Part shown: in pieces, positions 1-64,000 of the stretch
Numbering within the stretch: the stretch's first letter is position 1
Layout of the letters: each line of letters starts with the position of its first letter
Assembly: GCA_965243395.1 (NCBI GenBank)
Contig: CBDEUS010000002.1
Span: 378,022-442,021 of the forward strand
DNA from: Gammaproteobacteria bacterium
GTDB taxonomy: Bacteria > Pseudomonadota > Gammaproteobacteria > UBA4575
Length of the DNA: 64,000 bases
Direction of reading: 5' to 3'
The notes under the pieces: generated by a model
Database searches by the model: none
Told to the model about the DNA's origin: nothing
Seen by the model: only the letters and a program-made list of their open reading frames with translations
Position numbers and translations under genes: made by a program

Positions 1-1308
1 CAACCTATAAATCTCCCCGTAGCCGAATTATTTACTAACCCAAGCCATTTGGTCATTACTAGCACTCCCTCAAAAGCAATTGTTGAAATTGCGGGTGAAG
101 AACAAGGGATAACACCATTTACTTTACGATTAAGCCCTAACATCGAACACAGCATTACTCTCAGCAAACCTGGGTTTAGATCAAATCAGCAAACCGTAAC
201 TTTAAAGCCGGGAGAACAACAGAATATTTCTGCTACTTTGGAAGCGATATTAGGCACGGTGGTTCTTAACATCGAACCACAAGATGCCGAAATTTTTATT
301 AACGGTAAATTTATGGGAAGTGGAAACGTAAAATTATCCTTACCTAGCGCAAGTCAACGCCTAGAAATAAGAAAGTCTGGCTATCAAGTTTTTGAAAGAA
401 TGATTTCTCCAGCAGCTGACTCTCCTCAAGTACTAGATGTAACTTTATCGCGCATCACTAGTACATCCGATATTAGTAAACCTAAGACTTTGCGTACTTC
501 CGAAGGACAAGAGCTAAAATTAATTTTTGGAGGTAAATTTTCTATGGGTGCTGCACGCCGTGAACAAGGACGGCGCTCTAATGAAACCTTACATACTGTA
601 GAATTAGTTAAACCGTTCTATGTCAGTGTGCATGAAATTACCAACCAGCAATATTTAGTCTTTAATAGTTCGCATAGCTCGGGTTCATATAAAGGTCATG
701 ATCTATCTACGGGAAAATTGCCAGTAGTAAATATTAGTTGGGAAGAGGCTGCACGTTACTGTAATTGGTTAAGCATTAAAGATGGGCTAGAACCCGTTTA
801 CCGTGAAAATAATGGTAAGTTAATTGCTAAAAATCCTATACCTTCTGGTTATCGTCTGCTTACGGAAAGCGAGTGGGAATGGGTTGCGCGGGTTAAAAGC
901 AATAATCAAGTATATCGATATGAATGGGGAAACAGTTTTCCTCCCGATAAAGTTACCGGGAATTATGCGGATCAATCTGCTAAAGATTTATTAGACCCCA
1001 TACTACCTGATTATCAGGACAGTTTTATTGTTGCAGCACCTGTAGGAAGTTTTGCCGCTAATCATTTCGGAATTTTTGATATGGGCGGTAATGTTGCAGA
1101 ATGGTGTCATGATTATCATAGTATCTACCCTAGTTTAAGTGATGAAATCTTCACGGACCCGGTTGGTCCAAATACAGGTGATAAGCATGTAATTCGTGGT
1201 GCATCATGGATGCGGGGGGATTTGAGCAGTACACGTTTAAGCTACCGTGATCGAGATAACACTAAACGCACTGATGTTGGCTTTCGAATTGCGAGATATA
1301 TAGACTAA
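1..1308 (+). CDS. PEGA-repeat + FGE-sulfatase (SUMF1/formylglycine-generating-enzyme-like) domain protein; 5' end lies outside the window
   Basis: Frame 1 is open from nt 1, with no stop before the TTG at 49, so the gene begins upstream. Two PEGA-like repeats (LVITSTPSKAIVEIAGEEQGITPFTL; VVLNIEPQDAEIFINGKFMGSG). FGE-sulfatase hallmarks follow (FSMGA, VVNISWEEAARYCNWLS, GYRLLTESEWEWVAR, DMGGNVAEWCHD, IRGASW, DVGFRIAR). Confidence 0.8.
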   Translation, partial: QPINLPVAELFTNPSHLVITSTPSKAIVEIAGEEQGITPFTLRLSPNIEHSITLSKPGFRSNQQTVTLKPGEQQNISATLEAILGTVVLNIEPQDAEIFINGKFMGSGNVKLSLPSASQRLEIRKSGYQVFERMISPAADSPQVLDVTLSRITSTSDISKPKTLRTSEGQELKLIFGGKFSMGAARREQGRRSNETLHTVELVKPFYVSVHEITNQQYLVFNSSHSSGSYKGHDLSTGKLPVVNISWEEAARYCNWLSIKDGLEPVYRENNGKLIAKNPIPSGYRLLTESEWEWVARVKSNNQVYRYEWGNSFPPDKVTGNYADQSAKDLLDPILPDYQDSFIVAAPVGSFAANHFGIFDMGGNVAEWCHDYHSIYPSLSDEIFTDPVGPNTGDKHVIRGASWMRGDLSSTRLSYRDRDNTKRTDVGFRIARYID

Positions 1309-1321
1309 GTGAGTAAACGTT

Positions 1322-1576
1322 ATGATGAATTTGTGTAAATTATTTATTTATATCGTTACTCTGCTTGCATTTACTTTCACGATAGTTAACGCAGAAGAAA
1401 ACGATGGGAATCAAGATGATCAAACTAAAGAAGAACAAGTAACTGAAACAGCTAACAAGGAAAAATCTGTTAAACAAAATGCTAATAAACGCAGTCAGGT
1501 AAAAACACTAGAAAAATTCATTCCTTCAGAAGAAGTCTCAGCGGATAAGCCTGTAGCATTTCCTGCTGATATCTAA
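1322..1576 (+). CDS. small secreted acidic/lysine-rich protein (84 aa), function unknown
   Basis: ATG start 13 nt after the upstream stop. N-terminal signal peptide (LFIYIVTLLAFTFTIVNA/EE). The mature part is low-complexity and rich in E, K, Q. Operon context supports it being real. Confidence 0.55.
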   Translation: MMNLCKLFIYIVTLLAFTFTIVNAEENDGNQDDQTKEEQVTETANKEKSVKQNANKRSQVKTLEKFIPSEEVSADKPVAFPADI

Positions 1577-1595
1577 TCATCATCAATAATAAAAT

Positions 1596-2393
1596 ATGAA
1601 AAAAAATTTTCCATTCGAGTTTATATATCAAATTTTTAGTTTGTTAATAATAATTATCATTGTCCACGCAGCGTATGTTGCTGTAATCCGGCCTAATGCA
1701 GAAGCTGAGCTTGAGCAACAAGCAGCACAAATTAATATTGATAAAGACTATGTGCCTAAACGATCTATTTATGTACTGATCCGTGACTATGAACAAGAAG
1801 CCTGCTTTATTCTAATGTTTTGGGCTTTATGTATTATGGCCTTCAAAAGTATGAACCTATTTCGCGAGCGCAGCTTATTAGACAAAGATTTGCTGCATGC
1901 AAAAGAAGGAATAAAGTTTTTACCTCAAGATACTCGAGAATTATCGAGGCAAATTCAAAATCTGCCTGAAGACGAACAAAAATATTTATTGCCCAGAGCA
2001 CTGAACGTTGCATTGCATCGCTTCAGTTCAACACAAAATATCCAGGATGTGTCTTCAGCAACCACTAATGTATGTGAGTCTGAATCAGAGCGCCTCGATT
2101 CTGAGCTTTCTATTATTCGATACATTACTTGGGCTATTCCATCAATAGGCTTTCTTGGCACTGTGCGAGGTATTGGTGATGCATTAGGCCAAGCCCATAA
2201 AGCAGTCGAAGGTGACATCGCTGGAGTTACAGAAAGCCTGGGTGTTGCATTTAATTCAACGCTTATTGCATTGTGTATCAGTATTGTACTGATGTTTATT
2301 GTGCATCAATTACAGCTTCTGCAAGAAAGGTTTATCTTAGATACACAGAACTATTGTAATAACAATTTAATTCGGCACTTACAGGTTAGTTAG
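1596..2393 (+). CDS. MotA/TolQ/ExbB-family proton-channel subunit (4 predicted TM helices, large loop between TM2 and TM3)
   Basis: C-terminal signature resembles MotA_ExbB: AIPSIGFLGTVRGIGDALGQA ... GVTESLGVAFNSTLIALCISIVLMFIVHQLQ. Two N-terminal hydrophobic helices, then a hydrophilic segment of about 90 aa. Confidence 0.8.
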   Translation: MKKNFPFEFIYQIFSLLIIIIIVHAAYVAVIRPNAEAELEQQAAQINIDKDYVPKRSIYVLIRDYEQEACFILMFWALCIMAFKSMNLFRERSLLDKDLLHAKEGIKFLPQDTRELSRQIQNLPEDEQKYLLPRALNVALHRFSSTQNIQDVSSATTNVCESESERLDSELSIIRYITWAIPSIGFLGTVRGIGDALGQAHKAVEGDIAGVTESLGVAFNSTLIALCISIVLMFIVHQLQLLQERFILDTQNYCNNNLIRHLQVS

Positions 2394-2402
2394 GTCGCTG
2401 AT

Positions 2403-3764
2403 GTGTTCACTATCAATCCCATTATCATTGAATGTTATGACAATGGAATACGCATCTGTGATGATGAGAAAATTCTTGCTGATAGCGCAAGCTTTGCATT
2501 AATTGAAACAAGTCGACACGTTACCGTAGGTCCTTCTGCTCAACAACAAGCTCATCTTCGTCCTCGTGAAGTCAGCACAACATTTTGGAGCGACTTATCA
2601 GCTAACAGCACTACTAAGCATGTTGTAAGTAATGCCGAGCTCGCACTTAATCATTTACATTATGTTTTACAGCAAGCCAATTGCTCGGATCAAGATGCCA
2701 TAGTTATCACTCCCGCAACATTTGATAAACATCACTTAGGTTTACTGCTTGGCATTTGTGAAAAACTGCCCATCAAAATTGTCGGTATCGTCTGCAACGC
2801 TACGCTTGCGATGCAAGGATTTATTGATGATTGCAAAGCTGTATATTTAGATTTATTACAACGAAAATTAGTCTTGACAGAACTTATTCATAGTAATTCT
2901 GGTGTCGAATTAAAAACACCCAGTCGAATTTTTGATTATGGCTTACAGGACTTTGTGCATAACATCGCAAAATTAATTGCTGACAAATTTGTTGCAGAAA
3001 CGCGCTTTGATCCTTTGCATATTGCAAAACATGAGCAACAACTTTTTGATAAATTGCCACTTTGGTTGAATATGTTAAAAAACACGGATAGCACTGAGTG
3101 CAATTTATCCACTGAGGACGAATCATTTTCCATAAATATAAGCCAACAACAACTGCAACAAGCTAATCACCAGCAATTTGATAAAATTGCAGCTTATCTT
3201 AATGTGCTTTTCCACAACCATGATGCGATAGCCATTTATTGTTCATCAAGTTGTCAGCAAGTATTTGGTATGCAAAATTTCTTTTCGAACTTGCCAGGTT
3301 GTGCAGTAATACAGCTTGAAGATGATTCTTTAGCTAAAAATGCTTTGCTTAATAAAGATGAAATTATAAGCAAGGAGCAGGTTTTATACGTAAATAGTTT
3401 ACCTTGGCATTCTAAATTTAAGCCCGACACTTTATCTTTTAATCCTGGGAAAATATCTAACCTTTCAAGTTTACCTACACATATCTTGATTGATGGTCAT
3501 GCATATGGCTTACAACAAGATATTTATATTGCGCATGACAGGTCTTCAAAATTGTTAATCACACTTGAACAGACATCTGAGAGCTTATGCAAAATTTCAT
3601 CTAATAACTTAAGTGTAGATGTTGAGATTTTAAATTCTATAAAAATACAAATGAATTCGATTTCAGTAGAAAATAATGTGCACGCAAAAATAGGCGACAC
3701 ATTAGCTGTTCAGGACTGTTTGACACATTGTCGGTTTATAAAAGTGGTAGAGCATGAAGCGTAG
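2403..3764 (+). CDS. Hsp70/actin-fold-like protein with degenerate nucleotide-binding motifs and a beta-rich (possibly FHA-like) C-terminal domain
   Basis: GTG start. The segment DAIVITPATFDKHHLGLLLGICEKLPIKIVGIVCNATLAM mirrors the Hsp70 stretch AVITVPAYFND..R.A...AG..GL.V.RIINEPTAAA. The phosphate-1 and phosphate-2 Gly loops are absent (IIIECYDNGIRI; VYLDLLQRKLVL). No signal peptide. The 3' end overlaps the next gene by 11 nt. Confidence 0.5.
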   Translation: MFTINPIIIECYDNGIRICDDEKILADSASFALIETSRHVTVGPSAQQQAHLRPREVSTTFWSDLSANSTTKHVVSNAELALNHLHYVLQQANCSDQDAIVITPATFDKHHLGLLLGICEKLPIKIVGIVCNATLAMQGFIDDCKAVYLDLLQRKLVLTELIHSNSGVELKTPSRIFDYGLQDFVHNIAKLIADKFVAETRFDPLHIAKHEQQLFDKLPLWLNMLKNTDSTECNLSTEDESFSINISQQQLQQANHQQFDKIAAYLNVLFHNHDAIAIYCSSSCQQVFGMQNFFSNLPGCAVIQLEDDSLAKNALLNKDEIISKEQVLYVNSLPWHSKFKPDTLSFNPGKISNLSSLPTHILIDGHAYGLQQDIYIAHDRSSKLLITLEQTSESLCKISSNNLSVDVEILNSIKIQMNSISVENNVHAKIGDTLAVQDCLTHCRFIKVVEHEA

Positions 3765-4842
3765 ATCCGTAAATGCTTTTAATTTAGCTTTTTTGGATGT
3801 CATGTTTTGTGGTTTTGGTGCTGTGATACTATTTTTTATGATCATTAATGCTAATACACATGAAAGAAGAGATAAAATAAATTACGAAGTCACAGGTGAA
3901 GTAAATAAACTAGATAAGGAGGTTATAGGCGCACAAAAATTTTTAGTGGAATTGAAAAATTCTTTACAAGAAACAAATGATGAGCTGATTCAAGCACAAG
4001 GTAAGTCACATGAAGTTATCGAAAATATTAAAAAGAATAAAGATCAGCTTGCAAAATTAGACAAAAACACATTAGCCAAGTTAGAAAGCATAGAAAAACT
4101 AAAGGCGGATTTAAAATCGATTGAAGAAGAGAATCAACGTCTTGAAGGTGGTGCAGAAAAGCTATTAGAAGGTGAGCGTCTAAGGCAATTTTCTGGTACA
4201 GGGCATCGTCAATACTTAACTGGACTAAAAATGGGAGGTGAACGAATATTGATTCTAGTGGACACTTCCGCCAGCATGCTAGCAGATCGAATTGTTAATG
4301 TTCTACGTTTTCGAAATTTGCCTCCTGATGAACGCGTACGCGCAGCCAAATGGCAACAGGTACTTTATACCGTAGATTGGATTACCACACGCATACCAAC
4401 TACAAGTAAATTTCAAATTTACAGTTTTAATGAAACGACTTCTGCAACATATGAAGTGGAAGGAGAGCAGTGGTTAGATGGAGGAAATATAAAACACCTC
4501 GACACTGCAGTACATAATTTATTTCAAATAGCACCTGAAAAAGGTACCAATCTTTATAAAGCATTTGAAAGTATTAACCAGTTCTCTCCTCCGCCTGACA
4601 ATATTTATTTGCTAACAGATGGCTTGCCTACAAAAGGTCCCTCGATAAGCTTTGGAAATAAAGTAAGCTCAAAACAGCGTAAAAAATTATATTCTAAAGC
4701 TATACAAGAACTACCAGGTGGCATCCCTGTAAATATCATTTTATTTCACATGGAGGGGGATCCGTTGGCTGCTAGTGAATTTTGGAAATTGGCGCAAAAT
4801 TCTAATGGTGCCTTCTTCAGTCCTGCAAGAGATTGGCCCTAA
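3754..4842 (+). CDS. ExbD/TolR/MotB-like Asp-containing TM anchor + coiled coil + vWA (MIDAS) domain protein, paralog 1
   Basis: The N-terminus MKRRSVNAFNLAFLDVMFCGFGAVILFFMI resembles the ExbD TM helix (FIDVMLVLLIIFMV), including the intramembrane Asp (D15). Residues ~45-150 are heptad-like and rich in E, K, L. The vWA domain has a DxSxS MIDAS motif (ILILVDTSASM) and a later LLTDGLPT motif. Confidence 0.75.
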   Translation: MKRRSVNAFNLAFLDVMFCGFGAVILFFMIINANTHERRDKINYEVTGEVNKLDKEVIGAQKFLVELKNSLQETNDELIQAQGKSHEVIENIKKNKDQLAKLDKNTLAKLESIEKLKADLKSIEEENQRLEGGAEKLLEGERLRQFSGTGHRQYLTGLKMGGERILILVDTSASMLADRIVNVLRFRNLPPDERVRAAKWQQVLYTVDWITTRIPTTSKFQIYSFNETTSATYEVEGEQWLDGGNIKHLDTAVHNLFQIAPEKGTNLYKAFESINQFSPPPDNIYLLTDGLPTKGPSISFGNKVSSKQRKKLYSKAIQELPGGIPVNIILFHMEGDPLAASEFWKLAQNSNGAFFSPARDWP

Positions 4843-4866
4843 GACATTGGTTTTGACATTATTACT

Positions 4867-5874
4867 ATGAAACGACGTCGAAATATTGAAATATTTAGTT
4901 TGTCTTTTTTAGACTGCGTTTGTTGCGGCTTTGGTGCACTGATCTTATTGCTAGTGTTATCCAAAACTGCGGAACCAGTAATTTTTGAAGAGTATTCGCT
5001 CGATCTAGAAAACATATTAGCCAAGTTACAAACCGAGCTGTTTGAAATTCGTGGTGAAACTCATATTTTAAATCGTGATTTAGTCACAAAAAAACAACAG
5101 CTTTCCGAAGAAGTTGAAAAAATTGCATTACTTCAAGCAGATTTATCTTCTATTCTTGGAAAATTCGCTGCTTCAAAAGATAGTTCAAATATACAAAACA
5201 AAATTGAACAGCAACTGGCAACTGCCAAACAAGACCTCACGGAAGAGATGCGTCGATTACAAGAACAACAAAGCAGGCCCAGAACAGAATTTGACGATAC
5301 AGTTGGAGGAATTCCGGTAGATAGCGAATACATTATTTTTATAATTGATACCTCAGGAAGTATGTTTAACCATGGCTGGGGTTCCGTTATACAAAAACTC
5401 TCTGAAGTTTTAGACATCTACCCCAAGGTTAAAGGTATTCAAGTAATGAATGATATGGGTGAATATATGTTCGCCCAATACACAGGAAAATGGATCCCAG
5501 ATACACCAGCAAGACGTAAAGCAATTATTAAACGCATGCGTAAATGGCAAGCTTTTAGTAATAGCAGTCCTGTTGAAGGTATCACAGCCGCGATTAATAC
5601 ATTCTATTCAAAAAATAAAAAAATCAGTTTATATGTGTTCGGTGATGAATTTACCGGTCCTTCGATTCAATCCGTGTTACACGAAGTGAGTCAACTTAAT
5701 CCTAAAAATACTAATGGTAAGCGTCGAGTTCGTATTCATGCAGTAGGGTTTCCGATTCAGTTCAGTCGCCCCGATAGTGAGCAGGGTACCGGAGTTAGAT
5801 TTGCCACTTTAATGCGAGCATTATGCGAGCAAAATGGCGGTACATTTGTAGGTCTAAATTCTCATTATCCCTGA
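4867..5874 (+). CDS. ExbD/TolR/MotB-like Asp-containing TM anchor + coiled coil + vWA (MIDAS) domain protein, paralog 2
   Basis: N-terminus MKRRRNIEIFSLSFLDCVCCGFGALILLLVL with intramembrane Asp (D16). Coiled-coil-like region ~45-140. vWA domain with DxSxS (IIFIIDTSGSM). Same architecture as the upstream gene. Confidence 0.75.
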   Translation: MKRRRNIEIFSLSFLDCVCCGFGALILLLVLSKTAEPVIFEEYSLDLENILAKLQTELFEIRGETHILNRDLVTKKQQLSEEVEKIALLQADLSSILGKFAASKDSSNIQNKIEQQLATAKQDLTEEMRRLQEQQSRPRTEFDDTVGGIPVDSEYIIFIIDTSGSMFNHGWGSVIQKLSEVLDIYPKVKGIQVMNDMGEYMFAQYTGKWIPDTPARRKAIIKRMRKWQAFSNSSPVEGITAAINTFYSKNKKISLYVFGDEFTGPSIQSVLHEVSQLNPKNTNGKRRVRIHAVGFPIQFSRPDSEQGTGVRFATLMRALCEQNGGTFVGLNSHYP

Positions 5875-6088
5875 ATTTTTGATTATACTATTCCACTGGT
5901 TGGCCTTATTCGTGCACTCTGCCCAGTAGGCGATGAGGAGTTGTCACATACTGTGCTTAACTAACTGAATCAGATAGGCTTTTAAGTAAATTTTTAACTC
6001 GCACACAGAATTTTGATCGTTACACTTTGTCGTGAGAAAACTACCGCTCATAGCCTCAATTTAAGCTTAGATCCTAAAGGAGCTCAAA

Positions 6089-6661
6089 ATGTCATTTCCT
6101 AATTCACATGCAACATTCAATTCAATTTATTTGCGGAGTTTATTCAAGTACACCTTAATTTTCATTGCCAGCAGCCTGCTGATTAGCGCCTGCAGCGGTG
6201 ATAAAGAAGATGTACCTGTTGAAAAAGAAGTAACTGAAACTGTTGTTCCGGAAAGCACAAAAGCTACTTCAAACGACATTGCTTCTGAAATTCAAGTGAA
6301 TAGAGAAAAATGGATGGCGCATGAAATTAGTAGTTACCAGATTGAGATGCAGAAAATCTGCTATTGCGTTCCTGAAGTTGTACGCATGATGGTGTTTGAA
6401 GTTGACGAAAATGAAGTGGTATCTGTGCGTTATGCAGACACTGGTGAAGATGTCGATCCACAACACTACGGTGACTTTAATACGATTGAAAGCATGTTTA
6501 CGTTTGTTGAAAAGGCCTTGGAAAAAGATCCAGCCGATCTGTCCATCGCATATCACGATAAGTATGGATACATAAAGGAAATGAGTGTGGATTTTAAAAA
6601 GAACATTGCTGACGATGAGATTTCAATTATCGCCTCAAATATGAGGCCAAAAGAAAATTAG
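6089..6661 (+). CDS. putative lipoprotein (190 aa) with a conserved CxC motif
   Basis: Strong RBS (AAAGGAG) 7 nt upstream of the ATG. Signal peptide with lipobox LLISA|C. CYC motif in QKICYCVPE. Ends 6 nt before the protease gene. Confidence 0.6.
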   Translation: MSFPNSHATFNSIYLRSLFKYTLIFIASSLLISACSGDKEDVPVEKEVTETVVPESTKATSNDIASEIQVNREKWMAHEISSYQIEMQKICYCVPEVVRMMVFEVDENEVVSVRYADTGEDVDPQHYGDFNTIESMFTFVEKALEKDPADLSIAYHDKYGYIKEMSVDFKKNIADDEISIIASNMRPKEN

Positions 6662-6667
6662 GTATTT

Positions 6668-8617
6668 ATGCGATTAGGAGTTGGAACACTAATCTTTTTA
6701 CTTTCGAGCTTAATTACAAACTTTGCATATGCAGCTCCTGAAGTAAACGATTTAACCATCAATGTAGATGGTATCGATTATGCTATTGAACTTAAAAAAA
6801 GTTCTTTCGCAAAGCGTATACAGGTCAATCTAGATACTGAAAGTGACGAAAACCAACCGAGTATAGAACTCTACCAAGGCGATGTGCCAGAAGTACCTGA
6901 TAGTTGGGTAGCCGCTTCCTACTATGATGGTGAATGGCAAGGACTTGCATCCATTCACGATAAATTATACGAGCTAAAAGGTTTTGGAATGTCGGGAACA
7001 GCGCTTGCCGTTCTTGATGGTGATGAATCTGTTTCCATGCAAGCAGATGAACTTGATCTCTCTGGTGATTTTGATATTCATACAATGTGCGCGATGCCAC
7101 ATGCTTATAACGATGCGGCGGCTAGCACTTTAGCTTCTATTCTTCCTAACGCTAACGCGGTTAACAATAATGGCACAGGACAAGGTAATGTAGCTTTTGC
7201 CGTAGGCGCTATTACACAAGCCGTCAACGTAGTGTTAGCACTCGATCAATTTCACACGGCACAGTATGCAGATTCTGTACAACGCGCCATGCGTATTATC
7301 AATAATGTTGATGCTATTTATCGTAATAGCTTGGGTATCGCTATTAATAACACTGCGATACTAAGCTTTGATAACAACAATCCATTATTTGCTGGTATAA
7401 CCGACGCGGAAGTTATTTTAGACCAAGCTATTCTTAATCAAGGCAATGTATTTGGAAATAATCCACGCACACTAGGTGCACTGCTCACTGCGAGAGATAT
7501 ACAAGTACCTTTGATAGGTAACGGCGTTGCAGGCATTGCACCTTTAAATGCCACATGTACTATCATCAATGGATTCGATATTGCGGTGAGTGTAAATGAA
7601 GATCGTGCATCTGAAGGTGTAGCATCTGTCATATTGGCGCATGAAATGGGCCATAACTTTGGCGCCGAACATGATGGCCCTCCTAACAATGCGGCATGCC
7701 CCGTCAGCACTTTTATTATGTCGCCGGTGGTAGCAAATGGGCTAAATGCATTTTCACAATGTTCGAGAGATGAGATCAATGCACATATTGCAAATGGAAC
7801 TTGTTATAAAGAACCTATCGATATTGCTTTAGCTCGCTTTGGAGCACCACCACCTGATAACTTGGCTCAGTTACAAGAAATTACACGTCAAATATCCATA
7901 TCAAATAACGGTACTGTGGCTGTCGCCAATGTGCAAATTGATGGGGATATCGACAATGTAGCCCTTGCCAGATTTACCGAAGTTACCGTAAATGGTGCAG
8001 CGTGCACTTTGTTAGCTGCAGGCAAATCCTATCAATGCAACCTTGCTTCGATTGCTGCAGCCACGCAACAAATTATCAACGAAAAAGTTCAGGTAGTTGG
8101 GTTAGGCACATTTAATTTCAGTGCAAACTTTGATAGCTCGGATGTCACGCAACGCATCGATATCGTTACTAACAATCAATTTGTTACCGATAGTCGTACC
8201 GCGAACCAAGCAGCCGTAGCGCCTGTTGCACCTTCTGGTTTAAGTGCCAGCGCACAAAATACAGGTGACATTGCATTAACATGGGCTGACAATAGTAACA
8301 ACGAACTAAATTTCCAAGTACAACGTTCGACTGGGGGCGGCGCATTTGCAGTTATTGCAAATCTAGCCGCAAACGCAACATCCTATACTGACAGTAATAG
8401 CAACTTAACAGTGGGTACAGCTTACACCTATCAAGTAATTGCCACGAATGCGATAGGCAGTTCGCCTTCAAATCAATCCACTGCAACAGCATTAGAACCT
8501 ACTGTAGCGGCAAGCCCTGCACCTTCATCAGATGACAGTGGTGGTGGCGGCGGCGGTGCCATCTATTTATTTTCAGCAATTCTGTTACTTGCAAGATTAG
8601 TGCGACTCGCTCGTTAA
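6668..8617 (+). CDS. secreted zinc metalloprotease (metzincin, reprolysin/M12B-like) with FN3-like domain and GlyGly-CTERM-type sorting tail
   Basis: Signal peptide (FLLSSLITNFAYA/AP). Extended zinc motif HEMGHNFGAEHD (HExxHxxGxxHD) at nt 7640-7675. FN3-like segment (APSGLSASAQNTGDIALTWADNSNNELNFQVQRS...YTYQVIATN). C-terminus SSDDSGGGGGGAIYLFSAILLLARLVRLAR. Confidence 0.8.
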   Translation: MRLGVGTLIFLLSSLITNFAYAAPEVNDLTINVDGIDYAIELKKSSFAKRIQVNLDTESDENQPSIELYQGDVPEVPDSWVAASYYDGEWQGLASIHDKLYELKGFGMSGTALAVLDGDESVSMQADELDLSGDFDIHTMCAMPHAYNDAAASTLASILPNANAVNNNGTGQGNVAFAVGAITQAVNVVLALDQFHTAQYADSVQRAMRIINNVDAIYRNSLGIAINNTAILSFDNNNPLFAGITDAEVILDQAILNQGNVFGNNPRTLGALLTARDIQVPLIGNGVAGIAPLNATCTIINGFDIAVSVNEDRASEGVASVILAHEMGHNFGAEHDGPPNNAACPVSTFIMSPVVANGLNAFSQCSRDEINAHIANGTCYKEPIDIALARFGAPPPDNLAQLQEITRQISISNNGTVAVANVQIDGDIDNVALARFTEVTVNGAACTLLAAGKSYQCNLASIAAATQQIINEKVQVVGLGTFNFSANFDSSDVTQRIDIVTNNQFVTDSRTANQAAVAPVAPSGLSASAQNTGDIALTWADNSNNELNFQVQRSTGGGAFAVIANLAANATSYTDSNSNLTVGTAYTYQVIATNAIGSSPSNQSTATALEPTVAASPAPSSDDSGGGGGGAIYLFSAILLLARLVRLAR

Positions 8618-8732
8618 TTTACATTTGATGAAATTTTCAATATTGGAGAATTGATATTCGTTAAGACAAAATAAATTCATCACCTATTTATACCACGTAG
8701 TATTTGTAGAGATTTTTTTGAAAGGACTCAAT

Positions 8733-8960
8733 ATGAAATCGATCACTATACTTATCCTCTCACTCTTGGCTTGCATTTGTTTTGCCTCTGAAAGTGAAGA
8801 ACAAATAAAACCTATCCTAACTGAACCCGTAGAAATCGTTTTGGTTTGCCCTGAAGGCAGCAAACACGAAGGCGAAGAATTACCTGAATGGGTCACCACG
8901 CAAGAAGCCTCTGACTTCTACTGTAATGAAGCTGTAGAAGAAACAGAAATCGCTGAATGA
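8733..8960 (+). CDS. small secreted acidic Cys-containing protein (75 aa)
   Basis: ATG at 8733 is preceded by AAGGA. The track's TTG at 8718 is less likely. Signal peptide MKSITILILSLLACICFA/SE. The mature part is acidic. Confidence 0.45.
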   Translation: MKSITILILSLLACICFASESEEQIKPILTEPVEIVLVCPEGSKHEGEELPEWVTTQEASDFYCNEAVEETEIAE

Positions 8961-8963
8961 TTG

Positions 8964-9010
8964 AGTGAGTACAAGGATGTACGAATAAGAGCCGCGTCTT
9001 GGATGACGCG
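8964..9010 (+). repeat. 47-nt intergenic repeat, copy A (double-hairpin element at a gene 3' end)
   Basis: AGTGAGTACAAGGATGTACGAATAAGAGCCGCGTCTTGGATGACGCG matches the reverse complement of 50490-50536 at 44 of 47 positions (aligned by hand). Contains hairpins GTAC-AAGGAT-GTAC and CGCGTC-TTGGAT-GACGCG. Confidence 0.85.
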
Positions 9011-9110
9011 AATAGATTAGAGTTAATTTATCTAAAATTGTCCGCTATCAGACATAAGTGATCATATTAATGTAGAGGTTGCTTCTTCCAGGTATTTAAA
9101 CAGATTGCAT

Positions 9111-9524
9111 TTATAGTGTTTCACACTTGCCACGAACCATTACAACATCATCTTTTGATTTCTCACTTAAAAAAGCATTGACATAAGTATAGACAAATCT
9201 CTTTCTTGCGGGCTCATAATAAAAGCTCTCATTAAGTCGATCATAATGCCCGGAATAAACACCACGAAAATAACTTGGATATCCATACGGGGTCGGCTCT
9301 TCGTCAAACGGACCAAAGTCGAATCTATTTTTCCCATCCTGTACTGTAATATATAACATGTATTTTTCTACATGCGCTTGAGTAAGAGAGTCATCTTCAT
9401 CTTTATTCCATCCGGTAACCGCACTTGGTATACAAAGCCACTTACCCACAATGTTTGGATCTAGTTTTTCATCTGCTGCAATTGCATGACCTGCAAATAA
9501 ATAAAATATTAATACCCATCTCAT
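9111..9524 (-). CDS. secreted hypothetical protein
   Basis: The internal Met at 9524 gives a signal peptide MRWVLIFYLFAGHAIA/AD and removes the overlap with the upstream gene. I recognise no family. Confidence 0.5.
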   Translation of the reverse strand: MRWVLIFYLFAGHAIAADEKLDPNIVGKWLCIPSAVTGWNKDEDDSLTQAHVEKYMLYITVQDGKNRFDFGPFDEEPTPYGYPSYFRGVYSGHYDRLNESFYYEPARKRFVYTYVNAFLSEKSKDDVVMVRGKCETL

Positions 9525-9537
9525 ACTTTTCTCTATC

Positions 9538-10383
9538 TCATTGATCAAGGTAATCATGTAAGACTTTTCCTTCATTAATTCTCATATTTTCTACTCTATA
9601 AAACGGATTTGAAGTATTCACAACAGTAATGGCGCCTAATGGATTTTTATCAATTGAATACAAGCTTAACGTAGCATTTGCTAAATGCATTTCATGTATC
9701 ACAATTCCATTTTGAGGTGCAGATATTATTTGTTTGACTGCATAACCATCTTTTAAGTTAGGTTTAGGTATACGTTTCAGTGATAACATATTCCAGTTAG
9801 GAAGTTGGCCATTCTCCACTTTAGTTGTAATCTCAAATTTGACATCTACTAGCAATTCACCATCGATCTCAACAGTACCCATTAGAGAATTACCATCTCG
9901 TATAAATGTAATATCAGCTAGAAACTTTGGATATCCGTAAATTTCTCTTCCTCCAATGATGCCATCTATATGGTCAAGATATAGAACCGGAAAATAGCTA
10001 CCATGTTCGGTAATATTTCCATCTTTATAGGTAACGGGAATAAGTAAACCTGCTTCACGATAGTTAAGCTCTTGAGGATTCTTTAAATTAAATTCTCCAA
10101 TGTAGAAATAAATTGTGTTGCCACTATTTGGTATTAAAGGCTCTGGAACAAGATTTCGTAATGTTTTTGAATCTGATGTGATTGTAATTACTGCAACTTT
10201 ATTATTTTCATACATATATGGTTGTGTGATATGAGCAACATCATTAGAAGACAGATATGAGTTATCAAATTCATTAGCAAATAAATAAGTTGTAGCAAAA
10301 AACAAAATTAGAAATCTAATTAATAACACGATAACCCCTGAGCATTGAACGATTGTAAATTTCATGCTCAAAAAGATACTCAT
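9538..10383 (-). CDS. acetoacetate decarboxylase (ADC)-family protein with N-terminal signal/anchor
   Basis: The motif GGREIYGYPKF resembles the ADC-family catalytic-region motif (GRE.wG.PK). N-terminal hydrophobic helix (VIVLLIRFLILFFATTYLFA). The start could be the Met at 10365. Confidence 0.5.
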   Translation of the reverse strand: MSIFLSMKFTIVQCSGVIVLLIRFLILFFATTYLFANEFDNSYLSSNDVAHITQPYMYENNKVAVITITSDSKTLRNLVPEPLIPNSGNTIYFYIGEFNLKNPQELNYREAGLLIPVTYKDGNITEHGSYFPVLYLDHIDGIIGGREIYGYPKFLADITFIRDGNSLMGTVEIDGELLVDVKFEITTKVENGQLPNWNMLSLKRIPKPNLKDGYAVKQIISAPQNGIVIHEMHLANATLSLYSIDKNPLGAITVVNTSNPFYRVENMRINEGKVLHDYLDQ

Positions 10384-10555
10384 TCATCTAATTATTATCA
10401 GTAATAAAAACACACCTAATATTGTGATATTTGTCACTCATATGTTTAGTTGCGTAGTTTAGATAACGTCCGCATTTTGTTAGATACCAAACATAATAAG
10501 GAATTGCAGATTGTTAATTCATCCATATAACTATAAAACCTTAAAAGTAATAGTG

Positions 10556-10575
10556 TATAATGTTATGTTATAACG
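10556..10575 (+). promoter_or_regulatory. putative -10 element overlapped by a Zur-box-like inverted repeat
   Basis: TATAAT at 10556-10561. TGTTAT-GTT-ATAACG at 10561-10575 matches 12 of 15 positions of the enterobacterial Zur core TGTTATAATATAACA. Lies 55 nt upstream of the MerC-like start. Confidence 0.3.
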
Positions 10576-10630
10576 TAATATACTTCAGGCTATTATCTCT
10601 AGGCACTAATAAATCTTTTCTTCGGCAGAG

Positions 10631-11056
10631 ATGACAATGTTAAATTTACAAGCAATTTCAGATAAGACGGCTATTAGCTTATCTTTGCTTTGCACCATTC
10701 ACTGTTTGGCGTTACCCCTGTTAGCCGTTTCACTCCCGTCAATTGCAGCACTGCCATTAACTGATGAAATTTTTCATATATGGATGGTCATTGCAGTAGT
10801 ACCAATTTCTGCTTACGCCCTCACTATGGGCTGCAAGAATCACAAACGTTACCAAGTATTATTTATAGGCAGCATCGGCTTATTAATTTTGAGTATTGTT
10901 GCTTTTTTTGGTCATGATTTGTTTGGTGAAGTATTAGAAAAAGCCTTTACCGTCATTGGCGCAACGGTGATTGCTATCGCACATATATGGAACTATCGCC
11001 TATGCCGACATCAAAATCTGTGTGTATGCCCAGAACAAAGCAAAATGACTAATTAA
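10631..11056 (+). CDS. MerC-like membrane protein (metal-transport family)
   Basis: Four hydrophobic helices. The first carries the Cys-containing motif SLSLLCTIHCLALPLLA typical of MerC-domain proteins. C-terminal Cys cluster (CRHQNLCVCP). Confidence 0.5.
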   Translation: MTMLNLQAISDKTAISLSLLCTIHCLALPLLAVSLPSIAALPLTDEIFHIWMVIAVVPISAYALTMGCKNHKRYQVLFIGSIGLLILSIVAFFGHDLFGEVLEKAFTVIGATVIAIAHIWNYRLCRHQNLCVCPEQSKMTN

Positions 11057-11105
11057 CTTAGTCATTACTTATTCATCATAATTATTTTTAGATTTTATTA
11101 TTGCG

Positions 11106-11744
11106 CTATGCATCCGCTTTGGTTTTGTCAGAAGTCAAACGTAAATCTTGCCAGGCGATTTGAAATACTCGTGCTGCTGATCGTGAAAACATAATTAAAA
11201 GTCCAAATGCAATTATTAAATCTGGCCAGCCAGAATTAAATATCCACACCGCTAATGCAGCTAGAATAACTGCAAAGCCTTCTGCAACATCGTTGCGTGA
11301 GCACTCCCAAGCGGATGCCATGTTTACATCTTTATGCCGGTATGGCGTTAATAACAAGAGACAGCTTAGATTGGCAACTAAATTTACAAGTGCTGCAAGA
11401 CCCATCGTCTCGAAGATAGGAGTTTCAGGGTGTAACAACCGCAAGATAATCACATACGCAACCACCAAAGCCGAACTGAGAATTAACAACCCCTTAAACA
11501 TAGCAACCCGGGCTTTTACATATGGAGCTGCTCCTATCACCATCAAACTTATAACATAGGTTAATGCATCCCCCAAGTTGTCAAGCGCACCCGACAATAA
11601 AGATGCAGAGCCACTGATTTTGGCTGCAATAACCATCATAAGAAAAGTACAAGCATTAATAATAAGAACAACTATGAGAACAAGGCGTTGTTTCTGATTT
11701 AATGCAGAGCTATCAAAATTATTATGGCAACAAATATCTTTCAT
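11106..11744 (-). CDS. cation diffusion facilitator (CDF) family transporter, short form lacking the usual C-terminal cytoplasmic domain
   Basis: CDF membrane-domain motifs (SGSASLLSGALDNLGDALTY; NMASAWECSRNDVAEGFAVILAA). Only 212 aa. Confidence 0.65.
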   Translation of the reverse strand: MKDICCHNNFDSSALNQKQRLVLIVVLIINACTFLMMVIAAKISGSASLLSGALDNLGDALTYVISLMVIGAAPYVKARVAMFKGLLILSSALVVAYVIILRLLHPETPIFETMGLAALVNLVANLSCLLLLTPYRHKDVNMASAWECSRNDVAEGFAVILAALAVWIFNSGWPDLIIAFGLLIMFSRSAARVFQIAWQDLRLTSDKTKADA

Positions 11745-11794
11745 TTAATTTGAATATAGGTTTGCTCCTGCACTTCATCCATCCTTTGCAATCG

Positions 11795-12112
11795 CTAGCG
11801 GGTATTCATTTTTTTAAATTCTTTTTTTATTACTTTATTGTAATCATGCTCAATTTCGCAGACATGCCGGTTAAAAGAACCACCATGTATAGTAATGTAT
11901 TTTTGACCTTTATTAGATCTAGCTTCGGTTGTCCTTAAATTAAATTCTTTAGCTTTTGTAAAAACATCACTTATTGATGATCCAACATTGATTTTTTTAC
12001 ATACATGATCAATTGTTTCAGGCTGTAAAATCCACGAATCTACTAGAATACTCCCTACAAATATTGCGATGAACACCGTGACAACTTTCCATAATGTGCT
12101 GGGTTTTTTCAT
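11795..12112 (-). CDS. hypothetical membrane-anchored protein
   Basis: ORF with one N-terminal TM helix (VVTVFIAIFVGSILV). I recognise no family. Confidence 0.4.
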   Translation of the reverse strand: MKKPSTLWKVVTVFIAIFVGSILVDSWILQPETIDHVCKKINVGSSISDVFTKAKEFNLRTTEARSNKGQKYITIHGGSFNRHVCEIEHDYNKVIKKEFKKMNTR

Positions 12113-12262
12113 TTAAATTAATTTCATCAGCTTGCATTTCATGTGTATGTTTGTAGAGCACTCGCCTTTAATCAGTGAGTTAATTTAACTTCTGCAGACA
12201 ACAATAATTAATTATAGAATATTCAGTATATAAAGATAATAAATGTAGGGTTAGGAGGAACT

Positions 12263-12586
12263 ATGTTGCGAATTATTTATGTCTCTATTCTTTCAGTAAT
12301 TTTATGTGGTTGCGCTTCAAGAGCTAACCTAGAATGGAATTTAAATAGCTGGGTTGGTCAAGATGTTGATGGGTTAGTTCAACACTGGGGTAAACCATCA
12401 GATATTGGTGCACTTGCTAATGGCAATGTGTCATATTCATGGATGTTTGATGAAGGTTTAACAAATGCTCCTATTAACGGTGTTGTCTCGGGGTATGCGA
12501 AATTTTGCAAAATCACATTAGCAGTTTCTAGCAACGATCGCCTAGTGCAATCGTGGCAATTAGAAGGTAATAATTGTAAAGCGTAA
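12263..12586 (+). CDS. putative lipoprotein
   Basis: Strong RBS (TTAGGAGGAACT) before the ATG. Signal peptide with lipobox ILCG|C. Confidence 0.6.
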   Translation: MLRIIYVSILSVILCGCASRANLEWNLNSWVGQDVDGLVQHWGKPSDIGALANGNVSYSWMFDEGLTNAPINGVVSGYAKFCKITLAVSSNDRLVQSWQLEGNNCKA

Positions 12587-12629
12587 TGTCTTAGATTGTT
12601 CTTAATTGCTCGCCCTAGGATTTTTTAAT

Positions 12630-13034
12630 TCAAATTTGCGATCGTAGTTCAACAGTGTTTCCTTCGGGATCCTTAATATAAATAGAACGTCCGGTTCCCT
12701 GTGCACCGTAACGGTCCGCGAATTCACCGACTTTAATGTTATGTGTTTCTAAGTGGTTTCTTATTTCTTCTTCGCTGATTTTTTCCAGCTGTAAACAAAA
12801 GTGGTCCATATTATTATCGCATTTACTCGGCGGCCCACCACCCATTTTGCCGATTTTGCTATCAACATTAACTAGATCAATTAATGCATTTCCTGCACGT
12901 AATTGTGTGATGCCAAACTCCGCCGAGGTTTCTCTTTCGACTTTACAATTTAATACTCCACAATAGAACTCTAGCATTTCACTTACTTTTGATGTTCTTA
13001 AAACAACATGATCTATTCCAGCTACCTCAATCAT
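12630..13034 (-). CDS. VOC/glyoxalase-bleomycin resistance-dioxygenase superfamily protein
   Basis: GIDHVVLRTSKVSEMLEFYCGVLN at the N-terminus and a DPEGNTVEL-type C-terminus are typical of the glyoxalase/VOC fold. Confidence 0.7.
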   Translation of the reverse strand: MIEVAGIDHVVLRTSKVSEMLEFYCGVLNCKVERETSAEFGITQLRAGNALIDLVNVDSKIGKMGGGPPSKCDNNMDHFCLQLEKISEEEIRNHLETHNIKVGEFADRYGAQGTGRSIYIKDPEGNTVELRSQI

Positions 13035-13062
13035 TATTAATCCTACTTAATACTTATTTATT

Positions 13063-13398
13063 TTATGCATGAACACCAAGAAGAACTTTTTTTGCATTTC
13101 CCTTCGCTTTATATATTGCATAAAGTATATATGGAAACCCAAACATACCGCCCATAAAAATACTTAAGAACCCAAAAACGATACCTTTATTCGAGAACCC
13201 CTCACGCCAGGAAATCCATGTCGCTAGTAAAACAAGGTGAATTAAAAAATCAATATTAAACTGCGAACGCCAATCGAAACACAAAATATCGCCAAAAAAT
13301 ACTGCAGGCCAGTTTAGGCCATTGTTATAAAGTGCAAAAACAGTAGCCATGTAGATCGCTAATGTTGCAACGACTAAGAACAACTTTATTTCTCTCAA
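13063..13398 (-). CDS. small integral membrane protein (about 4 TM)
   Basis: Hydrophobic 111-aa ORF. Family not assigned. Confidence 0.45.
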   Translation of the reverse strand: MREIKLFLVVATLAIYMATVFALYNNGLNWPAVFFGDILCFDWRSQFNIDFLIHLVLLATWISWREGFSNKGIVFGFLSIFMGGMFGFPYILYAIYKAKGNAKKVLLGVHA

Positions 13399-13703
13399 TT
13401 TGCACCTCCTAAATTTATATTAGAAACCAGTATATTTGTTATTTATAAATTCACTTTATTAATTAAATTAAATTTTTCGAGATTAAGCCTACCAAATTAG
13501 TCCTTTTTCCTTATTATAATCTTAGACTTGAACCAGCCACGTTAATAACGATAAATTTGGGAAAGCTTATGTATGAACTTATTTATTTAGTATTCCTCGC
13601 AATCGCAGTTTTGATCATCTGGAGCAATCTTGGTAAGTCGGATTGAGTTTATTCATTCAACCTCATAAATAAATCACTGTGCTAAGAATTTCTGTGGCAC
13701 ATT

Positions 13704-13748
13704 AAAAAAGGCGGCGATTCAATTCACATTGAATGCACCGCCTTATTT
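13704..13748 (-). terminator. rho-independent terminator of katG
   Basis: On the minus strand: AAGGCGGTGCATTCAA-TGTG-AATTGAATCGCCGCCTT followed by TTTTTT, about 10 nt after the katG stop. Confidence 0.75.
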
Positions 13749-13758
13749 TCAGTTACGC

Positions 13759-15975
<2,217 letters not shown>

Positions 15976-16685
15976 TTAAAATTTCATTGGATGTAATAAT
16001 ACGTACCCCTCTATCATTTATAAATTATATTATTTATATTGTAATAATCGAATATTTCAATCATATAGACTACTGAACAGTTTGCACTTTATTATGCACA
16101 CACTACGCACTATAGGTGTTTCAATTCGGCTACACCTAAGCGTTAAGAAATGACTTTAGAAAGCTAATAAAATACTAGCTAGAGTAAGTTTGAATTTAAT
16201 TGCAGGAAGTGCGGTTAATTTAAGTTAGGAAGCAAGGGAATAGCGTTCAGACTTAGAGAAAGTGGGAGTTGTTGGAGAGAGAGGTTCACTATCTGGCAAT
16301 TCCGCTGTCCTAGAATCCTTGCTTCCTTAGACCGGTAATTTTGCGCCCCTAGCTTTCACTAGGTTTGCCCTTTTCAGTAGTAAAATTACTCCTCAGTAAT
16401 CAACTAACAAATACAGTGTAGTAACTATCTCAGTAAAATTAGTTGAGCCTTCTCACAGTTTTTCTCAACTACCGCTCATCTCAACGGTTAAAAATTCATT
16501 TTTAATCAGAGCCTTATATGCATTCACGAATGAGTGGTGCAATATGCCCGATGAAAATAAATTGTATAACTGTAGTTTTTAACCATCTGAAAATTAGATT
16601 GCTATCATGAAAACAATCAAATTTACTTGTGGATATCAAAGCTGCAAAATTTGTGAATAATTTAATTTACATTGTGGCGGGAACA

Positions 16686-17093
16686 ATGAAAAAAATACTT
16701 TACAACTCTATAGGTGGAATCTCGCTTAGTTTAGGTATTGTAGGTGCTTTTTTACCATTGTTACCTTCTACTTGTTTTGTTTTATTAGCCGCGTGGGCAT
16801 TTGCTAAATCTTCGCCCGCATTTCATGCTTGGCTAATGTATAAGTCGCCCTTTGCACAGTCAATTCAAGATTGGCAACAACATCGGCTTATCCCTATAAG
16901 AGTGAAATGGATAGTAACAATTTCAATTGTTGCCTCTTATTCCATTACCCTTGTATTAATTGAAAATGTATATGTGTTAGCAGCACTGGGTGCAGGTTTG
17001 CTTGCTTTATTGGGATACTTACTTTCTAAGCCTGCAAGTATTGAGTCAACTACTTACCAGCACACTCCAGAATTACATCGGCCAGTAATTTAA
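16686..17093 (+). CDS. YbaN/DUF454-family inner membrane protein
   Basis: GIVGAFLPLLPSTCFVLLAAWAFAKSSPAFHAWL is the DUF454 signature region. I prefer the ATG at 16686 over the GTG at 16629. Confidence 0.7.
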   Translation: MKKILYNSIGGISLSLGIVGAFLPLLPSTCFVLLAAWAFAKSSPAFHAWLMYKSPFAQSIQDWQQHRLIPIRVKWIVTISIVASYSITLVLIENVYVLAALGAGLLALLGYLLSKPASIESTTYQHTPELHRPVI

Positions 17094-17949
17094 ATTCATG
17101 TTTTCTAACACTAGACTTACGCCAGGCAAGACCAATTTCGCGATATGATTTATCTTTTAAAACCTTCGTTTGAACTTTAGTGTTCTTTAACAAGCCACTA
17201 TCGATTGCCATTTGTGGAATAAATGTTACGCCTAGGTCACTATCCACCATCTGTATAAGACTGTATAGACCACTGGCGGAAAATTTACTTATCTTTGCTT
17301 TGCGTCCCAAACTGCAGGCACTCAATGCATGATCACGCAAGCAATGCCCATCTTCTAATAATAATATCGCTTCTTTATTAAGTTTGTTTGGTGAAAAATT
17401 ATCTGGGTCAATCAATACTGTATCTTTTTTATATGCGAGCTTGAATGGGTCATTATAAATTGATGTGGTTTCGGTATTCTTAAGATCGAATGGAAGAGCA
17501 AGTAAAAGTAAATCTAGTTCGCCATCTAGTAATAATTCGTGAATTTTTTTTGTTTGTTCTTCTTTTAGGTAAAGCTCTAATTTAGGAAATTTCTTGCGAA
17601 TTTTTGGCAAAATCTTGGGTAATAAGAAAGGTGCAATAGTCGGTATTACACCCATTTTAAGCACTCCGCTTAGAGGTTCTTGTACAGATTTTGCGATATC
17701 GACGATTCCTTCAATATCAAAAATAGCTAACCGCGCTTGTTGTGCTACCAGCTTTCCTGCAGAGGTAAACACCACGCTACGGTTGGTGCGATCAACCAAG
17801 CAAACATTCAATAATTCCTCTAGATCCTTAATGGCTACACTAAATGCTGACTGGGTAACAAAACACGCCTCGGCTGCCCGGCCAAAATGCAAGTGCTTTT
17901 CCAGAGCAATCAAGTAGCGAAGTTGTTTAACAGTGGGGAGATTAGCCAT
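17050..17949 (-). CDS. oxyR: LysR-type hydrogen-peroxide-sensing regulator OxyR
   Basis: N-terminal LysR HTH domain. Redox-Cys motif LLEDGHCLRDHALSAC corresponds to E. coli OxyR EDGHCLRDQA..FC (C199/C208). Confidence 0.85.
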   Translation of the reverse strand: MANLPTVKQLRYLIALEKHLHFGRAAEACFVTQSAFSVAIKDLEELLNVCLVDRTNRSVVFTSAGKLVAQQARLAIFDIEGIVDIAKSVQEPLSGVLKMGVIPTIAPFLLPKILPKIRKKFPKLELYLKEEQTKKIHELLLDGELDLLLLALPFDLKNTETTSIYNDPFKLAYKKDTVLIDPDNFSPNKLNKEAILLLEDGHCLRDHALSACSLGRKAKISKFSASGLYSLIQMVDSDLGVTFIPQMAIDSGLLKNTKVQTKVLKDKSYREIGLAWRKSSVRKHEFKLLADVILECAGK

Positions 17950-18044
17950 CTATAAAAACGATTACTATCATATAAATAATGAAATTTACTTATAGCAAGA
18001 ATTGCTTAAGATAGCTAGCCATAGAAACTAGGTTAAAGGATTTT

Positions 18045-18143
18045 CATTGCTCTGATGTGTAATTTATAAAACTCTGAAGATACTCCTCCCTCCCAACTCC
18101 CTATTTTCTTTAGATATTACATCCATCAGAGCAATGTTTTTTT
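18045..18143 (+). ncRNA. candidate small RNA 3' module: long stem-loop with a CU-rich loop plus a T7 tract, divergent from oxyR
   Basis: CATTGCTCTGATG (18045-18057) pairs perfectly with CATCAGAGCAATG (18124-18136). Extended by TGTAAT/ATTACA and TCTGAAGA/TCTTTAGA. Apical loop TACTCCTCCCTCCCAACTCCCTATT. Seven Ts at 18137-18143 occur only in the plus orientation. No plus-strand gene lies upstream. No promoter identified. Confidence 0.3.
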
Positions 18144-18149
18144 AAGCCT

Positions 18150-18707
18150 TTACTGTTGAGACTCCATGACTTGCTGTGCTCGTTCAACGTAATCTTGATA
18201 AGCGGGAATCGCAATTGCGGCCAATATTCCAATCAAGAATAATGGAACAATCAGTCCTGTAATAATCAACAGTGGTGAATTCTTTTCAGGTTGCAAGCCA
18301 TAGTTATTTGATCCCTTTGTACCAGGCCATAAAAGAACATAAAGGCCAAAGATGATTCCAACAATAGGTATAAATATAAATAACTGCCACCAACCGCTCT
18401 TATCTAAATCATTTAACCTGCGCTTCATTAAAATGATGGAGAAAATTAGTAAGGGTAAATAGAAAACTAGTACAAGTAACACGCCCGCAGTTTCTGAGCC
18501 CCCAGTACTGGACGCGAAAATAGGAATCAAGATCGCAGCCGCTATACCTATAATGACCACCGAAACCATTGTGGCAAGCATTCCATAGGCCAAGTATCTT
18601 AATCTGCCAATTCTGCCATTTACGGCGAATATTTTTGGTTGGTAGGTATCTGATGACGAGGTTGTAGTGACAGACTTCGGGCTTTCATAAGGATTTACAG
18701 CTTCCAT
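18150..18707 (-). CDS. DUF805 (YhaH/YhaI-like) membrane protein with a C-terminal type IV pilin-like hydrophobic helix
   Basis: DUF805 features (GRIGRLRYLAYGML, RRLNDLDKSGWW, GTKGSNNYG). The C-terminus LIGILAAIAIPAYQDYVERAQ matches the conserved pilin alpha-1 segment. Confidence 0.65.
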   Translation of the reverse strand: MEAVNPYESPKSVTTTSSSDTYQPKIFAVNGRIGRLRYLAYGMLATMVSVVIIGIAAAILIPIFASSTGGSETAGVLLVLVFYLPLLIFSIILMKRRLNDLDKSGWWQLFIFIPIVGIIFGLYVLLWPGTKGSNNYGLQPEKNSPLLIITGLIVPLFLIGILAAIAIPAYQDYVERAQQVMESQQ

Positions 18708-18799
18708 AAATCTCTCCTTTTAAATTGGAATGAGAATTTGTTCTAGTTACCTAGAACAAAAGGAATAATACCCTGATTAATCTGCCAACGATGTAATGA

Positions 18800-19384
18800 T
18801 CAGTGAATAATATCCAAAAATTCTAATACTTCATCAGCTGTTGCCCGATCTCCGTGATTATCACTTACTTTTGCAAACTGTATATAGCCATCATGGTCAA
18901 TAACAAACGCCGCGGGATACGCTGTTTCATTTGGATCATTCCATCTAAGTTTTAACTGATTAGTAATTTTATAATCCTGGTCTAAAACAAAAATTAAATT
19001 ATTTGGTAAATCAACTTTTTCTTCTAACGGCGCAGTAAATTCTTTGGCGCGTTTTTCTAAGTTTTTTACTTTACCTGGATAAATAAATACAACCGGTGTA
19101 TTTCTTTGTGCTTCAAATGCTTCAGCTTTGGCAATATACCCAGCAACTTGGGTAGAACAAATTGGGCACTGACTACCAGGAAAGCCGCGCAACATTATTA
19201 ATACGACGGATCCTTTTTCAACTAATTTAGATAACTTGAATTCTGCACCATAGATGGTGGTCCCGGTAATTTCGCCTATTTTGCTGCCTTCTTCAGGACC
19301 TATCTTTAAGTCTTTTGTGTGTGCAATGCTAGACGATAATAGTAATGCGCTTAAAAATATAAAAATATGCATGATTTTTTTCAT
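18800..19384 (-). CDS. secreted AhpC/TSA (redoxin)-family thiol peroxidase-like protein
   Basis: Signal peptide (IFIFLSALLLSSSIAHT). Thioredoxin-fold motif VVLIMLRGFPGSQCPICSTQ. Confidence 0.65.
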   Translation of the reverse strand: MKKIMHIFIFLSALLLSSSIAHTKDLKIGPEEGSKIGEITGTTIYGAEFKLSKLVEKGSVVLIMLRGFPGSQCPICSTQVAGYIAKAEAFEAQRNTPVVFIYPGKVKNLEKRAKEFTAPLEEKVDLPNNLIFVLDQDYKITNQLKLRWNDPNETAYPAAFVIDHDGYIQFAKVSDNHGDRATADEVLEFLDIIH

Positions 19385-19444
19385 AGGATTACCTTAAATT
19401 GTTTACCAATAATCTGATGGCCTTAATCGACAATGGTTCTACCG

Positions 19445-19822
19445 CTAATCAAATCTTTTCAGCTTTTCAATGTTTTGCTCCCAGTTTTTGCCGTCGAACT
19501 GTTCTACTGGGTACGAACTAACATCAAAATCATCTAAACAACGTGCATTTACACTTACACCATTTGGGTGAGATCTTGGAATATAAAAAGACTTAACACC
19601 ACAGATTTTACAAAAATGATGTTTTGCCTCATGTGTGTCAAATGTATATGTAGAATAACTTCCTTCGCCAGTTAACAGTTTAAATTTTTCTTTTGGAACA
19701 ATTAAATGCAGGTAAGCTGTTTTTGAGCAAATGGAACAATTACACTCAACCAAATTAGTGCCCTCAGGTACATCAATTTCAAATTTAATTGCACCACAGT
19801 GACAACCACCTGTATTAATCAT
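19445..19822 (-). CDS. GFA (glutathione-dependent formaldehyde-activating / CENP-V-like) family protein
   Basis: Zinc-Cys pattern GGCHCGAIKFE ... CNCSIC ... CKICG. Confidence 0.75.
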   Translation of the reverse strand: MINTGGCHCGAIKFEIDVPEGTNLVECNCSICSKTAYLHLIVPKEKFKLLTGEGSYSTYTFDTHEAKHHFCKICGVKSFYIPRSHPNGVSVNARCLDDFDVSSYPVEQFDGKNWEQNIEKLKRFD

Positions 19823-20409
19823 GATGCATCTACAGTCATTTTACGCAAAGTTCGATCTTTCTTAACAAAGTGATGATATAAAGCCGCAAGTATATGACCA
19901 AACACTAATAATAGAACGATTAGCTCACCCCCCAGTTCTTTGTGTATATAATCTATCGGTTCTTCAAATTCCTTGAAAGTCATATTCAAACCATTTGTTA
20001 CAAGAGCAGTAAATAATTGAGTACTCTCGAACTTAGTAATATCAAAAAGAAAGAAATATTCTGTATTCACGCCGGTGCCAATATATCCGGTCAACGGCAT
20101 AATAATTATCATGGCATATAACAAATAATGTCCTAATTTCACTGCTATGTGTGCCATTCTGCTACCAGGTTCTTTATCAGGAACACGGTTCATAATGCGC
20201 CAAAGGACACGTAAGGTAACTAACACTCCTATAGTAATACCAACAGAAAGATGTAGTTGTAATGCAGTCCAGTTTTCAGGAGTGTCTTCTACGGTAAACC
20301 AATGACGGTATTTTACCGACGCATATGAACATAAAAATAATACTGCGATGCTCCAATGCAACCATTTTGCAATTGAACCATATGCAAATTGTGAATTTTT
20401 CAGTGCCAC
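19819..20409 (-). CDS. cytochrome b561 family protein
   Basis: KWLHWSIAVLF, four TM helices and conserved His residues (HILAALYHHF). The 3' end overlaps the GFA gene start by 4 nt. Confidence 0.75.
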   Translation of the reverse strand: MALKNSQFAYGSIAKWLHWSIAVLFLCSYASVKYRHWFTVEDTPENWTALQLHLSVGITIGVLVTLRVLWRIMNRVPDKEPGSRMAHIAVKLGHYLLYAMIIIMPLTGYIGTGVNTEYFFLFDITKFESTQLFTALVTNGLNMTFKEFEEPIDYIHKELGGELIVLLLVFGHILAALYHHFVKKDRTLRKMTVDAS

Positions 20410-20454
20410 AGGAGAATTATAAACTCTTGTGTTAGAAATAATACTAAGCGTTTG

Positions 20455-22284
20455 TTATTCGACGGTTACAGACTTTGCAAGGTTTCGAGGTTGATCCACA
20501 TCCGTATCTTTTAGAATTGCAACATGGTAAGCAAGAATTTGTAGTGGGATAGTAAAAATGATGGGCGCTACTGCATTATCAGGCGCATCTACTTCAATCA
20601 CTATGGTATCGGGTTCAGAAACGAATCCTGAACTTACATCCGCGAACACATGTAATACTCCTCCACGCGCACGAACCTCTTCAAGATTTGATTTTAGTTT
20701 TTCAAGTAATTCATCATTGGGCGCAACCGTTATTACAGGTATTTTATCGTCTACTAAGGCAATAGGCCCATGCTTCAATTCACCGGCTGGATAGGCTTCT
20801 GCATGAATATAAGAAATTTCTTTTAACTTTAAAGCACCTTCCATCGCAACAGGGTGATGAATACCTCTGCCTAAAAATAAAGAATGGTTTTTATCTCCAT
20901 AGTGTTTGGCAAGTTTTTTAATGGTCGGGTCAAGCTGAAGTACTTTATTAATACGTGCAGGCAGGTTCATTAGCTGCTCGACAAGAATCTTTTCCAATTC
21001 ATCATGCATACCATGACGTCGCCCAGCGGTAATTACTATGAGTAAGAGTGCCACAAGCTGTGTTGTGAACGCCTTAGTCGATGCAACGCCAATCTCTGGT
21101 CCGGCATGTGTCATAAGGACAAGATCAGATTCACGCACTAATGAGCTTTCTGGCACATTACAAATGGCTAGTGTTCCTATGTAGTCTTCATGTTTTGCCT
21201 GTTGCAATGCTGCAAGTGTATCCGCGGTTTCGCCTGACTGTGAAATCGTCACAAACAAAGTGTTTGCTTGCACTACATGTTTACGATATCGAAACTCACT
21301 GGCCACATCTACATAACATGGAATTCCCGCAAGTTCTTCAAACCAAAATTTCGCGATCAATCCAGCATGATAACTGGTACCGCACGCGACAATTTGGACC
21401 ATTTTAGTTTTGTCTAAAATTTCTTTTGCCTGTGGTCCAAGAATTTGTTCCGCTACCCTTCCACTAATGAGCCTGCCTTCCAAAGTGTCCGAAATGGCTT
21501 GCGGTTGCTCATAGATTTCCTTGAGCATGTAATGCGGGTAGCCACCTTTTTCAGCTGCTTCTGCAGATAGCTTACTTGTTGTAATTTTCCGCTCTGTTTT
21601 TGATCCAGTTTGATCATACACATGAATCGCTTCGCGACTGATCTCTGCTATATCGCCGTTCTCCAAAAAAATAAATTTATTTGTTTCTTTTATTAAAGCT
21701 TGTACATCCGAAGCAATGAAATTCTCTTTTTCACCTATGCCAATCACAAGCGGACTGCCATGTCTTGCCGCAATTAATTTTTCGGGATCATTTTTATCGA
21801 TCACCCCCAACGCGTATGCGCCTTTAATATCGTTTATTGTTTTTTGAACCGATTCAAATAAAGATAAGCCTTGATCCAAATAAAATACAATTTGGTGCGC
21901 AATGACTTCAGTATCTGTGTCAGAAGAAAAATTAAAGCCTTTTTCGATTTGTTGTGCTTTTAATTCTTCAAAGTTTTCAATAATACCGTTGTGCACAATA
22001 GCAACTTGGTTATTAGAGATATGTGGGTGAGCATTGTTTTCTGCCGGCGCTCCATGTGTGGCCCACCGCGTGTGTGCAATGCCAAGCTGGCCAATTAAAG
22101 CGGATTCATCAAGTGCTAAACCTAATTCATTTACTTTACCGGTTTTGCGAATTCGTTTTAGTTCGCCATCCATTAATATCGCCATTCCGGCAGAATCATA
22201 GCCGCGATATTCCAGTCGACGCAGCCCTTCTAGTAATACTGGCGATACATCTCGATTAGATATGGCTCCAACAATTCCACACAT
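20455..22284 (-). CDS. glmS: glutamine--fructose-6-phosphate aminotransferase
   Basis: MCGIVGA N-terminus, two SIS domains, C-terminal KSVTVE. Confidence 0.97.
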   Translation of the reverse strand: MCGIVGAISNRDVSPVLLEGLRRLEYRGYDSAGMAILMDGELKRIRKTGKVNELGLALDESALIGQLGIAHTRWATHGAPAENNAHPHISNNQVAIVHNGIIENFEELKAQQIEKGFNFSSDTDTEVIAHQIVFYLDQGLSLFESVQKTINDIKGAYALGVIDKNDPEKLIAARHGSPLVIGIGEKENFIASDVQALIKETNKFIFLENGDIAEISREAIHVYDQTGSKTERKITTSKLSAEAAEKGGYPHYMLKEIYEQPQAISDTLEGRLISGRVAEQILGPQAKEILDKTKMVQIVACGTSYHAGLIAKFWFEELAGIPCYVDVASEFRYRKHVVQANTLFVTISQSGETADTLAALQQAKHEDYIGTLAICNVPESSLVRESDLVLMTHAGPEIGVASTKAFTTQLVALLLIVITAGRRHGMHDELEKILVEQLMNLPARINKVLQLDPTIKKLAKHYGDKNHSLFLGRGIHHPVAMEGALKLKEISYIHAEAYPAGELKHGPIALVDDKIPVITVAPNDELLEKLKSNLEEVRARGGVLHVFADVSSGFVSEPDTIVIEVDAPDNAVAPIIFTIPLQILAYHVAILKDTDVDQPRNLAKSVTVE

Positions 22285-22309
22285 GATTCAATAAGTATAC
22301 TCGCTTAGT

Positions 22310-23671
22310 TTAATTATTTTTTTTAGGGCGCTGCCAACTATCAATGGTAATTTGTTTGCTGCGCGACAAGGTTAATTTTTCTTTAGGAGTATCTTTAGTA
22401 ATGGTAGATCCCGCTCCTATCGTTGCGCCATCGCCTATATTTACTGGAGCAACAAATTGCGTATCTGAACCTACAAATACATTGTTGCCAATCGTGGTGC
22501 GATATTTGTTTGCTCCATCATAATTACAGGTAATAGTACCGGCACCAATGTTTACGCCTTTACCAATTTCACTATCGCCTATGTAGCTCAGGTGGTTAAT
22601 TTTGCTGCCAGATTTTACCTCGGATTTTTTCATCTCAACAAAATTGCCTACTTTAACCTGTTCAGCTAATACGGTTTCAGGGCGAATACGCGCAAACGGA
22701 CCAAGTTCGCATCGTTCACCTATAATGGAGTTTTCAATATGGCAATTTGCATGAATTTTAGTGGCTGCTTTTATCTTTGAATTAATTATCACAGCATTTG
22801 CACCAATATAAACACCATCCCCCAATTCATTGTCACCAATAAATACTGTATTGACATCGATTTCGACGTCTTTCCCTGTAGATAATTTACCCCGCACATC
22901 AATACGCGTGGGATCAATAAGAGTTACTCCATTATGCATGAGTTGATTGGCTATTTGACTTTGTAAAACTCTTTCGACATACGCAAGATGTTGTTTGTTA
23001 TTTACACCAAGAACTTCTTCCTCATTATCGCAAATAATTGCTTCAACCGAAGCTTGGTCACTTATAGCCCGTTCAACACAATCTGTTAAATAAAATTCTT
23101 TTTGAGCGTTTTGATTATTAATATTCGATAACCAATGTTTCAATTTAGCTGCATTGCTCGCAAGTATGCCGCTGTTGATTTCATTAATCTTTAATATCTC
23201 ATCATTTGCATCTTTTTGCTCAACTATACATTTTAGTTTACCGTCTTTGCGCACTATGCGTCCGTAACCTGTTGGATCATTTAGTTTGGCAGATAAAATT
23301 GACAATTGATGTTTCGATAAACTATCAATAAGCATTTGCAAAGTTTCTGTTCTTAATAAGGGGACATCACCATATAAAATTAAAATATTTTGCTTATCGT
23401 CAATACTTGGTAATGCTTGTTGCACAGCGTGACCCGTTCCCAATTGTTCACTTTGCAAACACCAATTTATTTTTTCATCGGAAAATGCAGTTTGCACCAG
23501 ATCAGCTCCATGCCCTACAACAACATGAATAGTATTTGGTGTTAATTGCTTTGCAGTATTAATTACATATTCGAGCATAGGCTTACCGGATACTTTATGT
23601 AGCACTTTTGGTAAGTCGCTATGCATACGTATGCCTGCACCGGCAGCAAGAATGATGACTTCTAGTCCCAT
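22310..23671 (-). CDS. glmU: bifunctional UDP-N-acetylglucosamine pyrophosphorylase / glucosamine-1-phosphate N-acetyltransferase
   Basis: ILAAGAGIRM nucleotidyltransferase motif and C-terminal hexapeptide repeats. Conserved position between atpC and glmS. Confidence 0.95.
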   Translation of the reverse strand: MGLEVIILAAGAGIRMHSDLPKVLHKVSGKPMLEYVINTAKQLTPNTIHVVVGHGADLVQTAFSDEKINWCLQSEQLGTGHAVQQALPSIDDKQNILILYGDVPLLRTETLQMLIDSLSKHQLSILSAKLNDPTGYGRIVRKDGKLKCIVEQKDANDEILKINEINSGILASNAAKLKHWLSNINNQNAQKEFYLTDCVERAISDQASVEAIICDNEEEVLGVNNKQHLAYVERVLQSQIANQLMHNGVTLIDPTRIDVRGKLSTGKDVEIDVNTVFIGDNELGDGVYIGANAVIINSKIKAATKIHANCHIENSIIGERCELGPFARIRPETVLAEQVKVGNFVEMKKSEVKSGSKINHLSYIGDSEIGKGVNIGAGTITCNYDGANKYRTTIGNNVFVGSDTQFVAPVNIGDGATIGAGSTITKDTPKEKLTLSRSKQITIDSWQRPKKNN

Positions 23672-23842
23672 ATTGGCTCTAATTTTTTTCCAAGAATTGT
23701 TTCTTTATAAACCGTAACATTACTTACTGTTATTAGAGTGTATGCTAGCGCAGTATATAAAGGGAAAGCTTTATTTGAACAGCTGTGGAATTCAGCGGAT
23801 AGAATTCCCTGTAAAGTCGTAAGAAGTTGTTTTAATTGAAAA

Positions 23843-24265
23843 TTATTTGCGAATCTTGCGCATGCGTTCAATCATGCGTAATTGCTCTGCGGCTCTGATC
23901 AACTCAGCTTGCGCTTTAGCTGCATCAAAGTCCCCTTTCTGGTCTTTCAATGCCTCTTCGGCACGCTGCTTGGCTTCTAGTGCTTTGGCTTCATCAAGAT
24001 CTTCTGCACGGATAGCGGTATCGGAAAGCACTGTAACGACATGCGGTTGCACTTCGAGTATGCCACCTGATACATACAAATATTGGTCTTCTTGACCATC
24101 GATTTCAATTTTCAATTCACCAGGTCGCAATCCAGTTACTAATGGTGTGTGTCTTGGATATATCCCAACATCGCCCATCTGGGCCGGTGCAAATACAGCA
24201 TTGATCGTGCCGGAGAAAAGTTCTTTCTCGGCACTTACCACATCTAAATGCATGGTCATGGACAT
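23843..24265 (-). CDS. atpC: F1 ATP synthase epsilon subunit
   Basis: Sequence and operon position. Confidence 0.93.
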
Positions 24266-24267
24266 AT

Positions 24268-25650
<1,383 letters not shown>

Positions 25651-25684
25651 TTATCCTCTTTAACTGTATTTTAAAAATAAACTA

Positions 25685-26548
25685 TTAAACCGCAGCAGCA
25701 CCGCCAACGATTTCTGAAATTTCTTGTGTAATTGCCGCTTGGCGTGCTTTGTTATAGGCAAGTTGCAACTCGGAAATAAGTTCGCCTGCATTGTCTGAAG
25801 CACTTTTCATCGCAATCATTCTCGCTGCCATCTCGCATGCAACATTTTCTACTACACTTTGATAAACAATCGACTCTGTATAGCGTGTTAGTAATCCATC
25901 TAATACTTCTTTTGCATCAGGTTCATAAATGTAATCCCAATGATGCTTCAGCTCGTCATTATCTTCAGGTTCTAAAGGTAACAAAGTAGAAACTTTTGGT
26001 TTTTGTGTCATGGTATTTACAAATTCATTTTCAACCAAAAATACACGGTCCAGATTACCTTCCGTATAAGCGTCTAACACTGCTTTAATAGTGCCAATCA
26101 ACTCATTCAAGTGAACCTCATCACCAAGATGTGATACCTGAGAAAGTACGTGCGAACCAAACTTTTTAAAGAACTGTGTACTCTTTGCACCAATTAAACA
26201 AAAATCGATTTCAATATTTTTTTCCTGCCATTGCTGCATATGCTTTATTGCTGCTTTAAAGGCATTGATATTGAGTCCGCCACATAAACCTCGATCAGTA
26301 GACACAATAATATAGCCGACTCTTTTTACATCAGTATGCTCTATTAGAAACGGGTGACTGTATTCAGTATTTGCATTGGCGAGGTGTCCGATTACATTCA
26401 GCATTTTTTGGGAATAGGGCCGTGTTGCATTCATACGATCTTGCGCACGACGCATTTTACTCGCGGCAACCATTTCCATGGCTTTAGTGATCTTTTGAGT
26501 ATTTTTAATACTCGCAATCTGTGTTCGTATTTCTTTTTCGTTAGCCAT
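25685..26548 (-). CDS. atpG: F1 ATP synthase gamma subunit
   Basis: Sequence and operon position. Confidence 0.95.
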
Positions 26549-26581
26549 ACTGTTAAATTAAATAATTATTTCGCAGATGAT

Positions 26582-28123
26582 TTACCAAGTCCCTTTGGCT
26601 TTGAAGTCTTCAACTGCATTCTTTAGTGCAGCTTCAATTTCATCACTGTAATCACCCGTATCATTAATATTATCAAGCATGTCTTTATGTTGTGATCGCA
26701 TAAAATCGTGCATGGCTTTTTCAAAGTCCACTACCTTAGTTACTTCAACATCATCAACATAGCCTTGGTCTACAGCAAATAAAGAAACAGCCATTTCAGC
26801 AATGGTTAAAGGTGAGTACTGCAATTGCTTCATTAATTCCATTACGCGCTCACCACGCTCTAACTGTTTACGTGTTTGCTCATCAAGGTCAGATGCAAAC
26901 TGCGAGAATGCCGCAAGCTCACGATATTGGGCTAGGGCGAGTCGCACACCACCGCCAAGCTTTTTAATAATTTTTGTTTGTGCTGCACCACCTACTCGGG
27001 ATACGGATAAACCTGCATTAATCGCTGGACGAAAACCTGAATTAAACAAATCCGATTCCAAAAAGATTTGTCCGTCGGTAATTGAAATTACATTTGTTGG
27101 TACAAAGGCTGATACGTCACCCGCTTGCGTTTCAATAATGGGTAGTGCAGTGAGTGACCCTGTTTGTCCTTTAACTTCTCCGTTAGTAAACGCTTCTACA
27201 TATTCTGCATTCACACGGGAAGCGCGCTCTAATAAACGAGAATGTAAATAGAAGACGTCACCTGGATAAGCTTCTCGACCCGGCGGTCGTCTTAACAATA
27301 AAGATACTTGTCGATACGCCCATGCTTGCTTAGTTAAATCATCATAAATAATCAAAGCATCTTCGCCACGGTCGCGGAAATATTCGCCCATGGAACAACC
27401 CGAGTAAGGCGCAATGTATTGCATCGCTGCAGATTCTGAGGCACTGGCGGAGACAATAATTGTGTGCTCCATTGCGCCGTGTTCTTCAAGTTTGCGTACT
27501 ACGTTGGCAACTGATGAATTTTTCTGGCCAATAGCAACGTAAATACATTTAATGCCAGTGCCTTTTTGGTTAATGATGGCATCAATAGCTACGGCAGTTT
27601 TACCGGTTTGACGATCACCAATAATCAATTCGCGTTGGCCGCGACCAATAGGCACCATGGAGTCAATGGATTTCAAGCCGGTTTGCACAGGCTGGCTTAC
27701 AGACTGACGTTCGATTACACCCGGTGCAATTTTTTCTATCGGGGAACTAAGTGATGCATTGACTGGACCTTTACCATCAATCGGTTCACCAAGCGAGTTC
27801 ACAACCCGGCCTAACATCTCGGGACCTACGGGCACTTCAAGAATACGGCCGGTGCAAGAAACTTTGTCGCCTTCAACAATATGTTTGTAATCACCTAATA
27901 CAACGGCACCGACCGAATCACGTTCTAAGTTAAGCGCCATTCCAAAAGTGTTTTGTGGAAATTCCAACATCTCGCCCGCCATAACATCTGCAAGACCATG
28001 AATACGTACAATACCGTCGGTCACACCAACAACTGTGCCTTCAGTTCGCGCTTCAGCTACCGCTTCAAAATTTTCAATGCGGCTTTTTATAAGTTCACTA
28101 ATTTCAGTTGGGTTAAGTTGCAT
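26582..28123 (-). CDS. atpA: F1 ATP synthase alpha subunit
   Basis: Walker A GDRQTGKT. Alpha subunit motifs. Confidence 0.98.
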
Positions 28124-28175
28124 TTCTTTGTTCCTCTTTTGTACCCAAGTACTAAATAAATTATTTAATGTTTAA

Positions 28176-28712
28176 TTAATTTGTAAGCGCAGTAGATAGT
28201 TTTTCTAAACGACCACTAACAGATCCATCAATTACTAAGTCTCCAGCACGAATTATCGCGCCACCAATAAGTGATGCATCAATTTTAGAGGTAAGCCGTA
28301 CCTCTTTGCCTAAACGATTTTTAAGTGAGGCAGTAATTTTAGCTAGTTGTGACTCACTTACTTCACTTGCAGAAATAACTTCTGCCTCTATAGTTCCTTC
28401 AGCTTCAGCGCGGTAGTGTTCATACAACGCGGTAATTTCGGGTAATAATTTTAGACGATCATTCTCCGCCAACAGCTTGATAAAATTTTTGCCACGTTGA
28501 TCAATTTTTTCTTCACAAACAGAGATAAACATTTCAGCTGCTTGGTTTTGTGAAAGTCTTGGGCTATCTAATAAAGCCGTCATTGTAGGGTCATGTGCTA
28601 CTGCTGCCATAAAGCCCAACATGTCTGTCCATTTTTGTTGCTCACCATTAGCCTTGGCAATATCAAATGCCGCTCTTGCATACGGTCTAGCTGCTGTAGT
28701 GAGTTCTGACAT
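28176..28712 (-). CDS. atpH: F1 ATP synthase delta subunit
   Basis: Sequence and operon position. Confidence 0.92.
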   Translation of the reverse strand: MSELTTAARPYARAAFDIAKANGEQQKWTDMLGFMAAVAHDPTMTALLDSPRLSQNQAAEMFISVCEEKIDQRGKNFIKLLAENDRLKLLPEITALYEHYRAEAEGTIEAEVISASEVSESQLAKITASLKNRLGKEVRLTSKIDASLIGGAIIRAGDLVIDGSVSGRLEKLSTALTN

Positions 28713-28721
28713 ATCGCTTAT

Positions 28722-29192
28722 TTAAATTTGTGTAGCTAAGTCATCAAGAATGTCTTGATGCGTATCAGCATTAATCTCTTTCTTCAAAATTCGCTCAGCA
28801 CCCGCAACTGCAATGGTAGAAACCTGTGCGCGCAATTGTTCTTTGGCACGGTTTACTTCTTTTTCTACTTCGGCATGTGCAGCTTCTTTAATGCGATTAC
28901 CTTCTTCAACGGCAACAGATTTAGCGCCTTCAACTATTTCAGTCGCACGCTTTTGTGCTTGGCCAAGAATATCGGATGCTTGTTGTTTTGCTTCAGCAAG
29001 TTGTTTTGCGGCATTTTCTTCTGCAAGTTCTTGCTGTTTCATGCCACGTTCAGCTTCAGCTAAACCATCAGCGATTTTCTTTTTGCGTTCATCTAATGCG
29101 GCCATGATAGGAGGCCAAACAACTTTCATACAAAAAATAACGAACACCGCAAATGCTATCGATTGGCCAATAAGAGTTAAGTTAATGTTCAT
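28722..29192 (-). CDS. atpF: Fo ATP synthase b subunit
   Basis: N-terminal TM helix plus a long charged helix. Operon position. Confidence 0.92.
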
Positions 29193-29228
29193 TTGACTGC
29201 CTTAATTTCTTAATGTCTGCGTTCTAAG

Positions 29229-30389
<1,161 letters not shown>

Positions 30390-30392
30390 TTA

Positions 30393-30794
30393 TTAAGTTT
30401 GCTTGAGTGTTGGTTTGCTAAAAAAATGTGTAACAAGAGGCACGACCCACATGCATGAATGCACAATAAAGTACGTGGTAAATAATGTTATTGGATGTAC
30501 GTCCTTATAATTTATTAATACAATTGCAAGTAATGCGATGGCTAAAATTAGCTTAATAAACTCCGCTACATAAATGGAACGAAGCAAAGCACCAGCTTCC
30601 GCAATTCTACGTTTCGTAAACAACTGGCGCGCAAAATACATATTTGGTAATGCACAGATTGCACCGCCTAAAAATGCAGATAATGCCAGATTAGGTTTAG
30701 CGACAAATAAAAATGCTGCTATACAAAATGTGATTAGCCATTGCCAAACCAGAATGTGATTTATTTGCGCAGGTATTGTTAATTTTTGAACCAA
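30393..30794 (-). CDS. atpI: ATP synthase protein I
   Basis: Small 4-TM protein as the first gene of the atp operon. Confidence 0.7.
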   Translation of the reverse strand: MVQKLTIPAQINHILVWQWLITFCIAAFLFVAKPNLALSAFLGGAICALPNMYFARQLFTKRRIAEAGALLRSIYVAEFIKLILAIALLAIVLINYKDVHPITLFTTYFIVHSCMWVVPLVTHFFSKPTLKQT

Positions 30795-30979
30795 TTTTTT
30801 AAATTATTAATTATACGGTTCATGCCTTCATCTCAAGCAACAGTATTTTTAAACCGCTATCGGCAACCGATTTTACGCAACTCATCTTATGCTTTGACAG
30901 AGGCGCGAAGTATAAAATTTAGGCCATAAAATCTCAATAGAAACTAATGAATATGAGATCGTAACTATACGGATCTAAA

Positions 30980-31867
30980 TTATTTTGATTTGCCGATTAA
31001 TTTTGCAACGATTCCCTCAAATTCATCGAGGTTGCTATATTTAATCTGCATGCGACCACTCCCATTTTGGCTATGTTGAATCGATACGCTTGCACCTAAA
31101 TGGTCAGATAAATTGTGCTCCATGCGAGAAACGTCCGGATCCTGGTGGCTCACTTTAGCATTTTTCTTTTTGCTACCTACTTGTTGGTACTGTTTCACCA
31201 ATGTTTCAGCGCCACGTACAGATAACTGGCGTTGAACAATAGCTTGGGCGCATTTAACTTGTTGTTTATCTTTTAGCGCCAACAACGCACGTGCATGCCC
31301 CATTTCTAAGTCGTTTTGATTTAGCATGGCCTTTACCGGTTCAGCTAATTCTAATAAGCGCAGGCTATTACTGACTGCAGAGCGGGAACGAGACACCACT
31401 TCACCCACTTCCTGGTGGGTCAGACCAAATTTATCGATCAAATTGGCGAATGCTTGTGCTTCTTCTAAGGGATTAAGATCTTCACGTTGAAGGTTTTCAA
31501 TAATCGCAATGGCTGCAGCTTCTTGATCATTAACACTCTTAATAACAGCGGGAATTTCTTGTAATCCTGCCTGCTGTGCTGCACGCCATCGACGTTCGCC
31601 TGCAATGAGTTCAAATTCATCGCCTGTTTTACGTACAACGATAGGTTGAACGACACCTTGTTGACGTATCGAACTCGCAAGGGCTTCAAGTGCTTCAGGC
31701 TCCATAGCCTGTCGTGGTTGATAAGGACTCTGATGAATTAAATCCACAGGTAAGGTTTGTAGTGATTTAGCCGATCCTGTGTTGTTGCTTATGGCGCTCT
31801 CGGTTTCCGCAGCACTTAGCAATACATCTACGCCTAGCGCTCCGAGACCTCGTTTTTTCTTAACCAT
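30980..31867 (-). CDS. parB: chromosome partitioning protein ParB
   Basis: GERRWRAA ParB box. HTH region. Directly downstream of parA. Confidence 0.93.
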   Translation of the reverse strand: MVKKKRGLGALGVDVLLSAAETESAISNNTGSAKSLQTLPVDLIHQSPYQPRQAMEPEALEALASSIRQQGVVQPIVVRKTGDEFELIAGERRWRAAQQAGLQEIPAVIKSVNDQEAAAIAIIENLQREDLNPLEEAQAFANLIDKFGLTHQEVGEVVSRSRSAVSNSLRLLELAEPVKAMLNQNDLEMGHARALLALKDKQQVKCAQAIVQRQLSVRGAETLVKQYQQVGSKKKNAKVSHQDPDVSRMEHNLSDHLGASVSIQHSQNGSGRMQIKYSNLDEFEGIVAKLIGKSK

Positions 31868-31881
31868 AATTTTACAATCGT

Positions 31882-32682
31882 TCAGTTAGCCATAGCTGAG
31901 GATATGGCATGGGTTTGTGCTTCGTCTCGACGTAACATCTCGCCCGCAAGTGCTAAATAAGCCAATGCACCACGCGAACGCTTATCGTACAAAAGTACGG
32001 GTAAACCATGGCTAGGCGCTTCTGCTAATGTGACGTTACGCGGAATAATCGTGCGGTAGACACTTTCGCCAAAATGTGATGTTAATTGGGCTGATACATC
32101 ATTGGCTAAGTTATTGCGTGGATCATACATCGTGCGCAACAAGCCTTCGATTTTTAAATCCGGATTAGACGACATGCGGATACGCTCGATCGTCTGTGTT
32201 AAGGCAGACAAACCTTCTAAAGCATAGTATTCACACTGGGTGGGAATAATAACGCTACTTGCCGCAACTAAGCCGTTTACTGTGAGCATGTTTAATGAAG
32301 GCGGGCAGTCGATAAAAATATAGTCGTAGTCCTCGGTTACTTCCTGAAGGGCATTACGTAATTTAAATTCGCGCCTGTCTACGTCAAGTAATTGCACTTC
32401 GGCTATGGTTAACTGTTCATTGCCAGGTAATAAATCATAACCACCTTTGCTGCCATGAACTATACACTCGCTAATTGTTGCTTCATCCAGCAATACATTA
32501 GCAGTGCTTTTTTCGACCGTTCGCTTATCCACACCCGAACCCATTGTGGCATTACCTTGTGGATCTAGATCAATGAGCAACACGCTGCGATTCGTCGCAG
32601 ACATGGAGGCCGCTAAATTTACTGAGGTTGTAGTTTTACCTACGCCACCTTTTTGGTTAGTTACCGAAATAATTTTAGCCAT
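31882..32682 (-). CDS. parA: chromosome partitioning ATPase ParA/Soj
   Basis: Deviant Walker A NQKGGVGKTT. Confidence 0.95.
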   Translation of the reverse strand: MAKIISVTNQKGGVGKTTTSVNLAASMSATNRSVLLIDLDPQGNATMGSGVDKRTVEKSTANVLLDEATISECIVHGSKGGYDLLPGNEQLTIAEVQLLDVDRREFKLRNALQEVTEDYDYIFIDCPPSLNMLTVNGLVAASSVIIPTQCEYYALEGLSALTQTIERIRMSSNPDLKIEGLLRTMYDPRNNLANDVSAQLTSHFGESVYRTIIPRNVTLAEAPSHGLPVLLYDKRSRGALAYLALAGEMLRRDEAQTHAISSAMAN

Positions 32683-32691
32683 GCGTTTTAA

Positions 32692-33318
32692 CTATACTTT
32701 TTCGACGATGACGATGTGTCGTTGTGCCTCGAGTTGTGGAATTTTTACGCGATGAGTTTTGAGTACATTATATCGTTTTGGCAACCCTTCGAGTCGATTT
32801 TGTTTGCCCAGCATAAAAATAATTCGTCCTGCCTGATCTAAGCTTTGCAGCATAGATTCGCAGCGCTCAAAAAGTTCATTGCTATTGGCAAAAGCACGGC
32901 TGATGAGGGTATGGAATATCTGCTTGGGCAAATATTGTTCAGCTCGTTGATGCACAACCTGGATGTTTTTTAGCCCGAGTTCAATATTTGCCTGCAGAAT
33001 AAAGTGGGTTTTTTTGGCGTTGCTATCGAGTAATACAAATTGCTTATCCAGGCAAATGATCGCCAGAGGTATGCCAGGTAAGCCTGCGCCGCTTCCCACA
33101 TCGATAACATTTTTGCCTGTCAAGTAAACAGCAGCTGAAAGACTATCAAGAATATGCTTGCTAATAATCTCTTGCGTGTCATCGATTGCCGTTAGGTTAT
33201 AGGTCTTATTCCATTTTTGCAGCAATTCAACGTAATGTTGTAATTGTTGAAGTTGAGTTTCACTAACTGTTAACCCTAATTCCTGCACACCCCTGTTAAG
33301 TAGTTGTGTGGCATCCAT
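32692..33318 (-). CDS. rsmG: 16S rRNA (guanine527-N7)-methyltransferase
   Basis: SAM motif DVGSGAGLPGIPLAI. Position downstream of mnmG. Confidence 0.93.
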   Translation of the reverse strand: MDATQLLNRGVQELGLTVSETQLQQLQHYVELLQKWNKTYNLTAIDDTQEIISKHILDSLSAAVYLTGKNVIDVGSGAGLPGIPLAIICLDKQFVLLDSNAKKTHFILQANIELGLKNIQVVHQRAEQYLPKQIFHTLISRAFANSNELFERCESMLQSLDQAGRIIFMLGKQNRLEGLPKRYNVLKTHRVKIPQLEAQRHIVIVEKV

Positions 33319-33329
33319 AGGAGTTATTG

Positions 33330-35219
33330 TTAAGCGCTTTTTCGGGAAGGCTTAGATTTTAAATGTACCAACAGTAATGAAATTGTAGAGGGTGTGATTC
33401 CAGAAATTCTCGCAGCTTGTCCAATCGTTAATGGTTTAATTTCGGAAAGTTTTTGCTTAGCTTCATTTGATAATCCAGATATCGCTGCATAGTTAAAATC
33501 TTGCGGCAATTTTACTTCTTCTTGTTGCATTAAACGCTCAACCTGTACTTTTTGGCGTTCGATATAACCAGCATATTTGGCTTGAATTTCTAATTGCTCA
33601 CAAATTTCTGCAGGGATATCACTTAAATCTTGTTTGCTAAGTTTTTGCAGGTTTTCAAAATCAACTTCAGGGCGGCGCAGTAATTCATACATGCTGTATT
33701 CGTGTTTGAGTGGAGCGTTTAAAATTTCTTGAGCAGTTCTCTGATCTACATCGTTTGCTTGCACATAGCTATTTTGTAAACGTTGACGTTGTTGTTCTAA
33801 TACTTGGCGTTTATTAGAGAATGACTCCCATTGTGTTTCGGTTAAACATCCCAACTCATGTGCAGTTTCGCTCAATCGTAAATCAGCATTGTCTTGTCGA
33901 AGTTGTAATCTAAATTCTGCGCGACTGGTAAACATTCGATACGGTTCTATAGTCCCTCGTGTGACGAGATCATCAATCATCACGCCGATGTAAGCTTGGT
34001 CACGACGCGGCAACCAGGCCTCTTGCTGACGCATATGTTGCACGGCGTTAATGCCTGCAACCAAGCCTTGTGCTGCAGCTTCTTCATAGCCGGTAGTGCC
34101 ATTGATTTGTCCTGCGAAAAATAATCCTTCGATCGATTTAGTTTCCAAACTTGGCTTTAAATCACGCGGATCAAAATAATCATACTCAATTGCATAACCG
34201 GGGCGTGTGATATGTGCATCTTCAAATCCTTTTATAGTACGCACAAATTTTTGTTGGGTTGCAAACGGCAAACTTGTGGAAATGCCATTGGGATACACTT
34301 CTTGTGTTTGCAGGCCTTCGGGCTCTATAAAAATTTGGTGTTTGTCGCGCTCCGCAAAACGCGTGACCTTATCCTCAATAGAAGGACAATAGCGTGGCCC
34401 GGTGCTATCGATATTGCCGTTATACATTGGCGAGAGATTTAAATCTTGTCTAATAATTTCATGAGTTTGTTCGTTGGTATAAGTGATAGAGCAGTTCACT
34501 TGTTCAGGATGGTTTGCAGATTCACCCCAATAAGAAAATACGGGTGTCGGTTTGTCACCCGGTTGAATTTCGGTTTTTGAGTAATCGATTGTGCGGCCAT
34601 CAATTCTCGGTGGCGTGCCTGTTTTTAAGCGCCCCACACGTAAATCTAAATCTCGTAGGCGCTTTGCCAAGGTAATTGCCGGGGGGTCTCCCGCACGACC
34701 CGCAGCATAATTATCATTACCAATATGAATTTTACCGCCCAGAAATGTTCCGGTCGTTAACACTACAGATTGGGCTTTAAATGTGAGCCCACTTTGAGTG
34801 ACCACACCATCAATGCGATCATTTTTAATTAGCAAATCATCAACGGCTTGTTGAAACAGTTGTAAATTTTCCTGATTTTCAACCTGCTTGCGAATCGCAG
34901 CTTTGTATAAAACGCGATCGGCCTGTGCGCGTGTTGCGCGAACTGCTGGGCCTTTGCGTGAATTAAGCACCCGAAATTGAATACCGCCCATATCCGCCGC
35001 AATGGCCATCGCCCCGCCCATAGCATCTATTTCTTTTACTAAATGACTTTTACCAATGCCGCCAATTGCAGGATTACAACTCATTTGGCCAATCGTTTCG
35101 ATATTGTGAGTAATGAGTAAAGTGCTTGCACCCATGCGTGCAGAAGCTAAAGCAGCCTCGGTGCCAGCGTGACCGCCACCGATAACGATGACGTTATAAG
35201 TTTGTTCCTTCGTGCTCAT
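33330..35219 (-). CDS. mnmG: tRNA uridine 5-carboxymethylaminomethyl modification enzyme MnmG (GidA)
   Basis: FAD motif [15 protein letters not shown] chose the start at the Met 9 aa before that motif, as in E. coli. The track's 35297 start would overlap mnmE by 16 nt. Confidence 0.95.
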
Positions 35220-35281
35220 ATGCTCAGATATTGTACTGAAGGTCATCGAATTACTCGACTCCCCATAGGTGTCATAGCGGC

Positions 35282-36616
35282 TTATTTGCCTATGCAAAAC
35301 TCACTGAATATTTTGCCGAGTAGCTCGTCTGAAGAGAATTCACCAGTGATCTCGTTTAAATGTTGTTGGGCGGAGCGTAAGTCTTCAGCTATTAGCTCTA
35401 ATGCCGTTGTGTCATTTAACCGCTGTGCAGCTAATTGAATATTATGCTGTGTTTGTTGTAAGGCGATGACGTGTCGGCTTCTTGCTAAAAAGGGCGTGTC
35501 GCCACTTTCCTGACCACCAAGCCGTTGACCAATAACATCAAGCAATTCGGTAATTCCCTGTTGAGTGATGGTTGATATGTAAAGTTTATCTGTGTCGCTA
35601 TCTATGGTGACTAAATCACTTTTGTTATGAATTGTTATAACTTTTTTTGTATCGAACTCATTGGGCAATTCATCAATCTCTTCATCGCTCGCATCAATCA
35701 ACCACAAAATTAAATCCGCCTGTTGAAGAGCTTCTTGTGCGCGCTCTATTCCTTTGCTTTCAACAACGTCATTAGTCTTACGTAAACCCGCGGTGTCAAT
35801 TAAGCGTACAGGAATGCCACAGATTTGAATGTCTGCATTTAATGGATCACGTGTTGTTCCGGGGATCTCAGTAACAATGGCCACATCACTTTGTGCTAAT
35901 ACATTTAACAAACTTGATTTGCCTGCATTGGGTCGGCCGGCAATCGCAAGTGTTGCGCCTTGCTGTAAGCGCTCACCTACTTTAGCTTGTTCTAATAATT
36001 CATCTAAAGTTTCATTTAAATCTTTTAGTTGGGATTGTATTTGCCCAAGCTGCTGTCGATCTATTTCCTCGTCCGGAAAATCTAAATTAGCCTCAATATG
36101 CATTCGCGATTGAATTAACTTCTCTAGGATTGTTTGCACACGCTTTGAAAATGCGCCTTGTAATGATCTTGTTGCTGTACGAGCAGATTGTTCTGTTGTG
36201 CTATTAATTAAATCCGCAATGGCTTCGGCTTGTGTTAAATCAATTTTATTATTTAAAAACGCGCGCAAGCTAAACTCACCCGCAGTTGCAAGACGTGCGC
36301 CTTCAACACAAAGCGCCTTTAACAAAGATTCGGCTACGAGTGGATTACCATGGCAGTGAAATTCGACAACATCTTCGCCAGTAAAAGATGCGGGCGCCTG
36401 AAAAAAAATAGTTAGCCCTTGGTCAATTACACTTCCGTCCTGATTTAAAAAACTCGTAAAAACCGCTTGACGTGCAACCAATGATGTCTTTGTTATCTTT
36501 TCGGCAACCTCCCGGGCTTGCTTGCCTGACAGGCGAACAATGGCTAAAGCGCCGCGCCCTGGCGGGGTAGCAATGGCGCAGATCAGTTCTTTTTGTGAGA
36601 TGTTCTCATCGGGCAT
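35282..36616 (-). CDS. mnmE: tRNA modification GTPase MnmE (TrmE)
   Basis: G1 motif [10 protein letters not shown]3 motif DTAG and C-terminal CIGK. Confidence 0.96.
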
Positions 36617-36655
36617 AGATGCGCCCTTTAAATATTGATTTATAGCAACTGAATT

Positions 36656-38359
36656 TTAATACGCTTCGTTCTCGATACGCTTTGTTATTACATATTGCTG
36701 AATAATTGAAAGAATATTATTCACCAACCAATACAACACCAAACCAGCCGGGAAAAAAGCCATAAAAATTGTCATCATAATAGGCATCATGGCGAATATC
36801 TTTGCCTGCATGGGATCGGGTGGTGCAGGGTTTAATTTGAATTGCACATACATGCTTATTCCCATTAGTAATGGAAGAATAAAAATTGGATCGCGCACAG
36901 ACAAATCATTTATCCATAACATAAACGGCGCTTGACGTAGTTCAACACTTTCTATTAGCACCCAATATAACGCCAAGAATACTGGCATTTGTATTAATAT
37001 CGGCAAACAGCCTTTGGCAGGGTTTACTTTTTCTTTGCGATATAACTCCCAAGTTGCCTGACCTAGTTTCTGTTTATCCTCTGCATATCGCTCTTGTAAA
37101 GCTTTAACGCGCGGTTGTAGTTTGCGCATACGCGCCATAGATTTGTAACTGGTTTCTGATAATTTATAAAAAACAAGTTTGATTACAATCGTTACTAAAA
37201 TGATAGACCATCCCCAATTACCGACCATGTTGTGAAACCACTGCATCAACCAAAACAATGGCTTGGACAAAATAGAAAACATTCCGTAATCGACACTTAG
37301 ATCTAGGCCTTTAGCAATGTCTTGCATGTCATCTTGTATTTTTGGTCCGGTATAAAGGCGTCGTTTAAACTCTGCGCTTGTGTTCGGAGCAATTGTTTTA
37401 GCTTCAGAAAGCATGCCTATCAAAAGTTGTTGCTCGTCGTTGGCAGCTTTAACTGCCTTGCTGTAAAAACGATTTTGCTCACTTTGCTCTGGCACCCAGG
37501 CAGAAACAAAATAATGCTGCAGCATGGCGACCCAGCCACCTTCCACAGACATGCTGATGGGTTCATCTACTACGTCTTCAAAAGAGTGTTTGTGGTAGGC
37601 GCCATCAAAATATGCAGTGCCCGTATACGTTGGCAAACGTAACCAGCTGCGGTTTTCTGGAACAGGGCTATGTCTGAGTTGTTGATACTGTCTTCCAACC
37701 CACGTGCGATCACTGCGGTTTGTTACACGATGAGTAACGTCGTAGACAAAAGCTCCGCGCTTGAACGTGTAAATTTTTTCTACTTCAATACCATTTAGAC
37801 TTTTCCAAGTGAGGTTTACTTTTAACTCATCCTTACCTTCTGCCAGCTGATAGTTAGTTTTTTCTACGTTGTAAATTTCATGGTGTGTGGGCGCCATGCC
37901 GGTAATCGATTGACCATTTATTTTGTCATGACGTAAGCCGGATTGTGCAATATACGTGCGTGCATCGCTGCGCATTAAACGAAATGCTTCATCATTTTTC
38001 TGTAAAGAAACAGGATAGGTTGGCAAATCTACTTGGCGAACATCGCCACCGCGTGTATCAATAATGATATCCAACACATCGGTTCGTACTTGTATTTTCT
38101 TGCTGCGATTTTTGGTTTGATGAATTTCAGCAACATTATTTGTAGCTGCTGTGTCCTGCGGTGCGTCGAGTGCATCAGGAATATCATCTGAGTTCTCAGA
38201 CAAGTTTAAATCATCCGCTACATTGTTGGATATTTGCTCATTACCTTCTTGAGTAGCCACCGAAGGTGGGCGCGGAGCATGTTCCTGTTGCCAAGTAAGC
38301 CATATCACATATAGCAAAAAAGCCAGTGCCAGATATAGAAAGAATCTTTGGTTTTCCAT
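36656..38359 (-). CDS. yidC: membrane protein insertase YidC
   Basis: Large periplasmic domain plus conserved C-terminal 5-TM core. Synteny. Confidence 0.96.
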   Translation of the reverse strand: MENQRFFLYLALAFLLYVIWLTWQQEHAPRPPSVATQEGNEQISNNVADDLNLSENSDDIPDALDAPQDTAATNNVAEIHQTKNRSKKIQVRTDVLDIIIDTRGGDVRQVDLPTYPVSLQKNDEAFRLMRSDARTYIAQSGLRHDKINGQSITGMAPTHHEIYNVEKTNYQLAEGKDELKVNLTWKSLNGIEVEKIYTFKRGAFVYDVTHRVTNRSDRTWVGRQYQQLRHSPVPENRSWLRLPTYTGTAYFDGAYHKHSFEDVVDEPISMSVEGGWVAMLQHYFVSAWVPEQSEQNRFYSKAVKAANDEQQLLIGMLSEAKTIAPNTSAEFKRRLYTGPKIQDDMQDIAKGLDLSVDYGMFSILSKPLFWLMQWFHNMVGNWGWSIILVTIVIKLVFYKLSETSYKSMARMRKLQPRVKALQERYAEDKQKLGQATWELYRKEKVNPAKGCLPILIQMPVFLALYWVLIESVELRQAPFMLWINDLSVRDPIFILPLLMGISMYVQFKLNPAPPDPMQAKIFAMMPIMMTIFMAFFPAGLVLYWLVNNILSIIQQYVITKRIENEAY

Positions 38360-38372
38360 TCTTTATGACTTT

Positions 38373-38612
38373 CTATTTTGGCTTGAGATTTTTGGGTACT
38401 GGGTCAATGCCACCTGCATGCCAAGGATGGCAACTTGCTACACGTTTTATAGCAAGCCAGCTACCGCGATATGGGCCATGCTGCTGCAATGCCTCTAAAG
38501 CATATTGTGAACACGTTGGATGAAACCTACATTGTTGTCCTAACCATGGGCTCAGCAGTAAGCGATATGCCTTGATTAAGATAATTAGAAATTTACTTAT
38601 CAACGTATGCAT
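38373..38612 (-). CDS. yidD: membrane protein insertion efficiency factor YidD
   Basis: CRFHPTCSQYA motif and HPWHAGGIDPVP. Confidence 0.92.
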   Translation of the reverse strand: MHTLISKFLIILIKAYRLLLSPWLGQQCRFHPTCSQYALEALQQHGPYRGSWLAIKRVASCHPWHAGGIDPVPKNLKPK

Positions 38613-38616
38613 TCTT

Positions 38617-38973
38617 TTAAACTTGTTTCCACAATGTTTCGATTTGTAGCTTAAGGGTTTGCTTAAATTTCGTTTTTTTGATGGCTTTGATAGGGCGTTT
38701 TAAAATTACGATATAGTCGCAGGTTGGAAGAGACGTTTTTGTTTGACGAAAACTCTCTCGGATAATTCTTTTTATAGTATTTCGATCTACTGCTCGCTTA
38801 GCGTTGCGTTTAGCTACTACAATCCCAAGGCGCGGTTGTCCAATTGCGTTTTCTCTTGACAGTATCGTAAAGAATTCGCTGTTCGATTTTATTGCTTTAT
38901 CAAAGACTCGAGTATATTGGCTTGCGTTTTGTAGCCGGTCTAGATGTGTGTACGCGTTTCTTTTAACTTGCAA
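38617..38973 (-). CDS. rnpA: ribonuclease P protein component
   Basis: Basic 118-aa protein with the RNR-type motif KRNAKRAVDRNTIKRIIRE. TTG start. Synteny. Confidence 0.9.
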   Translation of the reverse strand: MQVKRNAYTHLDRLQNASQYTRVFDKAIKSNSEFFTILSRENAIGQPRLGIVVAKRNAKRAVDRNTIKRIIRESFRQTKTSLPTCDYIVILKRPIKAIKKTKFKQTLKLQIETLWKQV

Positions 38974-39003
38974 AAATTCTTGTTAAAAAATCAATAGCAA
39001 AAA

Positions 39004-39153
39004 CTATGGTCGTCTTGTTTGCGGACAAAGACGTGCGCGACCACGTGCACGACGAGCATTGATTACAGCACGACCACCTTTTGTTTTCATTCTAGCTCTA
39101 AAGCCATGCGTTCGTGCGCGCTTTAAATTACTAGGTTGATATGTGCGTTTCAT
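39004..39153 (-). CDS. rpmH: 50S ribosomal protein L34
   Basis: Not in the ORF track because it is under 60 aa. Hand translation gives [49 protein letters not shown], matching the L34 consensus MKRTFQPS.LKR.R.HGFR.RM. Confidence 0.93.
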
Positions 39154-39417
39154 ATTATTCCAATTTAAATTTTAGTTAGTTCGTATTCCATCGATTTAAT
39201 TATTCTATTTTAGTAAATGATTATTGCATTTACATTGCCACTACTTTTATATACTTAGAATAATTATTTAATAAGGTGCGCAAAAATAATCGCGCTACTA
39301 ACATTTGTCAACGATTATTGTCTGACATTAAACAGTGGATAACAATCCTATTACTGGATAGACTGATCTACCCCTTAACGATTTTACAACAATTATAAAC
39401 TTACGGGAGTAGGCAGC
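39154..39417. promoter_or_regulatory. rpmH-dnaA divergent intergenic region: dnaA promoter/autoregulation region and possible oriC
   Basis: AT-rich 264 bp. DnaA box TTATCCACt (8 of 9) on the minus strand at 39334-39342. A weaker box (6 of 9) at 39354-39362. A single GATC. Confidence 0.4.
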
Positions 39418-40755
39418 GTGGCGAATGTTCTCTGGAAATCCTGTGTTCACAAACTTGAATCTGAGTTATCCGAACAACAACTTAATACTTGGATCCGCCC
39501 TCTACACGCAATAGAGGAGAATGGCGGTTTAACCCTGCTAGCACCCAACCGTTTTGTGCTTGATTGGGTACAAGATAATTTTCTTGCGCGTATCGACGAG
39601 TTAATCGCTGCCAACAATAAATGCGAGCGTCCGGTATGTCTTGAAATAGGCAGTAATAAACACCCAGCCACAACGACGAAACAGGCTGAAAAAATACAAG
39701 TCGTAAGTTCAGCTGCTTCCAAGTTACAAAATTTTAGCCACAACCTGAATCCAAATTTCACCTTTGACACCTTTGTTGAAGGCAAATCCAACCAGCTCCC
39801 TAAGGCAGCCGCCTTACAGGTAGCCAATCACCCGGGAGCCGCATACAACCCTTTGCTTATCTATGGTGGTGTGGGGTTAGGTAAAACACACTTGTTGCAT
39901 GCGATTGGCAACCAGATGTTGGTGCAAAATCCTGCTGCGAAGATTTTATATTTACACTCCGAGCGTTTCGTAGCGGATATGGTGAAAGCATTACAACATA
40001 ACGCTATCAGTGAATTTAAGCGTTTTTATCGCACTGTAGATGCGTTATTGATTGACGATATTCAATTTTTTGCTGGTAAAGAGCGCTCTCAAGAAGAATT
40101 TTTTCATACTTTTAATACTTTGCTTGAGGGCCAACGACAGGTAATACTTACTTGCGACCGCTATCCCAAAGAAGTTGAAGACTTACAAGAGCGCTTGAAG
40201 TCACGTTTCGGGTGGGGCTTAACGCAATCCATTGAGCCGCCTGAATTAGAGACTCGCGTTGCCATCATGCAACGCAAAGCAGAATTACTACAGATTGAAT
40301 TACCCAGTGATGTCGCCTTTTTCATTGGTAAGCGTATTCGTTCCAATATCCGTGAACTTGAAGGCGCGCTTCGCAGAGTCATCGCAAACGCACAATTTAC
40401 CGGATCAGCGATTACTCTAGACTTTGCCAAAGAAGCTTTACATGATTTATTAGCTTTACAAGACAAGCTTGTCACGATCGATAATATCCAAAAAACAGTA
40501 GCTGAATTTTTTAAAATTCGCGTCTCAGATTTACTTTCTGCACGACGCAGTCGTTCAATCACACGTCCTCGGCAAATAGCAATGAGTTTAGCCAAAGAAC
40601 TAACCAATCACAGTTTGCCTGAAATTGGTGATGCCTTCGGTGGCCGGGATCATACAACGGTGTTGCATGCTTGCAGAAAAATAAAAAGTTTAAGGGAAAG
40701 CGATTCGCGTATTAACGATGATTACATCAATCTATTACGCAACTTAAACAATTAA
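39418..40755 (+). CDS. dnaA: chromosomal replication initiator DnaA
   Basis: GTG start. AAA+ Walker [12 protein letters not shown]-terminal DNA-binding motif ([11 protein letters not shown]). Confidence 0.98.
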
Positions 40756-40931
40756 AACAGCAACAATTTAATATCACTGTTGATTGGCTGTGTAAAAAAA
40801 GTGATATAGTTTGTAAAGCTTTTGTAATGCAGATTTATACCTATACTAAACAGCATAAAAGAACGCTTACTAAACTACTTTTTCTCAAGTTAAATCTACT
40901 TAAGATATTGACTTTAAACAAGTAATTAATG

Positions 40932-40940
40932 TTATCCACA
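40932..40940 (+). promoter_or_regulatory. perfect consensus DnaA box (TTATCCACA) in the dnaA-dnaN spacer
   Basis: Exact 9-mer read directly from the sequence, 41 nt upstream of the dnaN start. Confidence 0.6.
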
Positions 40941-40981
40941 GCAAAAGAGCCGTTCTATAACAACTACTAATTATATAAATA

Positions 40982-42082
40982 ATGCAGTTATCTATAACAC
41001 GTGAAGATCTGTTAAAACCCCTACAACAAATTATAGGTGCTGTTGAGCGCAGGCAAACCATGCCCGCACTCAGTAATCTGTTAATCCGGGGCGACGACCA
41101 GGCTATAACGATCACTGCAACGGATTTAGAGGTTGAATTAGTTGCCAATTTAGAATTCGGGCTAGAAGACCAGGGGACAACCACAATACCGGCTAGAAAA
41201 CTCTTAGATATATGCCGCTCTTTACCTGAACAAGCAAAAATTACTATCAACTCCAGTAATGAAAAAGTAAAAGTGAGCTCAGGTCGAAGCCGCTTTTCAC
41301 TGGTGACACTCCCGGCCGAAGATTTTCCTACAATTGACGACCTTGAGCTGGATCAAAATGTTGTTATTAGCGAAGGCAAATTTAAAGCATTGATCGACAA
41401 AACAGCTTTTGCAATGGCACAACAAGATGTGCGTTATTATCTAAATGGATTGTTGTTGGAAGTGGACACGGAACAGATTCGCACAGTCGCAACGGATGGT
41501 CATCGATTAGCACTCTCACAGCTAGATCATAAGTCGGATATCGAAGGCTCCAGACAGATCATACTGCCACGCAAAGGAGTGCAGGAGTTACAGCGTTTAT
41601 TGAGCAGTGAAGATGACAACATCACAGTTGCTTTAGGTAAGAATCATATCCGTGTCAATCTTGCCAATTTGCAATTTACCTCGAAGTTAATCGATGGACG
41701 TTTTCCCGAGTATCAACGGGTGTTGCCTGAGGAGAGCGATAATCGCGCGAAAATTGATAAAGTACAGCTAAAACAAGCGCTTACACGAGCATCGATCTTG
41801 TCGAATGAGAAATATAAAGGCATAAGATTAATCCTCGATAACAATTCTTTAGTCATTCAAGCGCATAACCCTGAGCATGAAGAAGCTGAAGATGAAATTG
41901 AAATTGAATATTCTGGAGATCGTTTAGAGGTTGGTTTTAATGTTGTGTACCTATTGGATGTGCTCAATGTTTTAGATTCTGATGCAGTTGAGGTAATTAT
42001 TCAGGATGCGAATAGTAGTGCCTTAATTATTTCACCTGACACACAGGCAAGTCGTTACGTTGTAATGCCAATGCGTCTTTAG
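40982..42082 (+). CDS. dnaN: DNA polymerase III beta sliding clamp
   Basis: 366 aa. Conserved N-terminus and C-terminal MPMRL. Confidence 0.97.
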   Translation: MQLSITREDLLKPLQQIIGAVERRQTMPALSNLLIRGDDQAITITATDLEVELVANLEFGLEDQGTTTIPARKLLDICRSLPEQAKITINSSNEKVKVSSGRSRFSLVTLPAEDFPTIDDLELDQNVVISEGKFKALIDKTAFAMAQQDVRYYLNGLLLEVDTEQIRTVATDGHRLALSQLDHKSDIEGSRQIILPRKGVQELQRLLSSEDDNITVALGKNHIRVNLANLQFTSKLIDGRFPEYQRVLPEESDNRAKIDKVQLKQALTRASILSNEKYKGIRLILDNNSLVIQAHNPEHEEAEDEIEIEYSGDRLEVGFNVVYLLDVLNVLDSDAVEVIIQDANSSALIISPDTQASRYVVMPMRL

Positions 42083-42102
42083 CCAAAACCCTACTACCCG
42101 CA

Positions 42103-43179
42103 TTGGCGCTGAAAACACTCCTGGTTCAAAACCTAAGGATTATTCAACAACTCGAAATTTCTCTGGCAGCTGATGCCAATTTATTTGTTGGCGAGAATGG
42201 CGCAGGTAAAACCAGTATTCTTGAAGCGATTGATATCCTCAGTCGCGGGCGTTCATTTCGGGAACGGCGCACCCAGGCTTTGCTACGAAAAGACAGTAAT
42301 GATCTAGTTATAAGCAGCGCCTTAATTCCTGCTGGCGAGGAAATTTATCTAGGAATCCAGAAGTCTGCAAGACAAACCCTCCTTCATTTGAACCAGGAAA
42401 AGGTAAGCTCGATTTCCACCCATGCGAGTTATTTACCTGTTGTTAGCCTGCATCCAGATTCACATCGACTGATTCAGGGTGGCGGAAAGTATCGTAGAAA
42501 ATATATGGATTGGTCAGCGTTTCACGTGGAACCTTCTTTTCTTCAATACTGGCGTAACTACAGCAAATGTTTAAAACAGCGCAATCAAGCCCTACGCGAT
42601 CAATGTACAGCAGAAGAATTGTCCGTATGGACTGGAGAATTGAACGAATATGCCAACTCTGTAGATCGCGTAAGATCGGAACTTTTTGCGCAACTTAATC
42701 GCTTAATCGACGAATATAGTAGTAAATTGATGCCAGAAGCGGAAGTTAATATCAGCTACTACCGTGGTTGGCCAGAGGAATTAGTACTAGAAGATGCGCT
42801 ACGGGAAGCTCTTGCTCAAGAACGACACATAAAAACCACTCGCTTAGGACCTCATCGCGCGGATCTTAGGTTGTTCCTAAATGGGCAAGAGGCTGCGGCG
42901 GCAGCTTCTAGAGGCCAGCAAAAACTATTAGCAGCTTGTCTCTTACTTGCCCAGATCAAGCACATCCAGCAAACCCGCTCTCAAAAGTGTGTTGTGTTGC
43001 TAGACGACATCAGAGCCGAATTGGATCAAGAGCATGCTCATGCGCTACTGACTGCCTTGCAAGAGCTTGGCTGTCAGGTGTTTATTACCGCAATCGATCA
43101 GGAGCAAAATGATCTGACCGGGTGGCAAGATGTAAAGGTGTTTCACGTGAAACAAGGCGTTTGTAAAGCAATGAAGTAA
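42103..43179 (+). CDS. recF: DNA replication and repair protein RecF
   Basis: Walker A GENGAGKTS. Synteny. TTG start. Confidence 0.95.
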   Translation: MALKTLLVQNLRIIQQLEISLAADANLFVGENGAGKTSILEAIDILSRGRSFRERRTQALLRKDSNDLVISSALIPAGEEIYLGIQKSARQTLLHLNQEKVSSISTHASYLPVVSLHPDSHRLIQGGGKYRRKYMDWSAFHVEPSFLQYWRNYSKCLKQRNQALRDQCTAEELSVWTGELNEYANSVDRVRSELFAQLNRLIDEYSSKLMPEAEVNISYYRGWPEELVLEDALREALAQERHIKTTRLGPHRADLRLFLNGQEAAAAASRGQQKLLAACLLLAQIKHIQQTRSQKCVVLLDDIRAELDQEHAHALLTALQELGCQVFITAIDQEQNDLTGWQDVKVFHVKQGVCKAMK

Positions 43180-43233
43180 ATAATAAAAATTCATTTATTA
43201 AGCAAGGATTTGCAAGCCCTCAACGCTTAGGCT

Positions 43234-43242
43234 TGGTATAAT
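43234..43242 (+). promoter_or_regulatory. putative extended -10 promoter element upstream of gyrB
   Basis: TGGTATAAT (TGnTATAAT) 31 nt upstream of the gyrB ATG. No good -35 element seen. Confidence 0.3.
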
Positions 43243-43266
43243 ATGCGACTTATAAATTAACGCTGA

Positions 43267-45729
<2,463 letters not shown>

Positions 45730-45884
45730 TGAAGAATAAAAAACACTAAATATTATTGAGTTAGTCAGAATTAAATAAGCATTGGTCCCCGTAGAACTAG
45801 TGTAGATAGTTGATTTTAAAGAAAATACCCCCATATTAGTTGATAAATAGCAAAGTATTTCAATCTAAAAACTAGGGAGCATAT

Positions 45885-46457
45885 ATGGGTATCGGTAGCA
45901 TCGTTTTTTTAGCCATCATTGTAGTTTTGGTTGGCTACTTCATCGTAATTTATAACAACCTAGTTAACTTAAAACATGCAGTAAGCAAAGCATGGTCAAA
46001 TATTGACGTGTTGTTAAAGCAACGTCACGATGAAATTCCAAAACTGGTTGAAGTGTGTAAGCAATACATGGGTTATGAACAAGAAACACTTACCAAAGTA
46101 ATGGAGGCCCGCACAAGAGTTTCAAATGCACAGCAATCTGGAGACATGAATGCACTCGGTTCTGCCGAAGGCATGTTGCGCATGGGTTTGGGTAATTTAT
46201 TTGCTGTTGCTGAAGAGTATCCAGAGCTGAAAGCTAATGAAACATTTAACCATTTACAACAACGTATTTCTGGTTTAGAGAATTCTATCGCTGATCGACG
46301 TGAATTTTATAATGAAAGCGTGAATCGCAATAATGTACGTATCGAACAGTTTCCTGACATTATTGTTGCTCGTGCTATGGCGTTTAAGGCTTTCGATCTG
46401 CTTGAGTTTGCTGAATCAGAAACTCAAGATGTAGATGTAAAAGCGTTGTTTACGTAG
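45885..46457 (+). CDS. lemA: LemA family protein
   Basis: N-terminal TM helix plus LemA motifs (YNNLVNLKHAVSKAWSNIDVLLKQRHDEIP, YNESVNRNNVRIEQFP). Confidence 0.88.
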   Translation: MGIGSIVFLAIIVVLVGYFIVIYNNLVNLKHAVSKAWSNIDVLLKQRHDEIPKLVEVCKQYMGYEQETLTKVMEARTRVSNAQQSGDMNALGSAEGMLRMGLGNLFAVAEEYPELKANETFNHLQQRISGLENSIADRREFYNESVNRNNVRIEQFPDIIVARAMAFKAFDLLEFAESETQDVDVKALFT

Positions 46458-46488
46458 TTAATAATTTTTTAACTTTTCCTTTCTACTA

Positions 46489-47406
46489 ATGCAGTTGGCA
46501 AATCACTTTAGTCAAGGTGATTGGTTTTTAATAACTGTTCTTATTATTGCTGCAATTGCCTGCTTGTTTGCGGCACTGCGCATGTTTCATCGCGCACGTT
46601 TAATTGAAGATATGCCTACTTCTAAAATTCGCTCTTGTCCGCAAGGTTATGTTGAACTTTTTGGAACCGCAAAGTGGATGGAGGGGCCTGAAATACAAGC
46701 TCCTTTAAGTGGATTACCCTGTGTTTGGTATTCATTTACGGTGGAAGAATACATTCCACAATCTAAACAAAAGTGGCGACGTATCAATAGCGGCGTGAGT
46801 GATCAGTTATTTTTACTTGAGGACGATACGGGCGCGTGTGTAGTAGACCCGGATGATGCAGAAGTAACACCCACATCAAGTACAACCTGGTATGGCAATG
46901 AGCGTATAGGCCCACGAACCCATACTTCACCATTAGACATTTTAACAAGCGCACTTATGCAATCCGGGCAGAAATACCGTTATACAGAAAAACGCATTGA
47001 TGTGTATGAATCTTTGTATGCAATAGGTGAGTTTTGTTCAATCGGCACGGATTATCGCCAAAGTATAAAAGAAGCTGTACTTGAAAAGTTGCGTGTTTTA
47101 AAACGAGATAAAGAAAAGCTTGCAACCTATGATAAGAATCAAGACGGTCAAATTGATGAAAACGAATGGCAACAAGCGCGGATTGATGCCAAGCAAGCTG
47201 CGGTGGAGGATCAATTAGCCAAACCTATGCCACAGCGCATGCATATGCTGAAAAAACCACAAACAAAAAAATATCAGCCTTTTTTACTCTCTACTAAATC
47301 AGAATCCCACATATCAAGAAATAACCGAATCTTTTCTGCAGGGCTGGCTTCTTTGTTTGTTTTGTTTATAACCAGCATCTTTTTAAAAATAACAGGTGTT
47401 TTCTAG
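46489..47406 (+). CDS. GIDE-domain membrane protein with an embedded EF-hand loop
   Basis: N-terminal TM helix. GIDE-like region (GYVELFGTAK..PLSGLPCVWYSFTVEE). Canonical 12-residue EF-hand loop DKNQDGQIDENE at nt 47131-47166. C-terminal TM helix. Directly downstream of lemA. Confidence 0.65.
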   Translation: MQLANHFSQGDWFLITVLIIAAIACLFAALRMFHRARLIEDMPTSKIRSCPQGYVELFGTAKWMEGPEIQAPLSGLPCVWYSFTVEEYIPQSKQKWRRINSGVSDQLFLLEDDTGACVVDPDDAEVTPTSSTTWYGNERIGPRTHTSPLDILTSALMQSGQKYRYTEKRIDVYESLYAIGEFCSIGTDYRQSIKEAVLEKLRVLKRDKEKLATYDKNQDGQIDENEWQQARIDAKQAAVEDQLAKPMPQRMHMLKKPQTKKYQPFLLSTKSESHISRNNRIFSAGLASLFVLFITSIFLKITGVF

Positions 47407-47461
47407 AGCTGTAAATAAAAAGACGTCTCAGTTGAATTAAGTTCAGGCATAATGCTTGGTT

Positions 47462-48109
47462 ATGCAAATAAAAGTTGTTTTAATTTTATTACTTATTCTT
47501 AGTACTCCTCTGTATGCCCAGGAGTTTGCATATGTAACGGATTCATTGCGACTGCGTTTATATACTGATGCTAACGACAGTAGTGATGTATTAGCTACGT
47601 TAGAAAGTGGCGATTCCGTTGAAGTGCTTGAAACTCTCGGCGGGTTTAGTCGAGTGATTACAAATGATGGTACTGAGGGATGGGTGAAATCGGCTTTTTT
47701 GGTAAGTGAGCCGCCAGCAAAATTATTGTATTACTCGGTTAGTGAACAAAATGAAGAATTACAAGCACAGCTCACGGAACTACAAAACAACTTGTCCGCA
47801 TCATCAACAACAAACAATGAAGCAGACAGTAAACTGATTGCAGAACTACAAACTGCATTGGCAAATGAACAAGAGCTTAATCAAAAACTGCAACAACAAA
47901 TCACAGATGTAGAACACAGTCAGGTTAATCAAACTACGAACCCACCTGTATCGGATCAATTATCGGCGAAAGCATTTCCCAGTTTTGAAAATAAAGTTTG
48001 GTTGATAGCAGGCATACCATTGCTACTAATAATCATAGGCTTTTTATTGGGCATGAAATTTTCAAACGGCCGCATGCGCAAGCGTTTACATGGTTTCACG
48101 CTTAAATAG
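47462..48109 (+). CDS. SH3-domain protein with coiled coil and C-terminal TM anchor (YgiM-like)
   Basis: Signal peptide. Bacterial SH3 segment (LRLYTDANDSSDVLATLESGDSVEVLE..GWVKSAFL). Q- and L-rich coiled coil. C-terminal TM helix. Confidence 0.7.
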   Translation: MQIKVVLILLLILSTPLYAQEFAYVTDSLRLRLYTDANDSSDVLATLESGDSVEVLETLGGFSRVITNDGTEGWVKSAFLVSEPPAKLLYYSVSEQNEELQAQLTELQNNLSASSTTNNEADSKLIAELQTALANEQELNQKLQQQITDVEHSQVNQTTNPPVSDQLSAKAFPSFENKVWLIAGIPLLLIIIGFLLGMKFSNGRMRKRLHGFTLK

Positions 48110-48119
48110 ATATTAATCA

Positions 48120-48884
48120 ATGAAAATAGCCTCTTGGAACGTAAATTCATTACGCGTGCGCTTACCGCAAGTGTTGGAATGGTTGCAAGATAATCCTGTG
48201 GATGTGTTGGCATTACAGGAAACTAAAATGGTCGATGAAGATTTCCCAGTGCAAGAAATCAATAAAGCCGGTTATCAGGTTCAGTATGCAGGGCAAAAGA
48301 CGTATAACGGTGTTGCTGTTCTTTCTAGATTGGATGGAACAGATGTAATTACTGATATACCTGGCTTGGATGACCCACAACGGCGAATTCTAGCGGTCAC
48401 GATTGATGATATACGCGTGCTGAACCTTTATGTAGTAAACGGCAAAGAAGTGGGCTCAGACAAATATGAATATAAGCTTGACTGGCTGAAGAAAGTGACT
48501 GCCTTCATCAAAAAAGAAATAGAAAAATACCCTAATTTCGTCGTATTAGGTGATTTTAATATTGCCCCGGAAGATGCCGATGTGCATGACCCGCTTGCTT
48601 GGAAAGATAAAGTGCTTTGTAGCGATAAGGAACGCCAAGCGCTCCAAGCCATTATTGATTTGGGGTTTGTTGATACATTCAGACTGTTTGATCAAGAGGA
48701 AAATACATTCAGCTGGTGGGATTACCGCGCCGCTGGATTTCGTCGTAACTTGGGTTTGCGTATCGATCTCATCTTGGCCAGTGCGGCACTGGAGGGAAAC
48801 TGCGCTTTTAGTGTGGTGGACAAAGCCCCTCGAAGTAATGAACGCCCCTCCGATCATGCCCCGGTGATGGCGGAGTTCATGTAG
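48120..48884 (+). CDS. xthA: exodeoxyribonuclease III
   Basis: ExoIII/APE1 catalytic motifs LQETK, GDFNIAP, RIDLIL and SDHAPV. Confidence 0.9.
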   Translation: MKIASWNVNSLRVRLPQVLEWLQDNPVDVLALQETKMVDEDFPVQEINKAGYQVQYAGQKTYNGVAVLSRLDGTDVITDIPGLDDPQRRILAVTIDDIRVLNLYVVNGKEVGSDKYEYKLDWLKKVTAFIKKEIEKYPNFVVLGDFNIAPEDADVHDPLAWKDKVLCSDKERQALQAIIDLGFVDTFRLFDQEENTFSWWDYRAAGFRRNLGLRIDLILASAALEGNCAFSVVDKAPRSNERPSDHAPVMAEFM

Positions 48885-49174
48885 CGATCAGCCGCGAATG
48901 TCTGATATGTTGTAGCCATAATACGCGAAAATCTAAAAAAGATGTAAAAAAGTTGCTTTTTGAATGCTAGATTTTAGGTATCTCAATGCTCCGTAGTCTA
49001 TGCCTTAACTTTTTTGTCAGCATACTCTGCAAACAATATCAGTGTTTTTGGTGTGATCTTGATTAGTTAGTTTCAATCCGTGTTTGCTGAATATAAAAAA
49101 GATTCGCACTTGGCATCCTTTGATAGTTAAGACAAACTTCGTTCTTCAAATCCACTAACGTGAGGTGTTAAAAA

Positions 49175-49813
49175 ATGCGCAACATTATGGTGATTAATTC
49201 AAAGGGTGGTTCAGGTAAGTCTACAGTGGCGACTAATTTGGCTTCCTATTTTGCTTCGCAGGGTAAAAGCGTAGTCATAATGGATTATGACCCACAAGGA
49301 AGCAGCATGTCTTGGTTAGAGGCCAGATCTTCCGCGAGACAACCCATTCAAGGAATTGCCGCATATAAAAAGAATGCCAAACGTCCTAGCCGTAAAACAG
49401 AATTTGTGATTCATGATGCTCCAGCTGGTAAGCATGGCGGTGAGTTGAGCAAGATGATAAATAAAGCTCAGACCATTCTGATTCCGGTTCTCCCTTCTCC
49501 CATTGATATGCGCGCCGTAATTGATTTCATTACAGAAATTAAAAAATCTGCACCGGTGCAACGTAAAAAAGCCAAGCTTGCATTGATAGCCAATCGCTCA
49601 CGTGATTACACCAACATATATTGGGAGCTGGATGACTTACTTAGCCGGCAACGCATTCCGTTTTTAACTATGCTGCGTGATAGTCAAAACTATATTAAAG
49701 CGGCTGAACGAGGACTGGGCATATTTGAAATGGCCCCTGCAGCCACCGAGCTTGACCGAGAAATGTGGGAGCCCATCATAAAGTGGGTGAAAAGTAGACG
49801 AAGTCGACCGTAA
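49175..49813 (+). CDS. orphan ParA/MinD-like P-loop ATPase (212 aa)
   Basis: RBS GAGGTG. Deviant Walker A NSKGGSGKST. No adjacent parB-like gene. Confidence 0.8.
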   Translation: MRNIMVINSKGGSGKSTVATNLASYFASQGKSVVIMDYDPQGSSMSWLEARSSARQPIQGIAAYKKNAKRPSRKTEFVIHDAPAGKHGGELSKMINKAQTILIPVLPSPIDMRAVIDFITEIKKSAPVQRKKAKLALIANRSRDYTNIYWELDDLLSRQRIPFLTMLRDSQNYIKAAERGLGIFEMAPAATELDREMWEPIIKWVKSRRSRP

Positions 49814-49888
49814 ACTTAATGGGCTAGTCATAATTGCTTGCCACACTTTCTTTATCGAAAATTACCAGAGAGTGTAGCCGTGAGATGT

Positions 49889-50422
49889 ATGTCCAAGTTA
49901 TTAAAATATATTTATACAATCGCAACATGCTTATTATGTGCGGCCACCATTTCTAGCTACTCAGTGTTTGCGGTTTCAGAATTAAGTCCTAACGATAAAG
50001 CAGATTACGTAGTTGTTAAAAAAACTGAGCGCAAGCTCTATCTTTATCGCGGCAGTGAAATTTTAAAAACTTATCGCATTGCACTTGGCAAACAACCCGA
50101 CGGCCATAAGATACGCGAAGGAGATTCACGTACCCCGGAAGGTCGTTACATTCTAGATTGGCGTAATCCAAATAGTAAATTTTATCGCTCGATTCATATT
50201 TCCTACCCGAGTAGAACTGATTTTCGTGATGCTCGTGAACGTGGTGACTCCCCGGGCGGTGCAATCATGATTCATGGCCAACCGACTAGCTGGGTAGAAA
50301 AAACAAAACTTTTATTTAATCAAGATGATTGGACCGAGGGCTGTATTGCAGTTCAAAACCATGAAATGGATGAGATTTGGAATGCAGTGGATGATGGAAC
50401 ACCAATTGAGATTATTCCTTGA
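49889..50422 (+). CDS. L,D-transpeptidase (YkuD) family protein
   Basis: Signal peptide. YkuD catalytic region IMIHGQP....DWTEGCIAV. I prefer the ATG at 49889 over the TTG at 49838. Confidence 0.8.
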   Translation: MSKLLKYIYTIATCLLCAATISSYSVFAVSELSPNDKADYVVVKKTERKLYLYRGSEILKTYRIALGKQPDGHKIREGDSRTPEGRYILDWRNPNSKFYRSIHISYPSRTDFRDARERGDSPGGAIMIHGQPTSWVEKTKLLFNQDDWTEGCIAVQNHEMDEIWNAVDDGTPIEIIP

Positions 50423-50489
50423 ACACATTTAAAAGTTTGATTTGAAATTCACAACCTCAATTTTTTAAATTATCGGACTCTAACCTGTA

Positions 50490-50536
50490 CGCGTCATCCA
50501 AGACGCGACTCTTGTTCGTACATCCCTGTACTCACT
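50490..50536 (-). repeat. 47-nt intergenic repeat, copy B (inverted relative to copy A)
   Basis: The reverse complement AGTGAGTACAGGGATGTACGAACAAGAGTCGCGTCTTGGATGACGCG matches 8964-9010 at 44 of 47 positions. It begins at the stop codon of the minus-strand gene 50535-51263. Confidence 0.85.
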
Positions 50537-51263
50537 ATTTAGCGAAAACTTTTTTAAGTAAATCAGTTGTGCGTGCAACCGGGTCGGTGCGTATCTTGGC
50601 TTCTTCAACAGCAAGATAGTGAAAGATGCCATCCATGCCTTTTTCAACCACGTAACTACTGAGATCCGATTTTACGTCCGGTACTAATGGTATTTTTTTG
50701 TATTGACCGATTGCGTTGTCATAACTTTGGATCGCTCCAGCTTCTGCAAGGCTGTCGTTTACAATCGGTGTGAATTCTTTTACTAGGTCAGGCGTCATTT
50801 TGGATTGAAAATAACGTGTTGCAGCATCATTTTCTCCAGCAAGTATATTTCGCGCGTCATCTAAAGTCATTGCTTGAATCGCATTCATAAATAACTCTTT
50901 AGCTTTAGGTGTGGCAATCTCCGCGGCACGATTTAAACGTAATTCTAAATCATCCAGCATGTCGCTCATGCCAACTTTTTCTAAAGAGGATTGCACTTTT
51001 TGCAGGCTATTTGGTAGAGGAATATGAATATTTGGATCTCCATTAAATCCATTGGTAGTACCCAATTGATTCACCACTAAGTCAGAGCCAACACGTAAAG
51101 CTTCTTTTAAGCCAGAAGCAATTTCACCATCGGTTAGATCGCTCGCGGAAGAGCTTACCCCTGAATCTTCTAATAATTCTTTGGCTTTATCGAACCAGCT
51201 TGCTTGTAAAGTTCCAGCTAGCAAAAATATTGAAACTGTAATTGCGGTTACTGTAAATTTCAT
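50535..51263 (-). CDS. DUF4197-like secreted protein
   Basis: Signal peptide. Motifs GEIASGLKEALRVGSD and a C-terminal DLLKKVF, as I recall for DUF4197. Confidence 0.55.
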   Translation of the reverse strand: MKFTVTAITVSIFLLAGTLQASWFDKAKELLEDSGVSSSASDLTDGEIASGLKEALRVGSDLVVNQLGTTNGFNGDPNIHIPLPNSLQKVQSSLEKVGMSDMLDDLELRLNRAAEIATPKAKELFMNAIQAMTLDDARNILAGENDAATRYFQSKMTPDLVKEFTPIVNDSLAEAGAIQSYDNAIGQYKKIPLVPDVKSDLSSYVVEKGMDGIFHYLAVEEAKIRTDPVARTTDLLKKVFAK

Positions 51264-51303
51264 GCGATCACCTAATTGTTATTATTGTTTTGATGTAACA
51301 AAA

Positions 51304-52677
51304 CTATTTTTGTTCAACAAACCCTAAATTTTCTTCCAAATTATGTCTATACCACAGATATATGGATAACAATATAGCAGGCACACCGAGTAAAGCGGCA
51401 TAAATAAAAAAGTCTATATAGCCATATGCATCAACTACTTTACCCGAAAATCCGCCTATTAATTTAGGGAAAAACACCATCAGAGAACTGAACAACGCAT
51501 ATTGTGTGGCAGTGTAAGCCCGGTTGGTTAAGCCAGATAAATAGGCGATAAAACTAGTACCAGCTATACCTCCGCTTAAATTATCTGCGCTGATAACCAT
51601 GATTAATGGAATTATTTTGGGCTCTTGTGTGGCCAACCACGCAAACACTAAATTAGTTAGCGCTACTAATAATGCTGAAATTATTAACATGCGCATTACC
51701 CCATAACGCATTACAAGCACACCACCCAGCAGCGCACCAAAAATCGTTACAAACAAACCAAAAGTTTTTGATGCCCACGCTATTTGGTGCTCGGTGTACT
51801 GCATATCGGCATAAAACGGACCGGACATCACCCCCATGGCAATATCACTCATACGAAATACACTAATAAAAGTAAGAATGATCAATGCAGCAACTAAGCT
51901 ATTGCGTGTAAAAAAATCCACAAAAGGACAAACGACTGCTCCTAAGAACCATGCGAAAAGCCTACGAAGCGGGGCTGGTAAAATTCCGTCGCGCGCTAAA
52001 AAACCCACTACACGTTCTTCATTGCGCCAGGTATCTTGCGAAATGTGTTGTTCAGGTTCGGAAATGAGAAGCGTTGTGAAGACGCCTATCAACATTGCAC
52101 AACCCATTACGGCATAAGCAATGTTCCAGCTATAGCTACCGGCAATGAAAAAGGCACCTGCGCCCGCCAATAACATACCTATGCGATAACCGAGTTGATA
52201 AGTTCCTGCCATGGCGCCTTGTTTGTTAACCGGAACTGATTCAATACGCCAAGCATCAATACTTATATCCTGAGTTGCAGAAGAAAATGCAACCAGTAAA
52301 GCAAACCACACTAAGAGTTGTAATTGAGAAGTGGGGTGGGTGTTAGCAATAGCTAATAAGCCAACAATCACGCCTATTTGTGCAAGCATCATCCAACTTC
52401 TGCGTTGTCCTAAAAAATTACCAAGCAAAGGTATTCTTAAACGATCAACTAATGGTGCCCACACAAACTTGAATCCATATAACAACGCAACCCAAGAAAT
52501 ATAACCAATCGTTGTGCGATCAATACCTTCTTTGCGCAACCAATATGACAAAGTACCAAATACTAATAAGAGTGGAAGGCCGGCTGAAAAACCTAAAAAA
52601 AGCATGGCTAAAACTTTTTTTTCTTTGTAAACGCTTAGCGCTTCTAGCCAGGTAATATTTGTATTTTTAGTGTTCAA
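51304..52677 (-). CDS. ampG: AmpG-family muropeptide/MFS permease
   Basis: LGFSAGLPLLLVFGTLSYWL and FKFVWAPLVDR match AmpG N-terminal motifs. TTG start overlaps the stop of the upstream ExoIII gene. Confidence 0.85.
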   Translation of the reverse strand: MNTKNTNITWLEALSVYKEKKVLAMLFLGFSAGLPLLLVFGTLSYWLRKEGIDRTTIGYISWVALLYGFKFVWAPLVDRLRIPLLGNFLGQRRSWMMLAQIGVIVGLLAIANTHPTSQLQLLVWFALLVAFSSATQDISIDAWRIESVPVNKQGAMAGTYQLGYRIGMLLAGAGAFFIAGSYSWNIAYAVMGCAMLIGVFTTLLISEPEQHISQDTWRNEERVVGFLARDGILPAPLRRLFAWFLGAVVCPFVDFFTRNSLVAALIILTFISVFRMSDIAMGVMSGPFYADMQYTEHQIAWASKTFGLFVTIFGALLGGVLVMRYGVMRMLIISALLVALTNLVFAWLATQEPKIIPLIMVISADNLSGGIAGTSFIAYLSGLTNRAYTATQYALFSSLMVFFPKLIGGFSGKVVDAYGYIDFFIYAALLGVPAILLSIYLWYRHNLEENLGFVEQK

Positions 52678-53450
52678 ACTTTTAAATCATAGTCAATTAA
52701 CAATGGAGCATGATCAGAAAAGCGTTCGGTTTTATAGATACTAGACTTTTTTGCGGTATTGTTTAGTTTTGGTGAAGCTATGTGGTAATCAATACGCCAC
52801 CCCACATTTTTTGCCCAGGCTTGTCCGCGATTAGACCACCATGTGTATTGATCTTCTTGTTGATTAAGTTCACGGAACACATCGATATACCCGACTTCAT
52901 CAAACAATGTATCCAACCATGCACGTTCTTCCGGCAGAAATCCGGAATTCTTCTGATTACCGCGCCAATTTTTTAAATCGATTTCTTTGTGGGCAATATT
53001 CCAATCTCCACATAGGATGTAATTCTTACGGCGGCGCTTTAGATTTTTCAAATGTTGCATGAAAGAATCCATGAAGCGAAATTTAGCTTGTTGGCGCTCT
53101 TCGCTAGAAGATCCTGAAGGAGCATATAATGAGACCACTGCAAGCTTATCGAATTGCAACTCTAAGTAACGACCCTCATCATCAAATTCTCGATCGCCGT
53201 AACTACGAACGACTTTTTGAGGCGCATGTTTACTATACACTGCAACGCCGCTATAGCCTTTTTTAATTGCATCTACATAATAGCAATGATAACCCTTAGG
53301 GAAATAAACCGGATCTTCTTCCAACTGGTGTATTTGGGCTTTGGTTTCCTGAACACATACTACGTCAGCTTTTTGTTTTTTTAACCAATCAAAAAACCCT
53401 TTACGCGCAGCCGCACGAATACCGTTAACATTAATCGTTATGATGCGCAT
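52674..53450 (-). CDS. exodeoxyribonuclease III-family protein, second paralog, in the position occupied by crc next to pyrE in Pseudomonas
   Basis: MRIITINVNG, VQETK, CGDWNIAH, WRIDY and SDHAP are retained. Divergent from pyrE. Confidence 0.85.
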   Translation of the reverse strand: MRIITINVNGIRAAARKGFFDWLKKQKADVVCVQETKAQIHQLEEDPVYFPKGYHCYYVDAIKKGYSGVAVYSKHAPQKVVRSYGDREFDDEGRYLELQFDKLAVVSLYAPSGSSSEERQQAKFRFMDSFMQHLKNLKRRRKNYILCGDWNIAHKEIDLKNWRGNQKNSGFLPEERAWLDTLFDEVGYIDVFRELNQQEDQYTWWSNRGQAWAKNVGWRIDYHIASPKLNNTAKKSSIYKTERFSDHAPLLIDYDLKV

Positions 53451-53523
53451 AGATGAAAACTGATTGGTCCAATTGCAGCTGGTTTTAGTACACTAGCAAA
53501 GATCAAATAAGAAAAGTATCTAT

Positions 53524-54177
53524 ATGAAAAATAGTTCTAAATTTATTCAATTTGCCATCCAGCAAGGTGTTTTACAATTTGGCGAGTTCACTCTTAAATC
53601 TGGAAGGATAAGCCCTTACTTCTTTAATGCTGGCTTATTTAACGACGGTCAAGCATTGGATCAATTAAGTCAATTTTACGCACAAGCCATCGTAGACTCA
53701 GAAATAAAATTCGATATGTTATTTGGTCCAGCTTATAAAGGCATTCCATTAGTGACTGCGGTTTCGATGACTTTAGCACGAGAGCACGGACGAAGTTATC
53801 CTTATGCATTTAATCGCAAAGAGAAAAAAACTTATGGAGATGGTGGACAGATTGTAGGGGCCCCTCTAGCAGGTAGAGTTTTGATCATTGATGATGTGAT
53901 TACTGCCGGTACCGCAATAAATGAAGCGACTGAGATCATTTCGAATCTAGATTCAAATGCGCAAGCTGTGGGTGTCATTATTGCTTTTGATCGACAAGAA
54001 ACGGGTCAGGACCATTCATTGTCGGCCGTACAGCAAGTGGAGCAGGATCTAAAGCTAAGCGTCGTAGCGGTGGCTCAAGTCAATGAACTTGTTGAATATG
54101 CAGAATCTAATCACTTATATGATGAGCATTTACCTGCATTGAAGAAATATCTGGATCAATACCAGATAAAACCATAA
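53524..54177 (+). CDS. pyrE: orotate phosphoribosyltransferase
   Basis: FGEFTLKSGRISPYFFN and PRPP motif VLIIDDVITAGTA. Confidence 0.95.
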   Translation: MKNSSKFIQFAIQQGVLQFGEFTLKSGRISPYFFNAGLFNDGQALDQLSQFYAQAIVDSEIKFDMLFGPAYKGIPLVTAVSMTLAREHGRSYPYAFNRKEKKTYGDGGQIVGAPLAGRVLIIDDVITAGTAINEATEIISNLDSNAQAVGVIIAFDRQETGQDHSLSAVQQVEQDLKLSVVAVAQVNELVEYAESNHLYDEHLPALKKYLDQYQIKP

Positions 54178-54360
54178 AAATACTAAGGTTATAGTTATGA
54201 TCAAATCCCTATACTTTAAGCCAAATTTTTATGACGAGTGAGCAAAGTTTAGCGATCAAACTAGTGTTTGTCGCTCAACCTAAAATACAAATAATAGTAA
54301 AATTTCCAGTAATGAAGCATTAACCAGGTTGGTTTAATCAAAAATATACTCAAAGTTTAT

Positions 54361-54993
54361 ATGCGACAAACTAAGAAATTCATAGCTTTATTATTTTTCT
54401 CAATTCTAATGACGGCTGGTGTCGCAAATGCCGAGTTTTATCGCTGGGTAGATGATGAAGGCACAATTCATTACAGCGATAAGCTCCCTCCAAGTAAATC
54501 ACAACGCGCACAGGATGTGCTCAATGATCATGGACGAGTAGTAAAAAATATACCGGCCCCAAAAACCGTGGGTGAAATAGAAGCAGAGCAACGTCTTGCA
54601 AAACAAGAGGAAGAGAAGCGTAAAAAAGTTGAAGAGGCGGAACGTCGAGACCAAGTACTCATGGCAATGTACTTATCGGTTGAGGATATTGAATTAGTAC
54701 GCGATGAAAGAATTGAAACTGTAGATTCTGCAATTCGAATTACAAATTTACGTAAAGAAAAATTTAACAAAAAGCTAACTGATTTAGATGTCTCTGAACA
54801 GCGTTTCAAGGCAAATGGACAAGATGCACCACCATGGTTAATTAAAAGCCGAAAGCATTATCAAGAACAGCTTGCTAATGTTGAAGATATCCTAGCCATT
54901 AAAGAAAAAGAAAAACTAAAAATTAAAAAACGTTTTGCAGGCGATATAAATCGTTATATCGAGTTAAAAGATCCAGAGTTAGCTGCTCAGTAA
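54361..54993 (+). CDS. DUF4124-domain protein with coiled-coil C-terminus
   Basis: Signal peptide followed by [18 protein letters not shown], the DUF4124 hallmark. Confidence 0.7.
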
Positions 54994-55839
54994 AGTCCCT
55001 ACACCACGGTCTGTAAGTAATTCCAATAAGACGGCATGTTGTACACGTCCGTCAATAATATGCGCAGTGTTGACCCCAGAGGAAATTGCATCCCATGCAC
55101 ATCTTACTTTAGGTAACATTCCGCCCTTGATAATATTCCCAGCAATTAATTCTTGTATTTCTTCATAATTAAGCCCGGTTAAAAGCTCACCATTTTTTTG
55201 AACACCAGGAGTATTGGTAAGCAAGATTAATTTCTCTGCTTTGAGTTCCATGGCAATATTGCCCGCCACGATGTCAGCATTAATATTCAATGATTCGTTA
55301 TTTTCTCCCAAGCCAATGGGTGCGATAACAGGTATTAATTGGTGATAATGTAGCTGCGTTATTGCACTAGTATTGACATTTTTTATTTCACCCACATGAC
55401 CTAAATCTGCTGATGTGTTTTTAAGCTTCATACGCCTAGCTTGTATTAATCCATCTGCTTTACCTGTAATTCCTTTTGCTCTACCACCATGTTGACTAAT
55501 AAGTTCTACAATTTCCTTGTTTACAACTCCATATAAAACATCTTCAACAATGCGCATGGTCTCATCGTCAGTCACGCGCATGCCTTCGATAAACTCACTT
55601 GGTTTGCCATGATTTTCCAAGGTCTGGCCTATCTGTGGCCCACCACCATGTACAATGATAGGGAACATGCCTACTTGTTTGAGGAGCACCATGTCGCGTG
55701 CAAAACTACTTTTTAATTCTTCATCCACCATAGCGTTGCCGCCATATTTAATGACGATAGTTTTACCAGAGAATCTTTGTATATAAGGCAGGGCCTCTGT
55801 TAACACTCTTGCAATAGTTTCAGCGGTACTTTGCTGCAT
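54979..55839 (-). CDS. argB: acetylglutamate kinase
   Basis: [10 protein letters not shown] and VHGGGPQI motifs. Confidence 0.95.
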
Positions 55840-55866
55840 GAGGAATAACTGCGTAAGAAAAATTAA

Positions 55867-57237
55867 TTAAAATGGCAATTGAAGACTAGAGTCTATATTA
55901 GTCATTTGTGCACGAAAGTCATTTTTAATGTTTTCTATAATATTTTCATCATCGGCTTCAAAACGAATTACCAAAGAAGGTGTTGTATTAGAAGCGCGCA
56001 CCAGACCCCAACCATTTTTATAATCAGCACGAATTCCATCTATAGTGGTAATTTTTGCATCTGGTAAGTCGACAGAGTTTGCAAATTTTTTCATGAAACT
56101 GTGTTGAGCACCGTCTTTATCAAAATTTATATTGATTTCTGGTGTACTTAATGAATTCGGTAAAGTAGCAAATAACTCACTACTGGATAAATCTTGGTTA
56201 GAAATAATTTCTAAAAGACGTGCGGCACTATAAAGCGCATCATCAAAACCATACCACCTTTCTTTAAAGAAGATATGGCCACTCATTTCACCTGCCAATT
56301 CAGCGCCTGTTTCATGCATTTTGTTTTTAATAAAAGAATGTCCGGTTTTCCACATAATAGCCTCTCCACCGGCTTCCTCAATTACAGTGGCTAAGTTGCG
56401 CGATGATTTCACATCAAAAATAATTTTTGCCCCGGGCTTTCTCGATAACACATCGCGAGCGTAAAGCATCATTTGCCGGTCTGCCCACAATACTTCTCCT
56501 TTATTGTCAATGACTCCAACACGATCTCCATCACCGTCAAAGGCCAAGCCAAGATCTAAATTATTTTCCATAACGCAGCTTATTAAATCTTCTAAGTTTT
56601 TGGGGTCACTGGGATTAGGGTGATGGTTCGGAAAGCTTCCATCTACATCACAATATAGATCATAAATTTCACAACCCAAACTTTTAAATAAAGTCAAAGC
56701 AGACGGCCCTGCAACACCATTGCCGCAATCAATACCAATTCGCAGAGTTCGAGAAAGTTTAATGTCTTCACAAATTGTTGTGATGTAATCTTCTAATAGC
56801 TGATGTTTTTCAATTGAACCTGCATCATGTTTCAATTGCTTAGCAATAATGCATTGGTAAATTGCCTGGATATCGTCACCGTGCAGGGTTTTGTTATCCA
56901 TTACCATCTTAAGTCCGTTATATTCCGGCGGGTTATGGCTGCCAGTAACCATCACACCTGCGCCTGTATTGAGTTTATGCGTGGCATAGTACAAAACAGG
57001 TGTAGGTACTTCGCCAATATCAATTACTTTGCAACCGCTGGTTTGCAAGCCCTGGCTTAAATGCTGCGCTAATAGCGGGCTTGAATCTCGACCATCTCTA
57101 CCAACAACTACAGTTCTACTATTTGGATATAAACTGCCCAGGGCATGACCTACTAACTCGGCTACTTCTGGAGTTAGAGCAGTTTCTACTACGCCGCGAA
57201 TGTCGTAGGCACGGAATATATTTGCGTCTATGTTCAT
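55867..57237 (-). CDS. algC: phosphomannomutase/phosphoglucomutase
   Basis: Active-site TGSHNPPEYNG. Metal loop DGDGDR. Adjacent to argB, as algC is in Pseudomonas. Confidence 0.88.
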   Translation of the reverse strand: MNIDANIFRAYDIRGVVETALTPEVAELVGHALGSLYPNSRTVVVGRDGRDSSPLLAQHLSQGLQTSGCKVIDIGEVPTPVLYYATHKLNTGAGVMVTGSHNPPEYNGLKMVMDNKTLHGDDIQAIYQCIIAKQLKHDAGSIEKHQLLEDYITTICEDIKLSRTLRIGIDCGNGVAGPSALTLFKSLGCEIYDLYCDVDGSFPNHHPNPSDPKNLEDLISCVMENNLDLGLAFDGDGDRVGVIDNKGEVLWADRQMMLYARDVLSRKPGAKIIFDVKSSRNLATVIEEAGGEAIMWKTGHSFIKNKMHETGAELAGEMSGHIFFKERWYGFDDALYSAARLLEIISNQDLSSSELFATLPNSLSTPEININFDKDGAQHSFMKKFANSVDLPDAKITTIDGIRADYKNGWGLVRASNTTPSLVIRFEADDENIIENIKNDFRAQMTNIDSSLQLPF

Positions 57238-57281
57238 TGAAATTTATAGGAAAGTGGTTAATGGTTTTAGGATAACAATTA

Positions 57282-57755
57282 TCAACCAGTACCAGTGTGA
57301 CCAAAGCCTCCTTCACCTCGATCCGATGCAGTGAATTCTTCTACAATTTCAAATTCCGTTTGCACAATGGGTACGATTACAAGCTGTGCAATCCGGTCAC
57401 CAACATTGACTTCAAAATTTTCTGATCCGCGATTCCATAACGAAACCATTAACGGGCCTTGATAATCTGAATCAATCAATCCGACAAGATTACCCAGCAC
57501 GATACCGTGTTTATGCCCTAAACCCGAGCGCGGCAAAATGGTCGCTGCAAGTCCAGGGTCTTCAATATAAATAGAAATTCCAGTAGGGATTAAAAGCGTT
57601 TCACCAGGTTTAATTTGTACAGTTGTATCAATACAGGCACGCAGGTCCATACCTGCTGACCCCGCAGTTGCATATGTGGGTAAGGGAATTTCTTTGCCGA
57701 TACGGCTATCGAGTATTTTGATTTCGGTCTTTTGCGTTTTTAAGGATTGTGACAT
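57282..57755 (-). CDS. dut: dUTP diphosphatase
   Basis: Near-colinear with E. coli Dut ([37 protein letters not shown]). Start set at the Met giving an E. coli-like N-terminus. Confidence 0.93.
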
Positions 57756-58965
57756 TGCTTCTTTTATGTGTGTTTGCGTAACGTTGTGCAATTAAGCTGA
57801 TGAGCCTCCTTGCGATCTTTGTTTTTGTATCACGCTCTAATGAGCAATGTCCACCGGGCCAGTACACTTCTAACGCATTTTCTTCATTATCAAAGCCAAT
57901 TTCGTTTTCTGAAACATCGTTTCCTGCAATCATATTCAATCGCTTTCGTTCTAATTTTTGTAAAGCAAATTTTTCGAGCTCACGAGTTTCTGCAGCAAAG
58001 CCAACAACAAAAGGTTTATTTGATTGTTTTGCCACTTCGGTAATGATATCTGGGTTGCGTACTAGCGCTACTGATAAGTCATCATGTAATTTTTTAATTT
58101 TATCAGGTTGCTTCGCTACAGGCCGATAATCAGCTACAGCAGCGCAGCTGATAAAAATTTGTTGAGTTTTTATATTTGCTTGTACCGCATCAAACATATC
58201 TTGTGCTGTTTTAACCGATACGAATTCAATTCCTTCAGGTTGTGCTAGGACTACCGGACCGGAGATTAAATGCACAGTCGCTCCTGCATCATAAGCAGCT
58301 TCAGCGATGGCGTAACCCATACGCCCGGAGCTACGATTACTAATGTAACGCACGGGATCAATGGGTTCCTGAGTAGGGCCCGCAGTCACCATAACATTTA
58401 CATCTGTGAGTTCCCCAGTATTAAATAAATTACTTAATGAAAGTAACAACTGATGCGGTTCAAACATTCGACCTTCGCCATTATCACCACAAGCTTGCTG
58501 TCCTGTAGCGGGACCAAAAAATAAAAAGCCACGCTTTTCAAGTATGTCCACGTTATCCTGTGTAGCACTATTCGACCACATGGCTTGATTCATCGCTGGC
58601 GCCAGGGCGATAGGCGCTTGGGATGCCAAACAAGTTGTACTGAGCAAGTCATCAGCACCACCATGGGTGAGCTTAGCTATTGTGTTGGCACTGGCAGGGG
58701 CAATTAAAATTGCGTCTGCCCAGCGAGCCAATGCAATATGATCCATACCATTATTGGCTTCTGTTTGTTCAAATTCGTCCGATAGTACAGTGTTATCAGA
58801 TAATGCTTGGAAAGTTAGTGGAGTGACGAACTTTTTAGCCGAATGAGTCATCACAACACGTACTTTGGCATGTGCACGCACTAATTCGCGTACTAATTCC
58901 GCACTCTTATATGCAGCGATCCCGCCGCTAACTCCAAGTAAAATATTTTTATTTGCTAATGACAT
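57706..58965 (-). CDS. coaBC: bifunctional phosphopantothenoylcysteine decarboxylase / phosphopantothenate-cysteine ligase
   Basis: Flavoprotein N-domain ([13 protein letters not shown]) and CoaB domain ([10 protein letters not shown]). Synteny with dut. Confidence 0.93.
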
Positions 58966-59101
58966 AGTAATTAGTCTATCAAAGATAGCTAAGATAATGG
59001 TTTAATTCTAACTACATTCTACCAAGCGCTTAGGCCCATTGGTCTAAATCTTTTAATAAATATCAAGGACTTATAAAAAGCCAATTACAGGGGGGACTAA
59101 A

Positions 59102-59773
59102 ATGGCAATTTCTGATTGGCCTGAGGGGGAAAGGCCACGCGAACGTTTATTACGACACGGCGCAAAAGCACTTTCGGATGCGGAACTGTTAGCGATTTTT
59201 TTGCGCACAGGCGTTAGAGGAAAATCAGCGGTCGATTTAGCCCGTGATCTTCTAAATGAATTTAAGGGCTTAAGGAGATTACTGTGCGCAGATCAAAAAA
59301 GATTCTGTGACGCTAAGGGTTTAGGTCAGGCGAAATTTGTGCAATTACAAGCAAGCCTTGAAATATCACGCAGGTTTTTACTCGAATCCATCGAAAAAGA
59401 AGGTCCTTTGTCTAACCCTAATGATGCTAAACAGTTTTTATTAATGAAAATGCGTGATTATGAAAAAGAAGTGTTCGCTTGTTTATTTTTAGATACAAAA
59501 AATCGTGTAATTGCATTTGAAAATTTATTTGTAGGAAGTCTACACAGCGCAGAAGTGCATCCAAGAGAGGTAGTTAAGCAAGCTGTTCAACATAATGCAC
59601 ATGCAATTATTCTTGCTCATAATCATCCATCGGGAGACGCAACACCAAGCCAATCAGATATTGATATCACACATACACTTTGTGACGCTCTTGCATTGAT
59701 AGAAATAAAAGTGCTGGATCATTTAATTATAGGCAACGAAGTAACGTCCCTTGCGGAACTTGGCTATCTCTGA
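59102..59773 (+). CDS. radC: RadC-family JAB-domain protein
   Basis: HhH region LSDAELLAIFLRTG and JAMM motif ILAHNHPSGD. Confidence 0.9.
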   Translation: MAISDWPEGERPRERLLRHGAKALSDAELLAIFLRTGVRGKSAVDLARDLLNEFKGLRRLLCADQKRFCDAKGLGQAKFVQLQASLEISRRFLLESIEKEGPLSNPNDAKQFLLMKMRDYEKEVFACLFLDTKNRVIAFENLFVGSLHSAEVHPREVVKQAVQHNAHAIILAHNHPSGDATPSQSDIDITHTLCDALALIEIKVLDHLIIGNEVTSLAELGYL

Positions 59774-59785
59774 ATAATTAAGGTA

Positions 59786-59820
59786 TAAAAAAACCCGCAC
59801 AAACACTGTGCGGGTTTTTA
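59786..59820. terminator. bidirectional rho-independent terminator between radC and mscL
   Basis: A-run, then CCCGCACA-AACAC-TGTGCGGG, then T-run. Read directly from the sequence. Confidence 0.8.
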
Positions 59821-59838
59821 TAAAGACTTAAATAAAAT

Positions 59839-60219
59839 TTATTTTTTTAGACTATCGCGTATTTCACGTAGCAAAACCACATCTTCAGGTGGAGCAGCGG
59901 GTTTTTCTTCTTCTTTTTTCTTCATGCTATTCATTGCTTTGATGATTAAGAAAATTACAAAAGAAATAATTAAGAAATTAATCAATGCCTGAATAAAAGC
60001 ACCATAACCAAAAATTGCAGCTGCTTCTCCTTCGCCAAGAGGAATGCCCAGGCCAGAGAAATCTACACCGCCTGTAAATAAACCGATTATTGGCATAAGT
60101 ATGTCGTCAACGAGAGAACCAACCACTGCAGAAATCGCGGCACCAATGATGATACCGGTAGCCATATCCATCATGTTGCCCTTCATGACGAATTCTTTAA
60201 ATTCACTTACCATTCCCAT
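59839..60219 (-). CDS. mscL: large-conductance mechanosensitive channel
   Basis: [28 protein letters not shown] aligns with the E. coli MscL N-terminus. RBS GGGAGG lies 6 nt upstream of the ATG at 60219. The track's longer N-terminus is rejected. Confidence 0.93.
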
Positions 60220-60321
60220 GAGTTTCCTCCCAATATTATTATCATTATTTGAGCGGTAAGAACTGTAATCATCAATACTTGAAAAAGCAAGCAAAGTCCT
60301 AAGTACACTATCTTCTTGATT

Positions 60322-61476
60322 TTATTGAGATAACTTTGATAATGCCTGCTCTAAGGCAAGAGTTAATTGATCAATATGTTCCTTAGTATGTAATGTACAA
60401 AGACTGACTCGTAGGCGAGCGGTGTCTTGTGGAACGGTGGGAGGGCGAATAGCGGGCACCAAAATTCCCGACTTTAAAAGTTCGTCACTTACTTTTAGTG
60501 TGTCTTCACTGTTACCAATAATAATGGGTTGAATAGGTGTGTTGGAACTAGAATGAGTAATATTTTTTTGCGTACAAGATTCACGAAAATATTCAATTAA
60601 CTCTTGTAAGTTTTCTCTGCGCCAACTTTCAGTTTTGATTAATTGCAAACTGGCCCGAGTAGCTTCTGCTATGGCGGGCGGTAGCGCAGTAGTATAGATA
60701 TAGCTATGTGCCTGCTGTATTAGCCATTCAATAATTTCTTGTTTAGCTGCGACGAAGGCACCAAATGTTCCAAATGCTTTACCTAGTGTACCAACCAGAA
60801 TGGTGTCGTTAAGAAGTATATCTTCAGCGCTCCCTTTGCCGTATTTTCCTAGTACCCCAATACCATGCGCATCATCGATTATCAGGGTTGCGTGATACTT
60901 CTTTGCGATTGACTGTAGTTCACTTATGGGTGCAACAGTCCCATCCATACTAAATACACCGTCAGTTAAAAGTAATTTACTATCAACATCATTATTTACG
61001 ATTATCTCTTCAAGCTGATGTGTATTTAAGTGTTCATAGCGGTTTAGTTTTGCACGTGACTGGATAGCCGCGTCATTTAGTGAGGCATGATTTAGTTTAT
61101 CTGCGAAGATAGCACTGTTACGCGATCCGAGTGTGCTAACCACCCCTAAGTTCGCCATATACCCAGTAGAAAACAATAATACTTTTTCACAACTGAGAAA
61201 TCCTGCTAACTCTTCTTCCAACTTTGTATGACATGCATGATGACCAGTTATTAAATGTGAGGCCCCCGCGCCCACGCCGTATTTCGTGGTTGCCTGAATG
61301 ATACTTTCTACAAGCTTTGGGTGATTTGCTAAACCCAGATAGTCGTTACTGCAAAAAGATAAAACTTTTTGTCCATTAATAACGGGCTCAATTTGTTGAG
61401 CAGACGAAATCACTCTTCGTGAGCGAAATAGATTTTTTTCGACCAGCTTATCTAGCTCAGTTGCTAGATTTTTCAT
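60322..61476 (-). CDS. bioF: 8-amino-7-oxononanoate synthase
   Basis: SNDYLGL, DDAHGIG and PLP-Lys context GTLGKAFG. Adjacent to bioB. Confidence 0.9.
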   Translation of the reverse strand: MKNLATELDKLVEKNLFRSRRVISSAQQIEPVINGQKVLSFCSNDYLGLANHPKLVESIIQATTKYGVGAGASHLITGHHACHTKLEEELAGFLSCEKVLLFSTGYMANLGVVSTLGSRNSAIFADKLNHASLNDAAIQSRAKLNRYEHLNTHQLEEIIVNNDVDSKLLLTDGVFSMDGTVAPISELQSIAKKYHATLIIDDAHGIGVLGKYGKGSAEDILLNDTILVGTLGKAFGTFGAFVAAKQEIIEWLIQQAHSYIYTTALPPAIAEATRASLQLIKTESWRRENLQELIEYFRESCTQKNITHSSSNTPIQPIIIGNSEDTLKVSDELLKSGILVPAIRPPTVPQDTARLRVSLCTLHTKEHIDQLTLALEQALSKLSQ

Positions 61477-61482
61477 CTTAAT

Positions 61483-62472
61483 TTAATTTATGGTTGCGGT
61501 TTCTTGAGTCGGAGAATTTATTTGGTCAGCTTCAATACCAAGTTTGTTAAATAAATCCTGATCTTTTATCGTGGCAGGATTTTTCGCGGTCAACAAAGTT
61601 TCACCATAAAATATAGAGTTTGCCCCGGCAAAAAAACATAATGCTTGTGTCTGTTCATTCATATCTTCACGCCCTGCTGATAAGCGTACATAGGTATTCG
61701 GCATGAGAATGCGCGCAATAGCAATGGTGCGGATAAATTCAAATGGGTCAAGTTTTTCAAGTCCATGCAATGGCGTACCTTTAATTTGTATTAGCATGTT
61801 GATGGGAACAGATTCAGGGTGCTTTGGTAAGTTAGCCAGCTGTAGCAATAGTCCCGCACGGTCTTCTCTAGTTTCCCCCATACCCAAGATACCCCCACTG
61901 CAGACGTTAATTCCTGCATTACGTACATGTTCTAAAGTATCGAGTCGATCTTGATATGTACGTGTAGTAATTACATTGCCATAAAATTCAGGAGAGGTAT
62001 CCAAGTTATGGTTGTAATAATCTAAACCCGCTTGTTTCAAGTGCTGTGCTTGCGTTGCGGTTAACATGCCAATAGTTACACAAGTTTCCAGCTTTAACTG
62101 CTTCACGAGTTTAATCATTTGTACTATTTGCTCTAAATTTTTATCGGAAGGATTTCGCCACGCAGCACCCATACAAAATCTTGAAGCACCATTTTGTTTT
62201 GCAGCTTCGGCGTGTTCCCTGACTTCCTCTAATGCCAGCAGTCGTTCTTTTTCGACGTTAGTGTCATAGTGACCACTTTGTGGACAGTAAGCACAATCTT
62301 CCGAGCACGAACCAGTTTTTACGGAGAGCAAAGTACTGACTTGTACTTTATTTGGGTCATGATGTTCACGAAATATGCGATGTGCTAAATATAGCAAATC
62401 ATTAAATGGAAGCTGGTATAAGTCCAGGACCTCATGTTTTTTCCAGTTATTGCGGACGATGTCGGTAGGCAT
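61483..62472 (-). CDS. bioB: biotin synthase
   Basis: Radical-SAM CxxxCxxC ([10 protein letters not shown]). Start set at [10 protein letters not shown]. The upstream 45 codons in the track look like a non-coding read-through. Confidence 0.93.
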
Positions 62473-62551
62473 ATATAAATTGAATATAATAAAATAGTAT
62501 TTAAAGAGCCAAACCAAGTCTAATCTTTTGCAGTGGGGTGTCAACAAGAGC

Positions 62552-63280
62552 ATGACTTCTAAATTGACGTTTTTCCAGCTTATCCTGAAAAAAACAGCAC
62601 AAATCATTTATCCAAATGTTTGTCTTCAGTGTGGTGCAGAGGGCGAAAATAGGATTGATCTTTGCCAACGTTGTTACCAAAGCTTGCCATGGATTAAATT
62701 TTATTGTCAAAAATGTGCGTTACCATTAACTAGTAGTGATGCAAAGATTTGTGGTGCATGTAATAAGAAAAATTATTATTTTGACCAAACTGTAGCTCCT
62801 TTTCAGTTTGAAGGTTTTATTCGTGATGCTGTATATCAATTTAAATTTAAGCAAAAATTAAACCAAGGTAAACTCTTGGCGCGATTATTTATACGTTCTA
62901 TTGAAAATAGAGAATACACTGTTCCAGATATTATTATTCCTGTTCCACTACATAAAAAGCGCTTGCGAAAACGCGGTTATAACCAGGCTTTGGAGATTGC
63001 AAGAATTATAAGTAAAAAACTGAATTGCGATCTTTCTTATAAAGACATATACCGTAATCGAGATACAGGCGTGCAAATGGAACTGCCCGCTAAACAGCGC
63101 TATAAAAATGTAAAGAACGCTTTTTCTTTAACGAAAAGTTCAATAGATTTCAAAAATAAACATGTGTGCATAATTGATGATGTAATGACTACAGGAAACA
63201 CTGTAAACGAGGCGGCTAAATGTTTAAAAAAAGCTGGAGCAAAGAAAGTTGATGTGTGGTGTATAGCGCGTGTTGCTTAA
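62552..63280 (+). CDS. comF: ComF/GntX-family phosphoribosyltransferase-like protein
   Basis: N-terminal Cys4 zinc-ribbon pattern (CLQCG...CQRC; CQKC...CGAC) and PRTase motif [13 protein letters not shown]. Confidence 0.8.
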
Positions 63281-63303
63281 TGTCTGCCATCAACTAATAG
63301 TGG

Positions 63304-64000
63304 CTATGATGAAAATAGATAATGTACAAAGATTCCTAAAAACACCATCATCCCAAAATAATTATTATTTAAAAATGCATAGAAACAACGGTCGGGCAAG
63401 CGATGTTTGATGAGCATCTGTTGGTAAACAAAAAATAAACTGGCTAGCGCAATGCCAGCATAGTATATCCAGCCCAATTCAGCATTAATCCCCACTAACA
63501 CCAAACAAAGAATAACGAGTAATTGCAATATGCCTATCACGACTTTGTCCATAGGGCCAAATAATATTGCGGTAGATTTAACACCAATTTTTATATCGTC
63601 TTCTCGGTCCACCATCGCATATAAAGTGTCGTAGGCAGTAGTCCAAATTACTGCTGTGGTAAACAACAACCATGCCATGGGCGGTGGATAATCATTGTTT
63701 ATAGCAGTGAATGCCATAGGAATGGAAAACGCAAACGCAATTCCTAGGTGTACTTGTGGTAAAAAATGAAAGCGTTTCATAAATGGGTAGCTTGCAGCAA
63801 AAAGAGCTGCGCCTATAGCAAAGAACACTGTTAACTCATTTAAAAAAATTAACACAAGAAGTAAAGCAACGAATGCGAGGACTGCGCATACATATAATGC
63901 TTCTTTAGGTTCAATCAGACCGGCAGCAAGTGGACGGTCTCTTGTACGACCCACAAAACGATCTATATTTCGGTCAGCATAATCATTAATCGCACAGCCC
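63304..64000 (-). CDS. ubiA: 4-hydroxybenzoate polyprenyltransferase; 5' end lies outside the window
   Basis: The reading frame stays open to nt 64000 (..GCAINDYADRNIDRFVGRTRDRPLAAG). It shows the UbiA NDxxDxxxD motif and a second Asp-rich motif, YAMVDREDD. Confidence 0.9.
   Translation of the reverse strand, partial: GCAINDYADRNIDRFVGRTRDRPLAAGLIEPKEALYVCAVLAFVALLLVLIFLNELTVFFAIGAALFAASYPFMKRFHFLPQVHLGIAFAFSIPMAFTAINNDYPPPMAWLLFTTAVIWTTAYDTLYAMVDREDDIKIGVKSTAILFGPMDKVVIGILQLLVILCLVLVGINAELGWIYYAGIALASLFFVYQQMLIKHRLPDRCFYAFLNNNYFGMMVFLGIFVHYLFSS

Follow-up and report, generated by a model that had tools for sequence, protein, structure and literature searches.

A conserved nine-gene envelope cluster joining a MotA/TolQ/ExbB-type channel subunit to two vWA-headed candidate B-type subunits

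The first 5,874 positions of the analyzed window, a 64,000-nucleotide stretch of gammaproteobacterial DNA, carry six tightly packed, co-directional open reading frames on the + strand (g1-g6), separated by 13, 19, 9, -11 (overlap), and 24 nt, with g6 followed on its 3' side by a 214-nt gap and an ORF at position 6089. This layout, as reported in the initial annotation, matches the ORF coordinates exactly, and the six domain assignments made there hold in profile-HMM searches against Pfam, AF2/Foldseek comparisons, and alignments. The description of the locus as a six-gene operon has to be revised: g1 is open at the window start, where the window edge cuts the cluster, lacking ~370 N-terminal residues, and three conserved upstream genes, seen in relatives, fall outside. 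In the relatives, the cluster is a colinear nine-gene unit, with the 5' part consisting of two lipoproteins and a TM-TPR protein, so that g1-g6 are the visible last two-thirds of a widely conserved cluster. Because every sufficiently long locus fetched shows this gene order, with g4 identity down to 23-27%, the arrangement of g1-g6 is not due to chance.

The channel component is encoded by g3 (1596-2393, + strand; 265 aa), which matches Pfam MotA_ExbB (PF01618) at 1.1e-14, scoring 54.8 bits where the cutoff is 22.9. Three strongly hydrophobic segments and an amphipathic pore helix give it the 4-TM, MotA-like topology initially proposed, and its invariant T189 and T222 align with the pore threonines T145 and T178 of Escherichia coli TolQ. 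The protein scores far below the NCBIfam equivalog cutoffs for TolQ, ExbB, and MotA, and matches the PADLOC profile of ZorA2 partially (1.2e-4). It represents a distinct MotA/TolQ/ExbB-type subfamily with an extra N-terminal TM helix, and is the putative A subunit of a 5:2 motor. It is the best-conserved cluster gene among close relatives, with 84-92% identity to the related locus L004 (97% for the window itself).

The putative B-type subunits are encoded by g5 (3754-4842, + strand; 362 aa) and g6 (4867-5874, + strand; 335 aa). In the former, a short tail on the cytoplasmic side is followed by a TolR-like trans-pore helix, and a coiled coil of ~110 residues leads from there to a vWA domain in the periplasm. 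The latter likewise combines an Asp-bearing trans-pore helix with a coiled coil and a vWA head; the two are paralogues through the vWA core (hhalign 99.2%), with a basic N-terminal tail conserved in both. As noted initially, the TM helix carries an aspartate (D15 in g5, D16 in g6), which falls on TolR D23 in the alignment and does not vary among eight sequences from four lineages, and the vWA domain carries a DxSxS motif. The MIDAS of g5 (D170-x-S172-x-S174, G264-T265, and D289) is invariant in seven lineages, the invariant vWA residues of g6 are D161-T-S163-G-S165 and D260, and the C-terminal end of g5 is an invariant RDWP. The Pfam VWA_2 profile is matched by g5 across its whole length at 6e-5, under the curated cutoff, and PF13519 or PF00092 is borne by many g5 homologues, which fall into more than 4107 clusters, those of g6 filling at least 8000. 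Against PDB sequence profiles, g5 and g6 gave coiled-coil matches only. In the AF2 model of g6, a continuous helix (14-135) precedes a C-terminal alpha/beta domain with pLDDT mostly ~80-90, which in Foldseek matches vWA folds, including ITIH1, integrin I domains, and vWF A3, at 1.7e-6 to 1e-4, with 78 such matches at E<=1e-3. Confidence is low over the first 150 residues of the model (pLDDT mostly ~35-70), so that the stalk length is approximate. Close relatives share 75-92% identity with L004 in g6, and the window itself 96%. Profile searches found no ExbD/TolR/MotB, TonB/TolA, Pal/OmpA, or ZorC/D-type genes in or next to the cluster of the window, in line with the initial remark that the usual partners are absent, and no locus examined contained a B-type gene other than g5 and g6. 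Given the TolR-like helix with its invariant Asp, the threonines of g3, and the absence of rival partner genes, the proposal that the vWA proteins serve as B-type subunits is well founded.

Between the channel gene and these two lies g4 (2403-3764, + strand), which encodes a 453-aa cytoplasmic protein with no match in Pfam or NCBIfam. Its AF2 model (pLDDT 89) displays a divergent Hsp70-NBD/actin-like fold in residues 1 to ~340, followed by an FHA-type beta-sandwich (~355-450). Foldseek matches the model to Hsp70 nucleotide-binding domains at 1e-17 to 1e-14 (Ssb, DnaK, and Hsp110, with NBD-only matches down to an rmsd of ~4 A). By inspection, the Gly-rich phosphate loops of Hsp70 are missing and D13, D131, and D150 are conserved. 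The family comprises 2195 clusters (50% identity) at E<=1e-3 and 1169 at <=1e-30; 54 of 81 representatives match Pfam FHA (best 1.3e-14), with the consensus GxSRxHC...GTxxNG...GD. The FHA domain is canonical in most relatives and degenerate in the lineage of the window, where a 4-residue deletion removes the phosphothreonine-binding S-R-x-H loop.

The part of g1 inside the window (up to position 1308, + strand; the 3' 435 of ~805 codons) contains two PEGA copies (4e-23) and an FGE-sulfatase domain (2e-41) recognized by Pfam. Its full-length relative L004:6477-8894 has five PEGA copies (2.7e-54) and a single TM segment, spanning 146-179, and full-length g1 in relatives runs from a cytoplasmic FHA/YscD-like domain through a TM helix and five PEGA domains to the FGE-like head, making it a bitopic inner-membrane protein without lipoprotein character. 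The N-terminal domain weakly matches Yop-YscD_cpl (0.002) and FHA (0.025), in three of seven sequences. In the head, Arg and Ser stand in place of the two catalytic cysteines of the Streptomyces coelicolor FGE; the closest PDB relatives are TvpA (3e-19), FGEs, and PorK/GldK (5e-15), and the top NCBIfam match is GldK/PorK (1e-29, 104 bits against a 350-bit cutoff). The loss of the catalytic cysteines and the presence of TvpA and PorK among the closest solved relatives argue for binding rather than catalysis; the head, of C-type-lectin fold, is non-catalytic, like TvpA and PorK/GldK, which serve as ligand binders or structural parts. The initial annotation recognized the Hsp70 and FGE folds correctly but missed the FHA domains and the non-catalytic character of the FGE-like domain.

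The adjacent g2 (1322-1576, + strand) encodes an 84-aa secreted protein with a hydrophobic, signal-peptide-like segment (1-25), a variable acidic linker, and, at the extreme C-terminus, a 19-aa motif invariant across phyla (F-x-P-S/T-E-x-I/V-x-x-D/E-x-x-V-x-F-P-x-D-I). An ORF of 78-115 aa occupies this position in eight lineages, with F66, P68, E70, V78, F80, P81, D83, and I84 invariant. Searches of Pfam, NCBIfam, and PADLOC assigned g2 to no family, returning a weak PADLOC match to ZorB1 (0.005).

Among the upstream genes seen in relatives, u1 encodes a long-tethered lipoprotein with a conserved C-terminal module, and u3 encodes the TPR protein, which in L002, L022, and L027 carries a fused Hanks-type Ser/Thr kinase domain (Pkinase). 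The kinase is absent in the lineage of the window, and the presence of the kinase covaries poorly with FHA integrity: L021 has the FHA but no kinase, and L027 the kinase with a degenerate FHA. The FHA domains, kinase link, and lipoproteins were missing from the initial parts list. Neither an outer-membrane barrel nor a known peptidoglycan-binding domain was found in the cluster. All nine genes keep their order in Gammaproteobacteria/Thiotrichales MAGs, Steroidobacteraceae, Brocadiaceae, and others, with g3, g5, and g6 most strongly co-conserved and g2, u1, and g4 least; this colinearity across lineages and the conservation of the motor genes suggest that the nine genes form one functional unit. 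The flanking genes, LysR, glmS, glmU, and atpC, are also found in L001, where g4 identity is 38%, so that the cluster occupies a fixed housekeeping locus with flanks shared over deep divergence. Its GC content is 0.37, compared with 0.40 for the window, and searches of plasmid and phage collections gave no match.

Among known motors, TolQ-TolR-TolA and ExbB-ExbD-TonB are 5:2 PMF machines with a separate force transducer. Like the present cluster, they combine a PF01618 A subunit with two pore threonines, a B-type helix bearing the essential Asp, and a long periplasm-spanning element directed toward the outer membrane. Unlike them, the cluster has neither the ExbD/TolR periplasmic domain nor TolA/TonB, its B-type subunit bears the stalk and head itself, as two different paralogues, and g3 differs from TolQ/ExbB by the extra helix and the low equivalog scores. 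Williams-Jones et al. (Mol Biol Evol 2025; PMC12204202, section 8, Fig. 4c-d) have predicted a closer counterpart, describing TolQ homologues paired with heterologous TM-tethered vWA proteins (TPH-vWA) that have a trans-pore helix and a conserved Asp, with no TolR/ExbD. As here, the TolQ homologue is tightly linked to the vWA pair, tolR, exbD, motB, and the SHLS motif are absent, the helix Asp faces a Thr ring, and the clusters occur in Proteobacteria. By these matching features, rather than by alignment with the Idiomarina seed, our cluster appears to belong to the same family. The idea of vWA proteins as B subunits is therefore not new, and the initial verdict that the combination could not be placed no longer holds; the label of a candidate PMF-driven envelope system stands, PMC12204202 giving a prediction that covers the motor and vWA genes only, with a text silent on g1, g2, g4, the two lipoproteins, and the TPR/kinase protein.

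A different set of parts is shared with the TagQRST-PpkA-Fha1-PppA pathway of the Pseudomonas aeruginosa H1-T6SS, an envelope-state sensor that likewise pairs a vWA domain in the periplasm with a periplasmic protein of the FGE family (TagR, of COG1262, the FGE/SUMF1 family) and also includes a lipoprotein (outer-membrane there), a Hanks kinase, and an FHA protein. The vWA domain of PpkA is periplasmic and TagR binds the PpkA C-terminal domain (PMC3224232), TagR being assigned to COG1262 in PMC13584744. PpkA and TagR set a precedent for a kinase/FHA switch that takes its input from a vWA protein paired with an FGE-family protein. Unlike that pathway, our cluster is not linked to T6SS genes, a PP2C phosphatase, or an ABC transporter, its vWA domains are not fused to a kinase, it contains a proton channel, and in the lineage of the window the kinase is gone and the FHA degenerate.

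From what is observed, namely the identity of the domains, the conservation of the Asp, Thr, and MIDAS positions, and the conserved gene order, we infer a 5:2 assembly, binding partners, and a biological output, and consider it reasonably likely that g1-g6 are the last six genes of a nine-gene, PMF-driven, envelope-spanning apparatus with the following roles. A pentamer of g3 would enclose the N-terminal helices of g5 and g6, paired as a heterodimer, as in the AF3 5:2 model of the same architecture published independently (PMC12204202), and proton flow via D15 and D16 and via T189 and T222 would turn or pull the coiled-coil stalk, which would place two MIDAS-bearing vWA heads ~15 nm into the periplasm. 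These heads would grip partners from their own cluster, most likely the non-catalytic FGE-like head of g1 on its five PEGA domains; the invariant acidic C-terminal peptide of g2 and the C-terminal module of u1 are further candidates. In the cytoplasm, g4 and the FHA-like N-terminus of g1 would form a regulatory or clutch module, wired in many lineages to the kinase fused to u3; the lineage of the window lacks both the kinase and the phosphothreonine-binding loop of g4. We propose such a phospho-signaling link from the FHA domains of g4 relatives and the u3 fusions. The output would be PMF-energized mechanical coupling to, or probing and surveillance of, the outer envelope, as by a Tol-Pal/TonB-like force transducer equipped with a module akin to the threonine-phosphorylation pathway of the T6SS. 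We found no description of the candidate extended nine-gene system or its putative phospho-signaling link in the literature.

The initial annotation had offered adhesion, sensing, or defense as functions; PMF-driven coupling or surveillance is favored here, and defense is disfavored. Anti-phage defense of the Zorya type, in which the MotAB-like complex would sense phage perturbation of the envelope and trigger a response, shares with the cluster the use of a MotAB-family channel outside flagellar rotation, reflected in the weak PADLOC matches of g3 and g2, and FGE-like, vWA, and FHA domains are found repeatedly among the conflict systems of Kaur et al. 2020 (PMC7159879). That study does not mention MotA or TolQ, however, and no PADLOC system was called: g3 lacks the long ZorA tail, a peptidoglycan-binding ZorB, ZorC/D/E, a nuclease, and any other effector are all absent, the motor genes are strongly conserved (75-97%), and the fixed locus and lack of plasmid or phage matches do not resemble a defense island, which makes this reading highly improbable. 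The T9SS/gliding core (PorK/GldK-PorL/GldL-PorM/GldM) combines, as the cluster would, an ion-driven motor with an FGE-sulfatase-fold protein that is non-catalytic and a B subunit shaped as a periplasmic rod. A machine of this kind for surface motility, secretion, or adhesion, with the motor moving the periplasmic rod against the FGE-like assembly to export or move a surface adhesin, would account for the PorK/GldK similarity of g1 and for the motor, long stalk, and lipoproteins; moreover, vWA is a classic adhesin domain, an example being CglB in Myxococcus gliding (PMC9946355). We consider it unlikely, given that the GldK score is far under its cutoff, no GldL/M/N or PorL/M/N matches were obtained, g1 is anchored in the inner membrane and has PEGA repeats along with an FHA-like domain on the cytoplasmic side, the vWA domains are likewise tethered to that membrane, and no translocon, outer-membrane barrel, or sorting-domain cargo is conserved in the cluster loci.

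A further alternative concerns the engine itself: g4, g5, and g6 might form a static scaffold similar to PilM-PilN-PilO, with the actin-fold g4 clamping the N-terminal tails of g5 and g6 and the vWA proteins not being the ion-conducting partners of g3. An actin-fold gene followed by two paralogous bitopic genes, with an 11-nt g4/g5 overlap, resembles pilMNO, and the degenerate phosphate loops of g4 and the basic tails common to g5 and g6 would suit such a clamp. The intramembrane Asp, unchanged in every sequence at the site matching TolR D23, the lack of another candidate B subunit for g3 in any lineage, the strong co-conservation of g3, g5, and g6, and the top Foldseek matches of g4 being Hsp70s, not PilM or FtsA, make a purely static role quite unlikely. 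A PilM-like role of g4 and the motor reading are nonetheless compatible, since the tails bound by g4 could belong to a dimer that rotates.

The six open reading frames (ORFs) that the initial annotation had placed at the start of the window were confirmed at the same positions, all on the forward strand: g1 (up to 1308 and open at the left edge of the window), encoding a PEGA/FGE-like protein; g2 (1322-1576), encoding a secreted protein of 84 aa; g3 (1596-2393), the channel subunit; g4 (2403-3764), a protein with the Hsp70 fold; and g5 (3754-4842) and g6 (4867-5874), each encoding a transmembrane (TM) helix, a coiled coil and a vWA domain. Successive genes are separated by 13, 19 and 9 nt, an 11-nt overlap and 24 nt, and 214 nt lie between g6 and the next ORF, with neither a promoter-like nor a terminator-like site in this gap. 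The GC content of the cluster is 0.37, vs. 0.40 across the whole window. All motif readings of the initial annotation were upheld by Pfam, AF2/Foldseek, hhalign and residue alignments, but the delimitation of a six-gene unit was not: g1 is cut by the window edge, and in relatives three further genes of the same orientation lie upstream, those for two lipoproteins (u1 and u2) and a TM-TPR protein (u3), so that the cluster comprises nine genes. The complete g1 and the three upstream genes were obtained from the closest relative, locus L004 of an uncultured gammaproteobacterial metagenome-assembled genome (MAG), whose g4 is 83% identical to that of the window.

Analysis of the genomic neighborhoods by tblastn across 20 loci showed that the nine genes are colinear, in the order u1-u2-u3-g1-g2-g3-g4-g5-g6, wherever the contig is long enough. 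The same order was found in Steroidobacteraceae (L002 and L003), in a Brocadiaceae MAG (L021) and in four other distant lineages (L022, L025, L026 and L027), with g4 identities of 23-30%. Among close relatives, identity to the L004 proteins is highest for g3 (84-92%), g6 (75-92%) and g5 (67-86%), and g4, g2 and u1 are the least conserved. In three of the distant loci (L002:13439-14284, L025:13288-14705 and L026:13365-14641), one or two extra codirectional genes, encoding proteins of 204-281 aa and 221 aa, directly follow the second vWA gene; they are absent from the window's clade, had no match in a Pfam scan and may represent additional components.

The g3 product matches the MotA_ExbB family (PF01618; 54.8 bits, E = 1.1e-14, cutoff 22.9) and contains three strongly hydrophobic segments along with an amphipathic pore helix, in keeping with a MotA-like four-helix topology. 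Residues T189 and T222 occupy the positions of the pore threonines T145 and T178 in Escherichia coli TolQ and are invariant in five lineages. With the family score above the cutoff and the pore threonines retained, g3 stands as a MotA/TolQ/ExbB-type channel, as originally annotated; because it falls far under the NCBIfam equivalog cutoffs for TolQ, ExbB and MotA, we consider it to belong to a separate MotA/ExbB subfamily.

Both g5 and g6 begin with a short basic tail followed by a helix of the form FLD(V/C)..CGFGA, the trans-pore helix being FLDVMFCGFGAVILFF in g5 and FLDCVCCGFGALILLL in g6; an S-H-L-S motif was sought in the two helices and is absent. The ExbD/TolR-like, Asp-bearing nature of these helices is borne out by the alignment of g5 D15 and g6 D16 with TolR D23, at a position that does not vary among eight sequences of four lineages. 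Thus, the cluster shares with the 5:2 motors of the MotA/TolQ/ExbB type the PF01618 A subunit, the pore threonines and the Asp-bearing B helix, but g5 and g6 lie outside the ExbD/TolR and MotB/OmpA-like families, having no PF02472, MotB or OmpA match in Pfam or NCBIfam, and their periplasmic portion consists of a coiled coil and a vWA domain. The paralogy of the two proteins extends from the TM helix through the coiled coil to the vWA core (hhalign 99.2%, 258 columns), and their identity over the N-terminal half is 26%.

Profile searches bore out the vWA assignment only in part: the VWA_2 match of g5 (6e-5) is under the cutoff, with Pfam VWA matches found in many g5 homologs, and searches of PDB sequence profiles with g5, g6 and the lipoprotein u2 returned coiled-coil matches only, or none. 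Accordingly, the vWA call for g6 rests on structure. In its model, a single long helix (residues 14-135) precedes a C-terminal domain; the latter, for which pLDDT is mostly about 80-90, resembles the vWA domain of ITIH1, integrin I domains and vWF A3 (Foldseek). Neither the MIDAS motif DxSxS nor the distal Asp varies in the g5 or the g6 family. An apparent g5-g6 fusion at L027:11376-13484, called as a 702-aa protein, was rejected, as the translation leaves the frame inside the first vWA domain and then enters the gene that follows; the two genes are joined only by a frameshift, due either to an assembly error or to a pseudogene.

The initial annotation cast the vWA proteins as the B-type subunits of a proton channel and could not place the combination in any known system. 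However, clusters of this kind, termed trans-pore-helix vWA (TPH-vWA), have been predicted previously (Williams-Jones et al., Mol Biol Evol 2025; PMC12204202). In these clusters, which occur mainly in Proteobacteria and Verrucomicrobia and were assigned no function, tolQ homologs are tightly linked to heterologous pairs of genes for TM-tethered vWA proteins, without tolR or exbD, and the trans-pore helix carries a conserved Asp facing a Thr ring, for which an AF3 model was given. All these features were found here, the correspondence being one of described features rather than of alignment to the Idiomarina loihiensis seed: in the window and all loci examined, the TolQ homolog g3 is encoded near the TM-tethered vWA genes, without tolR, exbD or motB, and g5 and g6 form a heterologous pair. 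The key inference of the initial annotation is therefore already in the literature as a prediction, and it is well supported by the Asp, the Thr residues and the lack of any other B-subunit gene. The other six or seven conserved genes of the cluster are not described in the text of PMC12204202, the single matching paper that our full-text literature searches recovered, and PADLOC and NCBIfam scans of the cluster yielded no named system. Conflict systems combining vWA, FGS and Hsp70 have been reported without mention of MotA/TolQ (Kaur et al. 2020; PMC7159879). In the literature searched here, the Hsp70-fold/FHA, kinase, FGE-like and lipoprotein set is unreported.

The part of g1 inside the window contains two copies of the PEGA domain (4e-23) together with an FGE-sulfatase domain (PF03781; 2e-41), as read initially. 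The full-length protein of L004 (805 aa) has a cytoplasmic domain of ~110 aa that weakly resembles FHA/YscD-type domains, followed by a single TM helix, five PEGA domains and the FGE-like head. Formylglycine-generating enzymes (FGEs) in the PDB match the head at about 1e-17, but the catalytic Cys pair of these enzymes is missing: ...YLCHDSYC... of the Streptomyces coelicolor FGE (2q17, 6muj) aligns with ...WMRGDLSS... of g1, with one Cys replaced by Arg and the other by Ser. Because both catalytic residues are replaced, the head cannot be a formylglycine-generating enzyme and, judging from the sequence, is non-catalytic, a point absent from the initial annotation. Ligand-binding TvpA and structural PorK/GldK are among the solved structures nearest to the head.

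The g2 protein is conserved only in the signal peptide and in an invariant 19-residue C terminus ending in ...FPxDI; g5 likewise has an invariant C-terminal peptide. The u1 lipoprotein (L004:2788-3642) consists of a long, low-complexity tether rich in Gly, Ser and Glu, whose length differs widely between homologs (protein lengths, 263-419 aa), and a C-terminal module of ~35 aa, ...DDDIVARQLREAA..E.DPELREKLWEEYR.YK, which is invariant across phyla in the alignment of the L004 protein and its homologs. With a Ser at position +2 after the lipobox Cys, u1 appears to be built like a tethered outer-membrane lipoprotein, its targeting to that membrane assuming the E. coli sorting rule, and its architecture recalls that of tethered outer-membrane lipoprotein regulators such as LpoB. 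The second lipoprotein, u2 (393 aa), is well conserved.

The AF2 model of g4 (pLDDT 89) displays the fold of the Hsp70 nucleotide-binding domain followed by a beta-sandwich, with Foldseek matches to Ssb, DnaK and Hsp110 at 1e-17 to 1e-14. Thus, the initial Hsp70/actin-fold assignment holds at the level of the fold, but not of the sequence family, with no PF00012 match in g4 or its 81 relatives. Unlike Hsp70 chaperones, g4 also lacks the Gly-rich phosphate loops, the DLGGGT-type loop being D-L-L-Q-R-K by inspection, and the substrate-binding domain. Instead, its C terminus, on the evidence of family-wide sequence matches, appears to be an FHA-type domain, which the initial annotation had not noted: 54 of the 81 g4 family representatives have a Pfam FHA match, and the consensus keeps the phosphothreonine-binding S-R-x-H and N-G motifs. 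The g4 of the window itself has no Pfam FHA match; N418 and D432 are retained, and a four-residue deletion, common to its clade, removes the S-R-x-H phosphothreonine-binding loop. In three distant lineages, u3 carries an N-terminal Hanks-type Ser/Thr kinase domain (L002:4249-6507, L022:3058-5043 and L027:4520-6601). This domain is absent from u3 in the window's clade, whose cluster encodes no kinase, and in L021, L025 and L026. The idea that the kinase and the phosphothreonine loop of FHA were always lost together was rejected, given the counterexamples L021 (FHA without kinase) and L027 (kinase with a degenerate FHA).

The families are large. There are at least 8000 clusters at 90% identity for g6 and, with the profile of g4, which is specific to the system, 2195 clusters at 50% identity at E ≤ 1e-3 (1169 at ≤ 1e-30); for g5, more than 4107 clusters were found. 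The system spans several phyla; the g4 relatives in a scan of species-representative genomes (17 loci) and all further loci examined come exclusively from MAGs or environmental contigs.

The best-supported part of the mechanism that we propose is the engine, in which a g3 pentamer would encircle the two Asp-bearing helices of a g5/g6 heterodimer, and the coiled coil would hold the two MIDAS heads out in the periplasm; the ~100 helical residues past the membrane would make a stalk of roughly 15 nm, in a region where model confidence is low. The roles of the other partners we infer from topology and conservation: g1 would present a lectin-fold head on five PEGA spacers, and g4, the FHA-like N terminus of g1 and, in many lineages, the kinase would form a cytoplasmic regulatory layer. 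The type IX secretion system (T9SS) offers one analogy: its 5:2 motor acts against PorK, an FGE-fold lipoprotein arranged in rings. A further precedent is the threonine phosphorylation pathway of the H1-T6SS, in which the periplasmic vWA domain of the PpkA kinase interacts with TagR (PMC3224232), a COG1262 protein (PMC13584744) that acts with the outer-membrane lipoprotein TagQ; jointly, these proteins switch an FHA protein upon envelope damage (PMC13584744, PMC3224232). This pathway differs from the present cluster in that no T6SS or PP2C genes were found in any locus here, and PpkA is a kinase fused to vWA, whereas here the kinase, where present, is fused to the TPR protein. COG1262 is the FGE family; the link between TagR and this family rests on that label (PMC13584744), and no paper linking TagR with "sulfatase" was found in the open literature.

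By analogy, the PpkA-TagR-TagQ precedent and the T9SS lead us to favor a device, powered by the proton motive force (PMF) and fitted with a phospho-regulated clutch, that couples to the outer envelope or probes it. In a more specific and still tentative version, the nine genes would encode an envelope-spanning machine of a hitherto unrecognized class in which a 5:2 proton motor with the vWA-headed heterodimer as rotor or plunger actively pulls on outer-envelope partners, namely, the FGE-like head of g1, the long-tethered lipoprotein and the secreted peptide, relays the mechanical outcome to the cytoplasm through the Hsp70-fold/FHA adaptor and the Ser/Thr kinase, and so maintains or mechanosenses the outer membrane; such a machine would occur widely among environmental diderms and would work independently of both Tol-Pal and Ton. 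The T9SS comparison could be taken further, to a motility or secretion machine proper, and g1 does score against GldK, but at 104 bits vs. a cutoff of 350 (NCBIfam). PorK/GldK is a lipoprotein, whereas g1 has an internal TM helix and no lipobox; the cluster has no NCBIfam match to GldL, GldM or GldN, no PorLMN homolog and no translocon, which makes such a role improbable.

Phage defense of the Zorya type is unlikely; the only PADLOC matches are a partial one to ZorA2 on g3 (93 aa, 1.2e-4) and a weak one to ZorB1 on g2 (0.005). The long ZorA tail, the peptidoglycan-binding ZorB and the ZorC/D or ZorE effectors are all missing here: PADLOC found no Zor effector, and g3 has only 265 aa. Furthermore, the cluster occupies a fixed housekeeping locus, with the flanking genes LysR, glmS, glmU and atpC common to a relative at 38% g4 identity, its motor genes are strongly conserved, and plasmid and phage collections contain no match to it. 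A static scaffold of g4, g5 and g6 resembling PilMNO would agree with the gene order; it is nevertheless unlikely, as it leaves the invariant Asp and the lack of another B subunit unexplained.

Motors of the MotA/ExbB family drive flagella, TonB-dependent uptake, Tol-Pal, gliding, the T9SS and Zorya, and each new coupling has exposed a new envelope process. In the outer-envelope coupling favored here, the B subunit itself would bear the stalk and an adhesive MIDAS head, and the motor is accompanied by seven or eight constant partners, a phospho-signaling module among them. The nine-gene parts list, together with the conserved Asp, Thr and MIDAS residues and the C-terminal motifs of g2, u1 and g5, provides concrete targets for mutants and interaction assays.

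Directly after the cluster, on the same strand, lie a DUF6174 lipoprotein-like ORF (6089-6661) and a gene for a reprolysin-type metalloprotease of 649 aa that contains an fn3 domain (6668-8617), both of which we left out of the system, since only members of the close clade have them downstream of the cluster. The C terminus of the protease (...SGGGGGGAIYLFSAILLLARLVRLAR), with a run of Gly, then a hydrophobic stretch, then an Arg tail, resembles a sorting signal of the GlyGly-CTERM/rhombosortase type. In a single locus, the type I-F CRISPR genes Cas_Csy4 and Cas_Csy3 (L027:19926-21383) lie ~6.5 kb downstream of the cluster, a proximity that is probably coincidental. Elsewhere in the window, a c-di-GMP-I riboswitch aptamer (16292-16379, reverse strand; RF01051, 80.8 bits, E = 2.6e-14) is located ~340 nt upstream of an ORF for a 731-aa KatG-type peroxidase (13759-15954, reverse strand; Pfam peroxidase, 9e-70); should the riboswitch control the peroxidase gene, the combination would be unusual.

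Follow-up and report, generated by a model that had tools for sequence, protein, structure and literature searches.

A family of force transducers termed 'TPH-vWA' has been predicted in a recent survey ('Origin and Evolution of Bacterial Periplasmic Force Transducers', Mol Biol Evol 2025; section 8 and Fig. 4c-d), in which vWA proteins tethered by a transmembrane (TM) helix are encoded tightly adjoining a tolQ-like gene, in the absence of tolR or exbD (PMC12204202). These proteins are described as possessing a trans-pore helix in which an Asp is conserved and an SHLS motif is absent, as occurring mainly in heterologous pairs in the Proteobacteria and the PVC group, and as forming (in an AF3 complex) an assembly in which both Asp residues lie inside the Thr ring; a separate vWA family, the members of which carry a His-containing SHLS motif, is predicted to bind to the side of the motor (PMC12204202). 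The tandem proteins analysed here (A and B, encoded within a 64,000-nucleotide stretch of a gammaproteobacterial contig, hereafter 'the window') display all of the features described for TPH-vWA, a match made on the published description. The design of the pair is itself not new, and a prior sequence-only reading of the window, which had regarded the combination as one not known, was in that respect anticipated. What is added here is the setting of the pair within a gene cluster: the main text of PMC12204202 does not contain the terms MIDAS, heterodimer, kinase, Hsp70, formylglycine, sulfatase, PEGA, GldK or coiled-coil, and 'FHA' appears in it solely within 'FhaC', so that it discusses neither the stalk and MIDAS of the pair nor the six conserved genes that accompany them.

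Parts of this arrangement are also found in better-known envelope systems. The 5:2 proton motors ExbB-ExbD and TolQ-TolR (of the Ton and Tol-Pal systems) share with the locus a MotA/ExbB-family ring protein with two pore threonines and a Pro, while A and B resemble ExbD and TolR in their short basic N-terminus, single TM helix, essential-type Asp close to its cytoplasmic end and motif F-[IL]-D-V-M, outside of which pentapeptide homology is not detectable. They differ in bearing a coiled coil and a vWA domain, and in being two different B subunits rather than a homodimer; moreover, the cluster is without a TonB- or TolA-type third partner, and its ring protein apparently has four hydrophobic segments (as in MotA) rather than three, with Val at the position of TolQ E173. 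In Myxococcus, the gliding motor AglR-AglQ-AglS likewise comprises one TolQ-like ring gene and two different TolR-like partners. Agl-Glt is described as a large trans-envelope machine with TPR proteins and a vWA protein (PMC9946355, PMC11761067). Unlike in A and B, that vWA domain resides on a separate outer-membrane lipoprotein (the adhesin CglB), and the remaining gene content differs. The GldL-GldM motor, which works with the GldK/GldN ring of type 9 secretion (T9SS) and gliding, is parallel in its architecture, as a single-TM dimer within an inner-membrane ring whose long periplasmic stalk reaches toward an FGE-fold protein (GldK); GldL is not of the MotA/ExbB family, GldM is a homodimer with a different charge pair, and the present cluster contains no GldN, SprA or other T9SS genes. 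The TagQ/TagR/PpkA/Fha1 pathway of type VI secretion (T6SS) has in common with the cluster a lipoprotein, a periplasmic FGE fold, a periplasmic vWA domain, a Ser/Thr kinase and an FHA domain, but its vWA domain is fused to the kinase and it is without a MotA-like ring or coiled-coil stalk. Finally, BatA and BatB, from the Bacteroides aerotolerance operon, are vWA paralogs that are anchored in the membrane and encoded in tandem beside TPR genes; Bat operons contain MoxR and DUF58 genes and no MotA-like gene, and Bat proteins are not known to have a TM Asp or coiled-coil stalk.

The cluster consists of eight genes in a rigidly conserved order: lipoprotein U, a TM-TPR protein (T), F, S, the MotA-like protein, X, A and B. 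The MotA/ExbB/TolQ-family channel protein (1596..2393, forward strand, 265 amino acids), presumed to form a pentameric ring, matches Pfam MotA_ExbB (1.1e-14) and PADLOC ZorA (1.2e-4), and apparently contains four hydrophobic segments. Its pore threonines T189 (2160-2162) and T222 (2259-2261), together with P182, align with TolQ T145, T178 and P138 and are conserved in 68/68 sequences; the two threonines also align with ExbB T148 and T181, and Val217 occupies the position of TolQ E173 and ExbB E176. Each neighbourhood contains one TolQ-like match, which is this gene, and neither the window nor 83 related loci (searched up to +/-10 kb) yielded an ExbD/TolR homolog. The genes of the window cluster are separated by gaps of 9-24 nt, with one 11-nt overlap, and this tight packing leaves no space for a hidden ORF that might encode another B subunit. 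In all 79 loci that cover both genes, A is followed by B in the same orientation, and only one MotA-like gene is present, a linkage that is consistent with a heterodimeric axle.

Both ORFs, which begin with MKRR, lie where the sequence-only reading had placed them, on the forward strand. Paralog A (3754-4842) is a vWA protein of 362 amino acids with an N-terminal TM helix at residues 11-31 (3784-3846), a coiled-coil stalk at residues 32-131 (3847-4146), a linker of low confidence at residues 132-163 (4147-4242) that harbors the conserved motif GxRQYLTGLKxGG, and a vWA head that extends from residue 164 to residue 362. Paralog B (4867-5874), of 335 amino acids, has the same architecture, with a TM helix at residues 12-32 (4900-4962), Pro37 (invariant) and Glu41 (nearly so) immediately beyond the membrane, and a stalk that ends at approximately residue 145. 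Their proposed relationship as tandem paralogs is borne out by 26% identity (E = 2e-13).

The helices FLDVMFCGFGAVILFFMI and FLDCVCCGFGALILLLVL are present in A and B as had been reported, with one Asp in each: Asp15 of A (3796-3798) and Asp16 of B (4912-4914). This residue was retained in every ortholog examined of both paralog families, being found in 95/95 ungapped representatives of A and in 83/83 orthologs of B. It is also invariant in a 32-sequence alignment, the members of which share 28-71% identity with the protein of the window, and its range spans six or more phyla, including Gammaproteobacteria, Desulfobacterales, Acidobacteriota, Planctomycetota, Kiritimatiellia and Myxococcales. 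The comparison that had been drawn with the E. coli ExbD helix FIDVMLVLLIIFMV, whose sequence and Asp25 agree with the K-12 record, fared less uniformly. The shared F-[IL]-D-V-M motif and the context of the helix uphold it; a significant sequence similarity to ExbD, TolR or MotB does not emerge. The Pfam ExbD and MotB models matched neither full-length A and B nor 41 N-terminal fragments, a profile of the N-termini recovered no B subunit from the PDB, and pairwise comparisons of the TM region with ExbD, TolR, MotB and ZorB against shuffled sequences gave z values from 0 to 3.9, which are unconvincing after multiple tests. Neither helix contains a His, and the SHLS motif of the side-binders is therefore absent.

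Each protein contains a single hydrophobic segment, at its N-terminus. The 10-11 residues that precede it include three or four Arg or Lys, and a basic N-terminus (consensus MxxRR) is retained across the family; the N-flank of the helix carries a net charge of +3 and the C-flank a net charge of 0 (A) or -3 (B). By the positive-inside rule these charges predict an N-in, C-out orientation, in agreement with the earlier assignment of stalk and heads to the periplasm. The suggested heptad stalk of approximately 100 residues was likewise recovered: LIVM enrichment at its a/d positions reaches 0.51 (A) and 0.44 (B) as compared with 0.25 +/- 0.05 in shuffled controls (z of about 5 and 4, respectively), and an AF2 model of A is an unbroken helix from residue 8 to residue 131. 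The distance from the TM Asp to DxSxS varies little between phyla, from 153 to 157 residues in A and from 142 to 145 in B.

The DxSxS motifs (VDTSASM and IDTSGSM) are present in the heads as originally noted, and are nearly invariant in the orthologs of each protein. In A, the MIDAS is formed by D170-x-S172-x-S174 (4261-4275), T265 (4546-4548) and D289 (4618-4620), conserved respectively in 104/108, 108/108, 104/108, 92/108 and 106/108 sequences. In B, D161-T-S-G-S165 (5347-5361) is invariant and accompanied by D260 (5644-5646); there is no conserved MIDAS Thr, the canonical site of which is occupied by an invariant loop, F-S-N-S-S-P-V-E-G (residues 230-238). Against the Pfam VWA_2 model, A and B of the window score 24 and 16.5 bits, short of the cut-off of 27. 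The AF2 head of A is modelled at pLDDT above 90, and Foldseek matched it to solved vWA domains at E values from 1e-5 to 1e-7 (CLCA1, ITIH1, BatB and integrin I domains, with the BatB structures 3ibs and 4jdu among the top matches). The periplasmic part of A and B contains no peptidoglycan-binding or ExbD-fold domain, and is unlike that of any known B subunit.

Only the C-terminal part of F is encoded in the window (49..1308, forward strand, its start being upstream), where PEGA repeats (Pfam, 2.3e-22) and an FGE-sulfatase fold (1.9e-41) are found; full-length orthologs are approximately 690-830 amino acids long, and the long forms combine an FHA-like region, a TM segment, 4-5 PEGA repeats and the FGE fold. 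A profile of the F N-terminus matches FHA structures (4.5e-4 to 1e-3). Among curated (NCBIfam) families its FGE domain comes closest to GldK/PorK, at 9.3e-30 (window fragment) and 6e-35 (full-length ortholog); the corresponding scores of 104 and 121 bits are far below the family cut-off of 350. Following RGASW, the window sequence is without the catalytic cysteines of FGE enzymes, and the domain is, as judged by its residues, non-catalytic. S (1322..1576, forward strand, 84 amino acids) is a small secreted protein: its hydrophobic N-terminus is a signal peptide, its K/E/Q-rich spacer is not conserved, and its C-terminal end, KFIPSEEVSADKPVAFPADI-COOH, forms a conserved motif. An ORF ending in [FYLM]PxDI lies directly 5' of the MotA-like gene in approximately 70 loci out of 75, drawn from six phyla. 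X (2403..3764, forward strand, 453 amino acids), the last 11 nt of which are shared with the 5' end of A, is cytoplasmic and consists of an Hsp70-NBD-like fold with degenerate phosphate-binding loops and a C-terminal beta-sandwich. Window X has no Pfam match; its AF2 model (pLDDT 89.9, pTM 0.80) matches the NBDs of DnaK, BiP and Ssb by Foldseek (E 1e-14 to 1e-17; TM-scores of ~0.66-0.70 on NBD-only targets), and orthologs at 23-29% identity carry PF00498 (FHA) on the beta-sandwich. U contains a lipobox. T bears, in certain lineages, a Pkinase domain (E 1e-37 to 1e-40) and lacks it in many others, including the closest relatives of the window (507-517 amino acids).

Taken together, A and B are probably two non-identical B-type subunits of a 5:2-class ion-driven motor, the ring of which is encoded two genes upstream. 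This motor interpretation, first advanced from sequence, held in each part open to in silico testing, and is supported by the invariance of the Asp, the flanking charges that direct stalk and heads to the periplasm, the constant tandem arrangement of A and B, the retention of the pore threonines by the ring and the absence of an ExbD/TolR gene nearby. An independent prediction arrived at the same model (PMC12204202). Each protein would insert N-in through its one TM helix, as a functional counterpart of ExbD, TolR or MotB in a putative 5:1:1 complex, with the Asp near the cytoplasmic end acting as the proton acceptor and facing the conserved threonines. Beyond the membrane the helices would form a heterodimeric coiled coil of approximately 100 residues (roughly 15 nm), near-constant in length across phyla, that carries the two vWA heads far into the periplasm. 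There head A, with its complete MIDAS, may bind an acidic ligand via a metal ion, while head B would rely on DxSxS, the distal Asp and its own invariant loop. Proton flow would rotate the ring relative to the axle and place torque or tension upon whatever the heads hold, the likeliest partners being co-encoded in the operon, namely F (with its FGE fold and PEGA repeats), lipoprotein U or the invariant acidic C-terminus of S. Assembly or activity is probably gated from the cytoplasm by the FHA and Hsp70-like domains and, in lineages that have it, by the Ser/Thr kinase domain. Points counted against such an axle are the lack of significant ExbD/TolR/MotB/ZorB similarity, Val217 in the ring, a periplasmic domain unlike those of known B subunits and a head B without the conserved MIDAS Thr.

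The same components might instead constitute a sensor, in which the vWA heads, the FGE-fold protein and the lipoprotein monitor the state of the envelope, and the MotA-like protein, A and B (which could still occupy the ring) pass a signal to the FHA, kinase and Hsp70-like proteins, in the manner proposed for ZorAB as a reporter of envelope perturbation. The output would then be information as opposed to mechanical work, in a trans-envelope device akin in its logic to the T6SS threonine-phosphorylation pathway. COG1262 is the FGE/SUMF1 group. TagR is listed as COG1262 (PMC13584744) and is reported to contact the C-terminal domain of PpkA, the extracellular sensor domain of which is a vWA domain (PMC3224232); this provides a precedent for contact between an FGE fold and a vWA domain, which counts for the motor reading too, and favours a sensor, as does the overlap of the domain set with TagQ/TagR/PpkA/Fha1 (a lipoprotein, the FGE fold, a kinase on T, and FHA domains on X and F). 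Long, FHA-bearing F also tracks the kinase-bearing form of T (15 loci, versus 2 with short F). However, the kinase is missing from many lineages, the Arg/Ser/His motifs that bind phosphothreonine in FHA domains were not found in window X or its family consensus, no type VI genes lie nearby, and a strictly conserved stalk length with two MIDAS heads looks more like a mechanical linkage; a sensor is regarded as unlikely.

Little credence is given to a placement of A and B outside the MotA-like complex, or on other operon products, as peripheral vWA adaptors of the kind represented by BatA/BatB or by TonB/TolA-type side-binders, in which the TM Asp would pair the two helices without proton transfer and the MotA-like protein would work alone or with an unlinked B subunit. 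The helix without significant homology to known B subunits, the BatB matches of the head and the separate side-binding family that has been predicted (PMC12204202) are compatible with such anchors, but A and B are without the SHLS motif of that family (PMC12204202), 0/83 loci place an ExbD/TolR gene beside the MotA-like gene, no MoxR or DUF58 genes occur among the annotated neighbours, and a buried invariant Asp at ExbD/TolR depth, beside an orphan ring with pore threonines, would be hard to explain on this view. An inverted topology, with the vWA heads acting in the cytoplasm as in vWA-FHA-kinase signalling modules, is highly improbable. The FHA, kinase and Hsp70-like partners are indeed cytoplasmic, and cytoplasmic vWA domains occur in other systems; against this, the basic N-termini (with MxxRR kept throughout the family) and neutral or acidic C-flanks indicate the opposite orientation, and the other large operon products are periplasmic as judged by signal peptide, lipobox or TM position.

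Six forward-strand open reading frames are packed into positions 49-5874 of the window: the C-terminal part of F (49-1308, +), which comprises PEGA repeats and an FGE-sulfatase fold and whose gene starts upstream of the window; S (1322-1576, +), a secreted protein of 84 residues; a MotA/ExbB-family protein of 265 residues (1596-2393, +; Pfam match at 1.1e-14), referred to below as the ‘ring’; X (2403-3764, +), which is 453 residues long and has no Pfam match; and the paralogs A (3754-4842, +; 362 residues) and B (4867-5874, +; 335 residues), each of which combines an Asp-bearing transmembrane (TM) helix (D15 in A, D16 in B) with a vWA head. The spacing between these genes is 9-24 nt, and X and A overlap by 11 nt. 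The short gaps, together with a promoter and terminator scan of positions 1-6700 that gave no signal above shuffled expectation, indicate that the block reads as one operon. A DUF6174 protein (6089-6661, +) and then a reprolysin-type zinc metalloprotease with fn3 (6668-8617, +) lie directly 3' of B; the C-terminus of the protease (poly-Gly, a hydrophobic helix and a basic tail) resembles a GlyGly-CTERM sorting signal. Both also come after the cluster in a relative with 71% identity (L003), and they do not in a locus from Brocadiaceae (L001); their linkage to it is therefore probably lineage-specific.

The features of A and B that had been described in a sequence-only reading of this DNA (the MKRR starts, the two hydrophobic helices, and the VDTSASM and IDTSGSM motifs) were all found in these reading frames, and the E. 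coli ExbD helix with Asp25, to which they had been compared, agrees with the K-12 record. The two proteins are indeed paralogs, with 26% identity (E = 2e-13) across the N-terminus and stalk. Each contains one N-terminal hydrophobic segment (residues about 8-36) and a short basic cytoplasmic tail. The net charge on the N-terminal side of that segment is +3 in both A and B, and on the C-terminal side it is 0 in A and -3 in B; by the positive-inside rule, this predicts an N-in, C-out orientation and would place the stalk and vWA heads in the periplasm, as originally proposed. The heptad character of the stalk also held up: at ‘a’ and ‘d’ positions, LIVM enrichment reaches 0.51 for A and 0.44 for B, versus 0.25 +/- 0.05 in composition-matched shuffles. 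An AF2 model of A (32 homologs, mean pLDDT 84) displays an unbroken helix from residue 8 to 131, a linker of low confidence (132-163) and a head (164-362) with pLDDT above 90.

A Foldseek comparison, which covered the head of A, corroborated the vWA fold by returning the vWA domains of CLCA1, ITIH1, BatB, integrin I and Cav alpha2delta (E 1e-5 to 1e-7). Scores against the Pfam VWA_2 model (24.0 bits for A, 16.5 bits for B) are both under the curated cut-off of 27, so the vWA identity is established by the fold match; precomputed PF13519 or PF00092 matches are present on many orthologs. In an alignment of 108 full-length A sequences (107 representatives and the window protein, extending down to about 30% identity with the latter), the MIDAS residues are conserved in 92-108 members: S172 in all 108, D289 in 106/108, D170 and S174 each in 104/108, and T265 in 92/108. 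The predicted MIDAS of B is only partly canonical: D161-T-S-x-S165 and D260 are invariant among 83 sequences (82 orthologs and the window protein), and B does not conserve the canonical MIDAS Thr, in whose place an invariant loop, F-S-N-S-S-P-V-E-G, sits. Just outside the membrane, B also displays an invariant Pro37 and a near-invariant Glu41, both of which are missing from A. These differences (at the MIDAS Thr, Pro37 and Glu41) imply that the two subunits are not equivalent.

The family to which A and B belong is large. A word-indexed search placed it in more than 4100 clusters, and an exhaustive search of 50%-identity representatives recovered 1375 proteins at E <= 0.001, 271 of them at E <= 1e-30. 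A pattern-based scan of one genome per species yielded at least 589 confirmed matching stretches; A and B can each match the pattern, and the count thus corresponds to at least some hundreds of species. The family occurs in at least six phyla of diderm bacteria: the best 80 loci among those stretches come from Gammaproteobacteria, Desulfobacterales, Acidobacteriota, Holophagae, Kiritimatiellia, Myxococcales, Isosphaeraceae and Burkholderiales, and the Brocadiaceae locus was found in a separate look-up. Where all reading frames were classified and enough flanking sequence was available, nearly every locus has the gene order U, T, F, S, ring, X, A, B (with U a lipoprotein and T a TPR protein, both encoded 5' of the window start), and in 79/79 loci B follows A in the same orientation. 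Orthologs without the TM Asp, whose existence had been named as grounds for abandoning the original proposal, were not found: D15 is present in all 95 A sequences that cover the position, and D16 in 83/83 B sequences. This residue and the Asp of the DxSxS motif lie 153-157 residues apart in A and 142-145 apart in B in all of the phyla, a fixed stalk length that suggests a ‘ruler-like’ constraint.

The ring itself retains three residues placed by alignment with E. coli TolQ and ExbB: Pro182 (TolQ P138), Thr189 (TolQ T145, ExbB T148) and Thr222 (TolQ T178, ExbB T181) are each conserved in 68/68 sequences, and Val occupies the position of TolQ E173. Searches with phmmer, using E. coli ExbD and TolR as queries, found no homolog of either in the window or in 83 related loci, and TolQ matched the MotA-like proteins of the operon and nothing else in the same set. 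The ring can thus be described, on these residues, as an ‘orphan’ with an intact pore signature, of which A and B are the only single-pass, Asp-bearing neighbors.

The proposal that the helices of A and B are ExbD-like fared less evenly. The motif F-[IL]-D-V-M is shared with ExbD, and that resemblance stands; no method returned significant homology, and that part of the comparison does not. Pfam models for ExbD and MotB matched neither full-length A and B nor, at E up to 10, any of 41 N-terminal fragments, NCBIfam gave no B-subunit match for A or B, and a profile of their N-termini recovered no B subunit from PDB sequences. Smith-Waterman comparisons with ExbD, TolR, MotB, ZorB, C. jejuni MotB and Paenibacillus MotB1 gave unconvincing z scores of 0-3.9 (against 2000 shuffles each). 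A helix of about 25 residues is too short to give homology tests much power, and profile matches confined to TM segments are unreliable. An ExbD/TolR-fold or OmpA-like peptidoglycan-binding domain is likewise absent from the periplasmic part of A and B, which consists of coiled coil and vWA domain. Since significant homology of the helix is lacking, membership of the ExbD/TolR sequence family is not claimed; what is claimed is functional analogy, backed by genomic context. On that footing, A and B are supported as putative functional analogs of the B subunits (ExbD, TolR, MotB, ZorB) of 5:2 motors.

The combination of a vWA head with a motor B subunit had at first been thought unfamiliar, a view that must be withdrawn: the arrangement is already described in a 2025 study in Mol Biol Evol (PMC12204202), the one paper found to do so in a full-text literature search. 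Section 8 of that study reports a family of TM-tethered vWA proteins (‘TPH-vWA’ transducers) in tight co-occurrence with tolQ homologs and without tolR or exbD; these transducers have a trans-pore helix with a conserved Asp and no SHLS motif, are mostly heterologous pairs, and were modeled with AlphaFold 3 with two Asp residues inside a Thr ring (PMC12204202). A and B are similarly TM-tethered vWA proteins beside a tolQ-like gene with no tolR or exbD near, their helices have the conserved Asp without His or SHLS, and they form a heterologous pair (79/79 loci). Compared with the family by its published description, they match all of its defining features, and on that basis they are members of a family already predicted in print. 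That report contains no deletion phenotype for the vWA transducers, and in its main text the words MIDAS, heterodimer, kinase, Hsp70, formylglycine, sulfatase, PEGA, GldK and ‘coiled-coil’ are absent and ‘FHA’ occurs solely inside ‘FhaC’ (PMC12204202). The MIDAS, the coiled coil and the remaining operon genes are thus undiscussed in its text.

Several other assignments were considered for the locus and its components. A small ExbD-like reading frame hidden within the block was rejected on account of the 9-24 nt gaps. An operon of the BatA/BatB type was also set aside, since the annotated neighbors include neither MoxR nor DUF58. PADLOC assigned no defence system; its matches were a weak one of the ring to ZorA (1.2e-4) and a compositional one of the signal peptide of S to ZorB (0.0054). 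The overall layout of the cluster is parallel to that of GldLM with its GldK ring, and the FGE fold of F finds its best curated match in GldK/PorK (6e-35), far below the cut-off; F was not accepted as GldK/PorK, with 104 and 121 bits against a TIGR03525 equivalog cut-off of 350. The reading of A and B as a motor axle that carries vWA heads is supported as far as sequence analysis reaches.

The other members of the cluster provide candidates for the load and control of such an axle. U is a lipoprotein of about 400 residues, with a lipobox Cys after its signal peptide in most lineages sampled and no relatives in Pfam, NCBIfam or PDB sequences; it heads the cluster (348-1532 in L003, and orthologs) and has 23 residues invariant across phyla. 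T consists of a tail in the cytoplasm, a single TM helix and TPR repeats in the periplasm, and in several lineages a complete Ser/Thr kinase domain is present at its N-terminus (E 1e-37 to 1e-40; for example at L008 3085-5049, L060 2741-5053 and L042 3619-5826). The long form of F starts with an N-terminal domain, which is followed by a single TM helix, then 4-5 PEGA repeats and finally the FGE-sulfatase fold; searched as a profile, the first of these parts matched the FHA structures of EssC and Ki-67 (4.5e-4 to 1e-3). Kinase-bearing T co-occurs with long F in 15 loci versus 2 for short F, a pairing that hints at control by phosphorylation, lost in the lineage of the window. In the window’s F, the catalytic cysteines of FGE enzymes are all missing from the stretch after RGASW, and the domain is therefore probably structural. 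S begins with a signal peptide, continues with a charged, variable spacer and ends in F-x-P-[ST]-E-x(8-12)-[FY]-P-x-D-I-COOH; conservation is confined to the last 20 or so residues, and the motif (ending in PxDI) is kept in about 70/75 loci from six phyla, directly upstream of the MotA-like gene. This C-terminus could serve as a ligand either of the MIDAS heads or of the TPR domain in the periplasm. The model of X (pLDDT 89.9) displays a fold like the Hsp70 nucleotide-binding domain and a C-terminal beta-sandwich, and distant X orthologs (23-29% identity) give FHA scores. The phosphate-binding loops typical of Hsp70 were not recognisable in the X family consensus; the ATP- and phosphate-binding loops look degenerate, and X may thus be a non-catalytic scaffold.

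Beyond the pairing of A and B with the ring, we infer how such a machine might work. A and B would lie side by side inside the ring, where their Asp residues would accept protons from the periplasmic side; their helices would extend into a heterodimeric coiled coil with a length of about 15 nm, and the two vWA heads would bind a partner via metal ions, so that relative rotation of ring and axle would exert force on whatever the heads hold. That partner might be the FGE-fold domain of F, the lipoprotein U or the acidic C-terminus of S. TPR domains are known to clamp acidic C-terminal peptides, and T might just as well recognise the tail of S through its TPR domain. Gating of the machine would fall to the parts in the cytoplasm (FHA, Hsp70-like and kinase). 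COG1262 corresponds to the FGE/SUMF1 group. A contact between an FGE fold and a vWA domain has a reported precedent in TagR-PpkA of type VI secretion (PMC3224232), and TagR is listed as COG1262 in a 2026 review (PMC13584744); the literature searched gave no link between TagR and DUF323.

Ion-driven 5:2 motors supply the energy for flagella, TonB-dependent uptake, Tol-Pal, gliding, type 9 secretion and Zorya defence, and each new output domain represents another route by which inner-membrane energy can reach the envelope. In the A/B family, the axle would be fused directly to integrin-type binding heads. The eight-gene machine candidate is conserved from Gammaproteobacteria to Planctomycetes, and supplies candidates both for the load (an FGE-fold protein, a lipoprotein and a secreted peptide) and for regulation (FHA, kinase and Hsp70-like parts). 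The full proposal is that A and B are the drive shaft of an eight-component, trans-envelope machine, in which a proton-driven ring turns a heterodimeric axle of fixed length, the MIDAS heads grip F, U or the ...FPxDI end of S, and the FHA, Hsp70-like and kinase parts switch it on; we offer it tentatively, as a possibility that we somewhat doubt. If true, it would constitute a new functional class of 5:2 motor, similar in design to GldLM-GldKN and built from different parts. Among the new leads, the most useful are the conserved setting of eight genes and the invariant tail of the S peptide. Cultured carriers suited to genetics exist in Pseudohalioglobus sediminis NY5, Halieaceae strain WMMBA4 and Idiomarina loihiensis (the last from PMC12204202).

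Elsewhere in the window, a MerC-family protein (10631-11056, +) lies back to back with a cation-efflux family protein (11106-11744, -), with no further mer genes noticed near it in the window. A c-di-GMP-I riboswitch (16292-16379, -; 80.8 bits, E 2.6e-14) precedes a catalase-peroxidase-type gene (13759-15954, -; Pfam peroxidase 9e-70) by about 340 nt; this gene seemed an unusual target for the riboswitch class. The plasmid collection contained no match to the A/B locus, and the presence in the same window, about 35 kb away, of dnaA (39418-40755, +) and gyrB (43273-45729, +) indicates a chromosomal locus close to the replication origin. Two reading frames of dnaN and recF size lie between dnaA and gyrB, and a cumulative GC skew minimum near 36-40 kb indicates that the window spans the chromosomal replication origin.

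What the first reader, a model, noticed from the sequence alone, without database searches (positions are those of the whole stretch)
2403..3764. Hsp70/actin-fold protein with eroded ATP-binding loops, translationally coupled to the first vWA gene
Seen in sequence: the segment DAIVITPATFDKHHLGLLLGICEKLPIKIVGIVCNATLAM follows the Hsp70 pattern around the NEPTAAA motif. The positions of the phosphate-1 loop (DLGTT) and phosphate-2 loop (DLGGGT) read ECYDNG and DLLQRK. The adenosine-motif region reads AIYCSSSCQQ. The last ~110 residues (nt ~3435-3764) are beta-rich, with a pattern loosely like an FHA domain (..ISVENNVHAKIGDTLAV...CRFIKV). The stop lies 11 nt inside the next gene, whose ATG is at 3754.

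Inference: this is probably a cytoplasmic pseudo-ATPase or scaffold engaging the cytoplasmic face of the MotA-like subunit. The reading is done by eye and is tentative.
Basis: partly seen in the sequence, partly recalled or inferred. Interest (0 to 1): 0.6.

Follow-up and report, generated by a model that had tools for sequence, protein, structure and literature searches.

The report
Dead Hsp70-like protein with decayed FHA tail
This gene encodes the only fully cytoplasmic protein of a conserved, untested proton-motor gene cluster: it has the shape of an Hsp70 ATPase domain but lacks the ATP-binding loops, and it is joined to a phosphothreonine-reader (FHA) domain whose reading residues are deleted here, in a lineage whose cluster has no protein kinase.

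Summary
ORF 2403-3764 (+, GTG start, 453 aa) has no Pfam, NCBIfam or PADLOC match. Its AlphaFold model (pLDDT 90) superposes on Hsp70 nucleotide-binding domains (Foldseek E 1e-17; VIA Z 26.7, 3.1 A over 321 residues). Residues 352-453, modelled alone, match only FHA domains.

The Hsp70 ATP-site motifs are missing across the whole family of at least 1,182 clusters, not only in this protein. The acidic residues E10, D13 and D150 are kept.

The gene always lies between a TolQ/MotA-like channel gene and two trans-pore-helix vWA genes, within a 9-12-gene envelope cluster. Only the motor core of that cluster has been described, in silico (Mol Biol Evol 2025, PMC12204202).

In six loci where the cluster has an intact Hanks kinase, the FHA is canonical (GxSRxHC ... 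GTxxNG). In eleven kinase-less loci (the window included) and one pseudokinase locus it is degenerate. Here a 4-residue deletion removes the S-R-x-H motif. Reduced genomes carry a 307-aa form with no FHA. dN/dS is 0.13, so the gene is still under selection.

My best reading is a non-catalytic cytoplasmic adaptor of the motor. Its partner is not shown.

This scan found the same family at least 12 times before on other DNA, with the same reading.

The parts
2403..3764 (+). Gene G: Hsp70-NBD-like / FHA-like protein, 453 aa, GTG start, TAG stop at 3762-3764
   Evidence: Identical 453-aa database entry P0002. dN/dS 0.13 against the syntenic orthologue in L061.
2403..3377 (+). Residues 1-325: Hsp70 nucleotide-binding-domain fold with degenerate ATP site (E10-C-Y-D13-N-G15; C131-N132; D150-L-L-Q-R-K; S282-S-S...F288-G289)
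   Evidence: AF2 pLDDT 90. Foldseek E 1.4e-17 to Ssb/DnaK. VIA Z 26.7, rmsd 3.1 A over 321 residues to mortalin/DnaK NBD. Motif mapping.
3378..3473 (+). Residues 326-357: inter-domain linker
   Evidence: Mostly coil in the model apart from a short strand (332-334) and a short helix (351-356), with pLDDT 79-88. Least conserved part: 78% identity and dN/dS 0.22 against L061.
3474..3761 (+). Residues 358-453: FHA-fold domain lacking the phosphothreonine-binding S-R-x-H motif (4-residue deletion, 'ESL----CKIS'). The Asn of the NG loop (N418) and the G-D of the last hairpin (D432) are kept.
   Evidence: Model m76768a998bfe matches only FHA domains. Profile hits EmbR and Ki-67 FHA at E 2e-4. Alignment with canonical homologues.
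3754..3764 (+). 11-nt overlap between the end of gene G and the start of vWA gene H (probable translational coupling)
   Evidence: The same 11-nt overlap is seen in L045, L047 and L061; 1-8 nt overlaps in L006, L046 and L048.
1596..2393 (+). Gene F: TolQ/MotA/ExbB-like channel subunit, 265 aa, 3 TM segments
   Evidence: Pfam MotA_ExbB E 1e-14. 67% mean column identity over 17 loci. dN/dS 0.019.
3754..4842 (+). Gene H: N-terminal trans-pore-type helix with Asp (FLDVMF), coiled coil, vWA domain
   Evidence: Matches the 'TPH-vWA' description in PMC12204202.
4867..5874 (+). Gene I: paralogue of H (FLDCVC helix, coiled coil, vWA-like)
   Evidence: H and I hit each other at E 1e-8.
1..1308 (+). 3' part of gene D (805 aa in full, starting 3,131 nt upstream of the window): cytoplasmic FHA-like N-terminus, one TM, five PEGA repeats, FGE-sulfatase domain
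1322..1576 (+). Gene E: 84-aa exported acidic protein
   Evidence: dN/dS 0.74.

Best explanation
Gene G encodes the one wholly cytoplasmic subunit of a TolQ-like / paired-vWA envelope motor cluster. Residues 1-325 keep the full four-subdomain architecture of the Hsp70 ATPase domain. They have lost the glycine- and threonine-rich loops, the catalytic Lys and the catalytic Glu that Hsp70 uses to bind and hydrolyse ATP. The domain therefore most likely acts as a rigid protein-binding scaffold or adaptor, not as a chaperone ATPase (inferred).

Residues 358-453 are an FHA domain. In relatives whose cluster encodes a membrane Hanks-type Ser/Thr kinase (kinase-TM-periplasmic TPR), this FHA is canonical. 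There it presumably docks G onto a phosphothreonine made by that kinase, which would couple periplasmic sensing (TPR, PEGA, FGE-sulfatase proteins) to the motor. [quoted passage not shown]

In the window's lineage the kinase domain is absent and the S-R-x-H phosphate-binding loop of the FHA is deleted. G here must therefore work without phosphothreonine reading, as a constitutive adaptor. Both domains remain under purifying selection.

Shown: folds, motif states, gene-order conservation, the kinase/FHA association, selection. Inferred: no ATPase activity, an adaptor role, and the identity of the partner (motor cytoplasmic face, the D N-terminus or the C tail).
For: Fold. Foldseek top 50 hits are all Hsp70 family (E 1.4e-17). 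VIA gives Z 26.7, 3.1 A over 321 residues. The FHA model matches only FHA domains.

ATP site. TT of phosphate-1 is lost. The segment holding DnaK K70 is deleted. E171 is replaced by N132. GGGT is replaced by LQRK. GG of the adenosine motif is replaced by SSS. In 236 family members no Gly-rich loop is seen at these positions, while R201, F202, D203, P204, E211 and Q212 are 93-100% conserved.

Context. In 22 of 22 loci G lies directly upstream of the vWA pair, and in most of them directly downstream of the TolQ-like gene. All other cluster products have signal peptides, lipoboxes or TM segments.

Kinase link. Six loci with an intact kinase all have a canonical FHA. One locus with a truncated pseudokinase (HRD to HGR, DFG to RWG) and 11 kinase-less loci all have a degenerate FHA.

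FHA-less forms. 307-aa forms occur in streamlined clusters.

Selection. dN/dS for G is 0.13 (NBD 0.12, FHA 0.16) against a syntenic congener.

Precedent. The GltG FHA domain is predicted to sit on the cytoplasmic face of the AglR pentamer (PMC11761067). The TagR FGE-sulfatase domain acts with PpkA (PMC13713981).
Against: There is no biochemical evidence on nucleotide binding. The cleft keeps conserved acidic residues across the family (E/D at position 10 in 85%, D13 in 93%, D150 in 92%), which hints at some retained ligand or metal function.

The kinase/FHA association rests on few evolutionary events. On a tree built from the vWA pair, the kinase state changes once and the FHA state twice, so relatedness could explain much of it.

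No interaction partner has been demonstrated.

G is among the less constrained genes of the operon (dN/dS 0.13 against 0.02-0.06 for F, H, I, B and D).
Confidence: 0.6

Rival explanations
1. G is still a ligand-controlled switch. The Hsp70-like cleft binds a nucleotide in a non-canonical way (as the non-hydrolysing Hsp70 Ssz1 binds ATP), or another phosphorylated or metal ligand. Opening and closing of the lobes would then regulate the motor.
For: Acidic residues at the cleft are conserved family-wide (E10 71% E plus 14% D; D13 93%; D150 92%; position 131 is D in 61%), as are G289 (93%) and P288 (69%). Ssz1 structures are among the top fold matches (4gni, 6sr6, Z 25.4-25.5).
Against: All Gly-rich phosphate and adenosine loops and the Lys70 segment are missing. 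The window protein has itself lost several residues that are conserved at these positions elsewhere in the family (D131 to C, H154 to R, P288 to F). The 307-aa variant even changes D150 to E and RFDP to RFNI.
Confidence: 0.2
2. G is a dedicated assembly factor for the two vWA proteins. It would hold their short N-termini or trans-pore helices during insertion into the TolQ-like pentamer, and would not be part of the finished machine.
For: The stop-start overlap with vWA gene H is tight and conserved. G is of Hsp70 ancestry.
Against: There is no Hsp70 substrate-binding domain and no J-domain or GrpE partner in the cluster. The ATP cycle that drives Hsp70 holdase action is absent. The cytoplasmic N-termini of H and I before their trans-pore helices are only about 11-12 residues long.
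Confidence: 0.1
3. G is an actin-like polymerising protein (like MreB or ParM) that positions or tracks the motor.
For: ASKHA-fold proteins often polymerise. The Agl gliding motor works with MreB (PMC11761067).
Against: All of the top 50 fold matches listed are Hsp70-type NBDs at Z 25-27. Nucleotide-dependent polymerisation needs the motifs that are missing.
Confidence: 0.05
4. G is a decaying, functionless remnant in this lineage.
For: Both domains have lost their canonical functional motifs. G evolves faster than the motor genes.
Against: The frame is intact. dN/dS is 0.13 with dS 0.71. Family-specific invariant residues are retained (R201, F202, D203, P204, E211, Q212). Position and coupling are conserved.
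Confidence: 0.03

Closest known systems
Hsp70 nucleotide-binding domain (DnaK, mortalin, Hsc70, Ssb; the non-hydrolysing Ssz1)
   Same: Same four-subdomain fold over about 320 residues (Z 26.7, rmsd 3.1 A). Collinear sequence similarity around the 'VPAYF...NEPTAAA' and 'DP..A..RL' segments. The Asp of phosphate-2 is retained.
   Different: No Pfam HSP70 match. About 55 residues shorter. Phosphate-1 TT, Lys70, Glu171, phosphate-2 GGGT and adenosine GG are all missing. No substrate-binding domain, with an FHA domain in its place. Encoded inside a motor operon, with no DnaJ or GrpE.
[quoted passage not shown]
   Same: 11-strand beta-sandwich fold (TM 0.6-0.69). In kinase-bearing relatives the family has canonical GxSRxHC and GTxxNG loops and lies near a membrane Hanks kinase and an FGE-sulfatase-domain periplasmic protein, like TagR/PpkA/Fha1.
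   Different: In the window protein the S-R-x-H loop is deleted and Pfam FHA does not match. There is no kinase in the cluster. The N-terminal partner domain is Hsp70-like, an architecture I did not find described.
[quoted passage not shown]
   Same: The window has the same three genes: a TolQ-like channel, two paralogous TMH(Asp)-coiled-coil-vWA proteins, and no tolR/exbD.
   Different: The paper's main text contains no occurrence of 'Hsp70', 'DnaK', 'PEGA', 'sulfatase' or 'kinase', and 'FHA' occurs only inside 'FhaC'. Gene G, which separates the channel gene from the vWA pair, and the other cluster genes are undescribed there.
GltG of the Myxococcus Agl-Glt gliding machine, and degenerate actin-fold scaffolds of envelope machines (GspL cytoplasmic domain, PilM; the latter from my own knowledge)
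   Same: A cytoplasmic FHA domain associated with a TolQR-type 5:2 motor (GltG; PMC11761067). A cytoplasmic ASKHA-fold domain used as a scaffold rather than an enzyme.
   Different: No detectable sequence relationship. GltG carries its FHA on a TonB-like membrane protein. Whether G contacts the motor is untested.

Membership tests
Hsp70 nucleotide-binding domain (PF00012 / ASKHA, Hsp70 clade) | Two-lobed, four-subdomain NBD fold (subdomains IA, IB, IIA, IIB) | tested here: met
   Foldseek E 1.4e-17, top 50 all Hsp70 family. VIA Z 26.7, rmsd 3.1 A, 321 aligned residues.
Hsp70 nucleotide-binding domain (PF00012 / ASKHA, Hsp70 clade) | Sequence match to the Pfam HSP70 model above the gathering score | tested here: not met
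   No Pfam family at E<=0.01. Only weak profile hits to Hsp70 chains (E 0.0035). hhalign against this genome's DnaK gives probability 26%.
Hsp70 nucleotide-binding domain (PF00012 / ASKHA, Hsp70 clade) | Phosphate-1 loop D-x-G-T-T-x-S | tested here: not met
   Reads E10-C-Y-D13-N-G15-I. An acidic residue and G are kept but no Thr or Ser, and the hairpin loop is only three residues (12-14), against the longer G-T-T-x-S loop of Hsp70.
Hsp70 nucleotide-binding domain (PF00012 / ASKHA, Hsp70 clade) | Catalytic Lys70 and Glu171 (DnaK numbering) | tested here: not met
   hhalign places an 8-residue gap over the K70 segment. 'NEP' aligns with C131-N132-A133.
Hsp70 nucleotide-binding domain (PF00012 / ASKHA, Hsp70 clade) | Phosphate-2 loop D-x-G-G-G-T and adenosine motif G-G-x-x-R-x-P | tested here: not met
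   D150-L-L-Q-R-K and S-S-S-C-Q-Q-V-F-G. Only D150 and G289 are kept.
Hsp70 nucleotide-binding domain (PF00012 / ASKHA, Hsp70 clade) | ATP binding and hydrolysis | not testable with these tools
   Needs purified protein.
FHA domain (PF00498) | 11-strand beta-sandwich fold | tested here: met
   Model of residues 352-453 has pLDDT 89. All top PDB matches are FHA domains.
FHA domain (PF00498) | Match to Pfam FHA | tested here: not met
   The window protein has no hit and is not picked up in a whole-genome FHA scan. 18 of 51 homologues do hit, best E 3e-14.
FHA domain (PF00498) | Phosphothreonine-binding residues (Ser/Arg/His of the beta4-beta5 loop; Asn of the NG loop) | tested here: not met
   'GVSRRHC' of canonical homologues aligns with 'ESL----C'. 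'SRYGTFLNG' aligns with 'NSIKIQMNS', so only the Asn is kept.
TolQ-like / paired TPH-vWA motor cluster (PMC12204202) | TolQ-like gene next to two heterologous TMH-vWA genes, with no tolR/exbD gene | tested here: met
   Pfam MotA_ExbB on F. vWA on H; H and I are paralogues. No ExbD/TolR/MotB family on any cluster product.
TolQ-like / paired TPH-vWA motor cluster (PMC12204202) | Conserved Asp in the N-terminal helix of each vWA protein | tested here: met
   FLDVMFCGFG (H) and FLDCVCCGFG (I).
TolQ-like / paired TPH-vWA motor cluster (PMC12204202) | Formation of a 5:2 complex, with G as a subunit | not testable with these tools
   The pentamer plus partners exceeds the size limit of the complex tool.
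Kinase/FHA threonine-phosphorylation module (T6SS TagR-PpkA-Fha1 type) | Hanks-type kinase encoded in the cluster | tested here: not met
   The window's C protein is only TM plus TPR with a 35-residue cytoplasmic tail. The genome's other kinases share only the kinase domain. A kinase is present in L006, L031, L043, L045, L046 and L047.

The most novel reading that the evidence does not exclude
The Hsp70-like domain is a new kind of cytoplasmic control element for 5:2 proton motors. It would be a lobed clamp docking on the TolQ-like pentamer (or on the D/C cytoplasmic tails), whose conserved acidic cleft binds a non-nucleotide ligand or a peptide. That would gate rotation of the vWA 'axle'. Kinase/FHA input would be an optional layer that has been shed stepwise: canonical FHA, then decayed FHA (this window), then truncated FHA, then no FHA.
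Probability: 0.15. Interest if true: 0.8.

Novelty: new variant of a known kind. Interest (0 to 1): 0.55.

Why it matters
5:2 proton motors (MotAB, ExbBD, TolQR, GldLM, AglRQS, ZorAB) are a major theme in envelope biology. A class with vWA-tipped axle proteins was only predicted in 2025 and has no known function.

This protein is the sole soluble cytoplasmic component of that machine. It belongs to a large family (at least 1,182 clusters at 50% identity) that has no Pfam or NCBIfam model and that I did not find in the literature.

It is therefore the obvious handle for pull-downs, localisation and genetics of the system. It is also an unusual case of an Hsp70 ATPase domain reused as an apparently non-catalytic module. 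The graded series, from kinase with canonical FHA, to no kinase with decayed FHA, to no FHA at all, is a natural experiment on how a phospho-regulatory layer is added to or removed from a machine.

Tried and rejected
- Single-sequence searches of the protein found nothing useful: Pfam, NCBIfam, PADLOC and PDB sequences (best PDB hit E=2, unrelated).
- The search for related loci with alignment A1 failed because no stretch was conserved enough. I used the genome search and the look-up of encoding contigs instead.
- Complex prediction of the TolQ-like protein (one copy) with G gave 'no answer' (score 0.07, mark 0.32). This is neither support nor evidence against binding. The physiological pentamer could not be submitted because of the size limit.
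- Kinase/FHA co-evolution. The association is perfect in 18 loci of known state. On a tree of the vWA pair, however, the kinase state changes once and the FHA state twice, so I do not claim statistically independent co-loss.
- Relocated kinase. The genome's four to five Hanks kinases match the cluster kinase only in the kinase domain.
- Lipoprotein genes M and N, which end the cluster elsewhere, were not found in this genome with single-protein queries. This does not show absence.
- Defence-system reading (Zorya-like). There are only sub-threshold PADLOC hits to ZorA/ZorB on the neighbours (E 1e-4 and 5e-3) and none on G. Rejected.
- The vWA/Hsp70 conflict systems of Kaur et al. 2020 (PMC7159879) have a different architecture (MoxR, or GTPase with a full Hsp70 and GrpE). 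Rejected.
- The promoter and terminator scan of 1-6700 found no more sites than shuffled sequence.
- The antisense ORFs at 2884-3126 and 2936-3133 have no support and were not pursued.
Full report
**Observation**

It has 453 codons and a GTG start 9 nt after the stop of the MotA-like gene, with an AGG 8 nt upstream. Its TAG at 3762-3764 lies 11 nt inside the next gene, whose ATG is at 3754. The identical 453-aa product is on record (P0002), and an 83%-identical orthologue (P0003) has the same length.

The protein alone matches nothing in Pfam, NCBIfam, PADLOC or PDB sequences.

**Family and folds**

A word-indexed search found 116 homologues. An exhaustive HMMER scan of the 50%-clustered library found 1,182 representatives, 847 of them at E<=1e-10, nearly all 430-470 aa.

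With a 51-sequence alignment (A1), AlphaFold2 gave a confident model (pLDDT 90.3, pTM 0.80). All of the top 50 Foldseek matches listed are Hsp70-family proteins (Ssb, DnaK, BiP, Hsc70, Hsp110, Ssz1), with E down to 1.4e-17. VIA-align gives Z 26.7, rmsd 3.1 A over 321 residues against mortalin and DnaK NBDs, with model residues 3-324/325 spanning the whole NBD from its first strand.

The profile of A1 also hits Hsp70 chains collinearly by sequence (SSB1 E 0.0035) and FHA domains (EmbR, Ki-67) with its C-terminus.

Residues 352-453, folded alone (pLDDT 89), match only FHA domains (KIF1A, Ki-67, Rv0020c, DgcB, FhaA, GarA; TM 0.60-0.69). Of the 51 aligned homologues, 18 hit Pfam FHA (best E 3e-14).

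So both fold assignments made by eye are correct.

**State of the ATP site**

I mapped the motifs with HMMER, with hhalign against this genome's own DnaK and with the span of the structural alignment.

| Hsp70 motif | Window protein |
|---|---|
| IGIDLGTTNS (phosphate-1) | IIIECYDNGI |
| segment holding DnaK Lys70 | falls in an 8-residue deletion after the invariant P54 |
| INEPTAAA | VCNATLAM |
| DLGGGT (phosphate-2) | D150-LLQRK |
| VGGxxRxP (adenosine) | CSSSCQQVFG |

This is a family trait, not local erosion. In 236 members none of the Gly-rich loops exists. Position 10 is E or D in 85%, D13 is kept in 93%, D150 in 92% and G289 in 93%. A family-specific block R201-F-D-P204 ... E211-Q212 is 93-100% conserved.

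I infer that Hsp70-type ATP binding and hydrolysis is lost. The conserved acidic cleft residues leave room for some other ligand, and only biochemistry can settle this.

**State of the FHA**

Canonical members read '..LVLG....R....GVSRRHC......SRYGTFLNG....GD.irvG'. The window clade reads 'ESL----CKIS ... NSIKIQMNS ... GDTLAV'. A 4-residue deletion removes the Ser-Arg-x-His phosphate-binding loop, and only the Asn (N418) and the G-D hairpin remain. A third clade (about 400-420 aa) has lost several strands.

**Genomic context**

The window begins inside the operon. Using the genome the cluster on this strand is:

- A: lipoprotein, 284 aa.
- B: lipoprotein, 392 aa.
- C: 35-residue cytoplasmic tail, TM, periplasmic TPR; 512 aa.
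- D: cytoplasmic FHA-like domain, TM, five PEGA repeats, FGE-sulfatase domain; 805 aa.
- E: exported acidic protein, 84 aa.
- F: TolQ/MotA/ExbB-like, 265 aa.
- G: the finding.
- H and I: paralogues with an Asp-bearing N-terminal helix, a coiled coil and a vWA domain.

These assignments rest. G is the only product without a signal peptide, lipobox or TM segment.

The same order recurs in 22 loci from genomes and metagenomes. Many of them carry extra genes: a periplasmic TPR protein upstream and two lipoproteins downstream. At E<=1e-5, 19 of 400 sampled genomes of the class have a match (16 of 348 high-quality ones). Three of the 19 are weak hits, and the two of those I followed up are the FHA-less form described below.

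F is very conserved (67% mean column identity, many invariant charged residues in its cytoplasmic loop). G is much less so (35%).

**Literature**

The F/H/I core corresponds to the 'second family' of vWA force transducers predicted in silico in Mol Biol Evol 2025 (PMC12204202). That family is a TolQ-like gene with heterologous pairs of trans-pore-helix vWA genes and no TolR/ExbD. The paper's text does not mention Hsp70, DnaK, kinase, PEGA or sulfatase, and 'FHA' occurs only inside 'FhaC'. 'TPH-vWA' occurs in no other paper of the library. I found no description of an Hsp70-NBD-plus-FHA protein.

**Link to a kinase**

In L006, L031, L043, L045, L046 and L047 the C gene is replaced by a 750-1,355-aa protein made of a Hanks kinase, a TM segment and a C-like periplasmic part. 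Its catalytic motifs are intact. All six have a canonical FHA in G.

L048 has a truncated pseudokinase (no N-lobe, HRD to HGR, DFG to RWG) and a degenerate FHA. The 11 loci with a kinase-less C, the window included, all have a degenerate or truncated FHA.

In the kinase loci where I tested it, D's cytoplasmic N-terminus gives weak Pfam FHA hits. Only the best, in L047, reaches the gathering score (E 4e-4); L045 and L031 are below it, and L006 and L043 give none.

The window's genome has other Hanks kinases and six canonical FHA proteins elsewhere. None of those kinases has the C-like part, and a genome-wide FHA scan does not detect G.

There is a caveat. On a tree built from H plus I, which are independent of G and of the kinase, the kinase loci form one clade (SH-aLRT 96). 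The kinase state changes once and the FHA state twice. The association is therefore suggestive, not statistically independent. The pseudokinase remnant shows that loss has occurred at least once.

**A further variant**

Three weak profile hits were examined in two genomes, one of them from the same family as the window's. These proved to be 307-308-aa proteins lying between a MotA-like gene and the vWA pair. They sit in a streamlined cluster (shorter C and D) and have no FHA at all (hhalign probability 97%). The Hsp70-like domain is thus the constant partner of the motor, and the FHA is an optional reader.

**Selection**

Against a syntenic congener (L061), G has dN/dS 0.13 with dS 0.71. The NBD is at 0.12, the linker at 0.22 and the FHA at 0.16. 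F, H, I, B and D are at 0.02-0.06 and E is at 0.74. Both decayed domains are still constrained, so the gene is not a relic.

**Mechanism**

My best reading (confidence about 0.6) is this. G is a non-catalytic cytoplasmic adaptor or scaffold of the TolQ-like/vWA motor. [quoted passage not shown] A cytoplasmic FHA domain is also predicted to dock on the AglR pentamer in Myxococcus. In the window's lineage that input has been lost and G acts constitutively.

Which protein G touches is not shown. The one complex job I could run (one F chain plus G) gave no verdict.

Rivals are a non-canonical ligand-controlled switch (0.2), an assembly factor for H and I (0.1), a filament former (0.05) and a relic (0.03).

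**Earlier notes of this scan**

After my own analysis I found that the scan had met this family at least 12 times, and the cluster at least 8 times, on other genomes, with the same reading. My results agree with those notes and were obtained independently here. No claim in this report rests on the unpublished genome G039.

Noticed in passing
L062:10130-11053 (+) and L063:10136-11062 (+): FHA-less 307-308-aa homologues of the Hsp70-like domain sit between a MotA-like gene and the vWA pair. The clusters are streamlined (C about 260 aa, D about 607 aa) and come from small (1.7-1.8 Mb) genomes, one from the window's own family.
   Followed up: partly
L048:4520-6601 (+) and L048:11376-13484 (+): A truncated pseudokinase (no N-lobe, HRD to HGR, DFG to RWG) occupies the kinase position. 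In the same locus the two vWA genes are called as one 702-aa fusion.
   Followed up: partly
L039:15915-16715 (+): In this locus the TolQ-like gene lies after the second vWA gene instead of before G. In the related loci L034 and L036 no TolQ-like gene was found in the fetched stretch.
   Followed up: no
window 1322-1576 (+): The 84-aa exported acidic protein E evolves almost neutrally against the congener (dN/dS 0.74, 69% identity), unlike every other gene of the cluster.
   Followed up: no
window 6089-8617 (+): The two lipoprotein genes that end the cluster elsewhere were not found in this genome with single-protein queries. In their place a DUF6174 lipoprotein and a reprolysin-type metalloprotease follow the vWA pair. 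This arrangement is syntenic in the congener L061.
   Followed up: partly
L045:1-1656 (+): A second Hanks kinase and a PP2C phosphatase lie just upstream of a kinase-bearing version of the cluster.
   Followed up: no
L046:3335-9062 (+): A variant cluster has a 1,355-aa kinase protein, a D protein without the FGE-sulfatase domain (535 aa), and no Pfam MotA_ExbB gene directly upstream of G.
   Followed up: no
L002:14891-15340 (+), upstream of the window: Protein D has a cytoplasmic FHA-like N-terminal domain of about 150 residues before its TM segment. It gives a Pfam FHA hit at the gathering score in only one tested kinase locus (L047, E 4e-4) and none in the window's genome. This FHA-TM arrangement recalls GltG of Myxococcus.
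   Followed up: partly
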